Part shown: positions 1-64,000 of the stretch, in pieces | Position numbering within the stretch: position 1 is the stretch's first letter | Layout of the letters: every line of letters starts with the position of its first letter | Made by a program: the position numbers and the translations under genes | IMG/VR virus record: IMGVR_UViG_3300024259_000010 | Location: 1 to 64,000 of that record | Strand: one strand, 5' to 3' | DNA length: 64,000 bases | The notes under the pieces: generated by a model | What the model was told of the DNA's origin: nothing | Seen by the model: only the letters and a program-made list of their open reading frames with translations | The model's database searches: none

Positions 1-328
1 TGCTTTACCTAAACCTTTATCAGCTTTCTTAATTCCTTTAAGAGCCAGACCAGGTAATGATCTATCAAACATCTTCTTACCGAATTTGCCAATAGCTTTA
101 CCAGCTTTAGATCCAGCGATCTTTCTAGCACCCATACCAACAAGACCACCAGTTGCTAAGAACTTACCAGTCTTTTTGAGAGCAGCTTTAGGATCATCAA
201 TTGCTTTACCTAAACCTTTATCAGCTTTCTTAATTCCTTTAAGAGCCAGACCAGGTAATGATCTATCAAACATCTTCTTACCGAATTTGCCAATAGCTTT
301 ACCAGCTTTAGATCCAGCGATCTTTCTA
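1..328. repeat. Exact 127-bp direct repeat (1-127 and 202-328, period 201 nt = 67 codons)
   Basis: Base-by-base comparison of the two copies. Confidence 0.95.
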
Positions 329-3300
329 CCAGCCATACCAACTAGTCCACCACCAAGAACAAATTTACCAAGTTTGGATTTACCAAGCTTAGAGTTTTTG
401 ATCTTACCAGCAATACCTCTAGCAGCCATACCAGCTAATCCACCAGTAGCCATGAATCCAGCGACCTTACCAAACTTAGTTTTCTTAAACTTAGCAAACG
501 CACCTTCATTTTCAATACCTTCTTCTTCAGCCTTCTGTCCAGCTTCCCACTCTTCTTTATCCTTAGATTCAACATCTTCAGGATTAAGTTTGCCATCAGC
601 TTTAGCAGTCATAAACTTGTTAGCCATATTTTCAGCTTCATCACGTTTACCAGCTTTGAATAAAGATTTGAATTTCTTAATGAATTTTTTAGATGCATTC
701 TTTTCAGTTAAAGTATCAACCCAGTTATCTAATTGTTGATCAGCGTAAGCACCAGCGGCCATCTTCTGAGCCTTCTCAGCTTTCTTACGAGCACGGCGCT
801 TCTTAAGTTTCTTAGCAAGTATAACACCACCTACAGCAACACCAGCAACAGCTAATGCAGGTAATAGGAATGGTGCGGCAGCAGCGGCAGCACCAGCAAT
901 GGCTGTACCAGCAGCAGCACCTGCTCCAGCAAGAGCAGTTCCAGCAGTAGCAAGACCTCCACCAATAGCACCAGCTCCAGGTATCATAGTAGCTAACCCT
1001 GCGGCTTTACTACCAAATCTACCAAGTGCCCCACCAATCTTTCCAAACTTACCTAGCTTACCAAGATTCTTGGCATTCTTACCAGCTTTCGCTAGCTTAG
1101 CAGCCTTCTTAAGTTTACGAGCATCATTCAAACCTTTGAGTGTATTACCAGTATCGATCGCTGCAGAGATACCCATACCAGCACTACCTATCTTACCTAG
1201 TAAACCAGGTTTGTTAGCTAGATTCTGCATACCACCTTTGAGCATACCTTTTGCATCAGTCATATTAGCAGGTACTTTAATTCCCCTACCTTCAGCCTTT
1301 GCCCGCATCTGATCTAAGTATGAACCTTTACGATGTACATCTTCTTCATAATCATCTTCAGCATCGTCAGCACTACCTTCATCATCCATAGGATTGGTTT
1401 TACTAGCAGTAACACCAGCACCAGCTTTACCTGTTGATCCAATAGTTGGAGAAGTTGTAGTAGGTTCACCTGTAGTTGCGCCTAACCGTGTGTTTAATAG
1501 TTCATACATAGTGGAATGGTTTTCATTAACGGCTGCAGTCAATTCTTCAACTTTAGCAGCAATACCTCCACTACCGAAACCCATATCACTTAGTTTGTCT
1601 TTAGCATATCCCATTGCTCCGAGACCTGCTTTACCTGCACCCTTAAGTATAGAGCCATAAACTCCAACACCACCAGACAACACATTAAGACCACTGCTTA
1701 GTAAACCACCAGCTCCAGCAAAAGCTCCACCTAGATCGATATGTATTCCACCACCTGCTCCATCATAAATGGATTTACCAGATACTGTAACTAGACCTTT
1801 TTCAATATCTTCTTCAGATACTAATACGTCTCCAGTTTCAGAATGAATAATAGGTGAGGTGATCTCAATTGTTTTCTTAAGTCTTTTTTTAGTCTCTGCA
1901 ACAAGACCATTCTTTTTCTGAACCTTAGCAGAAACTAGTGGACTACCAACTTTGACTTCATCTTTGATATATACATCGACAAAATTAGGTTGAACAGCTA
2001 AACCAGGAACTTTATCTACTAATGATTTAGCAAGACCGAATCCTCCTTTATAGAATTCTCCCATCATGTCTAAACCACTACCGGCTATATCACTACCACC
2101 TTTGGCTAATATACCAGCTAGATCTCCAAGTTTACCAACACCAGTTCCAAGAGCACTACCAATATGAGGAGCAGCTTGACCAGTTTTATCAGCAAGCCAT
2201 TTTCCAGCACCTTTAAGACCTTTACCATAAGTTGTAGCAACACCACCAATAGTTCGTCCAAGTTTTCCACCACCAGATTTAATACTATCTTTAGCACGTC
2301 TGGTAAGACTCTTAGTGATTTCCCACTTAGTATCTTTAATCATGTCGTCATCATCATAGCCTTCTAAACTTCCAGTTTTAGCGAATACTCTAAATGATTT
2401 ATGGAAACTCTTCATCTCTAGTAGTAATCTAGAACTACCAATAGTTTTATCTTGAACAGTACCGATTGCACCTAATGCCTGATCCTTTAAAGATACAGCA
2501 CCTTTTTTAAGACTATCAAAACCATACATGGATTTAATTGCCAAGGTTTCAGCCCCGGATGCAATCTTATCTCCAGCATACATTCCTTTAATCTGAGCTG
2601 TCTCTATACCAGATCTAGCTTTAGTCACATGACTGGATATATTCTTATCATAAAAGTCTTTAGATACGGTTCTATATTTAGTAAGCTTCTCTCTAACAGA
2701 TGCATTAGTAGCATCAACTGTTTTCATAAGTTTATCTTGGTCTTCTTCCGAGACAACCTTACTAATCTCTTTCATGATAACAGAGTTGATCTTTTTAACA
2801 CGATTGATAACAGATGGATCTTCATCTGGATCTAATTCAGCAGCTTTGTTTAATTCTTTTATTAAACTACCTACCTTCTTTTTAGATCTAGTTAGATCAG
2901 CTCTAAGTTCATCGGGAGTTTTGTTCAATTGAGTATCCACTGCATCAACTACTGATTTACCAGCACCTAATGCTTTGTCCTTAGCAGAGTTTCCAATACC
3001 AATAGCTTTTCGTTTAGCTGACATTCCAGCACTAGGCATAGGTCCAATAAAGTCAGGATCACTAGATGTGTTGCTATAAAGACCTTTCGCCTTTTTAACC
3101 CCTTGTTTAACACCATGTTTAGCTCTGTCAAATGTGTTTTTACCAGTACCCATGGCCATCTGTTTGATGGTCTGTTGTGGCATAGGTCCAACCATCTCAG
3201 GCATAGGTCCATAAAAATCACCAGAACTACTACCTGCAACATTAGAATACTCAGGTGTTTCAATTCTAATTGTCCCATCTGCATCAACAGAAATTGGAAC

Positions 3301-5442
3301 ATCACCAGATGCACCTGAAATATAAGATGCTAGATCTGATAGTAAGAATACATCTTTCTTAGCTAACTTACCAGCAGCGGTTTTAATACCGGATGGGATA
3401 TTCTGAGCAAATTTTGAATTGGTAAAATTCTCACGATCTTCTCGATAGATCATGCTTAAATCTTTTGTCTGTTGAGCTGCTCCACTTAGATAACTACCTG
3501 GATCATCAGAAAGAGAACTTTCTGCAATATTCAAACGTTCTTTATTGAGAGCATCTGTGGAAAACTGTCCACCATCTATATCATCAGCAAAAAGATTATA
3601 TGATCCAAATGTTTCCAATGTACTAGATAGTTTAGTTCTTAATGTATCATTAGCATGTGCATTATGAATACCATCATTGATAAAACTTATGTTTTCATTA
3701 TTTTTAGTACCATCAGGATTAAAATATAACGCCTTGATTAACTGGATAACTCCAATAGGGTCTTTAGTACCCTTCATCAATAATTTAATACCTCGTCCGG
3801 TCAGCTCTTCTGGTTTACTAGCAGCAGTTGCTTCTTTGATAACCCTTGCACTAATAGTAACACCATTGACAACAGCGTTGTTAATAACGATCAATAAATC
3901 TGCTTCTAATTCTTTATATGTGGATTCCTTGACAGTTGACGTCATTGCAGCTATACCTTTGATAGCACCCAATGATTCTACCATGGCTTGACCACGTTCT
4001 TCAGGAGCACCAAGCATAGATTCCATCACAGAAGCTTTAGCCTGAGTCATTGAAACGATTTTACGTTTCTTGGGATCATATGCTTCTATTTCAGTATCAG
4101 TACCAGTAACACTATCTCTAGTATTTTTAGCAATTTTAGATAACCATAGAGGTATGACTTCAACAATAGATTGACGAGTAGCGTTATCAAATACAGAGGC
4201 AGTTGCTCCTTCTTCAAATAATTGATTACCAACATCTACATGTGTCGTCTTCTTGGGTATCATGCTTCCGATTAATTTCAAAGCAATATTATCGGATTCA
4301 CTCAACGCATCGGCAAAGTCACGACCACCAGTTTTAATCTTACCTTGAACAGTTCTTGCTGTTCTATCGGCAACGTTAGCAATAGGTCTTATTTTATTAA
4401 GAGCAGATCTCCCACCGATCATACCAAGTATTGTACCAAGTGGACCACCGGCTTTCTCGCCTTTGCTTTTACCCATACCCAATTGATCAAAGTCGCCTTC
4501 CATGTCCCTTTCGACTTCCATGCTATCAATGAGCATATCGAGCATAGGAGCTAACTGTCCAATGTTATCAACCACATTTGATTTAAATCCTTTGGCAGCG
4601 CCTCCTACCATACCACTAATAGAATTAACACCAAGATCTGCAATCTTACCACGAACACTATGTTTTAAAAATTCAGCTGATTGTGCTTTTGCAACTTCAG
4701 GTAAGGCAGTGTTCTTACTAACAATAGCGATATTGTCTTCGAACGATTGTGCAAATACTTTCAATACACCAAGAGTTTCTTTAGAAGTATATAAGTGCAT
4801 ATACTTTAACTCAAGCATTTTCTTCATCCAGTCCTGCTGAGCAGAAACTGTATATTGATTTGAAAATTCTAACTGTGAGTTAATATTGGATAACATTCCA
4901 ATAGTGCTTCTATGTCTCAGTGAGTCACGGGCTTTGTCAACTAACTTATCAGCCCGAGCATGTTCATCTTTTGTCTTATTGGTACTAGCTATATTTGCAA
5001 ACATAGCTTCAGATGAAGCTCGTGCTACATTCTGTGCTTCAGAATATGCATCCTCAGCTTCAGCACCCGTTGATTCAGAAGAGGATTTGGAAAACTCTTC
5101 TAGCTTATTATACATGCCTTTTGGAATGAATCGTTTAGCAGTAGGTAAAGCAAATGCGGTAGCACGTTTTCCAACAATGGCAGCCTTACGTACTTCAGCA
5201 CGTAGTTCACCGAGTGATTCAACACCTATATCTTTTGCAGCACCTATGTCGCTTAATAACTCAGATGTATTAGGCATTGAACTTAAAATATGTTTACCAG
5301 CAGTTTTCATTCCAGCAGGTACACCTGCTTTAACTAAGTCTTTGGCATTGGAACCCAATCCCATTACTGGTTTTCTAGATTTAGGATCTATTGAATCAGA
5401 TGAATAATTACTGCTGAAATCATCAGCCATAAAACTATCCAT
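1..5442 (-). CDS. Large tail/tape-measure protein, phiKZ gp181-like (C-terminus beyond the window, >1814 aa)
   Basis: ATG at 5442 (alternative 5430). The frame was translated or spot-checked by hand to position 1 with no stop seen; it is absent from the ORF track because its stop is outside the window. Ala/Gly/Lys-rich, with FDNATRQSIVEVIPLWLSKI and VDVYIKDE segments resembling phiKZ gp181-type proteins, and a hydrophobic segment PFLLPALAVAGVAVGGVILA. Confidence 0.75.
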   Translation of the reverse strand, partial: MDSFMADDFSSNYSSDSIDPKSRKPVMGLGSNAKDLVKAGVPAGMKTAGKHILSSMPNTSELLSDIGAAKDIGVESLGELRAEVRKAAIVGKRATAFALPTAKRFIPKGMYNKLEEFSKSSSESTGAEAEDAYSEAQNVARASSEAMFANIASTNKTKDEHARADKLVDKARDSLRHRSTIGMLSNINSQLEFSNQYTVSAQQDWMKKMLELKYMHLYTSKETLGVLKVFAQSFEDNIAIVSKNTALPEVAKAQSAEFLKHSVRGKIADLGVNSISGMVGGAAKGFKSNVVDNIGQLAPMLDMLIDSMEVERDMEGDFDQLGMGKSKGEKAGGPLGTILGMIGGRSALNKIRPIANVADRTARTVQGKIKTGGRDFADALSESDNIALKLIGSMIPKKTTHVDVGNQLFEEGATASVFDNATRQSIVEVIPLWLSKIAKNTRDSVTGTDTEIEAYDPKKRKIVSMTQAKASVMESMLGAPEERGQAMVESLGAIKGIAAMTSTVKESTYKELEADLLIVINNAVVNGVTISARVIKEATAASKPEELTGRGIKLLMKGTKDPIGVIQLIKALYFNPDGTKNNENISFINDGIHNAHANDTLRTKLSSTLETFGSYNLFADDIDGGQFSTDALNKERLNIAESSLSDDPGSYLSGAAQQTKDLSMIYREDRENFTNSKFAQNIPSGIKTAAGKLAKKDVFLLSDLASYISGASGDVPISVDADGTIRIETPEYSNVAGSSSGDFYGPMPEMVGPMPQQTIKQMAMGTGKNTFDRAKHGVKQGVKKAKGLYSNTSSDPDFIGPMPSAGMSAKRKAIGIGNSAKDKALGAGKSVVDAVDTQLNKTPDELRADLTRSKKKVGSLIKELNKAAELDPDEDPSVINRVKKINSVIMKEISKVVSEEDQDKLMKTVDATNASVREKLTKYRTVSKDFYDKNISSHVTKARSGIETAQIKGMYAGDKIASGAETLAIKSMYGFDSLKKGAVSLKDQALGAIGTVQDKTIGSSRLLLEMKSFHKSFRVFAKTGSLEGYDDDDMIKDTKWEITKSLTRRAKDSIKSGGGKLGRTIGGVATTYGKGLKGAGKWLADKTGQAAPHIGSALGTGVGKLGDLAGILAKGGSDIAGSGLDMMGEFYKGGFGLAKSLVDKVPGLAVQPNFVDVYIKDEVKVGSPLVSAKVQKKNGLVAETKKRLKKTIEITSPIIHSETGDVLVSEEDIEKGLVTVSGKSIYDGAGGGIHIDLGGAFAGAGGLLSSGLNVLSGGVGVYGSILKGAGKAGLGAMGYAKDKLSDMGFGSGGIAAKVEELTAAVNENHSTMYELLNTRLGATTGEPTTTSPTIGSTGKAGAGVTASKTNPMDDEGSADDAEDDYEEDVHRKGSYLDQMRAKAEGRGIKVPANMTDAKGMLKGGMQNLANKPGLLGKIGSAGMGISAAIDTGNTLKGLNDARKLKKAAKLAKAGKNAKNLGKLGKFGKIGGALGRFGSKAAGLATMIPGAGAIGGGLATAGTALAGAGAAAGTAIAGAAAAAAPFLLPALAVAGVAVGGVILAKKLKKRRARKKAEKAQKMAAGAYADQQLDNWVDTLTEKNASKKFIKKFKSLFKAGKRDEAENMANKFMTAKADGKLNPEDVESKDKEEWEAGQKAEEEGIENEGAFAKFKKTKFGKVAGFMATGGLAGMAARGIAGKIKNSKLGKSKLGKFVLGGGLVGMAGRKIAGSKAGKAIGKFGKKMFDRSLPGLALKGIKKADKGLGKAIDDPKAALKKTGKFLATGGLVGMGARKIAGSKAGKAIGKFGKKMFDRSLPGLALKGIKKADKGLGKA

Positions 5443-5461
5443 ATTCTCTTCTTTAAACTTA

Positions 5462-6259
5462 TTATTTTTCATAAGTAATATCCATTATTACAAACTTAAA
5501 ATCACAAAATGCATTGAATACAATTTCAGTATTCTGCAATATCTGATCATCAGTTAATTTTTCGTCACCAGGCTTAACATCTTGCACTTCCTCAATAAAT
5601 GGAAATGTATGTAGTGATTTATGTACAAGTAATGTTCCAGCTTCTAGCAGAGGTTGAAATCTCCCGTGCTCCATAAACTTACCCAATTTATAGATAGACA
5701 TGTGGTCTAGGGTTGTTACAATCTCTTCACCATAATCATATATTTGGGGATCAGTTATAGTGATGTTCCAATATGACAATTCTTTTTTAAGACAAGCGAT
5801 TAATTTATCCTTACCTTCAAGTGACAATTTAACATCACCTGATCCGATGAATAGTTGAGGTACAACATTAGCATCACTACCCATTCTATTATTACCTAAA
5901 ACAGCATCGCCGAATTTAAAAAAGTATTTATAATAATCAGTAGGTGGGCTAATACGTTCTAGCTTTGCATGATTATCAGTGTCTTGCATAAATGCATATA
6001 TATCTTCATCTGTAAATTTTAGTTTAGGGAAATATTTCATAACTTTATCTTCTCTGCGATCATTATAATTCGACAGATTAGCTAGTAGATAATCATACTC
6101 TTCTTTGCTAGATATAAGACTCAATAATGCACCTATTCTAAAATCAAAAAAACAATCCAGATCAACATACAGCACACCTACTGGTGCAACTATATCTTCC
6201 ATTGCTGCACCGGCTATTGATTGTAATGAGGCTGCCACATCTCCAGACATTTTTTCCAT
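5462..6259 (-). CDS. Conserved phiKZ-like hypothetical protein
   Basis: ORF; GGAG RBS before ATG 6259; LYVDLDCFFDFRIGAL resembles a motif common in phiKZ-like phage proteins. Confidence 0.65.
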   Translation of the reverse strand: MEKMSGDVAASLQSIAGAAMEDIVAPVGVLYVDLDCFFDFRIGALLSLISSKEEYDYLLANLSNYNDRREDKVMKYFPKLKFTDEDIYAFMQDTDNHAKLERISPPTDYYKYFFKFGDAVLGNNRMGSDANVVPQLFIGSGDVKLSLEGKDKLIACLKKELSYWNITITDPQIYDYGEEIVTTLDHMSIYKLGKFMEHGRFQPLLEAGTLLVHKSLHTFPFIEEVQDVKPGDEKLTDDQILQNTEIVFNAFCDFKFVIMDITYEK

Positions 6260-6382
6260 AATTTCTCTCCGTTTTTTATCCATATAATGGGCTTTATTGA
6301 CATTTTTTAAAAACATAAATAATCATTTAATGTACTATAATTATAAAAATTTTTAGATTACAAAATATTAAAGGAGATTGTC

Positions 6383-6739
6383 ATGGATATTACAGAGGTA
6401 CAAGAAAAAGAATTATTAACAGATAGATTCACTAAACGTTATTCAAGTGTTAACTCACTTATTACATTTTTGATTGCTACCGATGATTATATTACAGTGG
6501 GCGATATTTTGGATGTTGTAAATAACCAAGGGCAGTTCGAATACTTGGACGACGCTGATATTGAAATGGTAGTAGGGTTTGATAAACCTGCTTCTGATAA
6601 CCAAGTTTTATTCGCATTAGTAGATCTTGAATCATGGGGTCTTATTGAAAATATTAAGACTATGGAAGATGGAGTGGAAGTTACTTACATTCGGTGGGGA
6701 ACTAATGATAAAGGTGAACTTCCTACTGTAGCTGAATAA
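6383..6739 (+). CDS. Hypothetical protein
   Basis: 118-aa ORF with AAGGAG RBS. Confidence 0.8.
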   Translation: MDITEVQEKELLTDRFTKRYSSVNSLITFLIATDDYITVGDILDVVNNQGQFEYLDDADIEMVVGFDKPASDNQVLFALVDLESWGLIENIKTMEDGVEVTYIRWGTNDKGELPTVAE

Positions 6740-6740
6740 T

Positions 6741-7070
6741 ATGAAATTTATAATTTGCACAATGATGGATGCTGAGCCGATGACAAAATCTGAGGCTCAG
6801 ATGAAAATCCACGGTAAAGAATTACCAAAGGATGTGTTAGATGAGGATGGGTATTTGGTTAGCTATCCTAATGATCTATCAACTTGGTATAACAAAGAGT
6901 CTTTCTTAAGAAAAGCTTTCCCATTGAATGATGGCGATATGATAACAACTGAGGATGTAAATAAGTTTCATGAAACCTCCACATATTTCACTGGAGATAA
7001 GACTATGACAACACATGTCTTAAATGTTATAATGAAATGGACGAGAGGCACATTGTTTAAAAATAAATAA
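6741..7070 (+). CDS. Phage hypothetical protein (AEPMT...GYLVxY..W domain)
   Basis: 109-aa ORF; motif resembles a widespread small phage domain. Confidence 0.65.
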   Translation: MKFIICTMMDAEPMTKSEAQMKIHGKELPKDVLDEDGYLVSYPNDLSTWYNKESFLRKAFPLNDGDMITTEDVNKFHETSTYFTGDKTMTTHVLNVIMKWTRGTLFKNK

Positions 7071-7128
7071 TTTTGATTAATAGTATACCTAGTATATATA
7101 AGTGGATATCTCATGTCTATTATAAGTA

Positions 7129-7136
7129 TATATTAC
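7129..7136 (+). promoter_or_regulatory. phiKZ-type early promoter TATATTAC
   Basis: Exact match to the published phiKZ early promoter consensus; intergenic, upstream of a plus-strand gene; one of 19 copies found. Confidence 0.8.
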
Positions 7137-7181
7137 TTTTTTGTATCAATGAATATAAACTATAATCAAAAGGATATCCGT

Positions 7182-7646
7182 ATGGATGACAATAAATTAA
7201 ATATTATTAAAGATGCGATTAAAACTGTTGTTGAAGCTGAAGTTGGAGTAGATGTTCTATATCCTATTTTATTTACTACTAAATTTGGTATTGATCGTAA
7301 AGTGGCTGCGCTTGCATACACTATGCGTGTTGATAAAGAAGAACTTGTTTCCATCTTACCTAAGCGTGCTGAAGGAGAAGGTGTTAATGCTAGAGCATCT
7401 ATTGCGGTTCTTGTGGAGCTAATCAGAAAAGCACGTGGTTTTGAACCTAAGCCTGCAAAGGTTAAGACAGATAAACCTACTGAGGAAAAACCAGTAACAC
7501 ATAAGTGTGACTGTGGTGCCTGTATGTGTGATAAGGATCATAAATCTCTTGGGGGAGATGATGACTCTATTGAAGAAGGTATTCCTCTGACCGCAGATAA
7601 TGCATCTTTACCAGAAGAAAAGGAAGCTGAACTTATTGCTGAATAA
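7182..7646 (+). CDS. Hypothetical early protein
   Basis: AAGGA RBS before ATG 7182; downstream of the promoter. Confidence 0.75.
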   Translation: MDDNKLNIIKDAIKTVVEAEVGVDVLYPILFTTKFGIDRKVAALAYTMRVDKEELVSILPKRAEGEGVNARASIAVLVELIRKARGFEPKPAKVKTDKPTEEKPVTHKCDCGACMCDKDHKSLGGDDDSIEEGIPLTADNASLPEEKEAELIAE

Positions 7647-7730
7647 ATATGTATGAACAGCCACCATTTAACCATATAAGATTGTCAAATAAATGTTTCA
7701 TAGAACAGGGGTGATTTAAGATAGAAAGTA

Positions 7731-7814
7731 GGCCGCATGGCGGAATGGCAGACGCAACGGTCTTAAAAACCGTTTTCTTCGGAAGTGTGAGTTCGACTCT
7801 CACTGTGGCTACCA
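7731..7814 (+). tRNA. tRNA-Leu(UAA)
   Basis: Acceptor GGCCGCA/TGTGGCT, D arm GCGGAATGGCAGACGC, anticodon arm ACGGT-CTTAAAA-ACCGT, long variable arm, TTCGA T loop, encoded CCA. Confidence 0.95.
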
Positions 7815-7819
7815 ACTAT

Positions 7820-7875
7820 CTTAAAATCTGTCGACTATTGCAGTCGTGTCGGTTCGATTCCGGCCTTGGGTACCA
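7820..7875 (+). pseudogene. Orphan 3' half of a second tRNA-Leu(UAA)
   Basis: CTTAAAA loop, variable arm, T arm GTCGG-TTCGATT-CCGGC, CTTGGGT-A-CCA; no matching 5' half nearby. Confidence 0.75.
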
Positions 7876-7893
7876 AAATGTTATTCTAGTTAA

Positions 7894-8384
7894 GTCGGAG
7901 CGTAACGTTATACATTAATTAGTAGCGATAGGACGCTAAGACAAAACTACGATGAAACTCACAAGCTGATAAACCAGAGTATATTCCTTTCTATGATTTG
8001 GAATGAATTGATACTAGATATGTCTGGTTGTTTTATCTATTACGATGATATCTTAAGATTGATTCGTGATGCATTTATTATAATCCTAAAGGATCTTATG
8101 ATAGATGTAAAGACCTGATCGCAGATCCAAAAGATGGGCGCGATTTGGGCAACCCAGCCAAGAATGCAACTGCTTGGTGTCGTTTGACTTAATAGACGGG
8201 TTATATACGTCATGTGTTGTGGTAACGGTTCTATGGACGCATAGACTGGTCGACGGTGGTTCCGGTTATAACCAAGGATTGAGAGGGAAGATGTGGGTGC
8301 CAATGTTATCAAGGATTATTGCAATACGTTGTAGTGATCAGATATTACGCATCATTCGAACACGCCCCTACCTCGCTCTCCGAC
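7894..8384 (+). ncRNA. Candidate ~490-nt structured ncRNA (RNA-A), family unassigned
   Basis: 5'/3' closing helix, many internal hairpins, terminator directly after; only weak short ORFs overlap. Confidence 0.6.
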
Positions 8385-8391
8385 CTTTTTA

Positions 8392-8428
8392 AATACTTCT
8401 ACCTCAATCGGGTAGGAGTATTCTTTTT
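8392..8428 (+). terminator. Rho-independent terminator
   Basis: TACTTCTACC/GGTAGGAGTA stem plus T-rich tail. Confidence 0.8.
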
Positions 8429-8467
8429 ATATCTGTTATCAAATTAATCAATAAATAAGGAAGAACA

Positions 8468-8725
8468 ATGGCTAAGAAGAAAGAACAAGGACCAAGAATT
8501 TCAGCATGTGGTACACATAAACACATGATCAATGAACGCTTAACTGAAGCTGTTATCAATGAAGGCAAGATCGTATGTAAAGACTCTAAAGGTTTTTATG
8601 TAACTACTGCTCGTGAAATTGATAGTGGTCTTATGGACCCTAATCGTCAGAAGTGTACTCGTGTGCGGGATAATGAACTCGCCGCTGAAGGTATTGTTAT
8701 CGGTACTACTCATAATGCAGATTAA
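8468..8725 (+). CDS. Hypothetical protein
   Basis: 85-aa ORF, AAGGAAG RBS. Confidence 0.75.
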   Translation: MAKKKEQGPRISACGTHKHMINERLTEAVINEGKIVCKDSKGFYVTTAREIDSGLMDPNRQKCTRVRDNELAAEGIVIGTTHNAD

Positions 8726-8843
8726 AGAAGTATGGGATAAATGCGCCCAAGAAGAAAAAGATAAGCTTTTTAAAATAGGATGGTTTTCTTTAATAGGAAT
8801 TCTTATTGCATGTGGTGCACTTGTTATATTTTACAAAGGATAG
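8715..8843 (+). CDS. Small membrane protein (42 aa)
   Basis: ATG 8715; hydrophobic segment GWFSLIGILIACGALVIF. Confidence 0.55.
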   Translation: MQIKEVWDKCAQEEKDKLFKIGWFSLIGILIACGALVIFYKG

Positions 8844-8846
8844 TTT

Positions 8847-9389
8847 ATGAAAATAGAAATACTCACACCATTATTAGTACGCTGTCGCCGATATGGAATC
8901 TCATTTGATTATGGATGGGATGATGAAACTGATACATACAGATTAAAGCTATTCATAAATAAGACTAAAGTATATGATACTGGTCCGACTATGGAAATAG
9001 AAGCTGGTGTGCAGGAAGCTATTAAACGCATTGATAAAGAAAATGAAAATGGTGATCTTAATAACCATACTAATGTTATCGATGCTACTATTAATGTAGA
9101 TAAAGAAGATTCTGAGTTATTCCACAAGATCAAGGAAACTATTGGATTCTTACTTGGTGTACCTGAGAAAAAGATTACATTGAAATCAAGTATCGTAGAA
9201 GATCTTAAAGCTAATTCATTGGATTCAGTTGAATTGATCATGCAGATTGAAGAAGACTTTGGTGTTACTATCTTGGATGAGGACGCTGTTAAAATTAAGA
9301 CAGTGGAAGATATCTATAATTGGGCGGTAGCATATGGCTCACCTAGTTGTCGAGTACTTGCTGTAACTAAGATAACCAAAATAGATTAA
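8847..9389 (+). CDS. Acyl carrier protein domain fused to an unknown N-terminal domain
   Basis: EDLKANSLDSVELIMQIEEDFGVTILDEDAVKIKTVEDI matches the AcpP consensus except DSL is NSL. Confidence 0.85.
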   Translation: MKIEILTPLLVRCRRYGISFDYGWDDETDTYRLKLFINKTKVYDTGPTMEIEAGVQEAIKRIDKENENGDLNNHTNVIDATINVDKEDSELFHKIKETIGFLLGVPEKKITLKSSIVEDLKANSLDSVELIMQIEEDFGVTILDEDAVKIKTVEDIYNWAVAYGSPSCRVLAVTKITKID

Positions 9390-9446
9390 TTAAGAATATG
9401 CAAATCTTGCTTTCAAAAAGTGAGTTTAATAATTTATATCCCTGAG

Positions 9447-9830
9447 TATAATAAGTTGGTTATGCGGATTGCTTGTTTGCGGTCGGCCTGCTTATAACTA
9501 ATTGGGGTATATAAAATCCATGATGTACCGGCGTATCCTTCGGGGTACATTACCCACGTCATGGTCTAGTATATTGATTACTTGTTATTGTAACCCATAC
9601 GAGGGTTATTAGAGTATACGGTATCATGTTGATGATTCCTTGCCTGAAGACGGGCAAGTGGAGACAGTACTAAACAATATGCAAACCAGTAAACAGTCTG
9701 GCAGAACGGGGAGCAACTAGCCCGCCAGATGAGGACCTATACATTATTTATAGGAGGGTCGGGAGCAGTGGCCTTTTAAATCACTATCATGAAAAACAAT
9801 GATAGCACTGCCACCAATTTATTGATTATA
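9447..9830 (+). ncRNA. Candidate ~385-nt structured ncRNA (RNA-B), family unassigned
   Basis: 11-bp closing helix (9450-9460/9813-9823), at least 7 internal stems, no ORF of 60 aa or more on either strand, terminator follows. Confidence 0.65.
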
Positions 9831-9870
9831 AGATACTACTGGATTGTCCAGTAGTATCTTATATATTTTT
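9828..9870 (+). terminator. Long hairpin terminator
   Basis: Perfect 16-bp IR ATAAGATACTACTGGA/TCCAGTAGTATCTTAT plus T-rich tail. Confidence 0.8.
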
Positions 9871-9893
9871 TAAAAATTAAAAAGGAGTATTAT

Positions 9894-10181
9894 ATGAAAT
9901 ATGTAATTGTAAATGATGGATGGGATACAGACCCAGTACCATGTGCTCATGTCTTCTCAGAAGAGATTGGTCACAAAATGGTTGTGGATATGAATACCCA
10001 AGTTATGAGCGCAGGTTTCTGTAATGTAGTGGACGGTCGAATGATTGTTCAAGTTGGTCGTCCTTCTGATTCATTAAATATTGGACCTGCACCTAATGAT
10101 GGAGATCTTCTAACAAAATTAATCCTCCAAGGCAAAGAGCCTATGGATATTGTACGTGAGCGAAGGGATGCTAATGAATAA
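9894..10181 (+). CDS. Hypothetical protein
   Basis: 95-aa ORF, AAGGAG RBS. Confidence 0.8.
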   Translation: MKYVIVNDGWDTDPVPCAHVFSEEIGHKMVVDMNTQVMSAGFCNVVDGRMIVQVGRPSDSLNIGPAPNDGDLLTKLILQGKEPMDIVRERRDANE

Positions 10182-10695
10182 AATAACTAAAATGAAATTA
10201 TGTGTATGGTGGTTCCATCGTGGTCAGAAATATGGTGAGTTGCCATACACATTCCACTTAAATCAATGTTTTGATAGACTACTTGGTTTACACTGTGTAG
10301 ACGTAGATCTACTATGTGCTATGCTTGGTCATGATCTATTTGAAGATACGAAATGTTATTATGCATTTGTTGAAAAACATTTTGGATATCGTGTAGCAGA
10401 GTTGATCAAGGGTATGACTAAGAGTCAAGGAGCTGATTATACGAAGTATGTCAAATCTATTACAAAGAGGACTGAATATCGTAAGGATGTTATGATCCTT
10501 AAAATGATTGATAATATTTGTAACCATACTAATAGTTACATGACTCGTGACCGTAGACGTATGACTAAGTATGAAGGTTCGTTAGGTATATTGCGAGAAA
10601 CATGTGATATGTTATTACATACCAAATCTATATCTGAAATGGATGCGTTACATCAGTTAATAGCGTCTATGGCAGTCCCGACAATTGAGGAATAA
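10174..10695 (+). CDS. HD-domain hydrolase, RelA/SpoT (Mesh1 / small alarmone hydrolase)-like
   Basis: HRGQKYGELPYTFH, GHDLFEDT and KMIDNICN match SpoT-type HD motifs. Confidence 0.8.
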   Translation: MNKITKMKLCVWWFHRGQKYGELPYTFHLNQCFDRLLGLHCVDVDLLCAMLGHDLFEDTKCYYAFVEKHFGYRVAELIKGMTKSQGADYTKYVKSITKRTEYRKDVMILKMIDNICNHTNSYMTRDRRRMTKYEGSLGILRETCDMLLHTKSISEMDALHQLIASMAVPTIEE

Positions 10696-10712
10696 ATTAA
10701 AGAAAGAAAAAT

Positions 10713-10952
10713 ATGAATGATCATGAAATTTTATTAAAACATTATACCATACGTAGAGGTAGTAATGTAATATTCTTTATAATGAATGGTATGTTCACAT
10801 TAGGGTTTGCATATTTATTACCTGCGATAACGGTTGAGTATAATCCAATCACACCATTACCATGTATGCTTGTATGTATATATTTTGGTATAAAGTATAT
10901 ATATACTAATCGTATATGTAAAGAATTAACGAATAAATTAAAAGGAATATAA
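10713..10952 (+). CDS. Membrane protein (2 TM)
   Basis: 79-aa ORF with two hydrophobic segments. Confidence 0.7.
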   Translation: MNDHEILLKHYTIRRGSNVIFFIMNGMFTLGFAYLLPAITVEYNPITPLPCMLVCIYFGIKYIYTNRICKELTNKLKGI

Positions 10953-10953
10953 T

Positions 10954-11358
10954 ATGAAAATTACTGGAGAAATGAAGTCCAAAATAGTATTTGGATTAAT
11001 TATATCAGTATGTGTATTAATTGGAGTATATTGTCTGATCAATATTAATCTCCCATCGAGTGATACTGTTATTTATCGTGTCTCAAACTTGGTAGAAGAA
11101 ACATCACGTGATGTATCATCTACTAGTCGTAAAGAAATTATCGACATGTATGAGATTGAATTAAATAAAGGCATTGCATTAGTTGAAGATATTATTGTCG
11201 AAGAGGAAGTAACCTTCTCTCACCGATGGAGATATAAGAGATTAATGGATAGACTTGAAACAGTTGATAAACTAGATCGACTATATATAGATCTTGCCAG
11301 TATGCAAGAATCAGTTTCTCATTGTAGGATTACGAGGAAACATGTTGAAAAAGAATAA
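10954..11358 (+). CDS. Membrane-anchored hypothetical protein
   Basis: 134-aa ORF with an N-terminal TM segment. Confidence 0.7.
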   Translation: MKITGEMKSKIVFGLIISVCVLIGVYCLININLPSSDTVIYRVSNLVEETSRDVSSTSRKEIIDMYEIELNKGIALVEDIIVEEEVTFSHRWRYKRLMDRLETVDKLDRLYIDLASMQESVSHCRITRKHVEKE

Positions 11359-11476
11359 ACAATCATGTGGTAGATGTGGTGGACAACTACCAAACCGATG
11401 TTATATCAATTAATATCAGATGGTGTCAAGTTCTGTATACCAAAGAAATATAAGTAATTCATTTAGTTTTTAAGTA

Positions 11477-11484
11477 TATATTAC
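11477..11484 (+). promoter_or_regulatory. Early promoter TATATTAC
   Basis: Exact motif, intergenic. Confidence 0.8.
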
Positions 11485-11525
11485 TTTATTGCAATCTGGA
11501 CATAACTTCAGAGGAGGAATAAATT

Positions 11526-11630
11526 ATGAGTAAATTATATGACGATGACCCATTGGACACTACTAATTATACACCATCTGACGATGACCGTCAAGATGAA
11601 CAACAAGATGGCGAAGACGCTTTGGATTAA
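11526..11630 (+). CDS. 34-aa acidic micro-protein MSKLYDDDPLDTTNYTPSDDDRQDEQQDGEDALD
   Basis: Strong GAGGAGG RBS right after the promoter; below the ORF-track cutoff. Confidence 0.65.
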   Translation: MSKLYDDDPLDTTNYTPSDDDRQDEQQDGEDALD

Positions 11631-12497
11631 ACTCGTTTGGGTGAGTATAAACCGATGTGGATCGGACTCTGTAAATCAAACAACAATATGTAAGTCACTA
11701 GTACACGGTATCATTCCAGTGAGTAGGTGGCTATAAACAGTTAGAAATATCTGTAGCTCGAAACTATGAGCAGAGCATATGTTGATGTATGTAAGAGTAG
11801 CTTATTAGGCCCAACAGCGTTGAGAGAAGAGTTACCTACCACTTACCTAGTGGATGGACGAACCTACCAGGTTCAAACTTCTCTCAGGATAAGAATCACC
11901 TATGTTGTGTTATGAACTGCCTGTACCTAATCGGGTGGATTGTAACATAACCTCTAATAACGTCGAAAGACTTGATCTATTATAGATCAACGGGAATAAC
12001 TAAGAGTAGGGGATAAGTCTGCTATAAGGACTCTTAGAAAAACCTGTGTCATCTTGATGCCTTATCGAGATGGTTGTGTGATGCTTTAACCGGGAGACTT
12101 AGAAGGAATATCTATGTCAGATCAGCAAGCGGTTAAGGTTTAAATATAGATGCTCATTAAGCACAAGGTGATAGCTTCATCTATGTGAGCAGTTGGTTAT
12201 TTCAAGAGTTGGAGTTTAGCGAGTTAGCACTTATCGTGTGAGCGTTTGCTCCAACCCTTGACCTATTTTATAAATCTCTTGATCTTTAATAATGATGTGG
12301 TACTTGTATACCAAATGTTTATGTCATTGTTATTGATCGGGCTCCACGTCTACGTCCTTTCATACTACGTAACGTCGGGTTAAGTAAACACAAAAAGAGA
12401 GAGTAAATCCTAGCCCTGGTTAGGTTGAGTCATCAGTGGATATTACAATAAGTTCTAAACATTGTAGTTGTGATATCCTGTTTCGGCACCTGATGAC
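11631..12497 (+). ncRNA. Candidate giant (~870 nt) structured ncRNA (RNA-C), family unassigned
   Basis: At least 15 stems with G-U pairs and nested multi-stem domains; no ORF of 60 aa or more from 11737 to 12590; ends in a terminator. Confidence 0.72.
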
Positions 12498-12526
12498 AAG
12501 AAACTTCTAATAGTTTCTTTTTTTTA
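12498..12526 (+). terminator. Rho-independent terminator
   Basis: AAGAAACT/AGTTTCTT plus poly-T. Confidence 0.75.
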
Positions 12527-12547
12527 ATTTCATGTGTTATTTAGGTA

Positions 12548-12555
12548 TATATTAC
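12548..12555 (+). promoter_or_regulatory. Early promoter TATATTAC
   Basis: Exact motif, intergenic. Confidence 0.8.
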
Positions 12556-12590
12556 TTTTATGAGAAAGCATTTTAAATGAAAGGAATACT

Positions 12591-12923
12591 ATGCGTAGAA
12601 AACATAAACTTAAATTACAAAGAAAATTCTCTATTATAGATAGATTATTATATCGTAAAGTATTTAACTGTAATGATTCCAAATTAGTACTTGTTGATAT
12701 GGTCACCGCATGTATTAAGTATCGTAGTGAAATATTGAAGTTATATAAACTGGCTAAGATACAATGTGATTATGAATTTACTATGGAGCAACCAGAATCT
12801 CTAGAAGGTCTATATAATGAATTATGTTATATATCAGATCGATTTGGATGCATACATCGTATACAATTGATGTTAAATACACCAGAGTACTATGATAATT
12901 TAAACACGATGTTGGAGGAATAA
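12591..12923 (+). CDS. Hypothetical protein
   Basis: 110-aa ORF, AAGGA RBS. Confidence 0.75.
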   Translation: MRRKHKLKLQRKFSIIDRLLYRKVFNCNDSKLVLVDMVTACIKYRSEILKLYKLAKIQCDYEFTMEQPESLEGLYNELCYISDRFGCIHRIQLMLNTPEYYDNLNTMLEE

Positions 12924-12925
12924 CT

Positions 12926-13255
12926 ATGTCATTAGTAACACCATATGTAGATGAGAAAACACAGAAGCTTCATATACTACGATCTCTAATAATGAATTAC
13001 TATGCTGTTGAAGGTCATGGTACAGGTGGTAGTTTACATATTGTACTAGATGATCATAATTACGAACGCACTCATATTAAATTCTGCCTGGATGAGGCTA
13101 AGAAATGTAAAGATCTTATGGGTATTGAAATAGCAACTCGTATGCTTGAGTTCTCTGATGAAGAGAATAAAGTATTGGTAGAAACAGGTTGGGAAATTGA
13201 TGAGTTAATAGGTAGTTCATATAAAGCAGCCTACATCATGGCATATAAGAAATAG
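12926..13255 (+). CDS. Phage hypothetical protein (GGSLHIVLDD motif)
   Basis: 109-aa ORF, GGAGG RBS. Confidence 0.75.
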   Translation: MSLVTPYVDEKTQKLHILRSLIMNYYAVEGHGTGGSLHIVLDDHNYERTHIKFCLDEAKKCKDLMGIEIATRMLEFSDEENKVLVETGWEIDELIGSSYKAAYIMAYKK

Positions 13256-13269
13256 AAAGTATTGAATAG

Positions 13270-13773
13270 ATGGAAATAAAGATACACTACGATTTTACAG
13301 ATGGTACTGAACTTAGTTATGTAGAAGGTCTTGAAGCTATTGATTTAAATCTAAGCTTTACTACTAACTGCTTTGAGTTCTTTACCTCTGATAGATCATG
13401 TGAAGTGATTGTAGAGAAAGCCAGTGGTCGTTATATATCTATGCAGGAAGTTCTTGCTAATGATAATTTTTATACACGTAAGCATATTCGTAAGGCACAT
13501 AACCTACGCAAGATGTTAGTAGCTGGTGGTTTTAAATGGAAGGGTGATATAATTTCCCCTAACCAACAGATGATAAATACTATAGACCCTCTTATACTTA
13601 ATCAGTTTAACGATACAGAAGGACGTGGATTGAAAGACCATGAGATTGGTGCATTGGTAAATGTATTATCTATACATCTTAGTAAGTATATTAAGTTGGG
13701 TTTCTTACGAGAAGCTATATCAACTGTAACTAAGAAGTTTCTTAATGACACAGGACTTAGATATAACAATTAA
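13270..13773 (+). CDS. Phage hypothetical protein
   Basis: 167-aa ORF. Confidence 0.75.
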   Translation: MEIKIHYDFTDGTELSYVEGLEAIDLNLSFTTNCFEFFTSDRSCEVIVEKASGRYISMQEVLANDNFYTRKHIRKAHNLRKMLVAGGFKWKGDIISPNQQMINTIDPLILNQFNDTEGRGLKDHEIGALVNVLSIHLSKYIKLGFLREAISTVTKKFLNDTGLRYNN

Positions 13774-13784
13774 AGGAAACACCA

Positions 13785-14372
13785 ATGATACAAAGTATTA
13801 CATTTGCAAAGGAACTCTTTTGTTTCAAAGTAGGAGATTCATATGACTTCAAACCATTAACATTATTGGTCGGAGATCAAGGGTGTGGTAAAAGCACTAT
13901 ACTGAATCTATTGGGTAAGCAAGGTATGTATGGTAGTACGCAAATGGTAAACATTGAAGTTGGTAAGAATGACAATGGTTTCATTCACCATGATTTTGAA
14001 ATGGCTAGTCATCGTACTAATACTAGCGGACCAAATCCATACTCACCTGATTACAATGACCAGTTGATTAGAATGATTGATTCTAAGTCTATGTCTCACG
14101 GTGAAGCCACTAAGGTTTCCTTTGAAGATTTTGATAGAATTGAAACAGATATTCTTATATTGGATGAACCCGATATGTCACTGTCTATGCGAAGTGTACA
14201 TATGTTAGTGGAACATGTTAAACGATGGATTGATTCAGGTAAGCAAGTTATCTTGAGTTGTCATCATCCGTATCTTATAGAAGCTTTTGATGAAGTATTA
14301 TCCTTGGAACATAAACAATGGATGTCATCTAAAGAATTTATAGAATCACATAATTTAAAGATGGACCTGTAG
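13785..14372 (+). CDS. ABC/AAA-type ATPase
   Basis: Walker A GDQGCGKS, signature-like SHGE, Walker B ILILDEP, H-loop SCHH. Confidence 0.88.
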   Translation: MIQSITFAKELFCFKVGDSYDFKPLTLLVGDQGCGKSTILNLLGKQGMYGSTQMVNIEVGKNDNGFIHHDFEMASHRTNTSGPNPYSPDYNDQLIRMIDSKSMSHGEATKVSFEDFDRIETDILILDEPDMSLSMRSVHMLVEHVKRWIDSGKQVILSCHHPYLIEAFDEVLSLEHKQWMSSKEFIESHNLKMDL

Positions 14373-14439
14373 CTCAGTTGGTCAGAGCAGGACACTCATA
14401 ATGTCTTGGTCGGGGGTTCAAGTCCCTCCGGGTCCACCA
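14363..14439 (+). tRNA. tRNA-Ile2(CAU) (lysidine type; elongator Met not excluded)
   Basis: Acceptor GGACCTG/CGGGTCC, anticodon arm GGACA-CTCATAA-TGTCT, overall pattern like E. coli ileX, encoded CCA. Confidence 0.9.
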
Positions 14440-14632
14440 ACTTTTAGACAACACTAAGTATCGGCGAGAGAACGGTGTGGGGGAACAACACTATATAAGT
14501 GCCCTCTGTCTATTTCAATTTTATTGATAATACTAATCCAAACTTCAAATATATAAAAAAGAGAGATAGGGTTAGGTTACATGAAACGAAAGGTATAAAA
14601 CTAAATCAATAAATAGAAACAAAGGAAACAAC

Positions 14633-14935
14633 ATGAGCGAACAAACAAAGAAATACCCACGACATCATATCACACTCAGCGACGGATCTTTATTATCATT
14701 ATCTGTTAATAAGAATCCGATACCTGATTGGGAACATATTGTGGAGGCATTTCCTAAAATCGTAAATACTGTAACTTTGGGAGAACTTGTCAAGAGGATT
14801 GATGATATCAATACCGACACGGTAGAGTATCACAATACTATTGATGAGGCTACTGATAAGTTCACTGGTGCAGGTGAAGAATATTACCTGTACACTGATT
14901 CATGTGATCGTCAACAACGCGTTGACGTGAGTTAA
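14633..14935 (+). CDS. Hypothetical protein
   Basis: 100-aa ORF, AAGGA RBS. Confidence 0.75.
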   Translation: MSEQTKKYPRHHITLSDGSLLSLSVNKNPIPDWEHIVEAFPKIVNTVTLGELVKRIDDINTDTVEYHNTIDEATDKFTGAGEEYYLYTDSCDRQQRVDVS

Positions 14936-14942
14936 TCAAAAC

Positions 14943-14976
14943 GTAGTCACTCTCCCTTAATTGGGAGAGTGACTAC
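14943..14976 (+). terminator. 14-bp hairpin, probable terminator
   Basis: GTAGTCACTCTCCC/GGGAGAGTGACTAC. Confidence 0.6.
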
Positions 14977-15001
14977 ACCTATTTAATCGAATGGAGATAT
15001 T

Positions 15002-15262
15002 ATGTTAGAAGACGGATTGGGTATACGAATACTAGATAATCCATTCACTGGTAAGAAAATAATAAGTATACCAAAGAGTAGGCAAAGAGCCAAACGCATA
15101 AATGCAATATATATGTGTGAGCGTGCTATTATAATGGGTGGACATTCTTATTATGTAAATGCTTATACAGCTATGCAAGAAGCGGGTATGCAAAAGTGGC
15201 CGTTTACAGAACAAGAAGAAAATGAACTTTTAGAAAGAGATCAAATAAAGGCAAATATATGA
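15002..15262 (+). CDS. Hypothetical protein
   Basis: 86-aa ORF, GGAG RBS. Confidence 0.75.
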   Translation: MLEDGLGIRILDNPFTGKKIISIPKSRQRAKRINAIYMCERAIIMGGHSYYVNAYTAMQEAGMQKWPFTEQEENELLERDQIKANI

Positions 15263-15357
15263 AAAAGAAAATAGAAAGTAAAATTATTCCTGATAATAAA
15301 ATGCCAACAACTGATAAATCTGAAGACGAAGAAGAAGAAAAATAAGGGAGTATTAAT

Positions 15358-15498
15358 ATGTGTAAAGTAGATGATGGTAGAAAAGATGATGACTGTCGAA
15401 CATGTGGTGATGACAAAAGTAATAACTATACAAGCCAGTCTGGTAATAGTGTCTGTGGTTGCGGCACTCCAAGTCACACAGATAGTAAAGGTAAATAA
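15358..15498 (+). CDS. Small Cys-rich protein (46 aa)
   Basis: GGGAG RBS; contains CRTC and CGCG. Confidence 0.55.
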   Translation: MCKVDDGRKDDDCRTCGDDKSNNYTSQSGNSVCGCGTPSHTDSKGK

Positions 15499-15501
15499 GT
15501 T

Positions 15502-15681
15502 ATGGCAACAAATCCAGTAGGTAAGGGAACAAAGACGATTGGTTTGAATATGTCTAAGAAGATGGCAACGACTCTTGAGAAACGAGCTGCTTCTATGCAT
15601 ATCTCCACCAGTAAGTACTGTAAGATAATCTTACAGCAATGGATCGACTCTGGTAAAAAGTTGACCCTTAAAGAAGATTAG
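15502..15681 (+). CDS. Ribbon-helix-helix-like DNA-binding protein (59 aa)
   Basis: MATNPVGKGTKTIGLNMSKKMATTLEKRAASMHISTSKYCKIILQQWIDSGKKLTLKED shows the RHH strand-helix-helix pattern. Confidence 0.7.
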   Translation: MATNPVGKGTKTIGLNMSKKMATTLEKRAASMHISTSKYCKIILQQWIDSGKKLTLKED

Positions 15682-15693
15682 CTTCTATGATAT

Positions 15694-15719
15694 AGGCACC
15701 TTCGGGTGCCTTATTTTTT
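15694..15719 (+). terminator. Rho-independent terminator
   Basis: GGCACC-TTCG-GGTGCC plus T tract. Confidence 0.85.
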
Positions 15720-15755
15720 CACACATACTATCTATTATATAAATAGGAGATTATT

Positions 15756-16121
15756 ATGGAAGACAATGAATATTTATATCATTACAACGCAGTGGTAACG
15801 GGTGTCTACGATGGTGACACTATTACGGTAGATATAGATCTAGGAATGGACACGTGGCGTAAAGGTGAGAAAATTAGATTAGCTAGAATCAATACACCTG
15901 AAGTTAGAGGTAAAGAACGACCTGAAGGAATTAAATCTAGAGATTGGTTACGCAAACGTATTCTTGGGCGACATATCATGCTTGAAACCAAGCGTGATAA
16001 GAAAGGCAAGTACGGTCGGTACATTGCGGAGATCTGGGTACATGAAGAAGATCTTGCTACCTTCATTAATATTAACGATGAGTTAGTAATTGAGAAACTA
16101 GCAGAGTACGTTGAATATTAG
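15756..16121 (+). CDS. Thermonuclease (SNase-like)
   Basis: VYDGDTITV, IRLARINTPE, DKKGKYGRYIAEI. Confidence 0.88.
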   Translation: MEDNEYLYHYNAVVTGVYDGDTITVDIDLGMDTWRKGEKIRLARINTPEVRGKERPEGIKSRDWLRKRILGRHIMLETKRDKKGKYGRYIAEIWVHEEDLATFININDELVIEKLAEYVEY

Positions 16122-16133
16122 AAAAGAGAATTT

Positions 16134-16346
16134 ATGCAAAGAAAAGTCCTTACAATCGGTGGGTTTTGTACTAACAAAACTTGTCCTTTCTGTGGTGGAG
16201 ACCCAGTGGTCATAACCGGTGATAATAAGAAGAAACATATTGAATGTATAAACAGACATGGATCATGTCCTATGAACATGCGAACTAAGAAACATAAGTT
16301 AGAACGTGAGTGTCGTAAGGAATGGAACACGAGATTTTACCCGTAG
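16134..16346 (+). CDS. Lar-like restriction alleviation / Zn-ribbon protein
   Basis: CPFCGG...C...C...WNTR pattern. Confidence 0.6.
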   Translation: MQRKVLTIGGFCTNKTCPFCGGDPVVITGDNKKKHIECINRHGSCPMNMRTKKHKLERECRKEWNTRFYP

Positions 16347-16480
16347 TCTATATAACGACTTTATAAATGCAGGAGTGTAAGTTGATCCTTATTACCTCTG
16401 AATTTCTACAAACATATAACACTTCGGTTATATGGTTATATGGACTACGACTTTTTAATAAAAAGTTATATAGGAAGTCA

Positions 16481-17041
16481 ATGGATAAAAAAGAATTATT
16501 TAACAGTAATGGATATAGAGGGAAAAAAGGTAATGATAAAACATTGGACCAATTCTGTAATAATATTATTGGTTTAATAGGACATGATATTACGGTATTA
16601 GAGGTTGGATCTTACATGGGTCATTCCGCAGCTTATTTTGATAAATACTTTAGCTTTGTGTTTTGTGTAGACCCATGGTTTCATCCTAAAAACCAATATA
16701 ATAACCGTCATATACAATTAGCAGAAGAGATCTTTGATGATAGGATCACTCCAACTATTATAAAATGTAAAGGTCTATCTGAAGATATTGTCAAGGAATT
16801 TTCTGACAATTCCATTGATCTGATATATATTGATGCACAGCATGACTATGAATCAGTTACTCAAGACATTGGTTTATGGCTTACAAAATTAAAGAAAAAT
16901 GGAATAATGAGTGGGCATGATTATAATTTCTATCATAAAGATGTGGTCCGTGCTGTAGATGAATGCTTTGGAGTACCAACAGTATTACATGGTCATAATT
17001 GGCTTATTGTCGATCCTCATAGTAAATATAAAAAACTTTAA
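16481..17041 (+). CDS. Class I SAM-dependent methyltransferase (Methyltransf_24-like)
   Basis: VLEVGSYMGHS, IDLIYIDAQHDYESV, GIMSGHDY. Confidence 0.88.
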   Translation: MDKKELFNSNGYRGKKGNDKTLDQFCNNIIGLIGHDITVLEVGSYMGHSAAYFDKYFSFVFCVDPWFHPKNQYNNRHIQLAEEIFDDRITPTIIKCKGLSEDIVKEFSDNSIDLIYIDAQHDYESVTQDIGLWLTKLKKNGIMSGHDYNFYHKDVVRAVDECFGVPTVLHGHNWLIVDPHSKYKKL

Positions 17042-17123
17042 GGCACACGGATAAGGGTTGAGCATTTAAAAGGACAGAGCTGAAATAGGCCGACCAACCA
17101 AACTCCGTATTAATTAAAATAGT

Positions 17124-17168
17124 AATATACTACACTCCCTATTACGGGGAGTGTAGTATATTTTTTTA
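17124..17168. terminator. Bidirectional terminator hairpin at a convergent junction
   Basis: 16-bp IR between convergent genes; loop ATTAC is the reverse complement of the GTAAT loop of the other copies. Confidence 0.8.
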
Positions 17169-18035
17169 TTACAGCGCTGCTGCTAAGATAAATAATTGTT
17201 CCAACTCTTCTTGAGTTTTACCTAATACTTGTCTAATAGACTCAACTAGAGGATTACCAAGATTAACTTCTTGTTTATATTCCCATTGAGTTAATGCGAT
17301 TTCACGTTCAACTACATCTTCAATAGAAGTAATAGCAGTAGTAACATCTGATGGCATAATACCAATCTGAATGAGACCAAGTCTAAACTGTACCATAGAT
17401 ACTACTTGAGGAATATACACATGTTCAATTTCTTCAGCAATAACATTCTTTTGTCCAGGTGAAGTAATACCGTTGTACAATTCTACATCTTCAGCATACA
17501 AAGCCACAATACGTTCATGTTGACCCTGCGACACTCCCTGTTTCTCAACTGGGGTAGGCAAACTAACTAATTCAATATCATCAGAAAAATCTAAATCAGT
17601 TTTTAATTGACCAAGATCTTCTGGGAATTTGTATAGACCAATCGATCCGCTTTCTAAATAATCAGACTGCTTTTCGAATGCCTTATGTTCTGGTTCAAAT
17701 GATGCTTCCAGTGTATCGAGTACAGTATTGATATCTTCAATGCCATATTCGGCACATGCTGATAAGAAGCGATCCACTGGATTACGAACCAACATAATGG
17801 TAGAAGATGCATTTTCCTTTTCAATAGTTGGACACATCCATTGTACACGTGTATTGCCAAGAGTTTTACCCTCTGGTAGATGAAGCCCACCTGAAGGCTT
17901 TGGATTGTAAATCTTTTCACTAATTACTGGATGAAATGATTTGATGATAGCTCTTGCAATTGTTTCAGATCCCGATTTAGGATTAAGAATAACTGCGACA
18001 TTATTTGCATTTAAATATATTTTTTCCATTTTCAT
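17169..18035 (-). CDS. Sulfotransferase-like domain fused to a C-terminal phage tail-associated domain
   Basis: 5'PSB-like NPKSGS, 3'PB-like VRNPVDRFLSA; C-terminal PQVVSMVQFRLGL...WEY...LEQLFILAAAL domain. Confidence 0.7.
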   Translation of the reverse strand: MKMEKIYLNANNVAVILNPKSGSETIARAIIKSFHPVISEKIYNPKPSGGLHLPEGKTLGNTRVQWMCPTIEKENASSTIMLVRNPVDRFLSACAEYGIEDINTVLDTLEASFEPEHKAFEKQSDYLESGSIGLYKFPEDLGQLKTDLDFSDDIELVSLPTPVEKQGVSQGQHERIVALYAEDVELYNGITSPGQKNVIAEEIEHVYIPQVVSMVQFRLGLIQIGIMPSDVTTAITSIEDVVEREIALTQWEYKQEVNLGNPLVESIRQVLGKTQEELEQLFILAAAL

Positions 18036-18041
18036 TTACCT

Positions 18042-19010
18042 CTAATTAGTTACTTCCCAACCCTTATTTTGGGCTATAGTTACATCACATCCTGCAGACC
18101 CTGGATTGTTCATAATTTGTAGTTTACCATTTCCATAGTCTCCACCTAATGATACAGCATCTGGAAGATCGTCCATTAGTTGATTAAGTGTATCAATGTC
18201 CAATCCGTTACCGTTTAAATATACAGCAATTACATAACCAGATCCGTTAGATACATTACCAATCGCTACTACATCAGTTAGACTTACTGATGTAAGATTG
18301 GGACAATTACTTATATTCACCCCTTGTACTTCTGTAATATTGCTAATTGTAATAGATTCTAGATTGGCATTATCTTGGACATTAAAATGGTTGACTATAT
18401 TTTTATCTGACAATTCTAGTTCCGTTATTGCATTACAGTAGCGAATCTCTATATATTCCATATCAGTAGGCAACTCACTAAAATCAATAGTTTCCAAGTT
18501 CTCACATTGTAGTTTAATAAAATCGAGAGACTCTTGTCCAGAAAGATCGATATTGGATAATGCACCTGTTGTTATTAAGTCTAATGATTCCAATGGTATA
18601 GTATTGATATGCAACTCAGATATACTCATGGCAGATATTTCTAATTTTGTGATAACATCTGCTTGGACAAGGTTTGCTGCATCTAAAGCATAAATATACA
18701 ATGGCTGTGCTGTTAAGCCATAAGCACTGTCTAGCGAAGCGCTGTGTATTTGCTGCCCATCCACATCGGTAACAACACCCTTGTATTCATATGCTAATGA
18801 ACCAGCGGTGGTGTTTTTAAATATATAATCTACGCTCGTCGGTTCGACATATCTACCTGCAATGATTTTGATTACGTTAGGTGGTGGTAAAGATGATGCT
18901 CCACCTCCACCGCCTCCACCAGGTGCTTCTTCTGATAGTACTTCAACTCCTGCTATCTTTACTTTGGCTCCTTGTTCCATCTCAAGGTCACCGCTTATTT
19001 TCATAGTCAT
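18042..19010 (-). CDS. Leucine-rich-repeat protein, probably virion/tail-associated
   Basis: LxxLxLxxN/C repeats and a poly-Gly linker; on the late-gene strand. Confidence 0.7.
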   Translation of the reverse strand: MTMKISGDLEMEQGAKVKIAGVEVLSEEAPGGGGGGGASSLPPPNVIKIIAGRYVEPTSVDYIFKNTTAGSLAYEYKGVVTDVDGQQIHSASLDSAYGLTAQPLYIYALDAANLVQADVITKLEISAMSISELHINTIPLESLDLITTGALSNIDLSGQESLDFIKLQCENLETIDFSELPTDMEYIEIRYCNAITELELSDKNIVNHFNVQDNANLESITISNITEVQGVNISNCPNLTSVSLTDVVAIGNVSNGSGYVIAVYLNGNGLDIDTLNQLMDDLPDAVSLGGDYGNGKLQIMNNPGSAGCDVTIAQNKGWEVTN

Positions 19011-19057
19011 GATATTATTCTTTCTTTTAAATTAATATTTTAGTTAATAAGTTATGA

Positions 19058-19354
19058 TTAGTCTTCTGTCCACAACACCTGTTCTACCCAGTTGGTAGTA
19101 GATGCTTTAAACACTTGGAGACTAACACCATTGGTAACAGATACCAAGCGAGCAGCTTCTCCAATGTATACGGTAACAGTATCACCTGATTTAGTGGAAG
19201 TAATACCACTTGTAACAAGACGACCAGTATGAGCGCTAACTACTGGAACGTCATTGGGTTTAAGTGCAACCCCTTTAACGTTACGAACCTGTGCATAAGC
19301 ACCGATAGCAATAGAGCAAATTAATAATGTGAATAATCTAATTTTCTTCTTCAT
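19058..19354 (-). CDS. Signal-peptide protein, paralog of 47943-48722
   Basis: MKKKIRLFTLLICSIAIGAYA signal; shared PVVSAHTGRL motif. Confidence 0.75.
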   Translation of the reverse strand: MKKKIRLFTLLICSIAIGAYAQVRNVKGVALKPNDVPVVSAHTGRLVTSGITSTKSGDTVTVYIGEAARLVSVTNGVSLQVFKASTTNWVEQVLWTED

Positions 19355-19422
19355 AGTTATATCCTTTTCTTTTTAATGAACCTACATATAATGTTTGGCG
19401 ATATCGATATAAATTATAAGTA

Positions 19423-19430
19423 TATATTAC
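19423..19430 (+). promoter_or_regulatory. Early promoter TATATTAC
   Basis: Exact motif, intergenic. Confidence 0.8.
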
Positions 19431-19469
19431 TTAACTGGTATATGAATTTAAAACTAACTAAGGAATAAT

Positions 19470-20150
19470 ATGGAAAATAAAATAGATTCAGTTGTAACAT
19501 TTGAAGAGATTCGTGAAACGTTTTCAAACTTCTTACCAGATAATACAATCCTTGTTTTAACAGGTTTAGCATTTGATGATGAAGGTGGTATGTACCCATG
19601 TATATCAACCACTGTTAATATCAAACTTCATCGTGTTATGATCAAAGCTTTATATGAACAGAAAATGAATGAAGATGAACTTCGATTATGGGAAGAGTTC
19701 AGTATTGGCATATCAAAAGATGGTGGTAAGATTGAATATGATGCTAGTAAATTAAATGAATATCTCGACACTGTTAGCTCACAATTAGTATATCGTATAT
19801 TTGTTATATCTGAAAATGGGGCAACAGTTATATTTGAAAACATGAAGAAGGAATTACTACCGAGTGTTTATAAAATACTAGAAGAACATATGGATAGAAA
19901 TGAATATAGTTTTACACAAGTTGGTAATATCAATGAGCAGATAAATGAAGTCAAAACAGAAGAAGATAAAATTCTAGAGGATACAATTGTAGGGATTGCA
20001 AATACTACTGAAGATCTTGAGTTCCAATCTTTCTGTCAAGAAACATTACGATCTGATAATCCAAAAGAACACTTGGTTAATCATTACACAGAAGGTATTA
20101 ATAAAGAATGGTGTTTAGAGATGTGTCCTACTCTAGATGAACATGTTTAA
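19470..20150 (+). CDS. Hypothetical acidic protein
   Basis: 226-aa ORF, AAGGA RBS. Confidence 0.8.
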   Translation: MENKIDSVVTFEEIRETFSNFLPDNTILVLTGLAFDDEGGMYPCISTTVNIKLHRVMIKALYEQKMNEDELRLWEEFSIGISKDGGKIEYDASKLNEYLDTVSSQLVYRIFVISENGATVIFENMKKELLPSVYKILEEHMDRNEYSFTQVGNINEQINEVKTEEDKILEDTIVGIANTTEDLEFQSFCQETLRSDNPKEHLVNHYTEGINKEWCLEMCPTLDEHV

Positions 20151-20163
20151 ATAAGGAGAAGAT

Positions 20164-20349
20164 ATGTTACAATATTTACTTTTATCATTAGCATTGGTAA
20201 GTCTCGTATACCAATTCTATTTCACATTTGTATCAGTTCACATGAAACGTTATATGAATCATTGGAACATGGGTTCTGTCTTAGTAGTATTAGGATGGGT
20301 TGTTTGGGGAATCGTAAACATTAAAGTGATAGAGGTATGTTGGCCATGA
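20164..20349 (+). CDS. Small membrane protein
   Basis: 61 aa, 2 TM segments, AAGGAG RBS. Confidence 0.7.
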   Translation: MLQYLLLSLALVSLVYQFYFTFVSVHMKRYMNHWNMGSVLVVLGWVVWGIVNIKVIEVCWP

Positions 20350-20906
20350 GTAAAACAAATCATGTACAGAAAGAAATATTGAGTGGTAACACTGGTCCTA
20401 TAATGTTTCCATGTCTTGAGATAATTGACACAAAGGAATCATTTGATCTGCCTAAACCCAAAAATTCTGGTGTAACAATATCACCAGAAGAATTGTTCCA
20501 ATGGTTATTATCATTTAAGTTTACTATTAGTATTGATAAAGATAATACAAGTTGTATAAATTCTGATATGGTATATGGTAGATATGTACCAGAAGGAATA
20601 TGCCCTAATGATAAAGTAGCAATTGATAAGTACTTCAAATCTATAGAACATATTACGTATCACTTCAAGGATACAGTGATGCGGTTATATGATAGTGTAT
20701 TAAACAGGGTCATTAAAGAATGTGAATTTCAGATCATGGATCAGCGTATGTTATACTACATTGTAGATCAGTTTAAACACTTTGAGCGTATGTTGGAAAT
20801 TGAACATCGTGTAAATGTAGTACAGTGGTTAGAGATTAATTATGGTAGATTGTCATCATGGAACCCAAAGCCAAATAATATTGAGATTGATGTAATTTAT
20901 AATTAA
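20346..20906 (+). CDS. Hypothetical protein
   Basis: ATG overlaps the upstream stop (ATGA). Confidence 0.75.
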   Translation: MSKTNHVQKEILSGNTGPIMFPCLEIIDTKESFDLPKPKNSGVTISPEELFQWLLSFKFTISIDKDNTSCINSDMVYGRYVPEGICPNDKVAIDKYFKSIEHITYHFKDTVMRLYDSVLNRVIKECEFQIMDQRMLYYIVDQFKHFERMLEIEHRVNVVQWLEINYGRLSSWNPKPNNIEIDVIYN

Positions 20907-20933
20907 TAGTTCTCGATAATTATATAGACTTTT

Positions 20934-21198
20934 GATTTATAATGTGCGTTAGGTGGATAGTGAGTTCGATAAACAACCGCCCGCACGTGTGTATCCGGCA
21001 CAACACCTAGAGTTTGAAATAATAACTCGTTCCTGTACCATATTACGAAATGTATATGGTGGGCTAGTACGAAACCTTATTGAGAATTCAGTAAGGCCAG
21101 ATACCAGTAAAGCATGGAAATGGGGGTACTATAAACGTATCAGTTAAACGGATAGTGGAAGGTTGCCTAAGGGTAGTAATCCCACCGCATTATAAATC
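20934..21198 (+). ncRNA. Candidate ~265-nt structured ncRNA (RNA-D), family unassigned
   Basis: Perfect 11-bp closing helix plus a second helix GGTGG/CCACC; at least 4 internal hairpins. Confidence 0.65.
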
Positions 21199-21219
21199 AG
21201 ATTATGTAATGGAGAAATT

Positions 21220-21435
21220 ATGCCAACTATATATGAGTTCAGTGAAGAGGAATGGTGTCGTACGACAAACCGTCCAGTAGACGAATGTCCTTTCTGTACT
21301 AACGAAGCATGTAATAAATGTGGAGCTGGTTTAGGTGGTACATCTGATGAAAACTGTACACATGATGTTGTGGAAAGACATGAAGGTACAGTTAAAGAAC
21401 TTGATAACCCATATTATAAAGTAATAATGAAGTAA
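21220..21435 (+). CDS. Small Cys-rich protein
   Basis: CPFC and CNKC; GGAG RBS. Confidence 0.7.
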   Translation: MPTIYEFSEEEWCRTTNRPVDECPFCTNEACNKCGAGLGGTSDENCTHDVVERHEGTVKELDNPYYKVIMK

Positions 21436-21463
21436 TAAATAGAATGTATTGCGAAAGTATAAT

Positions 21464-21769
21464 ATGAAAAAAGATATATATGATTTTTATCCATGTAACT
21501 GGGGTTCAGAAAATAATGATCCAGTTATGTGGACTAAACGTGACATGAAAAAATTAGGAAGAGAAATCTTTAAGATGATTGGTAACCAGCCATTGACCAA
21601 ATTATCTTTTATAGATTCAGGTACACATACAATTGATAATATACCTACACCGTATATTAAAATGGAAATAGTAAAAGATGGTAATCTATGTTTCCCATTT
21701 ATGATCAGGCAAACGATGGATATCCGTAGACGATTAGATGATATCCGAATTCACTTTGTAAAAAAATAA
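21464..21769 (+). CDS. Hypothetical protein
   Basis: ORF in an operon context. Confidence 0.7.
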   Translation: MKKDIYDFYPCNWGSENNDPVMWTKRDMKKLGREIFKMIGNQPLTKLSFIDSGTHTIDNIPTPYIKMEIVKDGNLCFPFMIRQTMDIRRRLDDIRIHFVKK

Positions 21770-21789
21770 ACAATAAGGAAACAAAAACT

Positions 21790-22266
21790 ATGAAGATGGA
21801 AATCTTTGAATTAGGTAAAACAGTTAAAGATAAAGTTACTGGAATGGAAGGACATCTTAGTCATGCTTTAATTAACCCAGAACATACTACATATATTTTC
21901 CAACCTAAAGAGGTTCTAGAATCCTCTGGTAAGATGGCAGAAAGCATCCATATACCTGGATGGCGTGTTGTTGGTGGTAAGAAGATTACAGGTGAAGTCC
22001 CAATTGAGATTCTTGGGAAGACAGTTACTGACACAACACTTGGTGTTAAGGGAATTGCATTGCAGATCTCAATTCATATTAATAAATGCGTTCATGTGTG
22101 GGTACAACAAAAAGGTGCTACTGCATCATTTGAAGAGTATCACCAGCATGATTGTTATATTGATAACTTAACAGGCAAATGTATGAAGGGTAATAAGATC
22201 CTCGAATTTGTTAAAGAAGTTAAATCTACACCACGTAGTCCAGCTTCACAATCTTATGTTGTATAA
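21790..22266 (+). CDS. Hypothetical protein with an internally duplicated small beta domain
   Basis: ELGKTVKDKVTGMEG and ILGKTVTDTTLGVKG. Confidence 0.7.
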   Translation: MKMEIFELGKTVKDKVTGMEGHLSHALINPEHTTYIFQPKEVLESSGKMAESIHIPGWRVVGGKKITGEVPIEILGKTVTDTTLGVKGIALQISIHINKCVHVWVQQKGATASFEEYHQHDCYIDNLTGKCMKGNKILEFVKEVKSTPRSPASQSYVV

Positions 22267-22273
22267 ATAGAAG

Positions 22274-22306
22274 AAGATACTTGGGTAAAACCAAGTATCT
22301 TTTTTT
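22274..22306 (+). terminator. Rho-independent terminator
   Basis: AAGATACTTGG/CCAAGTATCTT plus poly-T. Confidence 0.85.
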
Positions 22307-22325
22307 ATCATTCTTATTACAGATA

Positions 22326-22333
22326 TATATTAC
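22326..22333 (+). promoter_or_regulatory. Early promoter TATATTAC
   Basis: Exact motif, intergenic. Confidence 0.8.
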
Positions 22334-22369
22334 TTTATTGAATCAATAAATTTTAAATAAAGGAATGAT

Positions 22370-22576
22370 ATGAAATACAAAGTAATCACAGTCACAAATA
22401 ATGTAAATGAATATCCGCAATATAGAAAGTCCACATTAGAACATCCAGAGTTAGTTGATCTAATCTGTGATGAGTGTGCTACATTCGTCGTAGATGAGAC
22501 TAATCAATATTGGCCTGCCGATGAGTTCTTCGCTATGGCTGATAATAACGTGGTAGAATTTGAAACAAAAGATTAG
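22370..22576 (+). CDS. Hypothetical protein
   Basis: 68-aa ORF, AAGGA RBS. Confidence 0.7.
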   Translation: MKYKVITVTNNVNEYPQYRKSTLEHPELVDLICDECATFVVDETNQYWPADEFFAMADNNVVEFETKD

Positions 22577-22587
22577 GATTATAGTTT

Positions 22588-22938
22588 ATGATGTCATTAA
22601 GGAAGATGGAACAACGACCTTCACCGGGTGAGAATGTGCATGTTACTGTGCAGAAAGGCGGTAGAGAACGAAGTAAGATGCGATTTACCATTAGTGGTAG
22701 AAAACTCTGTAAAGACAATGAACACAAGTTGTACTTAAAACATCGTGTGAGACTAAGGGTTATCATTAACGACATTGGTCCTATTATAGAATATCAAGAC
22801 AATGGCCCACACAGGCTTAATGTAGGCGGTTCAGGCGATATTACAATATCACTTGGGTTAACCAAAGTATGTGCTATTGGTACACATTTAACAATTGTAA
22901 ATATCTGTGATGAGCATATACAATTAAAAGAAGTTTAA
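22588..22938 (+). CDS. Hypothetical protein
   Basis: 116-aa ORF; exact start uncertain. Confidence 0.65.
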   Translation: MMSLRKMEQRPSPGENVHVTVQKGGRERSKMRFTISGRKLCKDNEHKLYLKHRVRLRVIINDIGPIIEYQDNGPHRLNVGGSGDITISLGLTKVCAIGTHLTIVNICDEHIQLKEV

Positions 22939-22947
22939 GGAGAAATT

Positions 22948-23268
22948 ATGATAGCTAATGCGATTATATTGAGCAGATATGATTTATCACCAAAGTCCAA
23001 AGATGTTAAACTAGAAGATCTTAGATGGCAGGATGTATCTGGATCAGTATTGTCCAAACAGGATTTTATGGAACAACGTTGTATCTTATTTATAGATAAA
23101 GATGGTAAAGTCCTTGTTATGAAAAAGAAGGCATATCAACTTTCAGGACATATATACGATTCTATGGAACATATGGCTGCTGATCCATTAATACAGGATA
23201 TGGCAATAGATAACCGTATACCTATGATTAAACCTATGGAGAATGTGGATGCCGAATCTGATAGTTAA
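22948..23268 (+). CDS. Hypothetical protein
   Basis: 106-aa ORF, AAGGAG RBS. Confidence 0.75.
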   Translation: MIANAIILSRYDLSPKSKDVKLEDLRWQDVSGSVLSKQDFMEQRCILFIDKDGKVLVMKKKAYQLSGHIYDSMEHMAADPLIQDMAIDNRIPMIKPMENVDAESDS

Positions 23269-23491
23269 AGTTGGAGATAAGAATAAACATTTAAAGGTAC
23301 CAGATGATTGGTATCTTGTTATTATTGGTAAATGTAAAGCCGGTGATAAATTTGCGAACCTACAGACATTTGAATGGCATGAAGTTGAAGAAGATGATAT
23401 TGGTTTGGATAATACAGATTTTGAAGTTCTAATTCGAGAGAATGAATCTGCTGTATTAGCTAGATCAATAGCTTGCCCAGGATCTAAATAA
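23243..23491 (+). CDS. Hypothetical protein
   Basis: 82-aa ORF, GGAG RBS. Confidence 0.65.
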   Translation: MWMPNLIVKVGDKNKHLKVPDDWYLVIIGKCKAGDKFANLQTFEWHEVEEDDIGLDNTDFEVLIRENESAVLARSIACPGSK

Positions 23492-23510
23492 AAAATAAAG
23501 GAAATAATAA

Positions 23511-24065
23511 ATGATGAAAATAATTGTATATTTGACAATGAAGTTTGTAAATACACCAATGCTTATTGACACTGGTATATTGATAACGAGTCCTGGTAAA
23601 AAGAACTTTGAAGATATCTCGGATATGGGTCGTAAGTATGACATGCAATCCCATTCGATTAAGTTAGTACCGGCTGGTGAGAAACTAGTATTGGCCACTG
23701 GTTCACTCGAAGAAGAGTTGGATGTTGATGATAAAGAGGATATGGAATTCGTTGTTCCACATCGACATCATAGTGCTAAAATTTATGCACGTGGTCCATT
23801 GTTGAAACATTTATTGTTGCAAACAGTAACTGAATCCGATAAGCATTCAACTCACCTGAAGATCGGTGACTCTGCTTATAGTATTGGGTATACGTTCGAA
23901 GATGAAGAACTTGCTAAAGTGGAAGTAGGTAAAACATTCCCTGAAGAACTTGCTGATAAAATAGTAGAGTATTACGATACATCAAGTGTAAGTATGAGTG
24001 TGCATCTATATATTACATCTGGTAGAACAGTTGGTTCTTACATGAAAAACCTTGGTAGTATCTAG
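23511..24065 (+). CDS. Hypothetical protein
   Basis: 184-aa ORF, AAGGA RBS. Confidence 0.75.
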   Translation: MMKIIVYLTMKFVNTPMLIDTGILITSPGKKNFEDISDMGRKYDMQSHSIKLVPAGEKLVLATGSLEEELDVDDKEDMEFVVPHRHHSAKIYARGPLLKHLLLQTVTESDKHSTHLKIGDSAYSIGYTFEDEELAKVEVGKTFPEELADKIVEYYDTSSVSMSVHLYITSGRTVGSYMKNLGSI

Positions 24066-24117
24066 AGTTAGTACCAATATCCCCTGATTATATTATGTAG
24101 AATAGTATAATTAGGGG

Positions 24118-24408
24118 ATGATAGATATGAGTAAAACAAAGAACGTTTTTTTCAAATGTCGAGATTTCCCGTTTGCTGTATTAGGAAAACGAAAACTTGT
24201 GTCAGAAAAACATATGGGTAAAACCTATAAACATTATGAGTATGTAGTAGAACAACCAGATGGTACCTCTCGTTCATATACTCAAGCACAAGTATGTCAG
24301 TGTTCACCAGTATTTATATTACGTGGTGTTTTGTTATCCACAGCGTATTGGGGAAATAAGAATAGGGGAAAATATTATGAAGGTAAAAGAACTTGTGAAG
24401 AGTGCTAA
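24118..24408 (+). CDS. Hypothetical basic protein
   Basis: 96-aa ORF. Confidence 0.6.
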   Translation: MIDMSKTKNVFFKCRDFPFAVLGKRKLVSEKHMGKTYKHYEYVVEQPDGTSRSYTQAQVCQCSPVFILRGVLLSTAYWGNKNRGKYYEGKRTCEEC

Positions 24409-24697
24409 ATTCTGGGTAATTTCATTAAGTATGTTATGTGGTGCATCAGTGGTACTTGCAAGCTATGTAGTATTGCCAGAGCGCGTTGAAGAATGTGAAA
24501 CTAAGATTGAAGAAGTTGAAGTTGAATCAGACGATACTTGTAATAAAGTTGAATTAATGGCTCAACGTATTGACGATTATGTAGTTGCTCAAGAAAAAGT
24601 AGAGAAGGAACGCGATAAGCGTTATGATCAACAAATGCAACATCAGAATAAGCAGAATGATATGATGTGGAAAGTATTAGATCGAGTAACTAAATAA
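24377..24697 (+). CDS. Membrane-anchored coiled-coil protein (holin/spanin-like topology)
   Basis: N-terminal TM followed by a charged helical tail. Confidence 0.6.
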   Translation: MKVKELVKSAKFWVISLSMLCGASVVLASYVVLPERVEECETKIEEVEVESDDTCNKVELMAQRIDDYVVAQEKVEKERDKRYDQQMQHQNKQNDMMWKVLDRVTK

Positions 24698-24767
24698 TTG
24701 ATAAAATCATTTAATGAGAGGCTAGACCTACGGGTCTGGTCTCTTGTTATTTTAACGGAGAAAAATA

Positions 24768-25607
24768 ATGTGTGATGCAGATATGGACCCAGAAGAACGG
24801 GAACGGCAGATTGAAGAAGCGCGTATCTTATCGCTAGATGAGATCCGAATGGCTAAACTATATCGTATACCTAAAGTGGGCGATAGAGTTATGTTCCTAC
24901 GAACATTGAAAAAAGGAACATCTCCAGATTCATTGTATCGTAAAAACGAGTACGGTACAGTTACTGGTCTTAATAATGAATACGGTATATGGGAAATTAA
25001 GAAAGACCTCAGTGATGATCCAGTGGGATGCTCACGTCAATGGTTCCAATTAACTGAAGACTCAGAAGTTGACTATTTGGTATATCCAAAGTTTTATCAG
25101 AAAAGACACTGTGTATGTGAGAATACTCGTGCTGACAGACTCGGACATTATCATACTGTAGAGTACTGTATTGGATGTGGTAGAATCAAAGATATTGGTA
25201 TCAACACCGATGATAATATTAAGTGGCTTAACATAATACCACTTAGTCTTAATCATTTAGGATATGGTAAACACAATTGGAAAATTGTAGCCGCTGCTCA
25301 TCGTAGTAAAGTATCTGGTATGGTAATCGTAGGTGTTAGACACTTTGATCATCATATCCGAGCAATGGCATTTGCAATAGGTGGTACGCCCATTGGTAAA
25401 TGTGTTGACTTTGAAAAGCATGTTGGTAACGATAACACTATGGTGTTTCCTGAAGATTGGAAATTTTCTGATCAAGGATTCGTAGATAACTTTGGAACGT
25501 ATATTGATCGTGAACAAGGTTGGATAATTGCATCTATAGCCAAACAAATAATCGCTCGTGGATTCGGCGGTGATGGTACATACTTGTATAGTGAAAATAT
25601 TCACTAA
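24768..25607 (+). CDS. Phage hypothetical protein with a conserved C-terminal domain
   Basis: IVAAA...GVRHFD...DQGFVD...LYSEN pattern seen in phage proteins; GGAG RBS. Confidence 0.75.
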   Translation: MCDADMDPEERERQIEEARILSLDEIRMAKLYRIPKVGDRVMFLRTLKKGTSPDSLYRKNEYGTVTGLNNEYGIWEIKKDLSDDPVGCSRQWFQLTEDSEVDYLVYPKFYQKRHCVCENTRADRLGHYHTVEYCIGCGRIKDIGINTDDNIKWLNIIPLSLNHLGYGKHNWKIVAAAHRSKVSGMVIVGVRHFDHHIRAMAFAIGGTPIGKCVDFEKHVGNDNTMVFPEDWKFSDQGFVDNFGTYIDREQGWIIASIAKQIIARGFGGDGTYLYSENIH

Positions 25608-25873
25608 ACTAAAGAGAGTCTTCGGACTCTTTTTTTAAGGAGAGATAAATGGAATTTTGTCATAAAGTAAAACCGGTTAGACAACGGTGAATTAGTTGTA
25701 AGTTAGGAATGATTATGCCAAGTGTATGTAATGGTTGTGGATGTAAAGAGAACTGTAGTTTCTTTATCGCATTCCCAGATAACCAAAAACAAAACTGTAA
25801 CACTAGAGAGTCTTTTGATTCTCTAATTGAAAAAAATAAATAGTAAGGAAATCTTACCAGTAGTAAGAAGGAA

Positions 25874-26728
25874 ATGATTATGAATATTGATGAAGTGTAT
25901 TGCGACATGCTCCGTAAGATTATTGCGGATGGAATTACTAAAGAAAACCGTACAGGTGTAACTACTAAGTCTATTAGTGGATATATGCTTGAGTACGATA
26001 TGGCAAATGGATTCCCGTTGCTTACAACTAAGAAAATGGCGTGGAAGACTCTTCGTGTTGAGCTTGAAGGATTCATTAAAGGTGTTACTAACAAACAATG
26101 GTTTACTGACCGTGGGTGCAATATCTGGAATGAATGGTGTAATCCTCAGAAGGTTGCTTATGGACATGATGAAGAGACTCAAGCTAAGATGAAAGCTGAA
26201 GATGATCTTGGTGTTATCTATGGATCACAATGGCGTAACTTCAATGGTGAAGATTGTGACCAGTTGGCTATTGCTATTGATAAACTTAAGAACAATCCCG
26301 AGTGTCGTCGTAATATTGTTATGGCTTGGAATCCTCTTAAGCTTGATCAGATGGCTTTAGTGCCTTGCCACTTCGGTTTCCAACTATTAGCTAATAACGG
26401 TACACTAGATTTACTATGGAGTCAGCGTAGTTGTGATAGCTTCCTCGGGATTCCTTTTAACATTGCCTCTTATGGTTTGCTACTAGAGCTTATTGCTAAA
26501 GAGTGTGGATTAAAAGCCGGTAAGCTTATTGGATTCCTCGGTGATGTACATATCTATGAAAACCATATGGATGTCATTGAAGAGCAACTTAATCGTAAAC
26601 CCCTCACTGCGCCTACATTGAATCTTAATGGTGATCTGTATAACAGTATCTTTGATTGGGAATGGGATCATGCTACTCTATTGGGATATGATTGTCATCC
26701 TGCACTAAAGGGTGCTGTAGCCGTATAA
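25874..26728 (+). CDS. thyA: Thymidylate synthase
   Basis: NRTGVTT, FPLLTTKK, LVPCH, QRSCDSFLGIPFNIASY, GDVHIYENH. Confidence 0.98.
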   Translation: MIMNIDEVYCDMLRKIIADGITKENRTGVTTKSISGYMLEYDMANGFPLLTTKKMAWKTLRVELEGFIKGVTNKQWFTDRGCNIWNEWCNPQKVAYGHDEETQAKMKAEDDLGVIYGSQWRNFNGEDCDQLAIAIDKLKNNPECRRNIVMAWNPLKLDQMALVPCHFGFQLLANNGTLDLLWSQRSCDSFLGIPFNIASYGLLLELIAKECGLKAGKLIGFLGDVHIYENHMDVIEEQLNRKPLTAPTLNLNGDLYNSIFDWEWDHATLLGYDCHPALKGAVAV

Positions 26729-26874
26729 TGAAAAAGATGGTTAGATTAGACGATGATGATATTAATGCATTGAAGAATGTTATTGAAATAGCACGAACCG
26801 AGTCGTGTGATGGAGAAGCTGATTCAGTTCAAGATATCATTAACCGTTATAATGAAGCACCGGAATGGAAATAA
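26728..26874 (+). CDS. Small hypothetical protein
   Basis: ATG overlaps the thyA stop; 48 aa. Confidence 0.55.
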   Translation: MKKMVRLDDDDINALKNVIEIARTESCDGEADSVQDIINRYNEAPEWK

Positions 26875-26877
26875 GAT

Positions 26878-27360
26878 ATGATTGGATTAGTTGCTAGAAG
26901 CATAAACAATGTGATCGGGAAAGATGGAGAACTCCCTTGGAAGTGTAAAGGTGATCTGAAGTTCTTTAAAAAGATGACTATGGGTAAAGATATTTTAGTT
27001 GGTAGATCAACTTGGGAAAAATTACCAGACTTAGCAGGTAGGCATGTATTTGTATTATCATCTAAACGCATACCAACCTTTACTAGATCTCATACATGCT
27101 TATCGATAAAGGAAGTTCCTGATAGTGTGATTGTATGTGGTGGTGCTAATGTCTACTCTCAGTTATTATCGGAGTGTGATATTATATATGTTACCACTAT
27201 TCGAAATGTTGTAGAAGGCGATACTCATTTCAATGAAGATTGGTTAAAGAATCATAAGGCCGCAGATGTTGTTGAGAATCATGAAGATTACTATATTACA
27301 CGGTATGTGAAACAAGATGAAGATCCACATAGATTCTTTGATTCAACAAATAAATTATAG
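26878..27360 (+). CDS. folA: Dihydrofolate reductase
   Basis: VIGKDGELPW, DLKFFKKMTMGK, VGRSTW, GG, GDTHF. Confidence 0.96.
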   Translation: MIGLVARSINNVIGKDGELPWKCKGDLKFFKKMTMGKDILVGRSTWEKLPDLAGRHVFVLSSKRIPTFTRSHTCLSIKEVPDSVIVCGGANVYSQLLSECDIIYVTTIRNVVEGDTHFNEDWLKNHKAADVVENHEDYYITRYVKQDEDPHRFFDSTNKL

Positions 27361-27425
27361 GTAAACCATAAATCATTTTATCCCACCGGATACTAGAATC
27401 AAGGAAATCTACATTTAAATTAATA

Positions 27426-27468
27426 ATAAGACACTACACCGTAATGGTGTAGTGTCTTATATTTTTTT
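27426..27468. terminator. Bidirectional terminator hairpin at a convergent junction
   Basis: ATAAGACACTACACC-GTAAT-GGTGTAGTGTCTTAT. Confidence 0.85.
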
Positions 27469-28123
27469 ACTTAATCTTAATGCCAATCATATTGCTGTCA
27501 TTATCACCACTGTAGGTATCTACTTCACATGTGATACCATTTATTATTTTGGTATAAACACCTTTAACAACTTGTTCATCTACTTTAGATCGTAAGAATC
27601 TTTTACGCTTAACAGTTTTTTCTTTCCATCCATTTTCTACAAGTTTTTTACCTGCCACAACATCAATGTTATTAATAAATTTGGATGCTTTTTTAGAATC
27701 ATCATCCGATTCATAGTCTCTGTCTTCACCATACATAGCGTCTTTATTCCAGCTATATTGTGCTATGGTAAAATATTCAAAGTCCCAATAATCATCCTCT
27801 TCATTCTTATCAAAAAAAGAGGCTTCAAATCCCCAGTTTTTTAAATCATCAGCATTGTGGTTCTTAATGAAAGACTTTATAGTAGATGCTAATTTACCTG
27901 CTTCCTTTGAAACTTCACTGATAGTTTTCTTATCATCATTTTCCACTATATCTTCAACACAGATGATTATTTTTTTAACTGACATATTTTTAGTCATACT
28001 TAAGAACACACTATCCCGTTGTAGAAAATCTACAATGGTCTCTGGATGGTCGCATTCTTTCATGGTATTTAATGCCTCACGTAACACACCCATGCCTATT
28101 GTCTTATACGTAACTTCATCCAC
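27467..28123 (-). CDS. Hypothetical protein
   Basis: 218-aa ORF, GGAG RBS. Confidence 0.75.
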   Translation of the reverse strand: MDEVTYKTIGMGVLREALNTMKECDHPETIVDFLQRDSVFLSMTKNMSVKKIIICVEDIVENDDKKTISEVSKEAGKLASTIKSFIKNHNADDLKNWGFEASFFDKNEEDDYWDFEYFTIAQYSWNKDAMYGEDRDYESDDDSKKASKFINNIDVVAGKKLVENGWKEKTVKRKRFLRSKVDEQVVKGVYTKIINGITCEVDTYSGDNDSNMIGIKIK

Positions 28124-28181
28124 AACGCTCTCCTTTTTTTAAAATCTATTCATATAATAGTATAAATTAAGGAATATAAAT

Positions 28182-28580
28182 ATGAAAACGATTTTTACAA
28201 ACGGATGTTTTGACATGATACATGCAGGACATGTTCGTTTATTAGTACATGCAAAATCTTTAGGTGATAAACTTGTAGTTGGTATTAATTCAGATGAGTC
28301 AGTAAGACGAATCAAAGGTCCCGGTCGACCATATCAATCACAAGAGGATCGTAAGTTTGTTTTAGAACAATTTGCCTTTGTAGATGAGGTAATTATTTTT
28401 AAAGAAGACACTGAGTATAAAACACTTGAGAGACTTATGCCAGATGTAACCGTTAAAGGTTCTGAGTGGAAAGGTATTCTTGATGTACCAGAAGGTATTG
28501 ATATTGAATATTATGATATAGGATGTGTAATATCCAAATTATCATCATCAGCATATATTAATGATAAGAAGAGGAACTGA
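28182..28580 (+). CDS. Cytidylyl/adenylyltransferase (RfaE domain II / TagD-like)
   Basis: NGCFDMIHAGH, VGINSDESVRRIKGPGRP. Confidence 0.92.
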   Translation: MKTIFTNGCFDMIHAGHVRLLVHAKSLGDKLVVGINSDESVRRIKGPGRPYQSQEDRKFVLEQFAFVDEVIIFKEDTEYKTLERLMPDVTVKGSEWKGILDVPEGIDIEYYDIGCVISKLSSSAYINDKKRN

Positions 28581-28582
28581 TT

Positions 28583-29326
28583 ATGAAATTTGGTAAAGTA
28601 GAAGTACCTGACAGTCTCAATAAAAGTGGTAAAGCTAAATGGGGGGCTACATTCGGCGGAACACCTTCATGTGAAAAAGTACACCATGAAAAAGGTAAAA
28701 TGATCTGCCCTATTAACTTAGATCAAACTGATGTAACAGCCAAGAATTATAAATCAGGATCATGTGGTGGATTTCCATTGATACATGCTGCTGCAACAAT
28801 ATCACCTAGTAACCCACAACCACGTTCTGATCTAACTGAGGAAGATGCTTTTGCGGTATTACGCAGAGCACAAGAGATTGATTGCAGAGAGGGTAGTGAT
28901 TATCTAGGTATTATGAACATTCGATATATTATGCAAGCTGGTATCGATTTAGGATATATCAGTCGTTATATTGAACTTAGAACCTTTGATGAAATGGTTG
29001 ATGCTCTTGAATATGTCGGACCAGTTGTTCTAGGTGTCACCATGTTCCCCGGAATGTCACAACCTGATAGTTTCAACTATATTGGAGTACTTGGCAAAAG
29101 ATGGAAAAAGAATATGAAGAGACATGCATTCTGCGCTATAGGTAACAGAACGTGGTCTAAGAAAAACTTTTGGAGTTTCGACTGGAATTGGAATTGTACC
29201 TTCATTAAGAACTCATGGCCTAGATGGGGCAAGTTCGGGGAGGTTATGATTGGCAATGGATGTCTTAAATGGTTATTTAAAAAAGGGTATGTACAAGCGT
29301 ATTTGCCAATAGTATCGGAAGGTTAG
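28583..29326 (+). CDS. Papain-like (C1A) cysteine peptidase
   Basis: LDQ...GSCGGF, HAFCAIG, IKNSW...WG..G catalytic pattern. Confidence 0.8.
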   Translation: MKFGKVEVPDSLNKSGKAKWGATFGGTPSCEKVHHEKGKMICPINLDQTDVTAKNYKSGSCGGFPLIHAAATISPSNPQPRSDLTEEDAFAVLRRAQEIDCREGSDYLGIMNIRYIMQAGIDLGYISRYIELRTFDEMVDALEYVGPVVLGVTMFPGMSQPDSFNYIGVLGKRWKKNMKRHAFCAIGNRTWSKKNFWSFDWNWNCTFIKNSWPRWGKFGEVMIGNGCLKWLFKKGYVQAYLPIVSEG

Positions 29327-29328
29327 TC

Positions 29329-29532
29329 ATGGGACTATTTGGAAAAAAGAAAAAGATATCACAGGTTGAAAAAGTAACTACTCCAGTGGATACAACACAA
29401 TATATTTGCAATGGATACGATCCTACAATATGTGATGTGAAAAGACCAGGGTGTAAACATAAAGCTCCACATAGTAATTGTGAATATGCTGGATGTACTA
29501 TTGTTGAATCCGCTAAATGTAAAAAAGTATAA
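29329..29532 (+). CDS. Small Cys-rich protein
   Basis: 67-aa ORF. Confidence 0.65.
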   Translation: MGLFGKKKKISQVEKVTTPVDTTQYICNGYDPTICDVKRPGCKHKAPHSNCEYAGCTIVESAKCKKV

Positions 29533-29556
29533 TTTAACCCATTAATTATTTGGAAC

Positions 29557-29564
29557 TATATTAC
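29557..29564 (+). promoter_or_regulatory. Early promoter TATATTAC
   Basis: Exact motif, intergenic. Confidence 0.7.
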
Positions 29565-29741
29565 AAATATAGAGACTTAAATTTAAGAAAGGTTTACCAT
29601 GATGTTTACAGATTGGACAGCTGAAGATCCTCGATATTTTTATTTACGAGGTGTTGTATATGGGTTTGTATTTTGTTTAATGTTAACAAAAGTATTTATA
29701 CCAATCATTATTATGAAATGGAATGAGAGGAAAAAGAAGTC

Positions 29742-30422
29742 ATGTTGATTGTTGTTGAAGGACCGGACATGAGTGGTAAGTCCACTATTGCAAAAAAGTT
29801 ATATGAAAAAATGGTTGGGTTGTATGGTGAAGATAAAGTAATCCTTACACGAGAACCAGGTGGATCAGAAACAGGTGAAGCTATTCGTGGTGTACTTGCT
29901 GCTGGATTAGATATGGGTGACAAATGTGAGTTGCTTTTATTTGAAGCAGCGCGTGCTGAGTTTGTACGTAAAGTATTGAAACCTCATTTGGAAGAAGATA
30001 AGATTGTTATCACCGACAGATTCTTCCATTCAACTATTGCGTATCAAGGATTCGGAAGAGAACTTGGTTGTGAGATGATTAATGAGTTGAACTTATATGC
30101 TCTTGATGATATTGGTAAATATAAAAATGTTACGTTAATCAATATGTTAACATTAGAAGAAGCCGATACACGTTCTGATCGTAACAAAGATGAAGACGTT
30201 GGTGGATTCGATAAAGCAGGTCGTGAAATCAAAGAACGTATCTTTGATGGTTATGGTGTTATGGCGCATGATATCTCTGTTCTACATCAAGGTTATAAAT
30301 CTGATAATGTACATCGTATCAATGCTGCATTACCACCTAATGATCACTTCAATCAAGTGGTTGATATATTACGACCGTATGTTGATGTATGGTCATCTGA
30401 ACGTGGGTTGCCAGGTATCTGA
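29742..30422 (+). CDS. tmk: Thymidylate kinase
   Basis: VEGPDMSGKST, TREPGG, ITDRF, AYQG. Confidence 0.95.
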   Translation: MLIVVEGPDMSGKSTIAKKLYEKMVGLYGEDKVILTREPGGSETGEAIRGVLAAGLDMGDKCELLLFEAARAEFVRKVLKPHLEEDKIVITDRFFHSTIAYQGFGRELGCEMINELNLYALDDIGKYKNVTLINMLTLEEADTRSDRNKDEDVGGFDKAGREIKERIFDGYGVMAHDISVLHQGYKSDNVHRINAALPPNDHFNQVVDILRPYVDVWSSERGLPGI

Positions 30423-30425
30423 TAA

Positions 30426-30620
30426 ATGAAGACCGTAATAGTCGACAATAGAACTAATAAGATTATATTAGCGTATAATAGTATGGAACCCACTCCCACA
30501 AAAGGACAGACTATGTCCCTTAATATAGGGAATAATGATATTACTATTAGGGTTATTAAAATAGGTTACTCAAATCATTTTAATAATCCAACCGCTAATA
30601 TACTAGCAGAAAGATTATAA
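30426..30620 (+). CDS. Hypothetical protein
   Basis: 64-aa coupled ORF. Confidence 0.6.
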   Translation: MKTVIVDNRTNKIILAYNSMEPTPTKGQTMSLNIGNNDITIRVIKIGYSNHFNNPTANILAERL

Positions 30621-30805
30621 TGTATAAATATAAGTTAACAACAACTGGGTGGTGGTTTGACTCTAAGGCTGGTGTAACTTATAATGAATGTTACATAATG
30701 GCTGATGAGTATATTGCAACAGGTGAGGCATACTTATTTGTAAAAAATAAAAAGGTTATATTCGAGATAACCAAATGCATGGTAGATATTGAAGAAATAA
30801 ATTAA
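30620..30805 (+). CDS. Hypothetical protein
   Basis: 61-aa coupled ORF. Confidence 0.6.
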   Translation: MYKYKLTTTGWWFDSKAGVTYNECYIMADEYIATGEAYLFVKNKKVIFEITKCMVDIEEIN

Positions 30806-30815
30806 AAGGAAAAGT

Positions 30816-31178
30816 ATGAAGAAAAGAGAAATAGGATTGTTCTGTATTATTATGTGCGCTTTGTCATTAATGTTATTAGGGGGGACTACTAATAATTGTA
30901 CAGATGAGTATAAGCCATATTATTTAACTACTAATAATGAAAACATCTCACCTGAAATTAATTGCAATGCAGATATATTAGTTATTGATACTAACGTATG
31001 TTATAATATTTTAATAGAAGTAGAATCACCACAGTATTTGATTATTGGTGATGGTATTATTAAGATCCATTGTGATACTGGTGAAGTTGAGATCGCTGCT
31101 GGTTATGATTTATCAGAAGCTTCTCTAGAGTTCTGGACTGCTATATCAAAAGCGTATCCAGAAATGTTTGGAAAGTGA
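30816..31178 (+). CDS. Exported/membrane hypothetical protein
   Basis: N-terminal signal-like segment. Confidence 0.7.
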   Translation: MKKREIGLFCIIMCALSLMLLGGTTNNCTDEYKPYYLTTNNENISPEINCNADILVIDTNVCYNILIEVESPQYLIIGDGIIKIHCDTGEVEIAAGYDLSEASLEFWTAISKAYPEMFGK

Positions 31179-31405
31179 AGAAGAAAGAACATAGACATTA
31201 TCAACCGGGTAGTGATCCTAGAAGTTGGAAATACTTTGAACCAAAGAAGTCTGGTAAGTTAAAAGCATATTGTAAAGAGTGTGGTAACATGATAATGCAA
31301 GGTGAAGACGTCTGTACTAAATGTAAATGTACAGAGTTTGTACAAAGCTCTCCTAAACAAGCAACAGTTGGACCACAGAAAGTCATATATTTAAGAGGAC
31401 CGTAA
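31175..31405 (+). CDS. Zn-ribbon protein
   Basis: CKEC and CTKC. Confidence 0.65.
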   Translation: MKKKEHRHYQPGSDPRSWKYFEPKKSGKLKAYCKECGNMIMQGEDVCTKCKCTEFVQSSPKQATVGPQKVIYLRGP

Positions 31406-31421
31406 TTAAAAAAGGAATAAA

Positions 31422-32033
31422 ATGGATATTACAAATATAACCCCACTATTTGCAATTGGGTTAATAGGTTTAGTAGTAGGTTTAAATACTGTTGCTAAGT
31501 TTATCAAACAACATCGTATTGATGTATCAGGTTCTGAGCGAATGAATCTGATAGACAATCTAACTAGAGCATCACATTGGTATAGTGAATCGCCAGAGGC
31601 ATTCTTAGCTATTCAAGCTATGGTTGATCAAATGATCGGTGGTGGTGTACATAATAATCAAGATGATGGTAGAGTTAAATGGCGCAAAGATGTTATTCAA
31701 GAGAAACAACGTCGTATTGATGAGTTTCCTCGGCAGTGTCCTGAACATCGTTACACTATCTTTAATGGTAACATGATGGAAGTGGATAAACAGTATCAAC
31801 ATTATGATGAAGAACATGCCATTAGATCGTTCTTATTGGAATGTAGGAATGAGATACCTGGACTTTCACAAGCTATGACTGTTGTTACTCCAACTAATGA
31901 AACTTTAGAAAATGAAGGTATCATAACTATTGAAGGAGTTTGTGATAAAGGATTTGAACAAGGTTGGAACTATGTTCAGAAACAAGGTTACGTATGTCTC
32001 CGTATGGAATTCAAAGAACTGGATGCGGCATGA
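31422..32033 (+). CDS. Membrane-anchored hypothetical protein
   Basis: 203 aa, AAGGA RBS. Confidence 0.75.
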   Translation: MDITNITPLFAIGLIGLVVGLNTVAKFIKQHRIDVSGSERMNLIDNLTRASHWYSESPEAFLAIQAMVDQMIGGGVHNNQDDGRVKWRKDVIQEKQRRIDEFPRQCPEHRYTIFNGNMMEVDKQYQHYDEEHAIRSFLLECRNEIPGLSQAMTVVTPTNETLENEGIITIEGVCDKGFEQGWNYVQKQGYVCLRMEFKELDAA

Positions 32034-32389
32034 TAAGAAGTAGATTGCATATAACATTGATGTCATTATTAATGTTTATTAAATGTCGTTACATCAGTCA
32101 GTTATTATGTAGAAATCATGACTGGCATGACCTACCTTGTAAGTGGCCTGAAAATGCTTCGAGAGCATGTATCAAATGTGGATTACAACAAGAACAAATA
32201 TTTACATTGTTTGAACATATCTGGGTTAAGAGACAGAAACGAGTGATTCCTAATATAGAAATTACAACTGTCGACGACTCAGTTTATGTTCCTTGTAATG
32301 ATACTACGTTTGGGATAAAGACAGAGACAGGACCACCTACACCCATTACCAATCCTAAGGTCGTGGAGAAAATATTTACTGAGAGATAA
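32030..32389 (+). CDS. Hypothetical protein
   Basis: ATGA overlap; CRNHDW...CIKC motif. Confidence 0.65.
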   Translation: MIRSRLHITLMSLLMFIKCRYISQLLCRNHDWHDLPCKWPENASRACIKCGLQQEQIFTLFEHIWVKRQKRVIPNIEITTVDDSVYVPCNDTTFGIKTETGPPTPITNPKVVEKIFTER

Positions 32390-32390
32390 T

Positions 32391-32555
32391 ATGAAGATAT
32401 GGAATTGTGGTCATTATACTGAAGAGGGTGCAGGGGATCGATGTATTGATTGTATTCGGGATAATATAGAGCTGAAGCCAAGTGGTATGGATAATACACA
32501 TTTGGTGAGGAGTGCTGACAAAAAGCTTAGAAACAAAAGGAAAAAAAGACGATGA
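32391..32555 (+). CDS. Small hypothetical protein (54 aa)
   Basis: Fills the gap between coupled ORFs. Confidence 0.5.
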   Translation: MKIWNCGHYTEEGAGDRCIDCIRDNIELKPSGMDNTHLVRSADKKLRNKRKKRR

Positions 32556-32830
32556 CACAACAAATTATATTTGAAGCTATTATGACAGGTGTTCTATTAG
32601 CTGCAATAGTATCATCATGTATTATAACACTTGGTTTGATCTGGGGGTTAATAGCTGGCCTTGCATGGATAGCTGGTTGGTTATATTCATTTGTACGATA
32701 TCACCACACAGCTATATGTGTTAAGATACGTAACTTTAAACTAGATATGAAACATCCTAGAATAAATACATGTAGTGATGTTTCCCTTAAAGATCATACA
32801 CATGTAGCAGGGAGTGAACATGGCCGATAA
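32552..32830 (+). CDS. Membrane protein
   Basis: Long hydrophobic N-terminal half. Confidence 0.7.
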   Translation: MTQQIIFEAIMTGVLLAAIVSSCIITLGLIWGLIAGLAWIAGWLYSFVRYHHTAICVKIRNFKLDMKHPRINTCSDVSLKDHTHVAGSEHGR

Positions 32831-33404
32831 AGAATTAGAAAAAAGAGTTGAAAGATTAGAGAAAACACTTGGTACTTTAATTGGATGGTTACAAGTTGAA
32901 CTAGGTGAGCATAATTGTAAAGCATTGCTTGATGTATTATATCCACCGGAAGTTGTTGTACATTCACATAAACTAAAAGTTGGACCTGAATCAAAAGCTG
33001 TACTTGGACCAGATGATAAGTTGCCAAAGGAATGGAGTGATAAACAAATTATGTCTCCATCTACAGATGATATACTCAATGAAGATCCTATACCTCAATG
33101 GGCAAGTGATCTTATTAAGATAGGGTGGAATATTGCTAGGAATTGTAATAGTCAGGAAGAAGCTGTAAATCGGTTACATACAACTATTATTGAAATAGAA
33201 ACTGTTAATGGACGGAAAGCCCCTGAAGGTAAATGTCCTGATTGGGCAATCGGTGAGATGGCTAATACATATAAGGTATTATCACGTACTGGTGGTATAT
33301 CTCAATTAGAATCATTCTCTATCTTTGGGCGTATGGTTGATCGATTGGGCTATGGTCGTACTGATAATAATCCTTCACTAACACCTATTCCTGTGGATGA
33401 TTAA
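32820..33404 (+). CDS. Hypothetical protein
   Basis: GGAG RBS before ATG 32820. Confidence 0.75.
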   Translation: MADKELEKRVERLEKTLGTLIGWLQVELGEHNCKALLDVLYPPEVVVHSHKLKVGPESKAVLGPDDKLPKEWSDKQIMSPSTDDILNEDPIPQWASDLIKIGWNIARNCNSQEEAVNRLHTTIIEIETVNGRKAPEGKCPDWAIGEMANTYKVLSRTGGISQLESFSIFGRMVDRLGYGRTDNNPSLTPIPVDD

Positions 33405-33421
33405 ATAAACGAGGTGTTAAA

Positions 33422-33691
33422 ATGGGTGAAGCCAAACGTCGGGGATCGTATGAACAACGTAAAGCAGTTGCTATTGAGAACGTTCAGATAAAACGTGAAC
33501 GTGAAGCTCAAGCTGAGATTGAACGTCGTATCAATATGACTCCGGAAGAAAAGAGAAGAGAAGTTTATGTACAAAAGAAGCTTGCTGCTGTAATGGGTAT
33601 GTTAGGAGCATTTGGAGGATTTGGCCAAACTAATCATTTGTACCATAAGAGTAATCCACCACCTAATATACCAAGGTCTCGTGATTATTAA
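33422..33691 (+). CDS. MGEAKRR-start small protein
   Basis: GAGG RBS; this N-terminus is common among phage proteins. Confidence 0.75.
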   Translation: MGEAKRRGSYEQRKAVAIENVQIKREREAQAEIERRINMTPEEKRREVYVQKKLAAVMGMLGAFGGFGQTNHLYHKSNPPPNIPRSRDY

Positions 33692-33718
33692 CATATGTGA
33701 TTCTTTATATTTCAGATA

Positions 33719-33726
33719 TATATTAC
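33719..33726 (+). promoter_or_regulatory. Early promoter TATATTAC
   Basis: Exact motif, intergenic. Confidence 0.8.
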
Positions 33727-33763
33727 ATTATTAGATAATCTAATTTAACCAAAGGAGTAAAGT

Positions 33764-34057
33764 ATGAAAAAAGTTATTGATCAGAAAATATTGGAAGAGA
33801 CAAGTACCAGTGGATTACAGATGTCTATTGATACTGCATTGAAAGATGGGTTTGAAATGGTTGGTACAATGCAAGTTGTACAATCATATAAGTCGCCTCA
33901 TAACTTCCAGGATGTACCACCTCGATATACGCAACAGATGGTAAAATTTGATGCGGGCCCGTCCCTCGTAGAACTTAACAACATTCTGAAACAACGTGGT
34001 CAACCTATTGTAACAGAGAAAGACATTAAGAACCAAAGAGGTCAATCACATGTTTGA
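33764..34057 (+). CDS. DUF1737-like protein
   Basis: LQMSIDTALKDGFEMVG...YTQQMVK pattern. Confidence 0.6.
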   Translation: MKKVIDQKILEETSTSGLQMSIDTALKDGFEMVGTMQVVQSYKSPHNFQDVPPRYTQQMVKFDAGPSLVELNNILKQRGQPIVTEKDIKNQRGQSHV

Positions 34058-34502
34058 GGTAACAGTGTTCATGGAGAAGATCGGGCTTTACAAGAAGCTC
34101 GATGATGCTATATATGTTCTTGTCAAAACTGTCAAAGATGCTATCAGAGATGGCAATGGGAACAAGATGGCATTAGAACAAGCCACATGGGTTCATGACC
34201 TCGATTCACCACTACCTATCGGATTTTATAAGTGTGTTGATAAAGCACATGAGATCGGTGGTATTTTAAATGAGCAAGGTGATCTGATTGTAAGACCAGA
34301 TCCTAAATCACATATGCCAAACAAAAATGAAGCAGTTTGTTATGTGTGTAAACGTATCCATGATATAAGCACTTATGGTAGAGTGTTTGTCACGATAGAT
34401 AATAAAACTGTATGTAGAGATCACGCTGGTGTTGAGAAAGCATTGGCAAAAGAAATTCACAAAGAGTACCAGAACAACTGGGAAGAGATAAGGAATAAAT
34501 AG
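34050..34502 (+). CDS. Hypothetical protein
   Basis: 150 aa; CYVC...CRDH. Confidence 0.75.
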   Translation: MFEVTVFMEKIGLYKKLDDAIYVLVKTVKDAIRDGNGNKMALEQATWVHDLDSPLPIGFYKCVDKAHEIGGILNEQGDLIVRPDPKSHMPNKNEAVCYVCKRIHDISTYGRVFVTIDNKTVCRDHAGVEKALAKEIHKEYQNNWEEIRNK

Positions 34503-34503
34503 T

Positions 34504-34803
34504 ATGAAATGCGGTGGTATATATGATACATGTGGGGATAGATGTCCTGAGTGCGTAAGATTCGAAGATGACTGTGATGGCCATCCTGGGTTTTATATGA
34601 ATGATAATAGTGTCTGGACTAGAGACGAGAGTGTAGATGTTATTAATGAAGAAACAAGACAAGCCGTTGAATTGAAAAACGGTGACATTTGGGTACCTCC
34701 ACTAACTGTATCACAAGCACATGCAGAACATATTGTTGAATCAAATCCTTCTATTACTAATATGAAAGAACTTGATAAACTTGCTACAGCTACAAGTGAA
34801 TAA
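34504..34803 (+). CDS. Hypothetical Cys-rich protein
   Basis: 99-aa ORF. Confidence 0.7.
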   Translation: MKCGGIYDTCGDRCPECVRFEDDCDGHPGFYMNDNSVWTRDESVDVINEETRQAVELKNGDIWVPPLTVSQAHAEHIVESNPSITNMKELDKLATATSE

Positions 34804-34811
34804 ATAATAAG

Positions 34812-34844
34812 AAAAGAAAGGGTGTAAAAACCCTTTCTTTTTTT
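34812..34844 (+). terminator. Terminator (near-duplicate at 35297-35330)
   Basis: AAAAGAAAGGGT-GTAAAA-ACCCTTTCTTTT. Confidence 0.85.
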
Positions 34845-34866
34845 GTAGTTCATTCCTTTATAAGTA

Positions 34867-34874
34867 TATATTAC
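34867..34874 (+). promoter_or_regulatory. Early promoter TATATTAC
   Basis: Exact motif, intergenic. Confidence 0.8.
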
Positions 34875-34915
34875 TTTTATAGTTAAACTGATTTAAATAA
34901 ATAAAGGAGAATATA

Positions 34916-35278
34916 ATGAGTACAGATAAGAAGATGGTGAAAGCAGTATTTATCCCAACGTGTCCCGCATTAGATCGTAGTTATTTTGACGACCTTCCTG
35001 ATGACATGAAAGAAATGTATACATCCACCTCAGCTAAGCGTATCAGTCGTCTTGCTGGTATTGGTGGTATTGATATGGTCAATGGTGTTATCAAAGAAGG
35101 TGACAAAGGGATTGTGGTTGACTGGGTCATGGAAGTAGATGGTAAGCATGTAAACATTACAGATATTAATATTAATGTGTATGGTAAAGCAGAGTACATG
35201 ACATTACCAGCTTATCTTAAGTTGGATTATTTTAATTCTATCAAAGAAGATGGTGTTAAGATGAATGTATGGATCTAA
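34916..35278 (+). CDS. Hypothetical protein
   Basis: 120 aa, AAGGAG RBS. Confidence 0.8.
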   Translation: MSTDKKMVKAVFIPTCPALDRSYFDDLPDDMKEMYTSTSAKRISRLAGIGGIDMVNGVIKEGDKGIVVDWVMEVDGKHVNITDININVYGKAEYMTLPAYLKLDYFNSIKEDGVKMNVWI

Positions 35279-35296
35279 ATATTGATCTATCACAAG

Positions 35297-35330
35297 AAAA
35301 AGAAGGGGTGTAAAAACCCTTTCTTTTTTT
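35297..35330 (+). terminator. Terminator
   Basis: Same family as 34812. Confidence 0.8.
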
Positions 35331-35355
35331 ATCGTTTCTCATTATATCTCAGGCA

Positions 35356-35363
35356 TATATTAC
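35356..35363 (+). promoter_or_regulatory. Early promoter TATATTAC
   Basis: Exact motif, intergenic. Confidence 0.8.
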
Positions 35364-35485
35364 ATATATAGTAATCTACTAGTAATGAACAAATTGTGTA
35401 TGTTAAGAGTTAATATGTATTAATAATAAGATTAACATAACCTTAACAAAAATCCTAGGAGTTAATCCCTAGGTAGGAGAACACA

Positions 35486-35932
35486 ATGGACACAGCACTT
35501 GGTAGTAAACTCATGGAATACGTAGCCCTCACCGATGGTTATATGTTTCAGGAACGACTGGAAGTAGTAGGAGTTACGTTATTTGAAAACCGTTCATTCG
35601 GGAAACATCTAACTAACCTTGCTAGGAAACTCCAGGTAGCAATCGATCTTCCAAATGATGATCGTGTACACCAATCTTTTCATGGTGGACCTGCTACGGT
35701 TGATGCGTATCGTGCTATTAATAAGCACTTAATGAAACATCTTAATGATTGGGTGACGCAAAAGTCCGATCATGTAGATGTTGATGGTACACCATGTCAC
35801 TCACATGAGGAAGTCATGGATGTAGCTTTTATGAAGTTAATAGGCAATAGATGTTGTAGGGAAGATTCACTCAACCTTGCAATAGATACGGTCGATGCTT
35901 TAAACGAGCTGAAGTCACTCATTAATCTTTAA
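35486..35932 (+). CDS. Hypothetical protein
   Basis: 148 aa, AGGAG RBS. Confidence 0.8.
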   Translation: MDTALGSKLMEYVALTDGYMFQERLEVVGVTLFENRSFGKHLTNLARKLQVAIDLPNDDRVHQSFHGGPATVDAYRAINKHLMKHLNDWVTQKSDHVDVDGTPCHSHEEVMDVAFMKLIGNRCCREDSLNLAIDTVDALNELKSLINL

Positions 35933-35951
35933 CATTAGAAAGGATGTTAAA

Positions 35952-36392
35952 ATGAATATGTTCAAACCTGTACGTCATGCAATTCAGCATGTCTTGAAGG
36001 ATAGCCCTATCGGTGGTGAATGGGCTATAGTAGTTGTCTCAATATGGGGTAACATTGAGTTGATGTATTCCACTGGAATGTCAACCGGTGAAGCTCATGG
36101 GCTTCTAACAATCGATGATCGTTGTAAAGCTAAACCTGATTCACTTCAGGAACTTGCCGCACCGATCTCCGATCGCATTGGTGAATTGAATCTTGACAAC
36201 CTTGATGGGGTTGCTGAGTTCATCGATGAATTGAAGGAAATTGCTTACTATCGGATAATCCGATTAAGTAGAGATACTATCTCTACAAGAAGTAAATTTC
36301 TCTTTGATGAGGATGATGCGAATAAGCTTCACGCTGATGTACTTAAATGTATATCAAATTCGCATACTTCACGAGATTATATTAAAATATAA
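35952..36392 (+). CDS. Hypothetical protein
   Basis: 146 aa, AAGGA RBS. Confidence 0.8.
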   Translation: MNMFKPVRHAIQHVLKDSPIGGEWAIVVVSIWGNIELMYSTGMSTGEAHGLLTIDDRCKAKPDSLQELAAPISDRIGELNLDNLDGVAEFIDELKEIAYYRIIRLSRDTISTRSKFLFDEDDANKLHADVLKCISNSHTSRDYIKI

Positions 36393-36444
36393 TCTCAAAC
36401 TAAAAGAACTTTCGGGTTCTTTTTTTTCATTTATCTTATGGATA

Positions 36445-36452
36445 TATATTAC
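36445..36452 (+). promoter_or_regulatory. Early promoter TATATTAC
   Basis: Exact motif after a UUCG terminator. Confidence 0.8.
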
Positions 36453-36494
36453 ATTAATGTATTGTAAATAAAACATTTATTGAAAGGGATGTTT

Positions 36495-37094
36495 ATGAAA
36501 GTTAATCACAATGTATTTGAATTAAGAAATTTCTGCTTACCGTATTATGAAAAGAATGATGCAGGTCATGACATCAGACATGCTGATCGTGTAGCAGAAG
36601 AAGTTGGTTATATTGCAGCATTATGTAACTGTGATCCAAACATGACAGAGCTTGCATTATATGCGGCTTACTTACACGACACACAGGTTCATGTGGATAG
36701 AGAGAGTCATCATCTTCTAGGTTATGATTTTATTATGAAGAATCCTGATATTCCAGTCCTTAAAGAAATGTCTCTTGTTAAGAGAAATATGATAGGTCGA
36801 GCTGTACTTGAACATCGTGCATCTAGAATTGAAGATTTCTATACGTCGGATGTTTCTATCTTATTAGCATGTGCTGATAAAGGTCGTCCTAACTATAAAG
36901 AATCTCGTAGACGCTGTACTGCTTATAATGAAGAACAAGGTCTGAAAGGTTTTGAATTAGGTTGTGCTGTAACTAAACATCTGAGAGAGAAGTATGGTAC
37001 AGGAGGATATGCTAAGTATCCAGAGTTGTATCACGAAATCTATTCAGTGCAGTTACGTGAATTTCAAGAAAAGATTGATAATTGGAGAAGTTAA
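36495..37094 (+). CDS. HD-domain phosphohydrolase
   Basis: AGHDIRH, AAYLHD, EHRAS, LACAD. Confidence 0.85.
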   Translation: MKVNHNVFELRNFCLPYYEKNDAGHDIRHADRVAEEVGYIAALCNCDPNMTELALYAAYLHDTQVHVDRESHHLLGYDFIMKNPDIPVLKEMSLVKRNMIGRAVLEHRASRIEDFYTSDVSILLACADKGRPNYKESRRRCTAYNEEQGLKGFELGCAVTKHLREKYGTGGYAKYPELYHEIYSVQLREFQEKIDNWRS

Positions 37095-37095
37095 T

Positions 37096-37311
37096 ATGAG
37101 CGTGGAAATAATTGATCCCGATGGGGTATTAGATCTAAAGTTCAAGTGTCCTAAGTGTGGTAGTTCCAAATTCGGAACAGGTGAGATAGATGATAAGAGT
37201 ACTGGGTATTGCCATGGTGATATAAACGATAGAATGAAATGTCGTTATACATGGGAACGTCCAAAGGATGACGATAAAGTTTTTGTCAAGAAAGATAAGT
37301 CAGATGAATGA
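37096..37311 (+). CDS. Small Zn-ribbon protein
   Basis: KCPKCG...C...C. Confidence 0.65.
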   Translation: MSVEIIDPDGVLDLKFKCPKCGSSKFGTGEIDDKSTGYCHGDINDRMKCRYTWERPKDDDKVFVKKDKSDE

Positions 37312-37711
37312 TGAATCCAAGAAGAAGATTAAAGTATTAGTACTTGGCACAGCACATGACATGCATAGTAAGATAATTGAAGCTATCTCTTCTATTAAGG
37401 ATGAACCTGAAATTATATTTAGGGATAATATTAAGGAAGCAGAACTTCTGGAACTGAAACCTGATTATGCATTCTTTGATAGATTCAATGGTGAGATATC
37501 TGAGTCTTTAAAGAAACATATGGGTGGAGAGAAAGAAGACCTTGTAACCCCACGTGACTTTGATAGCACTCCATCTGAAATGACATTGACATGTGACAAT
37601 GCACGGATACAAGATGATAATGATATCTTAGAGGATTCCACTGCTTACTTGCGTAACTTTAATAATAAGAAAAAGAAGAATCATAACTTTAAGAAAAAAG
37701 GAAGACGATGA
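37304..37711 (+). CDS. Hypothetical protein
   Basis: Coupled ORF. Confidence 0.7.
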   Translation: MNDESKKKIKVLVLGTAHDMHSKIIEAISSIKDEPEIIFRDNIKEAELLELKPDYAFFDRFNGEISESLKKHMGGEKEDLVTPRDFDSTPSEMTLTCDNARIQDDNDILEDSTAYLRNFNNKKKKNHNFKKKGRR

Positions 37712-38358
37712 AATTTAATTTTGTATTAGATATTAGTAACACTGTATTACAATGTGGTAGGGTAAAAATGGCACCACTTACAAGTATTGAAGTACTTGTA
37801 GCGGATGGTTTTACTATGCATATTAATAGTGGTAATATTACACACATTGAACAGAGTAATGACAGACCGTCTATTGTAACTGGTAACCATTGTGTTGCAC
37901 GTTGTATTGTTGATTTCAATCATGCAACATTTCACAATATGTTATGGATGGTAAAGAATCTCCTTGGTAAAGAATTTGAAGAGTGTGATAATACTGTTTC
38001 AAGAATAGTATTACAATTATCTGATGATGAATATATCCATATGCTACAGCATTTTGTAGACACTAAATACATTGGAGAGTTTATCCCCGATTATGGTAAT
38101 GTGTATCGTGATAGAATCAAATTGATTTTCCAGAACTTTGATTTCTACCTAAATGATAGAGATCATCATGTGGCAGTAGTTGAACATGAGGTACCTATTG
38201 ATTATAATGGTACCAAATTAAATGAGTTTATAGAAGAGGCAACTTCACATATGAGTGATCCATTATCACCATTGTTTATCATTCCTTCTAAGAACTTTAA
38301 CCGCTGGGATCTTATGAACCAGATTCGTGATAACTGTGAAAAGGAAGAAACAACATGA
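37708..38358 (+). CDS. Hypothetical protein
   Basis: 216 aa, ATGA overlap. Confidence 0.8.
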   Translation: MKFNFVLDISNTVLQCGRVKMAPLTSIEVLVADGFTMHINSGNITHIEQSNDRPSIVTGNHCVARCIVDFNHATFHNMLWMVKNLLGKEFEECDNTVSRIVLQLSDDEYIHMLQHFVDTKYIGEFIPDYGNVYRDRIKLIFQNFDFYLNDRDHHVAVVEHEVPIDYNGTKLNEFIEEATSHMSDPLSPLFIIPSKNFNRWDLMNQIRDNCEKEETT

Positions 38359-38744
38359 CATGTGTAAATGAAAAAGATTATGTAAGGGGTCAGTCATTTG
38401 GTTCTATCGTCCCAGTAGATGAGAATGGTAGAAGAGTTACACGAACTAAAATTACTCACCCATATTCATATGCTGGGTTTGTACAAGAACGTGTTCTCCC
38501 TCAGGAAGAAGCTACTGCTACAGTTTATACTGACAGGCTTCTTGAGTGGGATTATGACTTAACTCGTAAATTACAGAAAGAACATTTTGGTAATGATGGT
38601 GACTACTACGACAAGAGAAGCGCTGCCAAGATCCAAGAGTTCCTTCGTGAACGTTTAACACGACCTACTATTGAAGTAGTATGTGTTATGGAATATTGTA
38701 ATCAATCAACTGGTTATCCAACATGGAGAATCGACTATAAATAA
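38355..38744 (+). CDS. Phage hypothetical protein
   Basis: 129 aa, ATGA overlap. Confidence 0.8.
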   Translation: MTCVNEKDYVRGQSFGSIVPVDENGRRVTRTKITHPYSYAGFVQERVLPQEEATATVYTDRLLEWDYDLTRKLQKEHFGNDGDYYDKRSAAKIQEFLRERLTRPTIEVVCVMEYCNQSTGYPTWRIDYK

Positions 38745-39039
38745 TCCATTCCTTAGTTATTATTATATGTGACTTTTACAAATAATAGTAATTTTGAATG
38801 GATTGATTATGTGGACGAAAAAGGAAAAGATATATTTGTCATTTATGTGGACACTTATATTAGTAGGCGGTATATATTTAATAGTGAGATGTTATGAGAT
38901 TTCCAAGGCTGAATCTTGGGAAGCATTACAATCGGAGGTTTCTAAATAAATATAATATCCATAGGGTATAGAGCATTTGCTATATACCCTATTTTAAATT
39001 TAATATCATCAAGTATGAATAAAAAGGAAAATAAGTAAA

Positions 39040-39531
39040 ATGATTATAAGATCTGATAATCCAATTGTAAATGTCATTAATAACAATAAAGGATTTAAAA
39101 CTTTTGGTGAAATTATGGTTGCAGTGGCATCACATAAAACAGCCAAGATTGAAAAATGGCGTATGTCATGTGATATGCCTAATGTGGATATCGAGATTCA
39201 TGTTAATCCTGATTGGTCTGATAAGTTTGAAATGAAACCTATCCAGTGTAAATATATGATGGATGGTGAAATGCAAGATGTTGAATTACAATCTCTTGTG
39301 TCAAGTGTTATTGACCCGTTTGAATTTCCTAATGGTACAGAGTTGAAAGATAACGAGATGTTCATGGAAATGATCAAAGCCCATGTTGAATATCTCAAAC
39401 AGTTCTCAATCTTCTTTGATGAGATTGTGGATATCGAATGCCCGTTTGTTAATGAAAATGCAATGGGTGAATTCTGTAGTGCATTGCGGATATTCCTGGA
39501 CTTTGACTACGTCCGTGGAATGGGACATTAA
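39040..39531 (+). CDS. Hypothetical protein
   Basis: 163 aa. Confidence 0.75.
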   Translation: MIIRSDNPIVNVINNNKGFKTFGEIMVAVASHKTAKIEKWRMSCDMPNVDIEIHVNPDWSDKFEMKPIQCKYMMDGEMQDVELQSLVSSVIDPFEFPNGTELKDNEMFMEMIKAHVEYLKQFSIFFDEIVDIECPFVNENAMGEFCSALRIFLDFDYVRGMGH

Positions 39532-39592
39532 ACGACATTATATAGTAACTTTATATAAAAGTAAACAGCCTAAATATAAAAAGGAAAAAGAA

Positions 39593-39769
39593 ATGAGTCT
39601 AGGTGGTCAGTTAAGAAAAGGTGATGTATTGTTGTGCTTCCATCCTACGTGCCCTAAGTGCATTAGTAAAGATGGTATCTGTACTATTGGTACACCCAAG
39701 TGTCGTGACATTGTCAAAACAGTTAAAGAAGGCATAGCTCTTAAAGAAAAAATAGAAGCTATGGCATGA
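39593..39769 (+). CDS. Small Cys-rich protein (58 aa)
   Basis: AAGGA RBS. Confidence 0.6.
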   Translation: MSLGGQLRKGDVLLCFHPTCPKCISKDGICTIGTPKCRDIVKTVKEGIALKEKIEAMA

Positions 39770-39821
39770 TATTTTAAAAATATAAATCGTAATATTATAA
39801 AGATTTAAATAGTACGATATT

Positions 39822-39899
39822 GCCCCGGTAGCTCAGTTGGATAGCAGCAACGGCCTTCTAAGCCGTAGGTCACTGGTTCGAGTCCAGTTCGGGGTACCA
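39822..39899 (+). tRNA. tRNA-Arg(UCU)
   Basis: Acceptor GCCCCGG/TCGGGGT, anticodon arm ACGGC-CTTCTAA-GCCGT, TTCGA T loop, encoded CCA. Confidence 0.93.
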
Positions 39900-39967
39900 A
39901 AATATTATGCTAAGTATATATACCTTCTAACGAGGGTATATATATTTTTTTATAAAAAGGAGTTATA

Positions 39968-40717
39968 ATGATTGTAGATATTTTTTGTAGAACATGTGAT
40001 AAAGATGTTAAATGGTTAGAGTTGTCATTACCTTCATGGATTCATTTTTTTAAAGGATATAGATCTATAAAGATTGTTGGTATTGAAAATGAATGTTGTA
40101 AAATTAAACGAATATGTGATATGTATAATGTTGAATTTGTACCAGATAATAATAGTGCCGTTATTCAAGATGGTAACATTAATCATCAGTATTCTAAATT
40201 ATGTGCCGATTTATTAACTGATGCATCATATGTGTTATTTATGAATAGTGTTACATTCTGCTATGAAGAGATTGATATTAATACGCATATTATAAATGAC
40301 AAGCCTATAGTTCAGTATTGTAACTGGGATAAAAGATTTAGGGGATATGTTTGGTGTAAACCAACTTGTGAATTTATGAAAATAGATACGCCTTATAATT
40401 TTATGTGTAATATGCCGTTTATATATCCAACAAGTGTGATACGTGACACACGTAAATATATAGAAGATGTTAATTGTAAAAAGTTAGTTGATCTATTAAA
40501 AAATGTGAAAGAAAGTATTGGTGGTGTTAGTGAATATAATTTATTAGGTTGTTATGCTTATCTATTTTGTAACGATATGTTTAATTGGATAAATATAGTT
40601 GAAGATAATGAGATATTTACTGGATTACACGATTTTTTTAAATTTGGTAGCTTAAACCAAATAAAAGAATTTAATTATGTATCTATAGAAGAAAGAGAAT
40701 CAGAACATGGATATTAA
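39968..40717 (+). CDS. Glycosyltransferase-like protein (DUF6492-like, DxD degenerate)
   Basis: IFCRTCDKD..WL, QYSKLCAD, VLFMNSV and SEYNLLG patterns; family call from recall. Confidence 0.55.
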   Translation: MIVDIFCRTCDKDVKWLELSLPSWIHFFKGYRSIKIVGIENECCKIKRICDMYNVEFVPDNNSAVIQDGNINHQYSKLCADLLTDASYVLFMNSVTFCYEEIDINTHIINDKPIVQYCNWDKRFRGYVWCKPTCEFMKIDTPYNFMCNMPFIYPTSVIRDTRKYIEDVNCKKLVDLLKNVKESIGGVSEYNLLGCYAYLFCNDMFNWINIVEDNEIFTGLHDFFKFGSLNQIKEFNYVSIEERESEHGY

Positions 40718-41207
40718 AAAACCTAATGATATACAAGTAGGAATACATGTAGAATCAAAACAAGCTATATGTGATCAACGTATATTACATGTAGCTAGTG
40801 ATATTGCTGGGTGGAGTAAAAATAGAAAACGCAAAGTTGGATGTGTTATTACTAATGATAGAGGTGATGTAGTGTCCACAGGATGTAATGGATTTCCTAG
40901 AGGTATTGATGATAATATTGAAGAACGCCATATATCACCATTAAAACATCTATTTGTTGAACATGCAGAACGCAACGCTATTTATAATGCCGCTGCTGCT
41001 GGATCAGCCGTGAGAGACTGTACTCTCTATTCCACATTATACCCATGTGCCGAATGCGCTAAAGCTATTATACAATCTAGTATTAAAAGACTTGTGACTT
41101 ATCCACCTGATTGGGATGATAAAAGATATAAAGAATCATTTGCTGTATCAAAACAAATGTTCGATGAAGTTGGAATTGAGATAACCTTCTATGACGTACC
41201 TCAGTAA
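40707..41207 (+). CDS. dCMP deaminase
   Basis: KVGCVI, GCNGFPRG, HAERNA, PCAECAKAIIQ. Confidence 0.95.
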   Translation: MDIKKPNDIQVGIHVESKQAICDQRILHVASDIAGWSKNRKRKVGCVITNDRGDVVSTGCNGFPRGIDDNIEERHISPLKHLFVEHAERNAIYNAAAAGSAVRDCTLYSTLYPCAECAKAIIQSSIKRLVTYPPDWDDKRYKESFAVSKQMFDEVGIEITFYDVPQ

Positions 41208-41217
41208 ATTATAAGCA

Positions 41218-41225
41218 TATATTAC
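41218..41225 (+). promoter_or_regulatory. Early promoter TATATTAC
   Basis: Exact motif, intergenic. Confidence 0.8.
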
Positions 41226-41261
41226 CTTATTGAATAAACTAAATTTAAATAAGGAGAATAT

Positions 41262-41468
41262 ATGAAACTTACAGGTGAGTATGTCTGTCGCCGTGAAGGA
41301 TTCCTTCACTATGTTATTTTACTCGAAGTGATTAATAACAACAGTAAGGGATATATGCAATTAAGCAAGATCCCAAGTCGTGTATTAGCCGATCCTGATA
41401 ATGCAGATGCATGTCAGTTGATATTATGTACCGCTGTAAAAGAAGCTAGAAGTAAAGGATTACTATGA
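41262..41468 (+). CDS. Hypothetical protein
   Basis: 68 aa, AAGGAG RBS. Confidence 0.75.
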   Translation: MKLTGEYVCRREGFLHYVILLEVINNNSKGYMQLSKIPSRVLADPDNADACQLILCTAVKEARSKGLL

Positions 41469-41791
41469 GTAAACAATTAGATTTATTTCAGAAAGAAGTT
41501 CCTAAGCCAGAGGTTGTTATTAGTGATGAACAATTCATTGCCAATAAGGACAAGCCTTATAATTGGGACCCTGCTCTTAAACGTGTTCGTGAAATAACAT
41601 TTGCCAGCACTGTACCTATGCGTGAAGCGATTCACCAAGTGGCAGTTGAATTTGATGTAGATCATCATGACCTAGCTAAGGTTATGAATCATCGTAGTCA
41701 GGAAAGTAAAAAGATTGCTAAGTCCATTAAGGACAGAAACAATCATCTACCACAATGGCGTCTTGATCAAATTCAAAATGAAGACGATTAA
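41465..41791 (+). CDS. Hypothetical protein
   Basis: 108 aa, ATGA overlap. Confidence 0.75.
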   Translation: MSKQLDLFQKEVPKPEVVISDEQFIANKDKPYNWDPALKRVREITFASTVPMREAIHQVAVEFDVDHHDLAKVMNHRSQESKKIAKSIKDRNNHLPQWRLDQIQNEDD

Positions 41792-41900
41792 TTTAAAAAC
41801 GCTGATGATTAGAGATAGTCGGTCAGCCCGTCCCATAAAAACTGACGGTCATAGGTAAAATTGTAGGTGAGTAGTTGCCCTACTACAAAAATAAAGAAGA

Positions 41901-41932
41901 AGAGAGAGTGATGATCAACTCTCTCTTTTTTT
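41901..41932 (+). terminator. Rho-independent terminator
   Basis: AGAGAGAGT/ACTCTCTCT plus poly-T. Confidence 0.8.
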
Positions 41933-41997
41933 TCATTATCTTTATAAACATATATTATTTAAATGTAAGCCAATCGCAATTATTTATAAGGGAGCAG

Positions 41998-42435
41998 ATG
42001 AAACAGAAGATAGAGAATCACACAACGTATATATTAGATAAGATCGATCAACTATCACATGACTGTATGTATAGTCCAGTAGTAACGATGGATGACATAC
42101 GATTCGGAGAATATTTAGCACAAGTATCACTTTCTTTAGAACAGAACATGGATCTGTACTTAGGTACAGTAGAGTTTGGTCAGACAGAAGAAATTGAACC
42201 AGAATATGCATTGAAACTACAAGCGATGCAAACAGTATACCGCGCTTGCTCAAGAGTAGGTGGAAGTATACGAATATATAACTTAACTGACGATAACGTT
42301 ATGATTAATAAGTTATATTCTTATTTGAACATATCTTGTTTAGGTCTTGATCTAAATGAAGTTCGGATAGAAAAAATAGAAATAGATAAGAAGATAACAT
42401 ATATCCAAATTACAAATTTAAGGGAAAAACTATGA
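41998..42435 (+). CDS. Hypothetical protein
   Basis: GGGAG RBS before ATG 41998. Confidence 0.7.
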   Translation: MKQKIENHTTYILDKIDQLSHDCMYSPVVTMDDIRFGEYLAQVSLSLEQNMDLYLGTVEFGQTEEIEPEYALKLQAMQTVYRACSRVGGSIRIYNLTDDNVMINKLYSYLNISCLGLDLNEVRIEKIEIDKKITYIQITNLREKL

Positions 42436-42854
42436 TAACTACTGGTAAACAAATAAGACCATTTAAATTAAACTTTAAGACTGATACGCCTATTGCTCAA
42501 TCGAGTACTGGCGCAACATTAATATATCCAAAACATGTAATGGCATCAGCTATCAAACAAGAATTCGTTGGTGGTAAGTTAGCTATCTATTCTCAATTTG
42601 ATCAGAACTCTTTACAGATGTCTGAGAAAGTATCTGTTGCCGATGCACAGATGCAACATCTTATTGGATATGTTGAAGAGTTCAAAATAGAAGAAGATGG
42701 TACAGTTAACTTCAATGCTGATTGCTCCCATACAATTCTACAGATAGATACTGATGAAGTATATGCTATCACTATGATAGGAACACCTGATACAGGACCA
42801 GTTCGAACTGTACAGAATGTTAAAATTGTATGTTTAGTTTTATCTAAGAAATAA
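42432..42854 (+). CDS. Hypothetical protein
   Basis: 140 aa. Confidence 0.75.
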   Translation: MITTGKQIRPFKLNFKTDTPIAQSSTGATLIYPKHVMASAIKQEFVGGKLAIYSQFDQNSLQMSEKVSVADAQMQHLIGYVEEFKIEEDGTVNFNADCSHTILQIDTDEVYAITMIGTPDTGPVRTVQNVKIVCLVLSKK

Positions 42855-42855
42855 T

Positions 42856-43311
42856 ATGAGTAAACATGAATGTGTAGGTGAGATATTTGGGAGGATAGAT
42901 GAATTTGATTCCTCTTTGAATATGGTAACATATGTGGTAGGAGAATCACCTAGTCTATCAGCAGCAGAAAAGTTAAGTGTTCTTAGTGTTATAGAATATA
43001 TTAAGAAAGTTAACAGAGCATTAGGAAGTGATATTTATAAATCTAAATTTGTAAGTATTAAAGAAGAAGACTTTGATCATATGAGATCTCTCACAGAAAC
43101 TTTCGGATTAGATCTATCTGATGAGTTTGTAGACTTCTACTCACTACCATCTATTTATATCAATGAATGTCGTGTCCGTGCAAGAGCAGTTGAGAGATCG
43201 TTTTTAAAACATGTAAAAATTAGGAAATTAGATATTGATGAGAAGTTACTAGACTTTATCAATGAGATAAATAGATTGCTATTTTTAATAGCATGTGATT
43301 TAAATAAATAA
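42856..43311 (+). CDS. PduO-type cob(I)alamin adenosyltransferase-like protein (divergent)
   Basis: GRIDEFDSSL, CRVRARAVER and FINEINRLLFLIA align with the PduO motifs GtvDElns, aRtvcRRAER and yLNRLSDllF. Confidence 0.65.
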   Translation: MSKHECVGEIFGRIDEFDSSLNMVTYVVGESPSLSAAEKLSVLSVIEYIKKVNRALGSDIYKSKFVSIKEEDFDHMRSLTETFGLDLSDEFVDFYSLPSIYINECRVRARAVERSFLKHVKIRKLDIDEKLLDFINEINRLLFLIACDLNK

Positions 43312-43326
43312 AACATAAGGGTTATA

Positions 43327-43638
43327 ATGACGCAAGAACAGAATAAATTCACAGATCAACAATATAAAGACTGGACTGATTATATTGAAACGATCACACA
43401 AACACAAATTAGAACACATGTTGCTAAACTACTCTGGTGGGTTATGTTTTCAGATTGTCCAAATAGACCTGATTATAAACAAGATAAGTGGGTGGAGTGG
43501 AAGTGTGAATTCATAAACACACCATTGGTAGATTATCTCAGTACGGTAACACATCACCTAATGACAATGTGTGCACCTGCACGTGTAATATCACATGCAA
43601 AGAAAACACTTAGGCAAATACCTACCAAAGGGGGATAA
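43327..43638 (+). CDS. Hypothetical protein
   Basis: 103 aa. Confidence 0.7.
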   Translation: MTQEQNKFTDQQYKDWTDYIETITQTQIRTHVAKLLWWVMFSDCPNRPDYKQDKWVEWKCEFINTPLVDYLSTVTHHLMTMCAPARVISHAKKTLRQIPTKGG

Positions 43639-43973
43639 TGAACACATCTTATTTTGCAATAGCTTCTAAAGATCCTAATGCAGTATCTATATCACTAGTG
43701 TCACCTAAGTTTGCAAAAGGGATACGTGAGTATAAGAAACTAGCACCCACTTCTGAGTTATTATTTAAGATAAAGAATAAATATATAACGCATGAAGAAT
43801 ATGAAGAAATTTATAATGAAGAGGTGTTGGGATTATTAGACCCTGTGGAAGTATATGCAGAATTAGGCCCAGATGCAATCATATGTTGCTGGGAAAAATC
43901 TAGCTTCTGTCATCGACATATTGTTGCACGTTGGCTAGAACATAATTTAGGAATAGAAATAACTGAAAAATAA
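43638..43973 (+). CDS. DUF488-family protein
   Basis: TSYF, LAPT..LL, CWEK..FCHRHIVA.WL. Confidence 0.8.
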   Translation: MNTSYFAIASKDPNAVSISLVSPKFAKGIREYKKLAPTSELLFKIKNKYITHEEYEEIYNEEVLGLLDPVEVYAELGPDAIICCWEKSSFCHRHIVARWLEHNLGIEITEK

Positions 43974-43991
43974 AAGGAAGCTCCAATAAGA

Positions 43992-44384
43992 ATGAAAAAA
44001 GTAATAATAGAAACACGTAAAGGCAATGTATTGTATTTACACTTCCCAACTAAATCTATCTTGAAAGTAGACAAAGTAGAGATTGAAGAAAAGTTGAAAG
44101 ACTTTATGGGAATCGTTATCACCTCTCCGTCCCATGAACGTCTATCAGGGCGTCATATGCAAATTGTTAAGACTGCTACCCGTATTGCAAAATCTACAGG
44201 TAAGCATATTAAAACAATCCTAACTCAACACAAACATGCTATTAATGTAAATGGGGTTGTGTACCATACTTATATGTTGATCAATGAAGATGTATTTAAA
44301 GATATCACATGTGAATTAACAGAAGGTGTGTTGCAAGTTCTAGAAGAAGAACAAGGTGTTACAGACGTATCACCATTTGAATAA
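43992..44384 (+). CDS. Hypothetical protein
   Basis: 130 aa. Confidence 0.75.
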   Translation: MKKVIIETRKGNVLYLHFPTKSILKVDKVEIEEKLKDFMGIVITSPSHERLSGRHMQIVKTATRIAKSTGKHIKTILTQHKHAINVNGVVYHTYMLINEDVFKDITCELTEGVLQVLEEEQGVTDVSPFE

Positions 44385-44500
44385 AGACGTAAGATATACT
44401 AGATGGGTTAATTCCCATCTAGTATATTAATTTTCACCTTATATGATATTAAAGTATTTGTTGAAATCATATTACGAAAGAAATAAATAAAAGGAATAAT

Positions 44501-46204
44501 ATGAAAAGTAAATGGATATTTAAAAGCCCCCCTATAGAAGATGTAGATATGGTGTGTAAGCTAACAGGTATGCCTCATCCAATCGCTAAACACTTAGCAA
44601 GCATTGGAATGACCACCAATGAAAAGTTAGAAGAATACTTACATCCTAACTACTCTAAACTTCTAGACCCGTTTGATATTCCAGTGATGGAAGATGCATG
44701 TACTAGAATTTGGAAATGTATTTTGGAGAATAAACTCATCTTAGTATATGGAGATTATGATGTAGATGGTATTACATCGTCTGCTTTACTAACACGAGCA
44801 CTTAAGAAACTTAATGCTAATGTAGATGTATTTGTACCATCTAGGAAAGATGGATATGGATTCTCCATTCCAACTATGGAAAAGGTATTAAAAGATTTAG
44901 ATCCAACATTAGTGATAACAGTTGACTGTGGTATTAATTCTAAAGACACTGCTGATTTCTTAGAATCAAAAGGTATTGATGTTATTATTACAGATCATCA
45001 TGAACCTGATGAAACAGTAGCCCTTCCTCATTTGATCATTAACCCTAAACTCTTTGACATCCCAAGAATCTTGAATATGTCTGGAGCCGGTGTAGCGTTT
45101 AAATTAGTCCAAGGAATATTGGACTTTGGTCGACGCTATAAGCACGCTGGGTCGTTTGAGACTGACTGCCTTGACTTCATTGATATTGCCACTCTAGGAA
45201 CTGTTGCAGATATTGTACCACTCCAAGAAGAGAATCGTATTATTGCTAATGAAGGTCTTAAGGTAATGCCTACGACTAAGAATCCAGGTATTAAAGCATT
45301 GTTAAATCTTTGCGGACTCTATGATAAAGTAGATGCCTCAAATATTAGTTTCAAGCTTGCACCTAGAATCAATGCCGTTGGACGCATGGGTAATCCTCGT
45401 AAAGCATTAGATCTGTTATTGACTGATGATATTTGTGTAGCTAACCAACTTGCTATTGAGATTGATAATCTTAATATTGAGAGACGTATTTTAACTACAT
45501 CTATCGAACAAGAAGCGTTGAAGTATATTGATAAGAATATTGATATTGCTAAAACACGTAGTATTGTTGTGGTTGATAAATGGGATGATGGTGTGTTAGG
45601 TATTATTGCATCTCGTATTACAGAGAAATATAATATCCCAGCTATTGTTATGACGTTGGATGAAGAGAAAGGTGTTGCTAAAGGATCATGTCGTAGTGTT
45701 GACCAAATCAGTATCCTTGATGGACTGAACATGTGTAGTGATTTACTTACACGTTTTGGTGGACATAAATACGCGGCTGGATTAGAACTACCTATTGCGA
45801 ACTTAGAAGAGTTTACCAAGAAGATTGATATTGCTATTAGAACACAAGTGCCTGATAATGTTATCCTTGAACCTAAGATTAAAGTAACCTCATTGATTGA
45901 AGAGTCCGATGTTAACTGGGACTTCATTGAAAATGTAAATAAACTTGAACCATTTGGTTATGATAATCAAGAACCTAGATGGTGTTTGAAAGAAGTAAAG
46001 ATTATTTATTCTAAGTTAATTAATGATAAACATCTGCAATTAACATTAGATATAAATGGTAAACCTGTGAAAGCTATTATGTTTAATTACAACGTAGCTA
46101 TTGATTCGGGAACATATGTTGATCTAGTATTCTACCTTAAGGAGAATAACTGGAAAGGTAATATGTCTATCCAACTACACATTATTGATTTAGATATTGT
46201 TTAA
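44501..46204 (+). CDS. recJ: Single-stranded-DNA-specific exonuclease RecJ
   Basis: GDYDVDG, ITVDCG, TDHHE, LGTVADIVPL, APRINAVGR, GSCRS, GGHKYAAG. Confidence 0.97.
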   Translation: MKSKWIFKSPPIEDVDMVCKLTGMPHPIAKHLASIGMTTNEKLEEYLHPNYSKLLDPFDIPVMEDACTRIWKCILENKLILVYGDYDVDGITSSALLTRALKKLNANVDVFVPSRKDGYGFSIPTMEKVLKDLDPTLVITVDCGINSKDTADFLESKGIDVIITDHHEPDETVALPHLIINPKLFDIPRILNMSGAGVAFKLVQGILDFGRRYKHAGSFETDCLDFIDIATLGTVADIVPLQEENRIIANEGLKVMPTTKNPGIKALLNLCGLYDKVDASNISFKLAPRINAVGRMGNPRKALDLLLTDDICVANQLAIEIDNLNIERRILTTSIEQEALKYIDKNIDIAKTRSIVVVDKWDDGVLGIIASRITEKYNIPAIVMTLDEEKGVAKGSCRSVDQISILDGLNMCSDLLTRFGGHKYAAGLELPIANLEEFTKKIDIAIRTQVPDNVILEPKIKVTSLIEESDVNWDFIENVNKLEPFGYDNQEPRWCLKEVKIIYSKLINDKHLQLTLDINGKPVKAIMFNYNVAIDSGTYVDLVFYLKENNWKGNMSIQLHIIDLDIV

Positions 46205-46347
46205 GATGGATAAGAATATAGAAGTAGTGGCTTGGTAGTGTTTCTCATGTGGTCAACGTGCTACAGATAGTGAGATCTGTTTTGGATGTAATGAACCAAA
46301 TATCCAGCCACAGCATAAATGAATATTAAAAGGAGTACAGAATTAAA

Positions 46348-47886
46348 ATGGAAGAAGTTAAGAACATTGTAGAAGTCGAATCATTGTCAGAACTAAAGAT
46401 TCTTGTCAATGGAAAAAAGCATGTTGTAGTAAAGTTATGGGCACCTTGGTGTGGTCCTTGTAAAACCTTTGCACCTATTGTAAACAAAGTTAACAGTGAA
46501 CTCGAATTAGACGTAAGTATTGTTGGAGTAGATGTTGATGCTGTCCCGATTGTTGCGGCTGTGTATGGAGTACGTAGTATTCCTACTCTACTAATGTTTG
46601 AAGATGGCGAATGTAGGAAACAGATTCAAGGTATAGTTCCTGAGCACCAGCTCAAAGAACTTATCGCTGATTTTGTTAATGGTGTAGAAGAAGAATTAAC
46701 TGAGGAGGTACAAGTTGAAAAACCCATTGATACAGTTGAAACTGAAGTTGAAGTCGCTACAGAGAGTCAGACAGATGAGAAGGGAACGCACCAAGATGAT
46801 GATGAATCGGATGTGGTTGGAGAATTAGAAGAAGCTCCATCTATTCCTGAAGAAGTCGTCGAGGCTGAAGTACCAGGTGATAGTGAACCACCATCGGTGA
46901 AGCAGGAAGGATCTATCTTTGCCGCCTCTCCCGATGCAACATTAGTTACTGAAGAAACTCCAGGTATTGGTAAGGTGACTGCTATTGAACGTGGTGATGA
47001 AGGAACTGTATTAGATGTGCCCAATCAAGAGCAAGGGACTGTGTCAGATGTTAAGGTTGAAAACAGAGCATTGACTGAAAAAGAGATACAGGAAGAACTT
47101 GATGCTGTTAAGCCTATTGATGTTGTAATACACCCTGAGTTGCTTACTAAAGATGAGGTAGTGGAAGAAGCAGTTGCCACTAGTGATCGTGTTAAGCAAA
47201 CCTCACCAGGTATTGTATTACCTACTGAAGATGAAACAGTTCTTGAATGTCCTATCCAAGATTGTGCCTATAATGAAGCTTGTGAATGTGCATTTGCTGA
47301 AGCTACTATTCAGACTATTGCACCACCATGTGGTAATGTACCGAATGAATGTCCTGCAGTAATTAATAATACCTCAGATCAAGAAAAATCACTACCACCT
47401 GATCAAGATTGGAATGAAGAAAAAGATATTGATGTAGATCGTCGTCATAATCATTTCAAGATTAAAGCAACAGCTGCACATGTTCACGCTATGTATCAAG
47501 ATCATGAACACTATCATGAAGGCGATGCTGGATTGGATCTATTCATTGCTGAAGATCAGATTATCCCAGTTGGTCTTGGTAACAAGATTGATCTATGTAT
47601 TGTCTGTGAACCGGAAGATGGTATTGCATATGAGCTATGGCCTCGTAGTAGTATCTCTAAGACTCCTCTCCGTCTTGCCAATAGTATTGGTTTGATTGAT
47701 GGTGGTTACCGTGGACACATCATGGCTGTGGTTGATAACTTTGGTCCAGTTGGCTATGAGATTAACGCTGGTACTCGTTTGTTCCAACTTGTTGCTGCTG
47801 ATAAGATGCCTATTACATTTGAGATGGTAACTGAAGTATCAGAGACCGCTCGTGGTACAGGTGGGTTCGGTAGTACTGGAGCTTAA
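46348..47886 (+). CDS. dut: Thioredoxin - acidic linker - Cys-rich module - dUTPase fusion
   Basis: N-terminal WAPWCGPC; C-terminal AGLDL, PRSS, GLIDGGYRG, QLV, RGTGGFGSTG; a single 512-aa ORF. Confidence 0.92.
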   Translation: MEEVKNIVEVESLSELKILVNGKKHVVVKLWAPWCGPCKTFAPIVNKVNSELELDVSIVGVDVDAVPIVAAVYGVRSIPTLLMFEDGECRKQIQGIVPEHQLKELIADFVNGVEEELTEEVQVEKPIDTVETEVEVATESQTDEKGTHQDDDESDVVGELEEAPSIPEEVVEAEVPGDSEPPSVKQEGSIFAASPDATLVTEETPGIGKVTAIERGDEGTVLDVPNQEQGTVSDVKVENRALTEKEIQEELDAVKPIDVVIHPELLTKDEVVEEAVATSDRVKQTSPGIVLPTEDETVLECPIQDCAYNEACECAFAEATIQTIAPPCGNVPNECPAVINNTSDQEKSLPPDQDWNEEKDIDVDRRHNHFKIKATAAHVHAMYQDHEHYHEGDAGLDLFIAEDQIIPVGLGNKIDLCIVCEPEDGIAYELWPRSSISKTPLRLANSIGLIDGGYRGHIMAVVDNFGPVGYEINAGTRLFQLVAADKMPITFEMVTEVSETARGTGGFGSTGA

Positions 47887-47894
47887 TTAAATTA

Positions 47895-47940
47895 AATATA
47901 AGATACTACACCGTAATGGTGTAGTATCTTATATTTTTTT
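47895..47940. terminator. Bidirectional terminator hairpin at a convergent junction
   Basis: 18-bp IR with GTAAT loop. Confidence 0.85.
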
Positions 47941-47942
47941 AT

Positions 47943-48722
47943 TTAATCAGCAACAACAGTAACTGTATATACAACACCGTTATCGGTAAACTTAAGAACT
48001 CCACCTACCACAGATAGTGTATCTTCTGCATTAAGCTCAACATCACCAGGTGCAGTAGCAGTATCAACATAAGCCTTAACAGACTCAGCACTAGCTACAT
48101 TAGAATCAGTAGCAGTAGCCATAGTATCGTCATCAATGATAGTAACTAGACCAGTAACTGCCGTAGATAAATCCTCCGCTACTGTAACAGGTGGGCCATA
48201 TGGTCCTTGTTCAGTTTCTCCATTTCCAATCGCGAAACCCGCCTGTGTAAGATCTATGTCGGTGTGTCTTGCCCAATCCCCAACTTTAGAGCCTAGCGTG
48301 TCACTAACATACCATCTATCAGTCGCCCACCAGAATGTCTTCGTAGCCCCTACGTAAACATTTTCCCCATTATACTGAGTCTCGGCTGTAGGGTATACAC
48401 CTGCTGGTATTCTAGCGTCACCGCCTGTTACAACAATACCAATAGTTTGTCCTCCCACAGCAGCTGCTGGTGTAGCATCAGTGATAGCTGTCTCTAAAGC
48501 ATTAGACACAACTAGGTCTGCTGCAATATATGCATCTGCAGTAGCTACAACGTTAGTAAGTTCTGCAAGATCAACCCCTGATGAGATCAACCGACCAGTA
48601 TGTGCGCTAACAACTGGGATATCACCTGGTACAAGCCTAATCCCTTTAATATTTCTAGTTTGCCCCATGGCACCACCTGCGATTAAGCAAGCTAATGTAA
48701 TTAGTAATCCTGTCTTCTTCAT
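47943..48722 (-). CDS. Signal-peptide-bearing, Thr/Ala/Val-rich protein (virion fibre-like)
   Basis: MKKTGLLITLACLIAGGAMG signal; PVVSAHTGRL shared with 19058-19354. Confidence 0.7.
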   Translation of the reverse strand: MKKTGLLITLACLIAGGAMGQTRNIKGIRLVPGDIPVVSAHTGRLISSGVDLAELTNVVATADAYIAADLVVSNALETAITDATPAAAVGGQTIGIVVTGGDARIPAGVYPTAETQYNGENVYVGATKTFWWATDRWYVSDTLGSKVGDWARHTDIDLTQAGFAIGNGETEQGPYGPPVTVAEDLSTAVTGLVTIIDDDTMATATDSNVASAESVKAYVDTATAPGDVELNAEDTLSVVGGVLKFTDNGVVYTVTVVAD

Positions 48723-48822
48723 AATTATAACCTTTCCTATTCCCACATACTCATACGTCAGTGTCGAGTATTATATGTCTCATATAATGATTCTTTATAT
48801 ATTTAATTTTTTTCATCATTGA

Positions 48823-49515
48823 ATGGGTAAAGTAAAGGATGATTCTACTATGATAAAACTAGTCAAAAAATATTTATTTAGACGCAAGATAGGGCAAGTT
48901 CTCGTAATAAAAGATTGTAAGATTGTTAGTAGACCACAATCTATATTCTTTAATAAGCATACTAAGATGCTGTATAAAAACATAATAGGTAAAGATACTA
49001 TATTAGTATTAGACTTTAAAACTTTTAATAAACTTGAGAGGAATCATATAGATAACTTAAGCTGTAAAGTTGCAGTACTAATAAGTCAGTCACAAAAGAT
49101 AGATTCCGATCTGTACCCAAATATATTGTTTATAGATAACATAGGTAAGATTTTAGATCTCCATTTAGTATTTAGTTCTAAAATTAGAAGTGTGGTCATT
49201 TATGGTTCTAATGATTTTATGCTAGCTACTACACATATGGCCAAGCGTATATTCATAACAGATATGAATGATTCTTTTATTGTATTAGAAGACATAGGTA
49301 AGTTTGCAGGTAGAGACTATATTGAAAAAAGATTATATAACCCATTTGTATACTTTAAATACACTACAACAAAAGTATTTAAAACAGATCCTATATTAGA
49401 TTCAGATAGACCACCTATAGTATCCTATATGTTAAAGAGGGGCTTTAAAGATTTCCTATTTAATAAAACTAAAGTTACAGATTTCAGATTAGCAGATCAA
49501 TTCAATCTCATCTAA
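48823..49515 (+). CDS. Degenerate DHFR-fold protein
   Basis: Segment order ILVLDFKTFNKL / VAVLISQS / VVIYGS / KRIFITDM parallels DHFR; NADPH motifs altered. Confidence 0.5.
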   Translation: MGKVKDDSTMIKLVKKYLFRRKIGQVLVIKDCKIVSRPQSIFFNKHTKMLYKNIIGKDTILVLDFKTFNKLERNHIDNLSCKVAVLISQSQKIDSDLYPNILFIDNIGKILDLHLVFSSKIRSVVIYGSNDFMLATTHMAKRIFITDMNDSFIVLEDIGKFAGRDYIEKRLYNPFVYFKYTTTKVFKTDPILDSDRPPIVSYMLKRGFKDFLFNKTKVTDFRLADQFNLI

Positions 49516-49525
49516 ATTATAAATA

Positions 49526-49533
49526 TATATTAC
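49526..49533 (+). promoter_or_regulatory. Early promoter TATATTAC
   Basis: Exact motif, intergenic. Confidence 0.75.
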
Positions 49534-49603
49534 GAATATGTAGGTTGTTTTAGTAAACATTATATAGTCGAATTAAAATTAACTTACGTATTGGGGGATA
49601 AAG

Positions 49604-50260
49604 ATGAGAGAAATGGTTGACGCAATAGCAAAATCGATGGTGTACTCTGTAGCTAAGAGAATGGATTATACACAGAAAAACTTATTCAAAAAAAATAGAT
49701 CTAAAATTATTTTAGCTGTTCTTTATAAAGACTTTGATGTAATTCTTAGTTTTACTAAAACACAGTTTAAACAATATTGTAGACTATGGTCTGAAGGTGA
49801 TTACAATGGTAGTCAGCCAACTCTCGATGGAAGAAGAATAGTATTTGTATTCTCATTATATGGATTAAAATACATTGCCAGTGTTCCACAGAAAACATTT
49901 GACACAAGAATATGTGATTACTCACAAGAGTTATTACATGATCTATATAATTTCTATGTGGATAAAACAAATGATGAAACTACTATTGTCTATGATGATA
50001 TAGTGGGTATCTATGAACAGTATGTTGTATTTGGAGCTACCTGTGGCACTTCTAAAAAATTCATATATTTCACAAGTCTTGGGGAAGATGATTATACGAT
50101 CGAACAACCTTATGATTTAATTTCTAGTAAATTATTAAAATCCGATATATCTCTTAATATAAAAATATGTAAGATGTATCCAAAGTTTTTTGCTAAATAT
50201 CAAAACCATGTTCTGTATAGACCAATGGTAAAAGTATTTGGTAAGTTGAGTAAAAAATAA
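49604..50260 (+). CDS. Hypothetical protein
   Basis: 218 aa. Confidence 0.75.
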   Translation: MREMVDAIAKSMVYSVAKRMDYTQKNLFKKNRSKIILAVLYKDFDVILSFTKTQFKQYCRLWSEGDYNGSQPTLDGRRIVFVFSLYGLKYIASVPQKTFDTRICDYSQELLHDLYNFYVDKTNDETTIVYDDIVGIYEQYVVFGATCGTSKKFIYFTSLGEDDYTIEQPYDLISSKLLKSDISLNIKICKMYPKFFAKYQNHVLYRPMVKVFGKLSKK

Positions 50261-50294
50261 CATTAACAATAACACATGCAAATAGAGGAGTACC

Positions 50295-51080
50295 ATGCTT
50301 AAGACGAACGTAGATGTATTAGCTGAAACAATCACCGGAGCTATCAAGCACGAGGATATGACAGCGTATATAGGAACAAAGGGTGTATCAACAACCCGTT
50401 ATATTTTATTCACAAAAGGTGATGAGAAATTGTTGTTTCATAATATTAATGAATTGGTTGTACAATATTGTATCATGAAGAAGGATAATAACATTGTTGG
50501 TATTATCCGTCAACTAGTTGAAAATTGGGTAAACGGTGGAAAGCCTAATCCTATCAACGTATGCGATATGGTTATATCAGTTGTATTTAGCGCATTGCTA
50601 AAAGAATGTAAAGACCTACCAGAAGATAAATCTGAAAAGATTTTACAAACATGTAAAATTCTTGCTGGTACAAACCCAAGAAATCTTAAATCAATTGTAG
50701 ATGCATTTGCTCTATACACCTCGGGATGTTTCGACACCCGTATTGTACAAGGACGTGCTAATAACTATTTGAATTATCCAGATAGTCGTAACAAATTTGA
50801 TGCAAGAGGATTCTGTGCAGACACAACTATTCCTGTGTTTGGTATCATCAAAGATCAGCGTATTCGTTTCCCTAAGGAAATTCCAGCTGCTTTTGATATC
50901 AAGACTGAACATGGTGAAGACATTGAACGCATTTCTAAGGATCTTGCAGTTGAACCTATTGTACTCATGTATGCATGTGTTATTGTTAATAAGCATAATA
51001 CCATAGAATTCCTATGTGATGAGTATAATGTCTGTACACCAGCGGATGAAAATAAATTAAAAGAACTGATGAATCTTTAA
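50295..51080 (+). CDS. Hypothetical protein
   Basis: 261 aa, GAGGAG RBS. Confidence 0.85.
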   Translation: MLKTNVDVLAETITGAIKHEDMTAYIGTKGVSTTRYILFTKGDEKLLFHNINELVVQYCIMKKDNNIVGIIRQLVENWVNGGKPNPINVCDMVISVVFSALLKECKDLPEDKSEKILQTCKILAGTNPRNLKSIVDAFALYTSGCFDTRIVQGRANNYLNYPDSRNKFDARGFCADTTIPVFGIIKDQRIRFPKEIPAAFDIKTEHGEDIERISKDLAVEPIVLMYACVIVNKHNTIEFLCDEYNVCTPADENKLKELMNL

Positions 51081-51243
51081 ATTTAAAGTAATAGAATGAA
51101 TATACACATTACCATAATATAGAATGTTTTTCATTACGACATTTCTTGTTTGTTGGTATATATGTTCCTTCTTATATACTTATGTCATATATCAATTAGC
51201 TTGTACTCCGAGTTGATATATAGACAGTCCGCTCGTTGAGCGT

Positions 51244-51292
51244 CCTACACGTACTAGCTTAATTGCTAGTACGTGTAGGTTTTTCTTTTTTT
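51244..51292 (+). terminator. Rho-independent terminator
   Basis: 15-bp IR CCTACACGTACTAGC/GCTAGTACGTGTAGG plus poly-T. Confidence 0.85.
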
Positions 51293-51314
51293 GTAGTTCA
51301 ATGTTCTACAGGTA

Positions 51315-51322
51315 TATATTAC
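51315..51322 (+). promoter_or_regulatory. Early promoter TATATTAC
   Basis: Exact motif, intergenic. Confidence 0.8.
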
Positions 51323-51359
51323 TTTAATGTATTAGCTAATTTAAACAAAGGAGTTATAT

Positions 51360-51629
51360 ATGGAAAAGGTAAATATTACTATTGAAACTGGTTCAGTCAC
51401 AACCACCGATTTATATATGGAACCATCGCATAAAGTGATGGAGGTAGCACAGAAGCTATCTATTGCATATCCTGGTTGCACTGTTAATGTGCAGTTGTTT
51501 GTCAGGATTCGTCGATCATACAAAGATGGTGAGATCGTATCAAGTCGCCCTGACTTAACTGAGTTCTACACAGATGTCTCGGAAGAGGATAAGTGGACCT
51601 GGTCGATGTTTGGACAGGAAAAGGAATAG
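51360..51629 (+). CDS. Hypothetical protein
   Basis: 89 aa, AAGGAG RBS. Confidence 0.75.
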   Translation: MEKVNITIETGSVTTTDLYMEPSHKVMEVAQKLSIAYPGCTVNVQLFVRIRRSYKDGEIVSSRPDLTEFYTDVSEEDKWTWSMFGQEKE

Positions 51630-51838
51630 GTAATCTGGGGTCTAACCAACCCCTAATAATTTTCTCACATAAGTATAATAATAAATAAGGAGATAGCAAT
51701 GAATAAGGTATATACTAATGAGTCCACAACAGATCAAGTACTAGATAGTCTATTAGACGCTTTTCTAGGAAGTATCTGGAAGTAAGAAAAATAAATAATC
51801 TTGGGGGAGATTATTTTTTTTCATTCTTATTATAAGTA

Positions 51839-51846
51839 TATATTAC
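51839..51846 (+). promoter_or_regulatory. Early promoter TATATTAC
   Basis: Exact motif, intergenic. Confidence 0.8.
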
Positions 51847-51890
51847 TTTTTTGTATCAATGAATCTAATTTAAACTAAGAAAGGTAATTT

Positions 51891-52307
51891 ATGAGTTGTT
51901 CAACATACGTAATTATAGCCAATGTATTCTACATGATTAGTGTAATATCTGCTGTAGCGGTAGTAATCTGGTTAATTATAACAAGTAGTAAAACCAGTAA
52001 GCGTAGTTGTGTAGTACGTTCTGTTTCTGTTTCATTCTTAACTATAGCTTTCTCATGTTTTAGTATTTCAATAACAGCTAATACACATTGTAAAGAAATC
52101 ATATTAGACTGTTCAGATGACTGGACGGTATTTGTAAGTAATGATTCATCTATAGATATGTATAAACAGAAATATGTTTTAGCTGCAATATCTGTACTTG
52201 AATTTGAAGCTAATGGAGACGCATTGATCATAGTAGATAGTATAACACGATTCAGAGATTCATGTGAAATTGCACAGTATAACACAGACCGTTTATATAA
52301 CTTTTAA
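51891..52307 (+). CDS. Membrane protein (2 TM)
   Basis: 138 aa. Confidence 0.7.
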   Translation: MSCSTYVIIANVFYMISVISAVAVVIWLIITSSKTSKRSCVVRSVSVSFLTIAFSCFSISITANTHCKEIILDCSDDWTVFVSNDSSIDMYKQKYVLAAISVLEFEANGDALIIVDSITRFRDSCEIAQYNTDRLYNF

Positions 52308-52324
52308 ACTTAAGGGATAATAGT

Positions 52325-52453
52325 ATGACAAATGAAGTAATTACAGTAGCAACAGAAGCCGTACAGAATAGTGAAGCCATTGGTTGGCCTGCAGCTATTA
52401 TGTGGTCTTGTATTGCATTTTCAGTAGCATATGTATTAGGTAAACTATTTTAG
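52325..52453 (+). CDS. Small membrane protein (42 aa)
   Basis: GGGA RBS; one TM segment. Confidence 0.5.
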   Translation: MTNEVITVATEAVQNSEAIGWPAAIMWSCIAFSVAYVLGKLF

Positions 52454-52517
52454 TATGAAGTAATATCTTTTTGGGGTTTATAATAATAAACAAACTTAAC
52501 CCCGAAAGGAAAGTCTC

Positions 52518-52835
52518 ATGAGAGAATCTTCGTATTATCAGGAATCCGCAATGCAAAGTGAATCATCTACCAATGGTTCATTATACAACATGGTCATCGA
52601 ATCGCATACTGAGTATAAAGGCACACATTGTGTAGTACTTGCAAAGTATGCGAATCATAGTAACTTTGGTGGACTTAAATTAATGGTCCTCAAAGGAACT
52701 GGAGTTCCACCATTCAACCAAGATCCGCACTTCTTTGAAGATGCGCGAGTACTTGCACGGTTCATACCAACTGACAAGGGTATGGAAATGGCAAAGTTAT
52801 TTGCCGAAGCACTAGATCTCCAAAAACCTTGGTAG
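52518..52835 (+). CDS. Phage hypothetical protein
   Basis: 105 aa; DPHFFED..VLARFIPT..G motif. Confidence 0.75.
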   Translation: MRESSYYQESAMQSESSTNGSLYNMVIESHTEYKGTHCVVLAKYANHSNFGGLKLMVLKGTGVPPFNQDPHFFEDARVLARFIPTDKGMEMAKLFAEALDLQKPW

Positions 52836-52879
52836 ATCTAATCATGGGGTGTTAATACCACCCCTTACAATTTTAAAAC

Positions 52880-53308
52880 GGGCCTGCCTGGTTTCGACAG
52901 TACAATGGAATTCATAACTACAAGTAGAGGATGATCGTCGGCCTCTTTAAACATCGGTCAACAATTAGTTGGAACGAAAGTGATCAACTTCCCTAGTGCT
53001 CGCGCTCTTGCAGCGTAATCACGTCCCTTTTAATTAAGGGAGGGCTTGAGGATACCTAGAATTCTCTGGGATGAAGTATCTTCTAACTTAGGTATACCCA
53101 AAGAGGTGTGCTTAATACAATTAAGCAGAGAGCCCTATAGCAGCAATGCTATTTAAATAGTTAGGATCACTATATGGAAAAGAGATCTGAGTGTGAGTAG
53201 TGCTGTATATACTATTTGGTTTACTAGTAAAGTAAAACTAGGTAAAAACTTGTAACAACGTTATGTTGGAAATTATATTGGACGAGGGTTCGACTCCCTC
53301 CAGGTCCA
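52880..53308 (+). ncRNA. ssrA: tmRNA; tag (A)GTKVINFPSARALAA at 52971-53018
   Basis: 5' GGGCCTGCCTGGTTTCGACAG; 3' GGACGAGGGTTCGACTCCCTCCAGGTCCA with a G3-U wobble; P2 pairings TACAAGT/ACTTGTA and ATAAC/GTTAT; internal ORF ending ALAA-stop. Confidence 0.95.
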
Positions 53309-53390
53309 AATCCACAATAATTACTGCCTCCACGCGGCGTGGGTTGGATACTATACTTAGGTATAGGCTAAATGTAATAAGAAAGGAATA

Positions 53391-53909
53391 ATGATGAGTA
53401 AGATTAATGATACTGTTGTTATAGCATATACTAAAGGGTATAGAGTGCTTGATAATGGTGTTGTTAAAAGCCACATGGGTACTCTAAGAAAAACTATAAA
53501 CCATGGTGGGTATGAGAAGGTTAATGTAGATATTGGTAACAGTAAAAAGTTTCCAGTACCTGTACATAAACTTCAAGCCTACCAGAAGTTTGGAGAAGAG
53601 GTATTCCATGAAGATGTGCAAGTTAGACATCTAGATGGTGACTCAACGAACAATGAATCAGACAATATATCAATAGGATCGGCAAGTGATAATGCTATGG
53701 ACAAACCAGAATCATTGAGAAAATCACAAGCTCGTAGAGCAAGTCATTCCAGTAAAGATATTATATCGGTTGAAACTTGGCTTATGGTTGACGAGCATCA
53801 ACGTGGTGGATGTAGCTACAGTGAACTGTCATTGATATTCGGTATATCTAAATCTACATTATCATATCACTATTCACAAACTGCTAAGCGAACAGCATTG
53901 TCTGCTTAG
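53391..53909 (+). CDS. HNH homing endonuclease with C-terminal HTH
   Basis: VHKLQAY, VRHLDGDSTNN...N...GSASDN; C-terminal SYSELSLIFGISKSTL. Confidence 0.88.
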   Translation: MMSKINDTVVIAYTKGYRVLDNGVVKSHMGTLRKTINHGGYEKVNVDIGNSKKFPVPVHKLQAYQKFGEEVFHEDVQVRHLDGDSTNNESDNISIGSASDNAMDKPESLRKSQARRASHSSKDIISVETWLMVDEHQRGGCSYSELSLIFGISKSTLSYHYSQTAKRTALSA

Positions 53910-53985
53910 TCCACCATCTTCTCTCCTTGTATCCTTCTCCTGTCCTTTGAGGCAGTGCTAGGATTGGAGAGAGTCTTATTTTAAT

Positions 53986-54127
53986 GGATGAGTGACAGAA
54001 GTAATGTAGGCAAGCCGGATAGTGACCGGACAGTACCAGACGGTACCAATCAAAAATAGATTGATTGAGTTGAAGCCGCTAGTAATCGGTTCTAGTATGT
54101 AGGTGTCAAATCCTACCTCATCCATCA
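53986..54127 (+). ncRNA. tRNA-like RNA with an expanded multi-hairpin anticodon domain (142 nt)
   Basis: Acceptor GGATGAG/CTCATCC plus A, D-like ACA/TGT, variable arm CTAG/CTAG, T-like GTAGG-TGTCAAAT-CCTAC; three hairpins replace the anticodon loop. Confidence 0.6.
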
Positions 54128-54260
54128 CTTTTAATAAGGAATAATTTGAATAGAATAAAATATAGATCACGTGTGTGGTCATACTATTCAGAATGCTGGC
54201 AGTACATTAATGCTGCTATTGTAAATAACCTAGCCGTGTGGTTAGGAGAAATGAGGAAGA

Positions 54261-54815
54261 ATGAAGAAGGAAACAGGTACTAAATTAAACATGATGAGTG
54301 ATGATAATATACTCAGTGTCAACTCACCGTTGGGACGTGTAGGTGGACCATACGTAGTAATTCATAAAGATGTGAAAGAACGTTGGGCATTAGTGGCCAT
54401 GGCGTTCGATGATAACCCAACTCTCGGTATGAGATGGTTCTGGGGATCAGGCGGGAGTCCGTTTGCACGTCAAGCTACGTGGTTCATCATACCAAAGGAC
54501 TTACATAATTCAATGCTTGACAGATTGTGTTCATCAGTTAGTATGAAACAACAGGTGGTTGATTTCTTATGTAATAAGATCCCAGGTAAAGAACTTAAAT
54601 CATTTTACAATGATAAAATTACACCAATCCCAAGATCATTAGCAGATCTTGTAGCGGATGGGTCGATGATACCCATACCCCAAGTCTCGTGGCTTGGAAA
54701 ATGTATTACTTGTGGGGCAGAAGTGCATCAGCAATGTAACTATGATTCTCCAACCGATCCTGGAATGGCAATAGAGACTGGTAACTATATACACAAAGAA
54801 CGTGAATATAAATAG
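54261..54815 (+). CDS. Hypothetical protein
   Basis: 184 aa; GMRWF and W...P motif. Confidence 0.75.
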   Translation: MKKETGTKLNMMSDDNILSVNSPLGRVGGPYVVIHKDVKERWALVAMAFDDNPTLGMRWFWGSGGSPFARQATWFIIPKDLHNSMLDRLCSSVSMKQQVVDFLCNKIPGKELKSFYNDKITPIPRSLADLVADGSMIPIPQVSWLGKCITCGAEVHQQCNYDSPTDPGMAIETGNYIHKEREYK

Positions 54816-55034
54816 AAGGGATTATTATGCCTACAGGATTTGAAAGATGTACGCGAAGAAAGCAAACATGGAAAAACATGGACCGTCACCAACGGAAAGC
54901 GTTTCATCGTGAGAATAGATGTAGAGAAATCGAAGGATTACCTTTACTCAAAAAACCCTAAGTAATTAGGTTGGTGGAATATAACCTCGTCCGATGGACA
55001 CCGGTTATCCCTTCTAATATTAACGTATTAGTTT

Positions 55035-55085
55035 ATAAGTACATGCGTAGCATTATGCTACGCATGTACTTATTATAATTTTTTT
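55035..55085 (+). terminator. 17-bp hairpin terminator
   Basis: ATAAGTACATGCGTAGC/GCTACGCATGTACTTAT. Confidence 0.75.
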
Positions 55086-55107
55086 GTAGATCAATCCTTT
55101 ATGGATA

Positions 55108-55115
55108 TATATTAC
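55108..55115 (+). promoter_or_regulatory. Early promoter TATATTAC
   Basis: Exact motif, intergenic. Confidence 0.8.
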
Positions 55116-55217
55116 ATCCATAGAGAAGTGAATTAAAAGCATATCCTTCTTCATCACAAGTGTGATCAGCTGAAAAGCGAAATTGGTGTATATGTCACTA
55201 CAAGTTTAATAAGGAGA

Positions 55218-55595
55218 TTGATAATGAGTGTATTAAATACAATGAAGAAAATGATTGAGATTGCTAAAAAAGGATCAGATGAGCTGGTGGATTTACATGA
55301 TAACTTTTACCCCAATTATGTAGACGGAGTTGTTGAATACAGAAATGTGATTCTGAATTATATTCGGGATAATATTGAAGAGATAATTTCAGCCAGTGAG
55401 GTCACTCAGAGTATCTCTACTAATAACCAGAACTGTTTGGTTGGAGGTGGGGAGGTTGATAGTGAGACCATCATGCTCTGGGAAGATGAGAATAGTACTA
55501 GTTATATAAAACTCAAACGAGGATGGTCTGGGTTGGAATGTAGCTGGGATTGGAAGATCGTAGGTGCTTATTATGGCACACTATTCTCGTATTAA
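55218..55595 (+). CDS. Hypothetical protein
   Basis: 125 aa, AAGGAG RBS. Confidence 0.75.
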   Translation: MIMSVLNTMKKMIEIAKKGSDELVDLHDNFYPNYVDGVVEYRNVILNYIRDNIEEIISASEVTQSISTNNQNCLVGGGEVDSETIMLWEDENSTSYIKLKRGWSGLECSWDWKIVGAYYGTLFSY

Positions 55596-55667
55596 ATAAA
55601 AGAGGAACCCTAACGGGTTTCTTTTTTTTATTACATTATATGTACTAATATATGTTAAGGAGTTACT

Positions 55668-56096
55668 ATGGCCAAGAGAAAAAAGAAACCTGTACATCCA
55701 GTAACTGGGTTAACTAAAGTTCAAACCAATCAGAGATGTAAAGCCGCTATGAGACAGGTGTGGCGTAAAACATCCCGTGCTAAATGCATACGTGATAATA
55801 GATTTCCTCACCCAGACCCTACTTCAAGTTTTACATATGCTGTTCCATGTGCTCACTGTCCTAAGATAATGGGGCAGAGTGAGAAGATAATGTACATTAC
55901 AAAAAAAGGAAGACGACGGAGAAGGGGAGCATATGATGTTAACCATATTACCGATACAACAATGCCACCTGTTAATGACATAGTTACAGACCTAGGCCCA
56001 TATGCAGATGAGTTATTACATACACCAGTTGAGATAGTATGCCCAGAGTGTCATGCTAAGATTACTGCTGAACAACGTAAGTTAAAATTTGGATAA
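55668..56096 (+). CDS. Zn-binding HNH-like endonuclease
   Basis: CAHC...DVNH...CPECHAKIT; AAGGAG RBS. Confidence 0.55.
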   Translation: MAKRKKKPVHPVTGLTKVQTNQRCKAAMRQVWRKTSRAKCIRDNRFPHPDPTSSFTYAVPCAHCPKIMGQSEKIMYITKKGRRRRRGAYDVNHITDTTMPPVNDIVTDLGPYADELLHTPVEIVCPECHAKITAEQRKLKFG

Positions 56097-56154
56097 TATA
56101 AAAGAGAGGCCCCTAACAGGGTTTCTCTTTTTGTTATTCAGGATATTTCAGATA

Positions 56155-56162
56155 TATATTAC
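56155..56162 (+). promoter_or_regulatory. Early promoter TATATTAC
   Basis: Exact motif, intergenic. Confidence 0.8.
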
Positions 56163-56200
56163 TTTATTGATATGTAATCAAAGAGGAAAGGAATATAATT

Positions 56201-56623
56201 ATGGACAATGAGTATAAACAGATAATAGATAAATTTTCTAAGAGTTATAATAACTCCACGCGAGCTTTTATAATGTTCGTGTTATTATTTGCAACAAAAC
56301 ACGTACCTGGTACAAATCAAGACGGGTGTGAGTTATTGACATTGATGGAAAAGCTTAATGAGTTATATCTCGGTAGGGAAAGATCTAACGGAAGCTGGGT
56401 ATCTTTAAAACGACTCGATAAAGTAGATTTTGATATAAAAGTTCTATTTGAGAAATTAAAAATATCGTTTGGTAATATGTATTCCACAATAACCTGTGAT
56501 GATAAGGAATTTACTAATGATAACCTTGTTCTCATATTGGGTACCATATATGGTAAAGATTGCTTCGAGTTGGATCTAACGAATATGGACAAAGCATGGC
56601 CCGTTACAACTGACCCATCATAA
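56201..56623 (+). CDS. Hypothetical protein
   Basis: 140 aa. Confidence 0.75.
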   Translation: MDNEYKQIIDKFSKSYNNSTRAFIMFVLLFATKHVPGTNQDGCELLTLMEKLNELYLGRERSNGSWVSLKRLDKVDFDIKVLFEKLKISFGNMYSTITCDDKEFTNDNLVLILGTIYGKDCFELDLTNMDKAWPVTTDPS

Positions 56624-56674
56624 CAAGAAGAGAAACCCGTTGGGGTTTCTTTTTTTTCATCTTAGATATAAACA

Positions 56675-56682
56675 TATATTAC
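56675..56682 (+). promoter_or_regulatory. Early promoter TATATTAC
   Basis: Exact motif, intergenic. Confidence 0.8.
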
Positions 56683-56721
56683 TTATATAGATATACTATT
56701 TAAAATTAAAAGGAGTTGAAT

Positions 56722-56964
56722 ATGAATGAGGAACTTAAAAAATATCTCTTAGAGAAAATGAAAGATGGTGTTGCTCGATTTGATACATGGGGTGGTACTA
56801 AGGGTAAAGAATTATATAAGTTGTTAAAAGATGAAAAGTTAATTGACATAGATGGTACAATATTCACAGTATCACATACTAATCGTGGTGGTATGGGTAT
56901 GGGTGCTTATCCAAATTCAATTACAGTCACACAAGTTGATCCATCTAAAGCAACTAAAGTATGA
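56722..56964 (+). CDS. Hypothetical protein
   Basis: AAGGAG RBS. Confidence 0.75.
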   Translation: MNEELKKYLLEKMKDGVARFDTWGGTKGKELYKLLKDEKLIDIDGTIFTVSHTNRGGMGMGAYPNSITVTQVDPSKATKV

Positions 56965-57021
56965 ATAATTAAAAAGAAGAGCCATTACAGCTCTTCTTTT
57001 TTTTCATCTTAGTTATAAACA

Positions 57022-57029
57022 TATATTAC
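57022..57029 (+). promoter_or_regulatory. Early promoter TATATTAC
   Basis: Exact motif, intergenic. Confidence 0.8.
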
Positions 57030-57088
57030 TTCTATGTACTGATTTTTAATAAACAAATAAGTTTATACTATACGTTATAAAGGAGTAT

Positions 57089-58675
57089 ATGAAAAAAGAA
57101 GAAGGTGAAGTAGATATCAATCTTCTTGTACCATTTTATTTAATGAGTTCATTCTTATATTACAAAGAGGACCTAAGTCCCCTAACTGATCATAAGTATG
57201 ATATGCTATGTAAGAAACTCCTGAAGCATTGGGATGACATTGAGCATCAGCATAAGAAGTATATAGATAAAGAAGCACTTAGTTCTGGAACTGGTTACTA
57301 CATCAATTGGGATGAGTTGCCATCTAGGATAAAAGGCGGTGCAAAGCATTGGTATGAGGTAGCTAGGTCAGAAATGCCTAGTTTGAATAAATTTATAAAA
57401 AAAGGAAAGTCTATGAATGATGGACAACAGGTGTTTGTATTATCATGTGGTGATATGGATAGCATTATGGCTTCAAAGATTATTTGCAAAGCCATCCCAG
57501 GGAGCATACATCTTGCTGCCTCCAGAAAACAAATAGATGTCCCAAATGGTTCTCTAATATATTTAGTGAGACCTTACATGGGTTATCGTAGAATTTGTGA
57601 TCTCTTACATAATTATGAAGTACGTCTAATTGATTACGATGTGAGTGATGAATATAAGTCGAAAGATCTTCTTGAATCAAATGGTTGTAAAACTACTTGG
57701 GTTAAGACCAAAGAGAATGTTCTATCAGAAGTTGTCTGGGATATGTTCTTCAATGGTAAAGAGAAGCCAGAGATTATCAAACATGTTCGTGATTACATGA
57801 AATGGGAATTCCAAATAGAAAACACATTAGCTATTCATTATGGGTATGAGTTGATCATACCTAAGTTTGGCTCAAATAGCTCTGTGTTTGGTAAGCTTTT
57901 GGATAACGACGTAGATGCTCTAAATCATCTCAAGGCAGGTGGTCTGGAAATAAAAGGGTACGTAGACTTCGTTAATTCAGAGTTATTAAAAGAACTTGGA
58001 TTTTCAGCAACTATAGATGGACGACCAGTTATCTGTGCAAATATTGCTGGAGTGAATTCACTATTCTTTAATGTGGATGGAACTCAAATAGATTCATATG
58101 ATATTGCTCAGACATTTTATTATGTACCAGCTAACAATATGGTCCACAGTGCTATCTATGCTATCTCAGATGATATCGATGTGGGTAAGCTAGCATCAGA
58201 TCATTTTCAAGGTGGTGGTAATAGAGGAGCTGCTGGTTTCAATACTAGAGGATTACCATTTGATAAGATTGAAGCTGAGACTATGGGCACTACAGATTAT
58301 GAAGGTATGATCAAAGCTTCAATTAAATCATCTAACATTATTCAGTATGTTAAATCTAAAATACATGGATGGCCTCGTAATACGTTCTATGGAACATGGA
58401 GAGGTATGTCTGCAGTATTTTACAACACACCATTCTTAATTGGTACCGACTTCTTTGAGAAGATGGATACTCGTGGTTGTGATGTACGAGTAACATTCTG
58501 TATGTTAGGTAATGGACATTATCGAATTGCATGTAAAGGTAAAGATGGGTTCCCATTGCCTGATGAATTCGGTAAGAAGGTTGATGCATATTCAATTGAG
58601 ACACTCCCTGAATTAGTTCACGCTACATTCACTAAGGGTGAAATCAAGAAAGATATGTTTTTCGAGAAATCATAA
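57089..58675 (+). CDS. LigA-Ia-like N-terminal domain fused to a degenerate DHH/DHHA1 phosphoesterase
   Basis: SFLYYKEDLSPLTDHKYDML resembles the NAD-ligase Ia module; GDMDS, LIDYD (for IDHH), VRDYMKWEF, GGGNRGAAGF. Confidence 0.65.
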   Translation: MKKEEGEVDINLLVPFYLMSSFLYYKEDLSPLTDHKYDMLCKKLLKHWDDIEHQHKKYIDKEALSSGTGYYINWDELPSRIKGGAKHWYEVARSEMPSLNKFIKKGKSMNDGQQVFVLSCGDMDSIMASKIICKAIPGSIHLAASRKQIDVPNGSLIYLVRPYMGYRRICDLLHNYEVRLIDYDVSDEYKSKDLLESNGCKTTWVKTKENVLSEVVWDMFFNGKEKPEIIKHVRDYMKWEFQIENTLAIHYGYELIIPKFGSNSSVFGKLLDNDVDALNHLKAGGLEIKGYVDFVNSELLKELGFSATIDGRPVICANIAGVNSLFFNVDGTQIDSYDIAQTFYYVPANNMVHSAIYAISDDIDVGKLASDHFQGGGNRGAAGFNTRGLPFDKIEAETMGTTDYEGMIKASIKSSNIIQYVKSKIHGWPRNTFYGTWRGMSAVFYNTPFLIGTDFFEKMDTRGCDVRVTFCMLGNGHYRIACKGKDGFPLPDEFGKKVDAYSIETLPELVHATFTKGEIKKDMFFEKS

Positions 58676-58704
58676 CTATTGTGTAACTCAATAATATACA
58701 GGTA

Positions 58705-58712
58705 TATATTAC
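58705..58712 (+). promoter_or_regulatory. Early promoter TATATTAC
   Basis: Exact motif, intergenic. Confidence 0.8.
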
Positions 58713-58796
58713 TTATATAGAATTGAACCAATAACGTAATTAACTGTTAGAGAAATTATGATAGTTATCAAAGATGGAAATAAGGAGAGTATAGTC

Positions 58797-59096
58797 ATGA
58801 GTGAAGTAGAAAAAGAACAAGAAGAAGTTACTTCTGAAGAAGAAGTGGTTGAAGAAGAAATCATCGAAGAAGAAGTTGTAGAAGTAGTCGCTGAAGAAAC
58901 ACCGGTTGAAGTAGCAGATAATAAGACTGTGGCCAAGGTACCGTTTAAAGAACGGGTATCGGAAGTTGCTTCAACTGCTAAATATGCAGTTTCGGATTCG
59001 TATGTAAAGCATCCAAAAGTATGGAAGACTGTTGGGCTTTGCGCACTCGTAGGAACATGTGCCTTCTTAGGTGCGCGTGCTGGTTCTGATGATTAA
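58797..59096 (+). CDS. Acidic protein with a C-terminal membrane anchor
   Basis: AAGGAG RBS; Glu-rich N-terminus; C-terminal TM. Confidence 0.75.
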   Translation: MSEVEKEQEEVTSEEEVVEEEIIEEEVVEVVAEETPVEVADNKTVAKVPFKERVSEVASTAKYAVSDSYVKHPKVWKTVGLCALVGTCAFLGARAGSDD

Positions 59097-59110
59097 GTCA
59101 GATGAATTAA

Positions 59111-59155
59111 AATATAAGACACACTCGTAATGAGTGTGTCTTATATTTTTTTATT
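59111..59155. terminator. Bidirectional terminator hairpin at a convergent junction
   Basis: 16-bp IR with GTAAT loop. Confidence 0.85.
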
Positions 59156-59158
59156 CAA

Positions 59159-60643
59159 TTAAGCAAATTCTACAAAGTACTTAGAAATGAACTTAGTAAT
59201 AATTTCAGCATAGACTTTAACAGTAGATTCATCTACGAGGTCTTGGTCAACAGTTTTATTATTATTAAGAACTTCATTATATTTTGCACCTAGCTTATGA
59301 TAGAGTTCTTCAACCATAGTATCTTTATGCATGACCTTAAGGAGTACACCATATAAGACATCATGTAATGGAGTCTTATTGATAACCATCTTACCGGCAG
59401 CGTATGCAATATCGTCATACATATCTCTGCTGTTAAATTCTTTAACATGATTAGATAGTACAACAGATACAGTACGTACCATAATATCATTTTGTTTAGC
59501 AGTAACATATTTTTCATCTTCAGCAGAAGAGTTAGCATATGTATCAGCAACACGTTCTTTACTACTAGTAAGTTTTTCAACAGTCAAACCAATCTTAGAG
59601 ATAGGTAAGTTACTATTAACAACAGTGCGATGTTTCACAACATCTTCATCTGTAATACCAGCAGCGGTTGCTTTGGTAGCAACATCAGGATTCTTCAATC
59701 CATTAGAGAACAATACAGTATCGTTATAAGTATACAAACGATGATGATATACGAAGTAAGCACAGATATCTAAAACAGATGAAAGAATCTTAACATTACC
59801 ATTGATAGCGTCTGGATCAAACCCAGCTCCAACAATAGCACCTTCTGCATCTGTAAGACAAGGTCCATACTTATTAACTACATCCATACATTTGTACATA
59901 GCTTTATCAGTAGAAGGTTGGTCAACAATCGTGCTTTTAGTTTCTGAAACTAATGCATTTAAACCAGTACCTTTTGTCAGATGTGACAACACTGCTGTAA
60001 CAGATTCTGTATCATGTCCTTTTTCAAGTAATGATGTAGCGATCTTCTGTTTTGATTCTTCATCGATAACAAGTTGTCCAGTAGTAACACCACTGAGCAT
60101 TCTAGGAAGATATCTACTACATGATACTTTAAATTTGTATTCAGCAGATAGATCACCAGAATCAATAACAGTTTCTTCAACACCATTGATAACAGATGCA
60201 CTGTCACCAACTGTTGCCAAAGCACTGAAGTCATATGACTCTAATGCAAAGTCTACGGATTCACCTTCTGAAGCTTTTGCAAGTTTAGGGTCTAAAGCAA
60301 TACGTCTATTATATTCTTCATTAATACCACCTTGAAGAGTTTCCACAGTATTGTGCAATTCTTTAAGGGAGGTAATACCATCTGTAATTTTTTCTTCAAA
60401 AGAAGTTGCCACAGTTGATATAACACCAACTAGTGATTCTTTGTCAGCTTCGGTGAATGAATCCAACCAAGCTGTAACTTGTTCTAATTCGGTACCGCCT
60501 TCAACTGCTGCAGTATCTGCTGGAATATTTTTCAATAATTCAGCATATAGATTACTACCTTGCTTAAAACTGATGTCTGGAAGAGCTTCAGCTTTAACGG
60601 AACTCAGAATGTGATTTTTAATAAATTCAAAATTAATCATCAT
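59159..60643 (-). CDS. phiKZ-like virion structural protein
   Basis: 494-aa ORF next to the baseplate gene on the late strand; assignment by context and general resemblance. Confidence 0.6.
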   Translation of the reverse strand: MMINFEFIKNHILSSVKAEALPDISFKQGSNLYAELLKNIPADTAAVEGGTELEQVTAWLDSFTEADKESLVGVISTVATSFEEKITDGITSLKELHNTVETLQGGINEEYNRRIALDPKLAKASEGESVDFALESYDFSALATVGDSASVINGVEETVIDSGDLSAEYKFKVSCSRYLPRMLSGVTTGQLVIDEESKQKIATSLLEKGHDTESVTAVLSHLTKGTGLNALVSETKSTIVDQPSTDKAMYKCMDVVNKYGPCLTDAEGAIVGAGFDPDAINGNVKILSSVLDICAYFVYHHRLYTYNDTVLFSNGLKNPDVATKATAAGITDEDVVKHRTVVNSNLPISKIGLTVEKLTSSKERVADTYANSSAEDEKYVTAKQNDIMVRTVSVVLSNHVKEFNSRDMYDDIAYAAGKMVINKTPLHDVLYGVLLKVMHKDTMVEELYHKLGAKYNEVLNNNKTVDQDLVDESTVKVYAEIITKFISKYFVEFA

Positions 60644-60645
60644 GA

Positions 60646-60810
60646 TTAGCCTGCCTTTTCACTAAGGGTTGTAGATACTGTTTCAGCAACAGATCCCTGT
60701 AGATTCTTTGATGAATCTAAAGATATATTTTTATTTGATCCCAAAGCTTTTGAAACAATAGCATGAACTACTACGTTTGTAAAAACTGAAATTTTATTTA
60801 CTTTGCTCAT
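60646..60810 (-). CDS. Small hypothetical protein (54 aa)
   Basis: GGAG RBS before ATG 60810. Confidence 0.6.
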   Translation of the reverse strand: MSKVNKISVFTNVVVHAIVSKALGSNKNISLDSSKNLQGSVAETVSTTLSEKAG

Positions 60811-60905
60811 TTTTTCTCCAATATTAACATTAAAATAGAATAGATAGTACATACTCACATATAATGATAAGATATGTACTATCTATTTATACAATAAATA
60901 CCTGA

Positions 60906-63900
60906 TTACAGATCGCCTTCTGCATCAACTATTAAGAATTGGAAACCAATATCACGGTCGATTTCGATCACACCAGTATTGGAATTATAAACAAGAATAT
61001 GTTTAAGATTCAATACAGTACCGTCATCTACATGTACCAATGTTTGGTCTTCCATATTTGAATTAAGTCCGAATGTATCTACAGATTTTACAAAATGTCC
61101 GAGCTGACTAGTAATAGCATCTGCTATCTGAGTTAACGCGAAAATATTATTAACTGTATATTCATCTACAATCTTAACAATAGTTTGCCTGATTGAATGT
61201 AAGATCTTATCGTCTCCAATAACACGTCGTACTACAAATAATTTAAAGTGAATACTAAACTCTAAATCAAATTGTGTTATGAATGGTGAACTTACTTTGA
61301 AGTCTGCTTTTCCAATAGATTTACTTGGTCTATAATAAATATCAGTATTAGGGATCAACCTCGGTTTAGAAGTTGCCACAACACCACAGTTATCAAGAAT
61401 AAGCTGTTTCATTGAATTAACATATTCCTCAGTACTTTCATAATTAGCATATGAATTTAGATCACCATATAAAATACGTTTATTAATATGGATCATATAC
61501 ACACGATAATATGTTTCTCTACTTAGTTGAACAGGTGTTAAATCTGATAATGTTTTAACATTACCTTTGATAGACTCATATACAGGAGGTGATACAATCT
61601 TTGTCACTGGTCCAGTAAAGCCTAGTGTCAGTATAACATCTCTTACCAATTGACTACTATCAATATCAACGGGTTTAGATATAGATATATCAGCTGCCCC
61701 ACCAGTATCATCACCTGCTTGACCAGCATCAATAGTGAATGTAGTATCATCTATTACAATTACAGAACTTACATATTCCCCATCTGGTAGATCATCAGTA
61801 TTAGTAGAGCTTGCAACCGTTAATGTATCACCTGTTGTTAAAAAATGATCAGCTAATGTAAATGTAACGGTATTACCAGATGAAGCAAATGGTACAGCAA
61901 GTCCTGTAAATGGTGTTTCATTAGATAGATCGCTTCTATTTAATACAACAAACTGTGATAAGTCAATACCATTATTATCCAGTATACCTGTAGCTTCATA
62001 TTTAAATGAAATTGTATACGTAGGTTCACCTTCCGAGTCAGGATATCTAAATGGAGCCCATCCAAATTTAGGTGGTACCATGATACCACCATCATTGGCT
62101 TCAGCAGGAGCAGATGTTAATGGTACCCCAGACTCTTTTAAATACCATGTATCAGTATCAAAGGTTAATGTAAAGTTACCAGATACCCATTCAGGTAATC
62201 CGCCATTTAAAGCAAACGTGAAGTCTGTAACATGTGTATTGAATGCATAATTATCTAACGTAATGATACGTGGAAATGCACGTATTAAAGAGTTAGCTAC
62301 GATATTATTATCTAATTCAATATAACCGTAATAATCTTCTCCAACATCGATCTTTGTTATCTTTACAATCTCTCCAGTACGAGAGATTTCAAAGTCTTCA
62401 AGATATGATACACCGTCTTCATCTGGTCTATACATATATTGACCAACTTGTTTTATCTTAATAAAGTCAGCACCAGATCCAGGATCGTATAAAACAAGAG
62501 AACCATTAGTATCTCTAAGATAACTGTCAGTTGAATATTTTTGATTTATATTATCGGGATAAGTCTCAAATTCATGCTGATCATATGAAATATCAACAGC
62601 AGTGAACAGCTCTTTAATAGTAGACCCGAATTTTACATTTAGATTATAAATAGACAATGTCTCAAATCCAATAGTAGCACTAGTTGTCAAATATTCATTA
62701 TCTATTCCATCTAAGGTGGGAATAATAGAACCATTGAGCAATAGTGATATTGTGATATCATCATTAAGTCTAATAAACCCAGTTACACTATTTTCAAACT
62801 TAAACTGAATGAGTTCGGGAGTGTTTATCCAACCATTAGTTTCAAGTTCAATATCATAAGTATATAACCCATTTTCATCAAATACAGCATCAACACCAGT
62901 ATCATTATTATTCTTAAAAACAGTATTATTAAGTTTATTAACAGTAGATGCAACCACAGCAACATTAGTAGGTACTAATGGAGTAGGCAGTTCTTGTGCA
63001 TATGATGCTTTAACTTCAACACTAATAATATATTTCAAAATAGAAGTATTGCGATCACCAGCATCGGCATCAACTATTTCCATACGTTCGGCATTAATTA
63101 CAACATTGTTAATTGACAGTTGTATTTCAGCAGCAGCCTCTGCAACAAAATCTCTATTAATAATCTCTGGTGATTCTAAATCAAATGTTTCACCAAATGG
63201 TATATTATTTATAGTTGATACTTTATTATAGAAAGGATTGTATGTATATGTACTATTATTAAGATCATCAATAAATGCTTGTTGTGTTAGTGGGTTTTCT
63301 TTTTTGCTCTCCAATAATAACACTTCCGCATCACTCATCGGTTTAGCAATATCAGTATCTTTATTATAAAGGTACATAACATCAGGTGTCATTAGAAATG
63401 ATCCATCACGATATCGTCTAATATTTTTAATTTTATAATCATTACCAGATTCAATATCAGAAGTACGTAAAAGTGTTGTAATATCACCAGATGGTACAAT
63501 AGCACCTTTAACATCTCTAAGTTCTTTATAGCATAAATAAATTCTAGATGTAATACCATCTTTAAACTTACTAACTTTCATTCCAACATTAAGATCTTCA
63601 AAGTAGCCAACTAAATCCATAGGTGTGATTAACAATTCATCATTAAACGTATCATAAATAACACGGCGACGTAGATTAGTATAATCCATTCCAACACTAC
63701 CACCAATAATACGTTGATCAATTATCCCAATGTTAATATTATTTCTATTGGTTAACATAGATGAATATTTATCAGTACTTTCAACACCAGTAAGTGGGAA
63801 CTTGGCTGGAATTAATGCACCTGCTAATGGAGAAGTATCGATATCTACCTCACCTTTAGTAGCTAGAATTTCAATCTTGAGTTTATTACCTAACTGATCC

Positions 63901-64000
63901 TGTGTCATATATACAAATGGGATAGCTAGTTTGATAGACTTAGTTTCCTGCATAACCGTAACAATAGCTGTTGGCACATCCTCAGAATCTACATCATAAA
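60906..64000 (-). CDS. Baseplate wedge-like protein, phiKZ-type (N-terminus beyond the window, >1030 aa)
   Basis: Frame stays open to the window end; IEILATKGEVDID, GGSVGMDYTNLRRRVI, LITPMDL and DGITSRIY segments are typical of jumbo-phage wedge proteins. Confidence 0.7.
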   Translation of the reverse strand, partial: YDVDSEDVPTAIVTVMQETKSIKLAIPFVYMTQDQLGNKLKIEILATKGEVDIDTSPLAGALIPAKFPLTGVESTDKYSSMLTNRNNINIGIIDQRIIGGSVGMDYTNLRRRVIYDTFNDELLITPMDLVGYFEDLNVGMKVSKFKDGITSRIYLCYKELRDVKGAIVPSGDITTLLRTSDIESGNDYKIKNIRRYRDGSFLMTPDVMYLYNKDTDIAKPMSDAEVLLLESKKENPLTQQAFIDDLNNSTYTYNPFYNKVSTINNIPFGETFDLESPEIINRDFVAEAAAEIQLSINNVVINAERMEIVDADAGDRNTSILKYIISVEVKASYAQELPTPLVPTNVAVVASTVNKLNNTVFKNNNDTGVDAVFDENGLYTYDIELETNGWINTPELIQFKFENSVTGFIRLNDDITISLLLNGSIIPTLDGIDNEYLTTSATIGFETLSIYNLNVKFGSTIKELFTAVDISYDQHEFETYPDNINQKYSTDSYLRDTNGSLVLYDPGSGADFIKIKQVGQYMYRPDEDGVSYLEDFEISRTGEIVKITKIDVGEDYYGYIELDNNIVANSLIRAFPRIITLDNYAFNTHVTDFTFALNGGLPEWVSGNFTLTFDTDTWYLKESGVPLTSAPAEANDGGIMVPPKFGWAPFRYPDSEGEPTYTISFKYEATGILDNNGIDLSQFVVLNRSDLSNETPFTGLAVPFASSGNTVTFTLADHFLTTGDTLTVASSTNTDDLPDGEYVSSVIVIDDTTFTIDAGQAGDDTGGAADISISKPVDIDSSQLVRDVILTLGFTGPVTKIVSPPVYESIKGNVKTLSDLTPVQLSRETYYRVYMIHINKRILYGDLNSYANYESTEEYVNSMKQLILDNCGVVATSKPRLIPNTDIYYRPSKSIGKADFKVSSPFITQFDLEFSIHFKLFVVRRVIGDDKILHSIRQTIVKIVDEYTVNNIFALTQIADAITSQLGHFVKSVDTFGLNSNMEDQTLVHVDDGTVLNLKHILVYNSNTGVIEIDRDIGFQFLIVDAEGDL

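What the first reader, a model, noticed from the sequence alone, without database searches (positions are those of the whole stretch)
46348..47886. Thioredoxin-dUTPase fusion with a ~190-aa acidic linker and a Cys cluster
One ORF joins WCGPC thioredoxin, a long Glu/Val/Pro-rich low-complexity tract, a CPIQDCAYNEACEC module (DUF1540-like spacing) and a trimeric dUTPase with all five motifs. Trimerisation would display three tethered thioredoxins. Inference: a scaffold coupling ribonucleotide reduction to dUTP removal, or a moonlighting signalling protein, as known for staphylococcal phage dUTPases.
Basis: partly seen in the sequence, partly recalled or inferred. Interest (0 to 1): 0.6.

Follow-up and report, generated by a model that had tools for sequence, protein, structure and literature searches.

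The report
Phage thioredoxin–dUTPase fusion protein
A 236-kb marine phage carries one intact gene that joins a normal thioredoxin to a complete trimeric dUTPase through about 255 residues of unique, mostly acidic sequence; I found this combination nowhere else, its two enzyme parts are ordinary, and its purpose is untested.

Summary
Window 46348-47886 (+) is one 512-aa ORF:
- a canonical thioredoxin (res 1-112, WCGPC);
- a 185-aa acidic tract (113-297, net charge -41);
- a six-Cys element (298-340) and a short spacer (341-367);
- a complete homotrimer-type dUTPase (368-512), colinear with 145-aa stand-alone bacterial enzymes and keeping all five motifs.

The ORF is identical in four assemblies. 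Variant strains in three further seawater runs show no indel or stop in the parts they cover.

No other protein combined the two domains in 50,697 phage records, in 165 long dUTPase proteins from 5.8 billion clusters, or in the top 150 of 1.84 billion representatives. The middle 255 residues are orphan. The DUF1540 likeness is sub-threshold, and the Cys element seems not to be kept in a close variant strain.

A trimer model of the dUTPase part passes its controls, so three tethered thioredoxins are plausible.

The phage encodes dCMP deaminase, ThyA and dTMP kinase. It has no RNR of any class, no thioredoxin reductase and no family-A polymerase. The RNR-scaffold idea therefore has only a host enzyme to act on, and the staphylococcal moonlighting idea has no support.

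Verdict: a real, new domain architecture made of known parts. Functional coupling between the two enzymes is unproven.

The parts
46329..46335 (+). Shine-Dalgarno-like AAAGGAG; its GGAG ends 12 nt before the ATG
   Evidence: Read directly from the sequence printed
46348..47886 (+). Whole fusion gene, 512 codons plus stop
   Evidence: the identical product is called on four contigs from JGI, ENA and Logan assemblies
46348..46683 (+). Thioredoxin domain, res 1-112. WCGPC is at 34-38 (nt 46447-46461) and the cis-Pro is P79. The usual buried Asp is Lys29.
   Evidence: Pfam PF00085 82 bits; alignment A3; AF2 model with A3 has mean pLDDT 91.6 and beta-alpha-beta-alpha-beta-alpha-beta-beta-alpha topology; PDB thioredoxins to 2e-23
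46684..47238 (+). Acidic E/V/T/D/P-rich linker, res 113-297, probably disordered
   Evidence: Composition and charge-hydropathy; no Pfam, PDB or fetched-protein match; variant-strain contigs cover most of it (to 47234) with substitutions only and no indels
47239..47367 (+). Six-Cys element, res 298-340 (C301, C306, C312, C314, C328, C335); orphan
   Evidence: DUF1540 is sub-threshold; no Atlas look-alike; variant contigs diverge from the window just before it starts, after 47234
47368..47448 (+). Hydrophilic spacer, res 341-367
   Evidence: Charge-hydropathy; homologous but diverged in a variant strain, which reads ISEEKDIDVT against WNEEKDIDVD
47449..47883 (+). Complete homotrimer-type dUTPase, res 368-512, with motifs I-V
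   Evidence: Pfam PF00692; colinear with 145-aa stand-alone Duts, where N368 aligns with their Met1; pLDDT above 90; trimer model 0.92 against control 0.00; closest PDB entries 1VYQ/3T60
47894..47936 (.). Bidirectional intrinsic terminator (20-bp stem) between this gene and the convergent gene at 47943-48746

Best explanation
This is a genuine single gene of an uncultured marine jumbo phage, and it encodes a bifunctional nucleotide-supply protein.

Shown by computation:
- The C-terminal 145 residues are a whole dUTPase that assembles as a homotrimer.
- The N-terminal 112 residues are a classical thioredoxin with an intact CGPC redox site.
- The 255 residues between them are lineage-specific and mostly acidic low-complexity sequence.

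Inferred:
- The trimeric core hydrolyses dUTP to dUMP and PPi. This keeps uracil out of the AT-rich phage DNA and feeds the phage's own ThyA and dTMP kinase, alongside its dCMP deaminase.
- Each subunit carries one thioredoxin on a flexible arm. The host's thioredoxin reductase recharges it, and it most probably passes electrons to the host's ribonucleotide reductase. Fusion would then give 1:1 expression and co-location of two dNTP-supply activities.

The two enzymes may well act independently. Coupling between them is the weakest step.
For: Gene integrity:
- The ORF is identical in four assemblies.
- Variant strains in three further seawater runs show no indels or stops in the covered parts.
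- There is no internal start with an SD that could give a separate dUTPase.
- A terminator occurs only after the stop codon.

Domains:
- Both Pfam hits are far above their cut-offs.
- Every invariant dUTPase residue is kept, and the domain is fully colinear with stand-alone enzymes.
- The trimer model scores 0.92 against a best control of 0.00, run agreement is at least 29%, partner pLDDT is at least 68, and contacts fall only in 393-487. In calibration, 20 of 30 solved pairs and 1 of 23 single chains reached the mark.
- The Trx model has pLDDT 91.6.

Context:
- ThyA is at 25874-26728 and dTMP kinase at 29742-30422.
- dCMP deaminase is at 40707-41207.
- This gene provides the only Trx and the only dUTPase in the genome.
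- The phage has no TrxR or Grx, so a host reductase is needed.

Literature: a phage-encoded thioredoxin (Syn5) is redox-active and raises phage genome replication. Its authors think RNR activation is the likelier route (bioRxiv 10.1101/2025.10.05.680603).
Against: - The roughly 91%-complete genome has no RNR of any class, so the proposed Trx client is hypothetical and belongs to the host.
- The near-invariant buried Asp of thioredoxins is Lys29 here, which may alter redox kinetics.
- No RNA run holds the gene, so expression and the size of the product are unknown.
- The architecture occurs in a single lineage, so conservation cannot argue for coupling.
- The linker resembles acidic tracts in nine other ORFs of this phage, so it may not be specific to this protein's function.
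Confidence: 0.6

Rival explanations
1. Neutral or accidental fusion. Two independent genes (trx and dut), perhaps with small acidic or Cys-rich ORFs between them, were joined in frame. The domains work separately, and the tether has no role beyond not harming either enzyme.
For: - The architecture is a singleton.
- The dUTPase begins exactly where stand-alone enzymes have Met1.
- The middle has no relatives.
- The Cys element appears not to be conserved in a close variant.
- Acidic tracts are common in this phage.
Against: - The 255-codon middle stays open in all assemblies, and in variant strains where covered.
- None of the 80 nearest bacterial dut loci has a trx within 3 kb, so there is no obvious neighbour pair to fuse.
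- Another phage-like contig also fuses a closely related Trx to a nucleotide-metabolism-like domain through a P/V/E/K linker (P0006), which hints at a recurring theme.
Confidence: 0.28
2. Polyprotein: the chain is cut in the linker by a phage or host protease after synthesis, releasing free thioredoxin and free dUTPase.
For: A long exposed acidic linker is an easy protease substrate. Processing of jumbo-phage proteins is known (my own knowledge). No data here exclude it.
Against: No protease site or protease gene was identified here, and there is no proteomic evidence.
Confidence: 0.06
3. Regulatory, moonlighting dUTPase of the staphylococcal-phage kind, or a Trx used as a T7-like polymerase processivity factor that brings dUTPase to the replisome.
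For: Both precedents exist in phages (my own knowledge; T7 case summarised).
Against: - The dUTPase has no extra variable insertion relative to 145-aa housekeeping enzymes.
- The genome has no family-A DNA polymerase.
Confidence: 0.04
4. Assembly or sequencing artefact that joins two genes.
For: The source is metagenomic. The WCGPC region attracts fragments of other organisms' thioredoxins in the read lay-out.
Against: - The identical 512-aa product comes from four contigs made by different assemblers.
- One 6,082-nt Logan contig spans the whole laid stretch with 0 differences.
- Variant contigs bridge Trx to linker (46480-46990) and spacer to dUTPase.
Confidence: 0.02

Closest known systems
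Homotrimeric dUTPase (Dut, PF00692): the subfamily of 145-aa enzymes of marine Kiritimatiellales/Pontiella and Marinimicrobia, and Plasmodium falciparum dUTPase (PDB 1VYQ, 3T60)
   Same: Residues 368-512 are 56-65% identical to these enzymes and colinear end to end, with all five motifs. The P. falciparum enzyme is by far the best solved match, at 125.7 bits against 46.8 for E. coli Dut. A trimer is predicted.
   Different: It carries a 367-residue N-terminal extension that none of these relatives has. On a quick tree it sits on a long branch outside both bacterial clades.
Classical thioredoxin (TrxA / m-type, PF00085), including phage-encoded thioredoxins such as that of cyanophage Syn5
   Same: It has WCGPC, the cis-Pro and the Trx fold. 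Like the Syn5 Trx, it sits in a marine phage among replication and nucleotide-metabolism genes.
   Different: It is fused rather than free-standing, the buried Asp26 equivalent is Lys29, and this phage has no RNR of its own.
Other multi-domain dUTPases: tandem double or triple dUTPases, RNase H-dUTPase, acetyltransferase-dUTPase and intein-bearing dUTPases
   Same: They show that dUTPase tolerates fusion at its N-terminus.
   Different: None of the 165 long dUTPase proteins found carries a thioredoxin domain.
T4 dNTP-synthetase complex (my own knowledge: a multi-enzyme complex containing dCTPase/dUTPase, dTMP synthase, RNR and others, with a phage redoxin feeding RNR)
   Same: The idea is the same: dUTP removal, thymidylate synthesis and the RNR reductant are held together.
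   Different: In T4 the association is non-covalent and the RNR is phage-encoded. Here two members are covalently linked and no phage RNR exists. This is a 'works like' analogy only.
P0006, a 297-aa protein on a 51.7-kb phage-like marine contig
   Same: It is the closest Trx relative among proteins of 282 aa or longer (51% identity). It is also a fusion, through a short P/V/E/K-rich linker, to a nucleotide-metabolism-like domain.
   Different: The partner is a sub-threshold nucleoside 2-deoxyribosyltransferase-like domain (22.8 bits against 30), the Trx is C-terminal, and the linker is about 20 aa.

Membership tests
Thioredoxin (PF00085) | Profile match above the curated cut-off | tested here: met
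   82.2 bits against 23.5; 85.7 bits in the genome search
Thioredoxin (PF00085) | CGPC redox motif and the cis-proline loop | tested here: met
   W34-C35-G-P37-C38 and P79 are invariant columns in A3
Thioredoxin (PF00085) | Trx fold (beta-alpha-beta-alpha-beta-alpha-beta-beta-alpha) | tested here: met
   AF2 model with A3: mean pLDDT 91.6, pTM 0.83, elements in the expected order
Thioredoxin (PF00085) | Buried Asp (E. coli D26) that assists the resolving Cys | tested here: not met
   Asp in at least 90% of the aligned relatives, Lys29 in this protein. From my own knowledge this residue is not essential for activity.
Thioredoxin (PF00085) | Disulfide-reductase activity with a thioredoxin reductase | not testable with these tools
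   Needs an insulin or DTNB assay
Homotrimeric dUTPase (PF00692) | Profile match above the curated cut-off | tested here: met
   58.2 bits against 22; 61.7 bits in the genome search; phrog_135 at 5e-32
Homotrimeric dUTPase (PF00692) | Five conserved motifs, including the C-terminal glycine-rich motif V | tested here: met
   All invariant and near-invariant columns of 56 homologues are kept, as are all 46 invariant columns of A4
Homotrimeric dUTPase (PF00692) | Homotrimer | tested here: met
   Prediction only. Three copies of res 296-512 give ipSAE 0.92 against a best control of 0.00, with contacts at 393-487. A like complex has been solved, so the pass may partly be from memory.
Homotrimeric dUTPase (PF00692) | dUTP-specific hydrolysis | not testable with these tools
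   Needs an enzyme assay
DUF1540 (PF07561) | Profile match above the curated cut-off | tested here: not met
   12.4 bits against 22.1, E 0.18, covering 24 of 40 profile positions; no match at E<=10 in the genome search
Staphylococcal-phage signalling dUTPases | Extra variable insertion ('motif VI') used for repressor binding (my own knowledge) | tested here: not met
   The domain has 145 residues against 145 in housekeeping relatives, with no indel
T7-type Trx-polymerase pair | Family-A DNA polymerase in the phage | tested here: not met
   No PF00476 match in the genome

The most novel reading that the evidence does not exclude
The acidic E/V/T/P-rich tract is a shared address or condensate-forming tag, not a passive tether. 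This phage puts it on about ten proteins. It would gather them, together with a trimeric hub carrying three thioredoxins, into a replication or dNTP 'factory'. The host RNR would be recruited there and kept reduced while dUTP is destroyed on the spot.
Probability: 0.08. Interest if true: 0.7.

Novelty: new variant of a known kind. Interest (0 to 1): 0.38.

Why it matters
The first functional tests of phage-encoded thioredoxins are only now appearing. A natural covalent link between a thioredoxin and a dNTP-pool enzyme, in a phage without its own RNR, would be a clean handle on what such thioredoxins act on. If the tethered Trx serves the host RNR, the protein would be a minimal, hard-wired version of a dNTP-synthesising complex. 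If the fusion turns out to be accidental, it remains a curiosity of one phage lineage.

Tried and rejected
- Composite alignment A1 (query plus Trx pieces plus dUTPases): MAFFT stacked the Trx pieces on the dUTPase domain, so I discarded it.
- Full-length AF2 with dUTPase rows only: the Trx control, which had no alignment rows, also scored low. Low pLDDT in the linker and Cys element therefore says nothing about disorder. Composition was used instead.
- The search for related loci with the whole protein and with RecJ in viral contigs found nothing. In metagenome contigs it returned only the window's own contig and an unrelated weak hit on a human-gut metagenome contig (L006). That contig is microbial, and I left it aside and did not use it.
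- Attempts to fetch the variant strain failed. The exact loose-end pattern in viral contigs gave 0 hits, and a stand-alone word search with res 230-470 gave only ordinary 145-aa dUTPases.
- P0002 (VWA domain plus half a dUTPase on a 1.6-kb contig) looks chimeric or uninformative.
- The two-stretch hits of about 225 aa that could have been compact fusions are all double thioredoxins. P0121 and P0157 are tandem dUTPases.
- The orphan middle gave nothing in Pfam at E<=10, in PDB at E<=10, in the Atlas (scores 0.76-0.77, TM<=0.32) or against 385 fetched proteins.
- The circularity test was inconclusive. The ENA record is not held, the first-gene look-up failed, and the joined ends give a stop two codons after the junction.
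- The dUTPase tree is a quick tree only, because the careful search did not finish. The query sits on a long branch (0.9) with an atypical composition, so no donor or host can be named.
- The other acidic-tract proteins have no annotation.
- The variant substitutions number 11 codons, 9 of them non-synonymous, at depth 2-7. That is too few for dN/dS.

Full report
**What is there**

Window 46348-47886 (+) is a single open frame of 512 codons. Pfam finds Thioredoxin at residues 19-107 (3e-23) and dUTPase at 390-511 (1e-15), both far above their curated cut-offs. PHROGs gives the same two labels.

I divide the protein into five parts:
- Trx, residues 1-112.
- An acidic linker, 113-297: 185 aa, E37 V27 T18 D16 P13, 53 acidic against 12 basic residues and one aromatic. 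It lies on the disordered side of the charge-hydropathy plot.
- A six-Cys element, 298-340 (C301, C306, C312, C314, C328, C335).
- A hydrophilic spacer, 341-367.
- dUTPase, 368-512.

A GGAG lies 12 nt before the ATG. A 20-bp-stem bidirectional terminator follows the stop at 47894-47936, ahead of a convergent gene.

The other two forward frames carry 24 and 80 stops, and no in-frame start with an SD could give a separate dUTPase.

**Is the fusion real?**

The window is the first 64 kb of a 235,833-bp IMG/VR virus record from seawater, rated 91% complete.

- The identical 512-aa product is called on four contigs from JGI, ENA (236,983 bp) and Logan assemblies.
- One 6,082-nt Logan contig matches the whole laid stretch (45800-48800) without a difference.
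- Three further seawater runs hold close variant strains. Their contigs cross Trx into the linker (46480-46990, 46982-47234) and the spacer into the dUTPase (47440-47881), with substitutions only and no indel or stop.
- All of these are contigs, not raw reads, and no RNA run holds the gene. Expression and the size of the product remain untested.

An assembly artefact is very unlikely.

**The two enzymes**

*dUTPase.* Residues 368-512 align end to end, without a gap, with 145-aa stand-alone dUTPases at 57-63% identity. N368 sits where those enzymes have Met1, and all 46 invariant columns are kept. Against 56 homologues, every invariant or near-invariant residue of motifs I-V is present.

The AF2 model of this part has pLDDT above 90. 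Three copies of residues 296-512 give a trimer model with ipSAE 0.92 against a best control of 0.00. Run agreement is at least 29% and partner pLDDT at least 68. In the tool's calibration, 20 of 30 solved pairs and 1 of 23 single chains reached the mark. That calibration used two copies and its own alignments, so the counts hold only roughly here. All confident contacts lie in 393-487 and none in the Cys element. dUTPase trimers have been solved, so the pass shows likeness to them, not a measurement.

The best solved match by sequence is the Plasmodium falciparum enzyme (1VYQ/3T60, 125.7 bits), against 46.8 bits for E. coli Dut.

*Thioredoxin.* The domain keeps WCGPC, the cis-Pro and G87. With its own alignment it folds at mean pLDDT 91.6 in the canonical topology. 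It matches classical bacterial and m-type thioredoxins in the PDB. One departure is that the near-invariant buried Asp (E. coli D26) is Lys29.

**The middle 255 residues**

- Pfam gives nothing for 108-300 even at E<=10. For 285-375 the only hit is DUF1540 at E 0.18, 12.4 bits against a cut-off of 22.1.
- A genome-level DUF1540 search at E<=10 finds nothing.
- There is no PDB match at E<=10, no Atlas look-alike above chance and no match among 385 fetched proteins.
- Variant-strain contigs stop matching the window exactly between 47234 and 47440. The visible loose end reads ..TVEEEAP where the window has ..TVLECP. On the other side, ISEEKDIDVT faces WNEEKDIDVD.

The spacer is therefore homologous but diverged, and the first Cys may be absent in a close relative. 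That weakens any claim that the Cys element is a conserved functional module. Only about ten variant residues are visible on each side.

Acidic E/V/T/P-rich tracts of the same kind occur in 10 of this phage's 248 ORFs. None of the others has an annotation.

**Is the architecture known?**

I did not find it anywhere else.
- tblastn against 50,697 phage records: 671 records match one domain or the other, and none has a place covering 80% of the query.
- Word search with the whole protein: the query is a one-member cluster with no full-length relative.
- Word search restricted to residues 296-512, with candidates of 282-896 aa: 165 long dUTPase proteins. These include tandem dUTPases, RNase H-, acetyltransferase- and intein-bearing forms. 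Only the query carries PF00085.
- Exhaustive phmmer over 1.84 billion representatives: the top 150 are stand-alone or tandem dUTPases and multi-Trx proteins. I checked every plausible two-stretch hit, and none combines the two domains.
- Full-text search found no paper on such a fusion.

The limits are that only the top 150 were seen and that word searches need shared 5-mers.

**Origin**

The nearest cellular dUTPases belong to marine Kiritimatiellales/Pontiella and Marinimicrobia, at 56-63% identity. On a quick tree the phage domain sits on a long branch outside both clades, so no donor or host can be named. None of those 80 bacterial loci has a Trx-like ORF within 3 kb of dut (the HMM control gives 3e-40). 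The fusion is therefore not a read-through of a conserved neighbour pair.

**Context and mechanism**

The window encodes ThyA (25874-26728), dTMP kinase (29742-30422), dCMP deaminase (40707-41207), a RecJ-type exonuclease directly upstream (44501-46204) and a second DHH-domain protein (57089-58675).

The genome search finds no class I, II or III RNR, no ThyX, no family-A polymerase, no thioredoxin reductase and no glutaredoxin. It finds no other Trx or dUTPase either.

The ENA contig of almost the same length carries the gene at about 111.6 kb instead of 46.3 kb. This suggests circularly permuted assemblies of a nearly whole genome, which is an inference. It makes the absence of an RNR more credible, but I could not close the circle.

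The best-supported role is dUTP removal and dUMP supply for the phage's own thymidylate branch, carried out by a trimeric core. The Trx must be recharged by the host reductase. Its client is unknown. By analogy with the Syn5 phage thioredoxin, the likeliest client is an RNR, and here that could only be the host's. The Syn5 protein is redox-active, raises genome replication, and its authors think it acts on RNR.

Nothing supports a T7-type polymerase role (no PolA) or a staphylococcal-type signalling Dut (no extra insertion). A neutral fusion in which the two enzymes act independently fits the data almost as well.

**Verdict**

This is a real and apparently unique domain architecture built from two ordinary enzymes and an orphan acidic tether. 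It is a new variant of a known kind. Interest is moderate, because function-level claims rest on inference and on a single lineage.

Noticed in passing
window 25874-26728, 29742-30422, 40707-41207: The phage carries a thymidylate branch: ThyA (4.5e-91), thymidylate kinase (1.9e-28) and dCMP deaminase (3.4e-23). It has no RNR of any class. This fits salvage of dCMP and dUMP into dTTP for a 35% GC genome.
   Followed up: partly
window 42856-43311: A PduO-type cobalamin adenosyltransferase-like gene (PF01923, 1e-7, 32.7 bits against 24) lies 3 kb upstream. Adenosylcobalamin is the cofactor of class II RNR, so a link to a host RNR is conceivable but untested.
   Followed up: no
window 1-5472 (-): An ORF of at least 1,824 aa runs off the start of the contig. 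Its visible end is Gly/Lys/Ala-rich. Joining the contig ends gives a stop two codons later, and a sister assembly is about 1.15 kb longer, so a short piece is probably missing at the contig ends.
   Followed up: partly
window 58758-59096; genome 74752-76335, 82628-83353, 85605-86084, 94717-97353, 116051-120037, 138774-139580, 157042-158838, 184026-184604: Nine further ORFs of this phage carry acidic E/V/T/P-rich low-complexity tracts like the linker. One of them (116051-120037) mixes Cys into the acidic repeats. None has a functional annotation.
   Followed up: partly
window 47234-47440: Close variant strains in three other seawater runs diverge from the window exactly over the Cys element. 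At its start they read EEEAP where the window has LECP.
   Followed up: partly
P0006 (Logan contig, 51.7 kb): The closest Trx relative among proteins of 282 aa or longer is itself a fusion: a sub-threshold nucleoside 2-deoxyribosyltransferase-like domain, a P/V/E/K-rich linker and Trx. It sits on a phage-like contig.
   Followed up: partly
window 44501-46204 and 57089-58675: The window holds two DHH-family proteins. One is a full RecJ (DHH, DHHA1, RecJ_OB). The other is a 528-aa protein with a DNA-ligase-like N-terminal domain followed by a DHH phosphoesterase match.
   Followed up: no
window 47943-48746 (-): The convergent downstream gene (267 aa) begins with a signal-peptide- or lipoprotein-like N-terminus and has no family match in Pfam or PHROGs.
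   Followed up: no
P0121, P0157, P0271-P0273, P0275: Relatives of this dUTPase subfamily include double and triple tandem dUTPases on one chain. One comes from a marine eukaryote transcriptome. There is also an RNase H-dUTPase fusion.
   Followed up: partly
window 46432-46434 (Lys29): The thioredoxin's buried Asp (E. coli D26) is replaced by Lys. Only one of the 20 aligned relatives shares this.
   Followed up: no

What the first reader, a model, noticed from the sequence alone, without database searches (positions are those of the whole stretch)
53986..54127. tRNA mimic whose anticodon loop is replaced by a three-hairpin domain
It has a perfect 7-bp acceptor (GGATGAG/CTCATCC) plus A, a class-II-like D arm and variable arm, and a T arm with an 8-nt loop. 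After GGC (pairing with GCC) come CCGG/CCGG, GTACC/GGTAC and AATCAA/TTGATT hairpins instead of an anticodon. The D loop lacks GG and the end is ATCA. The insert is structured, which argues against random decay. Options: a decoy for anticodon nucleases or synthetases, a Y-RNA/YrlA-like tRNA mimic, a tRNA with a miniature intron, or a mini tmRNA-like RNA (but position 3-70 is A-U, so not Ala).
Basis: partly seen in the sequence, partly recalled or inferred. Interest (0 to 1): 0.75.

Follow-up and report, generated by a model that had tools for sequence, protein, structure and literature searches.

The report
Anticodon-less tRNA-like gene in jumbo phage
A marine jumbo phage carries, just after its tmRNA gene and a homing-endonuclease gene, a 142-base gene shaped like a serine/tyrosine-type tRNA whose anticodon arm is replaced by three small hairpins; it is most likely a remodelled tRNA gene that can no longer decode, and there is no evidence yet for a new function.

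Summary
It has a perfect 7-bp acceptor and a 3-bp D hairpin. A GGC/GCC stem encloses three perfect hairpins. A long extra arm follows, then a T arm with an 8-nt loop, discriminator A, and TCA instead of CCA. ARAGORN (also in intron mode) and Rfam do not call it.

Its T arm and acceptor are those of class-II tRNAs. The same 24-mer without the extra G occurs almost only in tRNA-Ser/Tyr genes.

The upstream HNH gene belongs to a family whose stop codon abuts a same-strand tRNA gene in 37 of 83 loci, so the element sits in a "tRNA slot". One relative has tmRNA-HNH-tRNA-Arg there. A syntenic relative has tmRNA-HNH and no RNA gene.

No homologue of the whole element was found. The genome lacks Ro/Rsr, and it holds two other broken tRNA-like pieces. 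Fold stability is reached by about 7% of windows in this genome.

Best reading: a remodelled, non-decoding class-II tRNA gene, probably still cut out by tRNA-processing enzymes. An active tRNA mimic is possible but unsupported. YrlA, a mini-intron tRNA and a mini-tmRNA are rejected. Interest is modest.

The parts
51837..51846 (+). Promoter-like motif TATATATTAC; nearest one upstream of the element
   Evidence: 15 exact copies on the + strand and 0 on the - strand in the window. It contains the phiKZ promoter core TATATTAC (PMC7058600 Table 2). The next copy is at 55106.
52880..53308 (+). One-piece tmRNA gene (tag GTKVINFPSARALAA, G3:U70, no encoded CCA)
   Evidence: ARAGORN; Rfam RF00023 at 100.3 bits; ends read.
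53391..53909 (+). HNH homing endonuclease gene (172 aa) of a family that abuts tRNA genes
   Evidence: PHROG HNH families at E 1e-16 and a Pfam HNH_3 match below the curated cut-off (21.6 vs 24.8 bits). In 37 of 83 related loci the stop codon lies -35 to +24 nt from a same-strand tRNA start.
53919..53973 (+). Leader hairpin between the HNH stop codon and the element, followed by a T-rich run
   Evidence: -21.4 kcal/mol, z -2.5; also kept in the larger fold.
53986..53992 (+). Acceptor 5' strand GGATGAG; predicted RNase P site between 53985 and 53986
   Evidence: It pairs perfectly with 54117-54123.
53995..54007 (+). D-like hairpin (ACA / GAAGTAA / TGT); U8, A14 and A21 equivalents kept, no GG
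   Evidence: compared with tRNA-Ser genes.
54009..54077 (+). GGC...GCC stem enclosing three hairpins (54015-54029, 54033-54046, 54047-54067) and an unpaired linker (54068-54074)
   Evidence: The only natural variant seen, G>T at 54072, lies in the unpaired linker.
54078..54096 (+). Long extra (variable-arm-like) hairpin GCTAG / 9-nt loop / CTAGT
54099..54116 (+). T arm GTAGG / TGTCAAAT / CCTAC (8-nt loop: canonical TTCAAAT plus one G)
   Evidence: It is identical, apart from the extra G, to T arms of tRNA-Ser/Tyr genes.
54117..54127 (+). Acceptor 3' strand CTCATCC, discriminator A (54124), then TCA (one base away from CCA)
   Evidence: The three true tRNAs of the phage encode CCA; the tmRNA does not.
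54261..54815 (+). Downstream ORF (184 aa, no known family), probably in the same transcription unit

Best explanation
The element is a remodelled class-II (Ser/Tyr-type) tRNA gene. It sits in the 'tRNA slot' directly downstream of a tRNA-abutting HNH homing-endonuclease gene, which itself follows the phage's tmRNA gene.

Shown:
- It keeps a tRNA acceptor stem, T arm, core nucleotides and a long extra arm.
- It has lost the anticodon arm (replaced by a 3-bp stem with three hairpins), the D-loop GG, the 7-nt T loop and the encoded CCA. It therefore cannot decode.

Inferred:
- It is transcribed with the tmRNA, the HNH gene and ORF184 from the phiKZ-type promoter motif at 51837.
- Because the 7-bp acceptor stem stacked on a T arm is what RNase P and the 3' end/CCA enzymes recognise, the host cuts it out as a tRNA-shaped RNA of about 139 nt. 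This also separates the HNH and ORF184 messages.
- I judge it most likely an evolutionary by-product: a disabled tRNA gene that still folds and is still processed, possibly built by internal duplication of tRNA arms. I do not think it is a conserved new RNA with a function of its own.
For: - tRNA origin. The 3' 24-mer without the extra G occurs in 7 phage and 34 bacterial loci, almost all tRNA-Ser or tRNA-Tyr. Model R1 built from the element scores tRNA-Ser genes best among foreign tRNAs (L120 at 22.1 bits; T4 tRNA-Ser at 25 bits). Positions 8-26 have the same 19-nt length as in tRNA-Ser genes.
- Slot. In 37 of 83 loci of the HNH family, a same-strand tRNA gene starts -35 to +24 nt from the HNH stop codon, and six tRNA identities are involved, including Ser-TGA. 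L181 reads tmRNA-HNH-tRNA-Arg. In L120 a tmRNA is followed 5 nt later by tRNA-Ser.
- Not conserved. The syntenic relative L178/L179 (RecJ 53%, 528-aa protein 56%, HNH 46% identity) has tmRNA-HNH but no RNA gene after it. No homologue of the whole element exists in the viral, metagenome or genome collections.
- Other broken tRNA pieces in the same genome. A 3' fragment lies at 7815-7873. A tRNA at G000:213973-214042 (Rfam 43 bits) has a 4-nt anticodon loop and an imperfect acceptor.
- Fold stability is not exceptional for this genome.
- One transcription unit is inferred from the strand-specific promoter motif.
- Hairpins 1 and 2 look like an anticodon arm and a class-II variable arm in the right order and spacing, so their structure may be inherited (weak internal similarity).
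Against: - All 39 predicted pairs are intact (38 Watson-Crick, 1 G-U), although several loops are altered. A long-decaying pseudogene would be expected to carry stem mismatches.
- The three-hairpin domain is well structured on its own.
- U8, A14 and A21 equivalents and the G53-C61 equivalent are kept.
- The one natural variant lies in an unpaired linker.
- The element is identical in several seawater samples, although this is probably one phage population.
- T4 species 1 RNA shows that phages can keep stable tRNA-like RNAs of this size.
- Expression and processing were not observed.
Confidence: 0.5

Rival explanations
1. It is an active, non-decoding tRNA mimic. The processed RNA presents the acceptor, T and variable-arm face of a class-II tRNA to a host factor. 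That factor could be a tRNA-targeting defence enzyme acting on the acceptor end or body, a synthetase, or a tRNA-processing or modifying enzyme. The RNA would act as a sponge or decoy, or as an aminoacylated carrier kept out of translation by its missing anticodon and altered elbow.
For: - All helices are perfect, and the domain that replaces the anticodon arm is structured.
- The tRNA core nucleotides are kept.
- It is placed in an inferred early transcription unit with the tmRNA.
- G1-C72, G2-C71 and A3-U70 match the tRNA-Ser genes compared.
- From general knowledge, SerRS and LeuRS do not read the anticodon.
- T4 rnaC is a stable tRNA-like RNA of 139 nt with an extended anticodon arm.
- A second anticodon-less tRNA-like gene lies in the same genome.
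Against: - It is a singleton, absent from the syntenic relative.
- No partner gene was identified: ORF184 gave nothing, and the genome has no CCA-adding enzyme, SmpB, RtcB, Rsr or synthetase.
- The D-loop GG is lost and the T loop is enlarged, which argues against a faithful elbow.
- The fold z-score is ordinary for this genome.
- There are no expression data.
Confidence: 0.27
2. It is a YrlA-type Y RNA: a tRNA-like module fused to a Ro60/Rsr-binding module that tethers Ro to a nuclease.
For: The architecture is similar to Calothrix units (L158:6363-6503 and 6558-6699). These are tRNA-like, have a roughly 70-85-nt module in place of the anticodon loop, give sub-threshold YrlA matches and lie just upstream of a Ro60-like ORF. 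YrlA RNAs with 7-bp acceptors are cut by RNase P and receive CCA (PMC4201824).
Against: - No Rfam YrlA match at E<=10.
- No TROVE gene in the genome.
- The conserved module of the Calothrix units and the GNCGAA motif are absent.
- R1 aligns only the tRNA core to the Calothrix units.
Confidence: 0.03
3. It is a functional tRNA interrupted by a small intron, or a miniature tmRNA-like RNA.
For: Hairpin 1 has a 7-nt loop with U at the second position and a purine at the sixth, like an anticodon loop.
Against: - ARAGORN intron mode finds nothing, and there is no group I match.
- Removing the insert leaves a 3-bp stem and no anticodon.
- Reading hairpin 1 as the anticodon arm leaves the D stem unpaired and a 52-nt insertion before the T arm.
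- There is no G3:U70, and no tag-like frame ending in a hydrophobic tail.
Confidence: 0.03
4. It is a chance fold, with no relation to tRNA.
For: 6.8% of windows in this genome fold as well relative to their shuffles.
Against: - 24 of 25 bases of the T arm plus acceptor strand match class-II tRNA genes.
- The closing helix starts and ends exactly where a tRNA would.
- It sits in a slot that holds tRNA genes in related HNH loci.
Confidence: 0.02

Closest known systems
Class-II tRNA genes (tRNA-Ser/Tyr) of large phages, and tRNA pseudogenes in phage tRNA clusters
   Same: The acceptor stem, T arm, U8, A14, A21, 3-bp D stem and long extra arm match. The position directly after a tRNA-abutting HNH gene and near a tmRNA also matches.
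   Different: There is no anticodon arm, the T loop has 8 nt, the D loop has no GG, CCA is not encoded and there are about 55 extra nucleotides. ARAGORN and Rfam do not call it.
Bacteriophage T4 species 1 RNA (rnaC, 139 nt) in the T4 tRNA cluster
   Same: It has a similar size and a tRNA-like T arm, an extended arm where the anticodon arm would be, and a long extra hairpin. It is encoded at the edge of RNA genes that also hold a homing-endonuclease gene, segB. From general knowledge, it is a stable RNA of unknown function.
   Different: There is no detectable homology (R1 10.1 bits, E 0.16). rnaC has a canonical 7-nt T loop, an imperfect acceptor and one long arm rather than three hairpins.
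YrlA (bacterial Y RNA with a tRNA-like domain), including the tandem Calothrix units upstream of a Ro60-like gene
   Same: A tRNA-like scaffold carries a structured module on the anticodon side. [quoted passage not shown]
   Different: There is no Ro/Rsr gene, no YrlA model match, no conserved Ro-module sequence and no canonical D/T loop pair.
tmRNA tRNA-like domain
   Same: It has an acceptor plus T arm without an anticodon, lacks encoded CCA like the phage's own tmRNA, and is a neighbouring gene.
   Different: It has A3-U70 instead of G3:U70, has a D hairpin and an extra arm, and has no message part or pseudoknots.

Membership tests
Canonical tRNA (Rfam RF00005 / ARAGORN) | Cloverleaf with a 5-bp anticodon stem and a 7-nt anticodon loop | tested here: not met
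   Only a 3-bp stem (GGC/GCC) enclosing three hairpins. ARAGORN finds nothing at default settings. Rfam has no tRNA match even at E<=10.
Canonical tRNA (Rfam RF00005 / ARAGORN) | 7-bp acceptor stem, 5-bp T stem, 7-nt T loop, and D-loop GG for the elbow | tested here: inconclusive
   The acceptor and T stem are perfect. The T loop has 8 nt (TGTCAAAT) and the D loop has no GG.
Class-II tRNA (Ser/Tyr/Leu type) by descent | Sequence similarity of the acceptor and T arm, a 3-bp D stem and a long extra arm | tested here: met
   The 24-mer matches are almost all tRNA-Ser/Tyr genes. R1 scores tRNA-Ser best among foreign tRNAs.
Intron-containing tRNA | An intact tRNA remains after removal of an insert at a recognised intron site, and the intron is of a known type | tested here: not met
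   ARAGORN -i finds nothing at normal thresholds. There is no group I match. No anticodon remains.
tmRNA | G3:U70, a tag reading frame with a resume codon, and pseudoknots | tested here: not met
   It has A3-U70. There is no tmRNA call for the element. Low-threshold ARAGORN tmRNA output was spurious.
YrlA / bacterial Y RNA | Match to the YrlA covariance model | tested here: not met
   No match at E<=10. The Calothrix units reach 37-47 bits.
YrlA / bacterial Y RNA | Encoded next to a Ro60/Rsr (TROVE) gene | tested here: not met
   PF05731 is absent from the 235.8-kb, 91%-complete genome, while the control genomes respond.
YrlA / bacterial Y RNA | Binding by Ro60 | not testable with these tools
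   Needs a binding assay; the host is unknown.
T4 species 1 RNA (rnaC) type | Sequence or structure homology to rnaC | tested here: not met
   R1 scores rnaC at 10.1 bits, E 0.16. Only the general plan is shared.
T4 species 1 RNA (rnaC) type | A stable RNA cut out of a tRNA-cluster transcript | not testable with these tools
   No RNA run could be listed.
HNH-tRNA cassette | A same-strand tRNA(-like) gene directly downstream of this HNH family | tested here: met
   37 of 83 related loci have this arrangement. Here the gap is 76 nt and is filled by a hairpin.

The most novel reading that the evidence does not exclude
A phiKZ-like marine jumbo phage expresses early, alongside its own tmRNA, an anticodon-less mimic of a class-II tRNA. 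Host tRNA enzymes mature it, and it acts as a sponge or decoy for a host factor that recognises the acceptor, T and variable-arm face of tRNA-Ser/Tyr, or as an aminoacylated carrier excluded from the ribosome. A second anticodon-less tRNA-like gene at G000:213973-214042 would be part of the same strategy.
Probability: 0.12. Interest if true: 0.8.

Novelty: new variant of a known kind. Interest (0 to 1): 0.35.

Why it matters
If it is only a disabled tRNA gene, it is a clear example of how tRNA genes next to homing endonucleases in phage RNA-gene clusters are remodelled yet still fold. It is also a caution that tidy hairpins can be inherited tRNA arms rather than new design. If it is an active mimic, it would add a phage-encoded, anticodon-less class-II tRNA look-alike to the current picture of phage-host conflict over tRNAs. 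It would also give a tractable counterpart to the still unexplained T4 species 1 RNA. The side finding may be of more general use: an HNH family whose stop codon abuts tRNA genes and which is fixed next to tmRNA genes in a clade of jumbo phages.

Tried and rejected
- Homologue searches for the whole element all returned nothing beyond the same phage. These were blastn against phages, an exact 25-mer and degenerate patterns in viral, metagenome and genome collections, model R1 over about 1.1 Mb of phage loci and five whole records, and flanking proteins. Covariation could therefore not be tested.
- Population data gave identical copies in several samples and one variant, G>T at 54072 in an unpaired linker. 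This is too little for inference.
- No RNA run could be listed.
- No repeat of the insert occurs elsewhere in the genome, so it is not a repeated mobile hairpin element.
- The internal duplication test was weak (14 of 18 identical, p about 0.1).
- The minus-strand 68-aa ORF over the element has no family match.
- ORF184 gave no functional lead.
- tmRNAs of other phages are only 37-50% identical to this one. The tmRNA-tRNA-Ser order in L120 is therefore suggestive, not proof of orthology.
- The literature search for T4 species 1 RNA found nothing usable in the library.

Full report
**Setting.** The window is the first 64 kb of a 235,833-bp virus record, 91% complete by CheckV and about 35% G+C. 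The record is also present as a JGI metagenome contig, and near-identical copies occur in several seawater assemblies. Its proteins match cultured phages only distantly; the best are phiKZ-like and other jumbo phages. A strand-specific motif, TATATATTAC, has 15 exact copies on the + strand and none on the - strand. It contains the promoter core reported for phiKZ (PMC7058600 Table 2). ARAGORN finds three tRNAs (Leu-TAA, Met-CAT, Arg-TCT, all with encoded CCA) and one tmRNA in the whole genome.

- a perfect 7-bp acceptor;
- a 3-bp D-like hairpin whose loop has no GG;
- a GGC/GCC stem enclosing three perfect hairpins;
- a 5-bp extra arm with a 9-nt loop;
- a 5-bp T stem with the 8-nt loop TGTCAAAT;
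- discriminator A, then TCA.

The fold has z = -3.36, and the enclosed domain alone has z = -3.6 to -3.7. Of 943 windows, 6.8% reach z <= -3.1 and 2.3% reach the same energy. "The insert is structured" is therefore weaker evidence here than it looks. ARAGORN (also in intron mode at normal thresholds) and Rfam (down to E = 10) do not call the element.

**It descends from a class-II tRNA.** The 3' end (T arm plus acceptor strand) differs from a 24-mer by only one extra G in the T loop. That 24-mer occurs in 7 phage loci, all tRNA-Ser or tRNA-Tyr. It also occurs in 34 bacterial loci, almost all tRNA-Tyr or tRNA-Ser. A covariance model of the element (R1) scores tRNA-Ser genes best among foreign tRNAs (L120 at 22.1 bits; T4 tRNA-Ser at 25 bits). 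The 5' strand GGATGAG-TG matches the GGAAGAG-TG and GGATGGG-TG of those tRNA-Ser genes, and positions 8-26 have the same 19-nt length. U8, A14 and A21 equivalents and the closing G-C of the T stem are kept. TCA is one base away from CCA.

**Context gives the strongest lead.** The gene order is tmRNA (52880-53308), an HNH endonuclease gene (53391-53909), a 76-nt gap holding a stable hairpin, the element, then ORF184. The nearest promoter motifs are at 51837 and 55106, so I infer one transcription unit.

Homologues of the HNH protein led to relatives:
- L178/L179 are syntenic with window 44.5-60.6 kb (RecJ-like 53%, dUTPase 50%, HNH 46%, 528-aa protein 56%, 494-aa protein 37% identity). They carry a tmRNA and the HNH gene at the same spacing. 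After the HNH gene there is an AT hairpin and an unrelated ORF, with no tRNA-like RNA.
- L181 carries tmRNA, HNH (47% identity) and then a normal tRNA-Arg(CCT).
- A profile search of this HNH family in viral contigs gave 80 more loci. Counting L178, L181 and L182, in 37 of 83 loci the HNH stop codon lies -35 to +24 nt from the start of a same-strand tRNA gene. The identities are Val-GAC, Cys, Ser-TGA, Met, Glu and Arg-CCT.
- In another phage, L120, a tmRNA is followed 5 nt later by tRNA-Ser(TGA).

The element therefore occupies a slot that normally holds an ordinary tRNA gene, and the content of that slot turns over between relatives.

**No relative of the whole element exists in what I could search.** Details are under "tried and rejected". 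The only variant is G>T at 54072, in the unpaired linker. The phage genome has no Ro/Rsr, CCA-adding enzyme, SmpB, RtcB or class-II synthetase core, so any maturation would depend on the host. No RNA run could be listed.

**The same genome holds other damaged tRNA pieces.**
- A 3' fragment lies right after tRNA-Leu at 7815-7873: a hairpin, a T arm, an acceptor strand and ACCA, with no 5' partner.
- A gene at G000:213973-214042 matches the Rfam tRNA model at 43.1 bits. Its anticodon loop has only 4 nt and its acceptor is imperfect. It lies just after a promoter motif.

**Where the extra hairpins may come from.** Hairpin 1 is CCGG with a 7-nt loop that has U at the second position and a purine at the sixth. 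Hairpin 2 has a 5-bp stem and a 4-nt loop. Together they have the form, order and spacing of an anticodon arm followed by a class-II variable arm. The stretch before the extra arm resembles the end of a tRNA-Ser D loop. Positions 27-44 and 88-104 share 14 of 18 bases, which is not significant (p about 0.1). An internal partial duplication of tRNA arms would give a larger, well-folded RNA without selection for a new structure. I could not prove this.

**Weighing the readings.**

For a relic:
- it is a singleton and is absent from the syntenic relative;
- ordinary tRNAs fill the slot elsewhere;
- four canonical features are lost;
- other broken tRNA pieces lie in the genome;
- the fold z-score is ordinary for this genome.

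For an active RNA:
- every one of the 39 pairs is intact although the loops have changed;
- the core nucleotides are kept;
- the sole variant is unpaired;
- it sits in an inferred early unit beside the tmRNA;
- T4 rnaC is a precedent. Its fold shows a canonical T arm, a long extended arm and a 10-bp extra hairpin in 139 nt, though it shows no homology to the element.

I put about 0.5 on a non-decoding remnant that is probably still excised by RNase P and the 3' end enzymes, which would punctuate the HNH and ORF184 messages. I put about 0.27 on an active mimic. The rest goes to the rejected options and the unknown.

**Rejected options.**
- YrlA. The plan resembles the Calothrix units I came across: tRNA-like, with a roughly 70-85-nt module in place of the anticodon loop, sub-threshold YrlA matches, and a Ro60-like ORF next door. 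Here the model match, the Ro gene and the conserved module are all missing (features from PMC4201824).
- Mini-intron tRNA and mini-tmRNA fail their defining features (A3-U70).
- A chance fold is excluded by the tRNA-specific matches.

**Verdict.** This is a real, tRNA-derived, anticodon-less gene. It is best filed as a new variant of a known kind: remodelled tRNA genes and tRNA-like RNAs in phage RNA-gene clusters. Interest is modest unless expression and a partner are shown.

Noticed in passing
window 52880-53308: The phage encodes a one-piece tmRNA (tag GTKVINFPSARALAA, G3:U70, no encoded CCA). The genome has no SmpB gene.
   Followed up: partly
window 52880-53909; L178:3510-4709; L181:293-1307: The tmRNA-HNH gene pair is conserved, with a spacer of about 76-83 nt, in relatives whose proteins are only 30-56% identical. 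This endonuclease lineage therefore seems fixed next to the tmRNA gene.
   Followed up: partly
L183-L262 (e.g. L194:2501-3043, L224:2501-3101): In 37 of 83 loci of this HNH family the stop codon abuts or overlaps (-35 to +24 nt) the 5' end of a same-strand tRNA gene. Six different tRNA identities are involved.
   Followed up: partly
window 7815-7873: A 3' tRNA fragment lies directly after tRNA-Leu(TAA): a hairpin, a canonical T arm, an acceptor strand and ACCA, with no matching 5' strand.
   Followed up: partly
G000:213973-214042 (L175:274-343), outside the window: A second anticodon-less tRNA-like gene. It scores 43.1 bits on the Rfam tRNA model and has canonical D and T arms, but its anticodon loop has only 4 nt and its acceptor is imperfect. 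It lies just after a TATATATTAC motif.
   Followed up: partly
window, e.g. 7127, 11475, 12546, 51837, 55106: The motif TATATATTAC has 15 exact copies, all on the + strand and upstream of genes. It contains the phiKZ promoter core TATATTAC.
   Followed up: partly
L158:6046-6856 (Calothrix brevissima NIES-22): A tandem array of five tRNA-like units of 120-145 nt, each with a conserved module in place of the anticodon loop. They give sub-threshold Rfam YrlA matches and lie directly upstream of a Ro60-like ORF.
   Followed up: partly
L031:8457-8566; L086:7878-7983; L098:13191-13291; L079:9671-9770: tRNA-shaped genes of 98-110 nt in other large phage contigs that ARAGORN does not call. They have 7-bp acceptors, canonical T arms and unusual middle parts.
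   Followed up: no
L065:1907-1980: A Pistol ribozyme match (54.5 bits) in a 163-kb phage contig that also carries a 560-nt tmRNA.
   Followed up: no
window 57089-58675: A 528-aa protein combining a DNA-ligase-like N-terminal NAD-binding domain (Nlig-Ia) with a DHH phosphoesterase-like part. It is 56% identical in the relative L178.
   Followed up: no
window 52866-53634 in runs X5 and X8: Contigs about 91-93% identical over the tmRNA and HNH regions show that a related lineage exists in seawater. One weak 151-nt contig joins 53634 to 54868, which would skip the element and ORF184.
   Followed up: no
L006-L124: Most phage contigs sharing this tmRNA 3' end carry circularly permuted (two-piece) tmRNA genes, often beside large tRNA clusters.
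   Followed up: no
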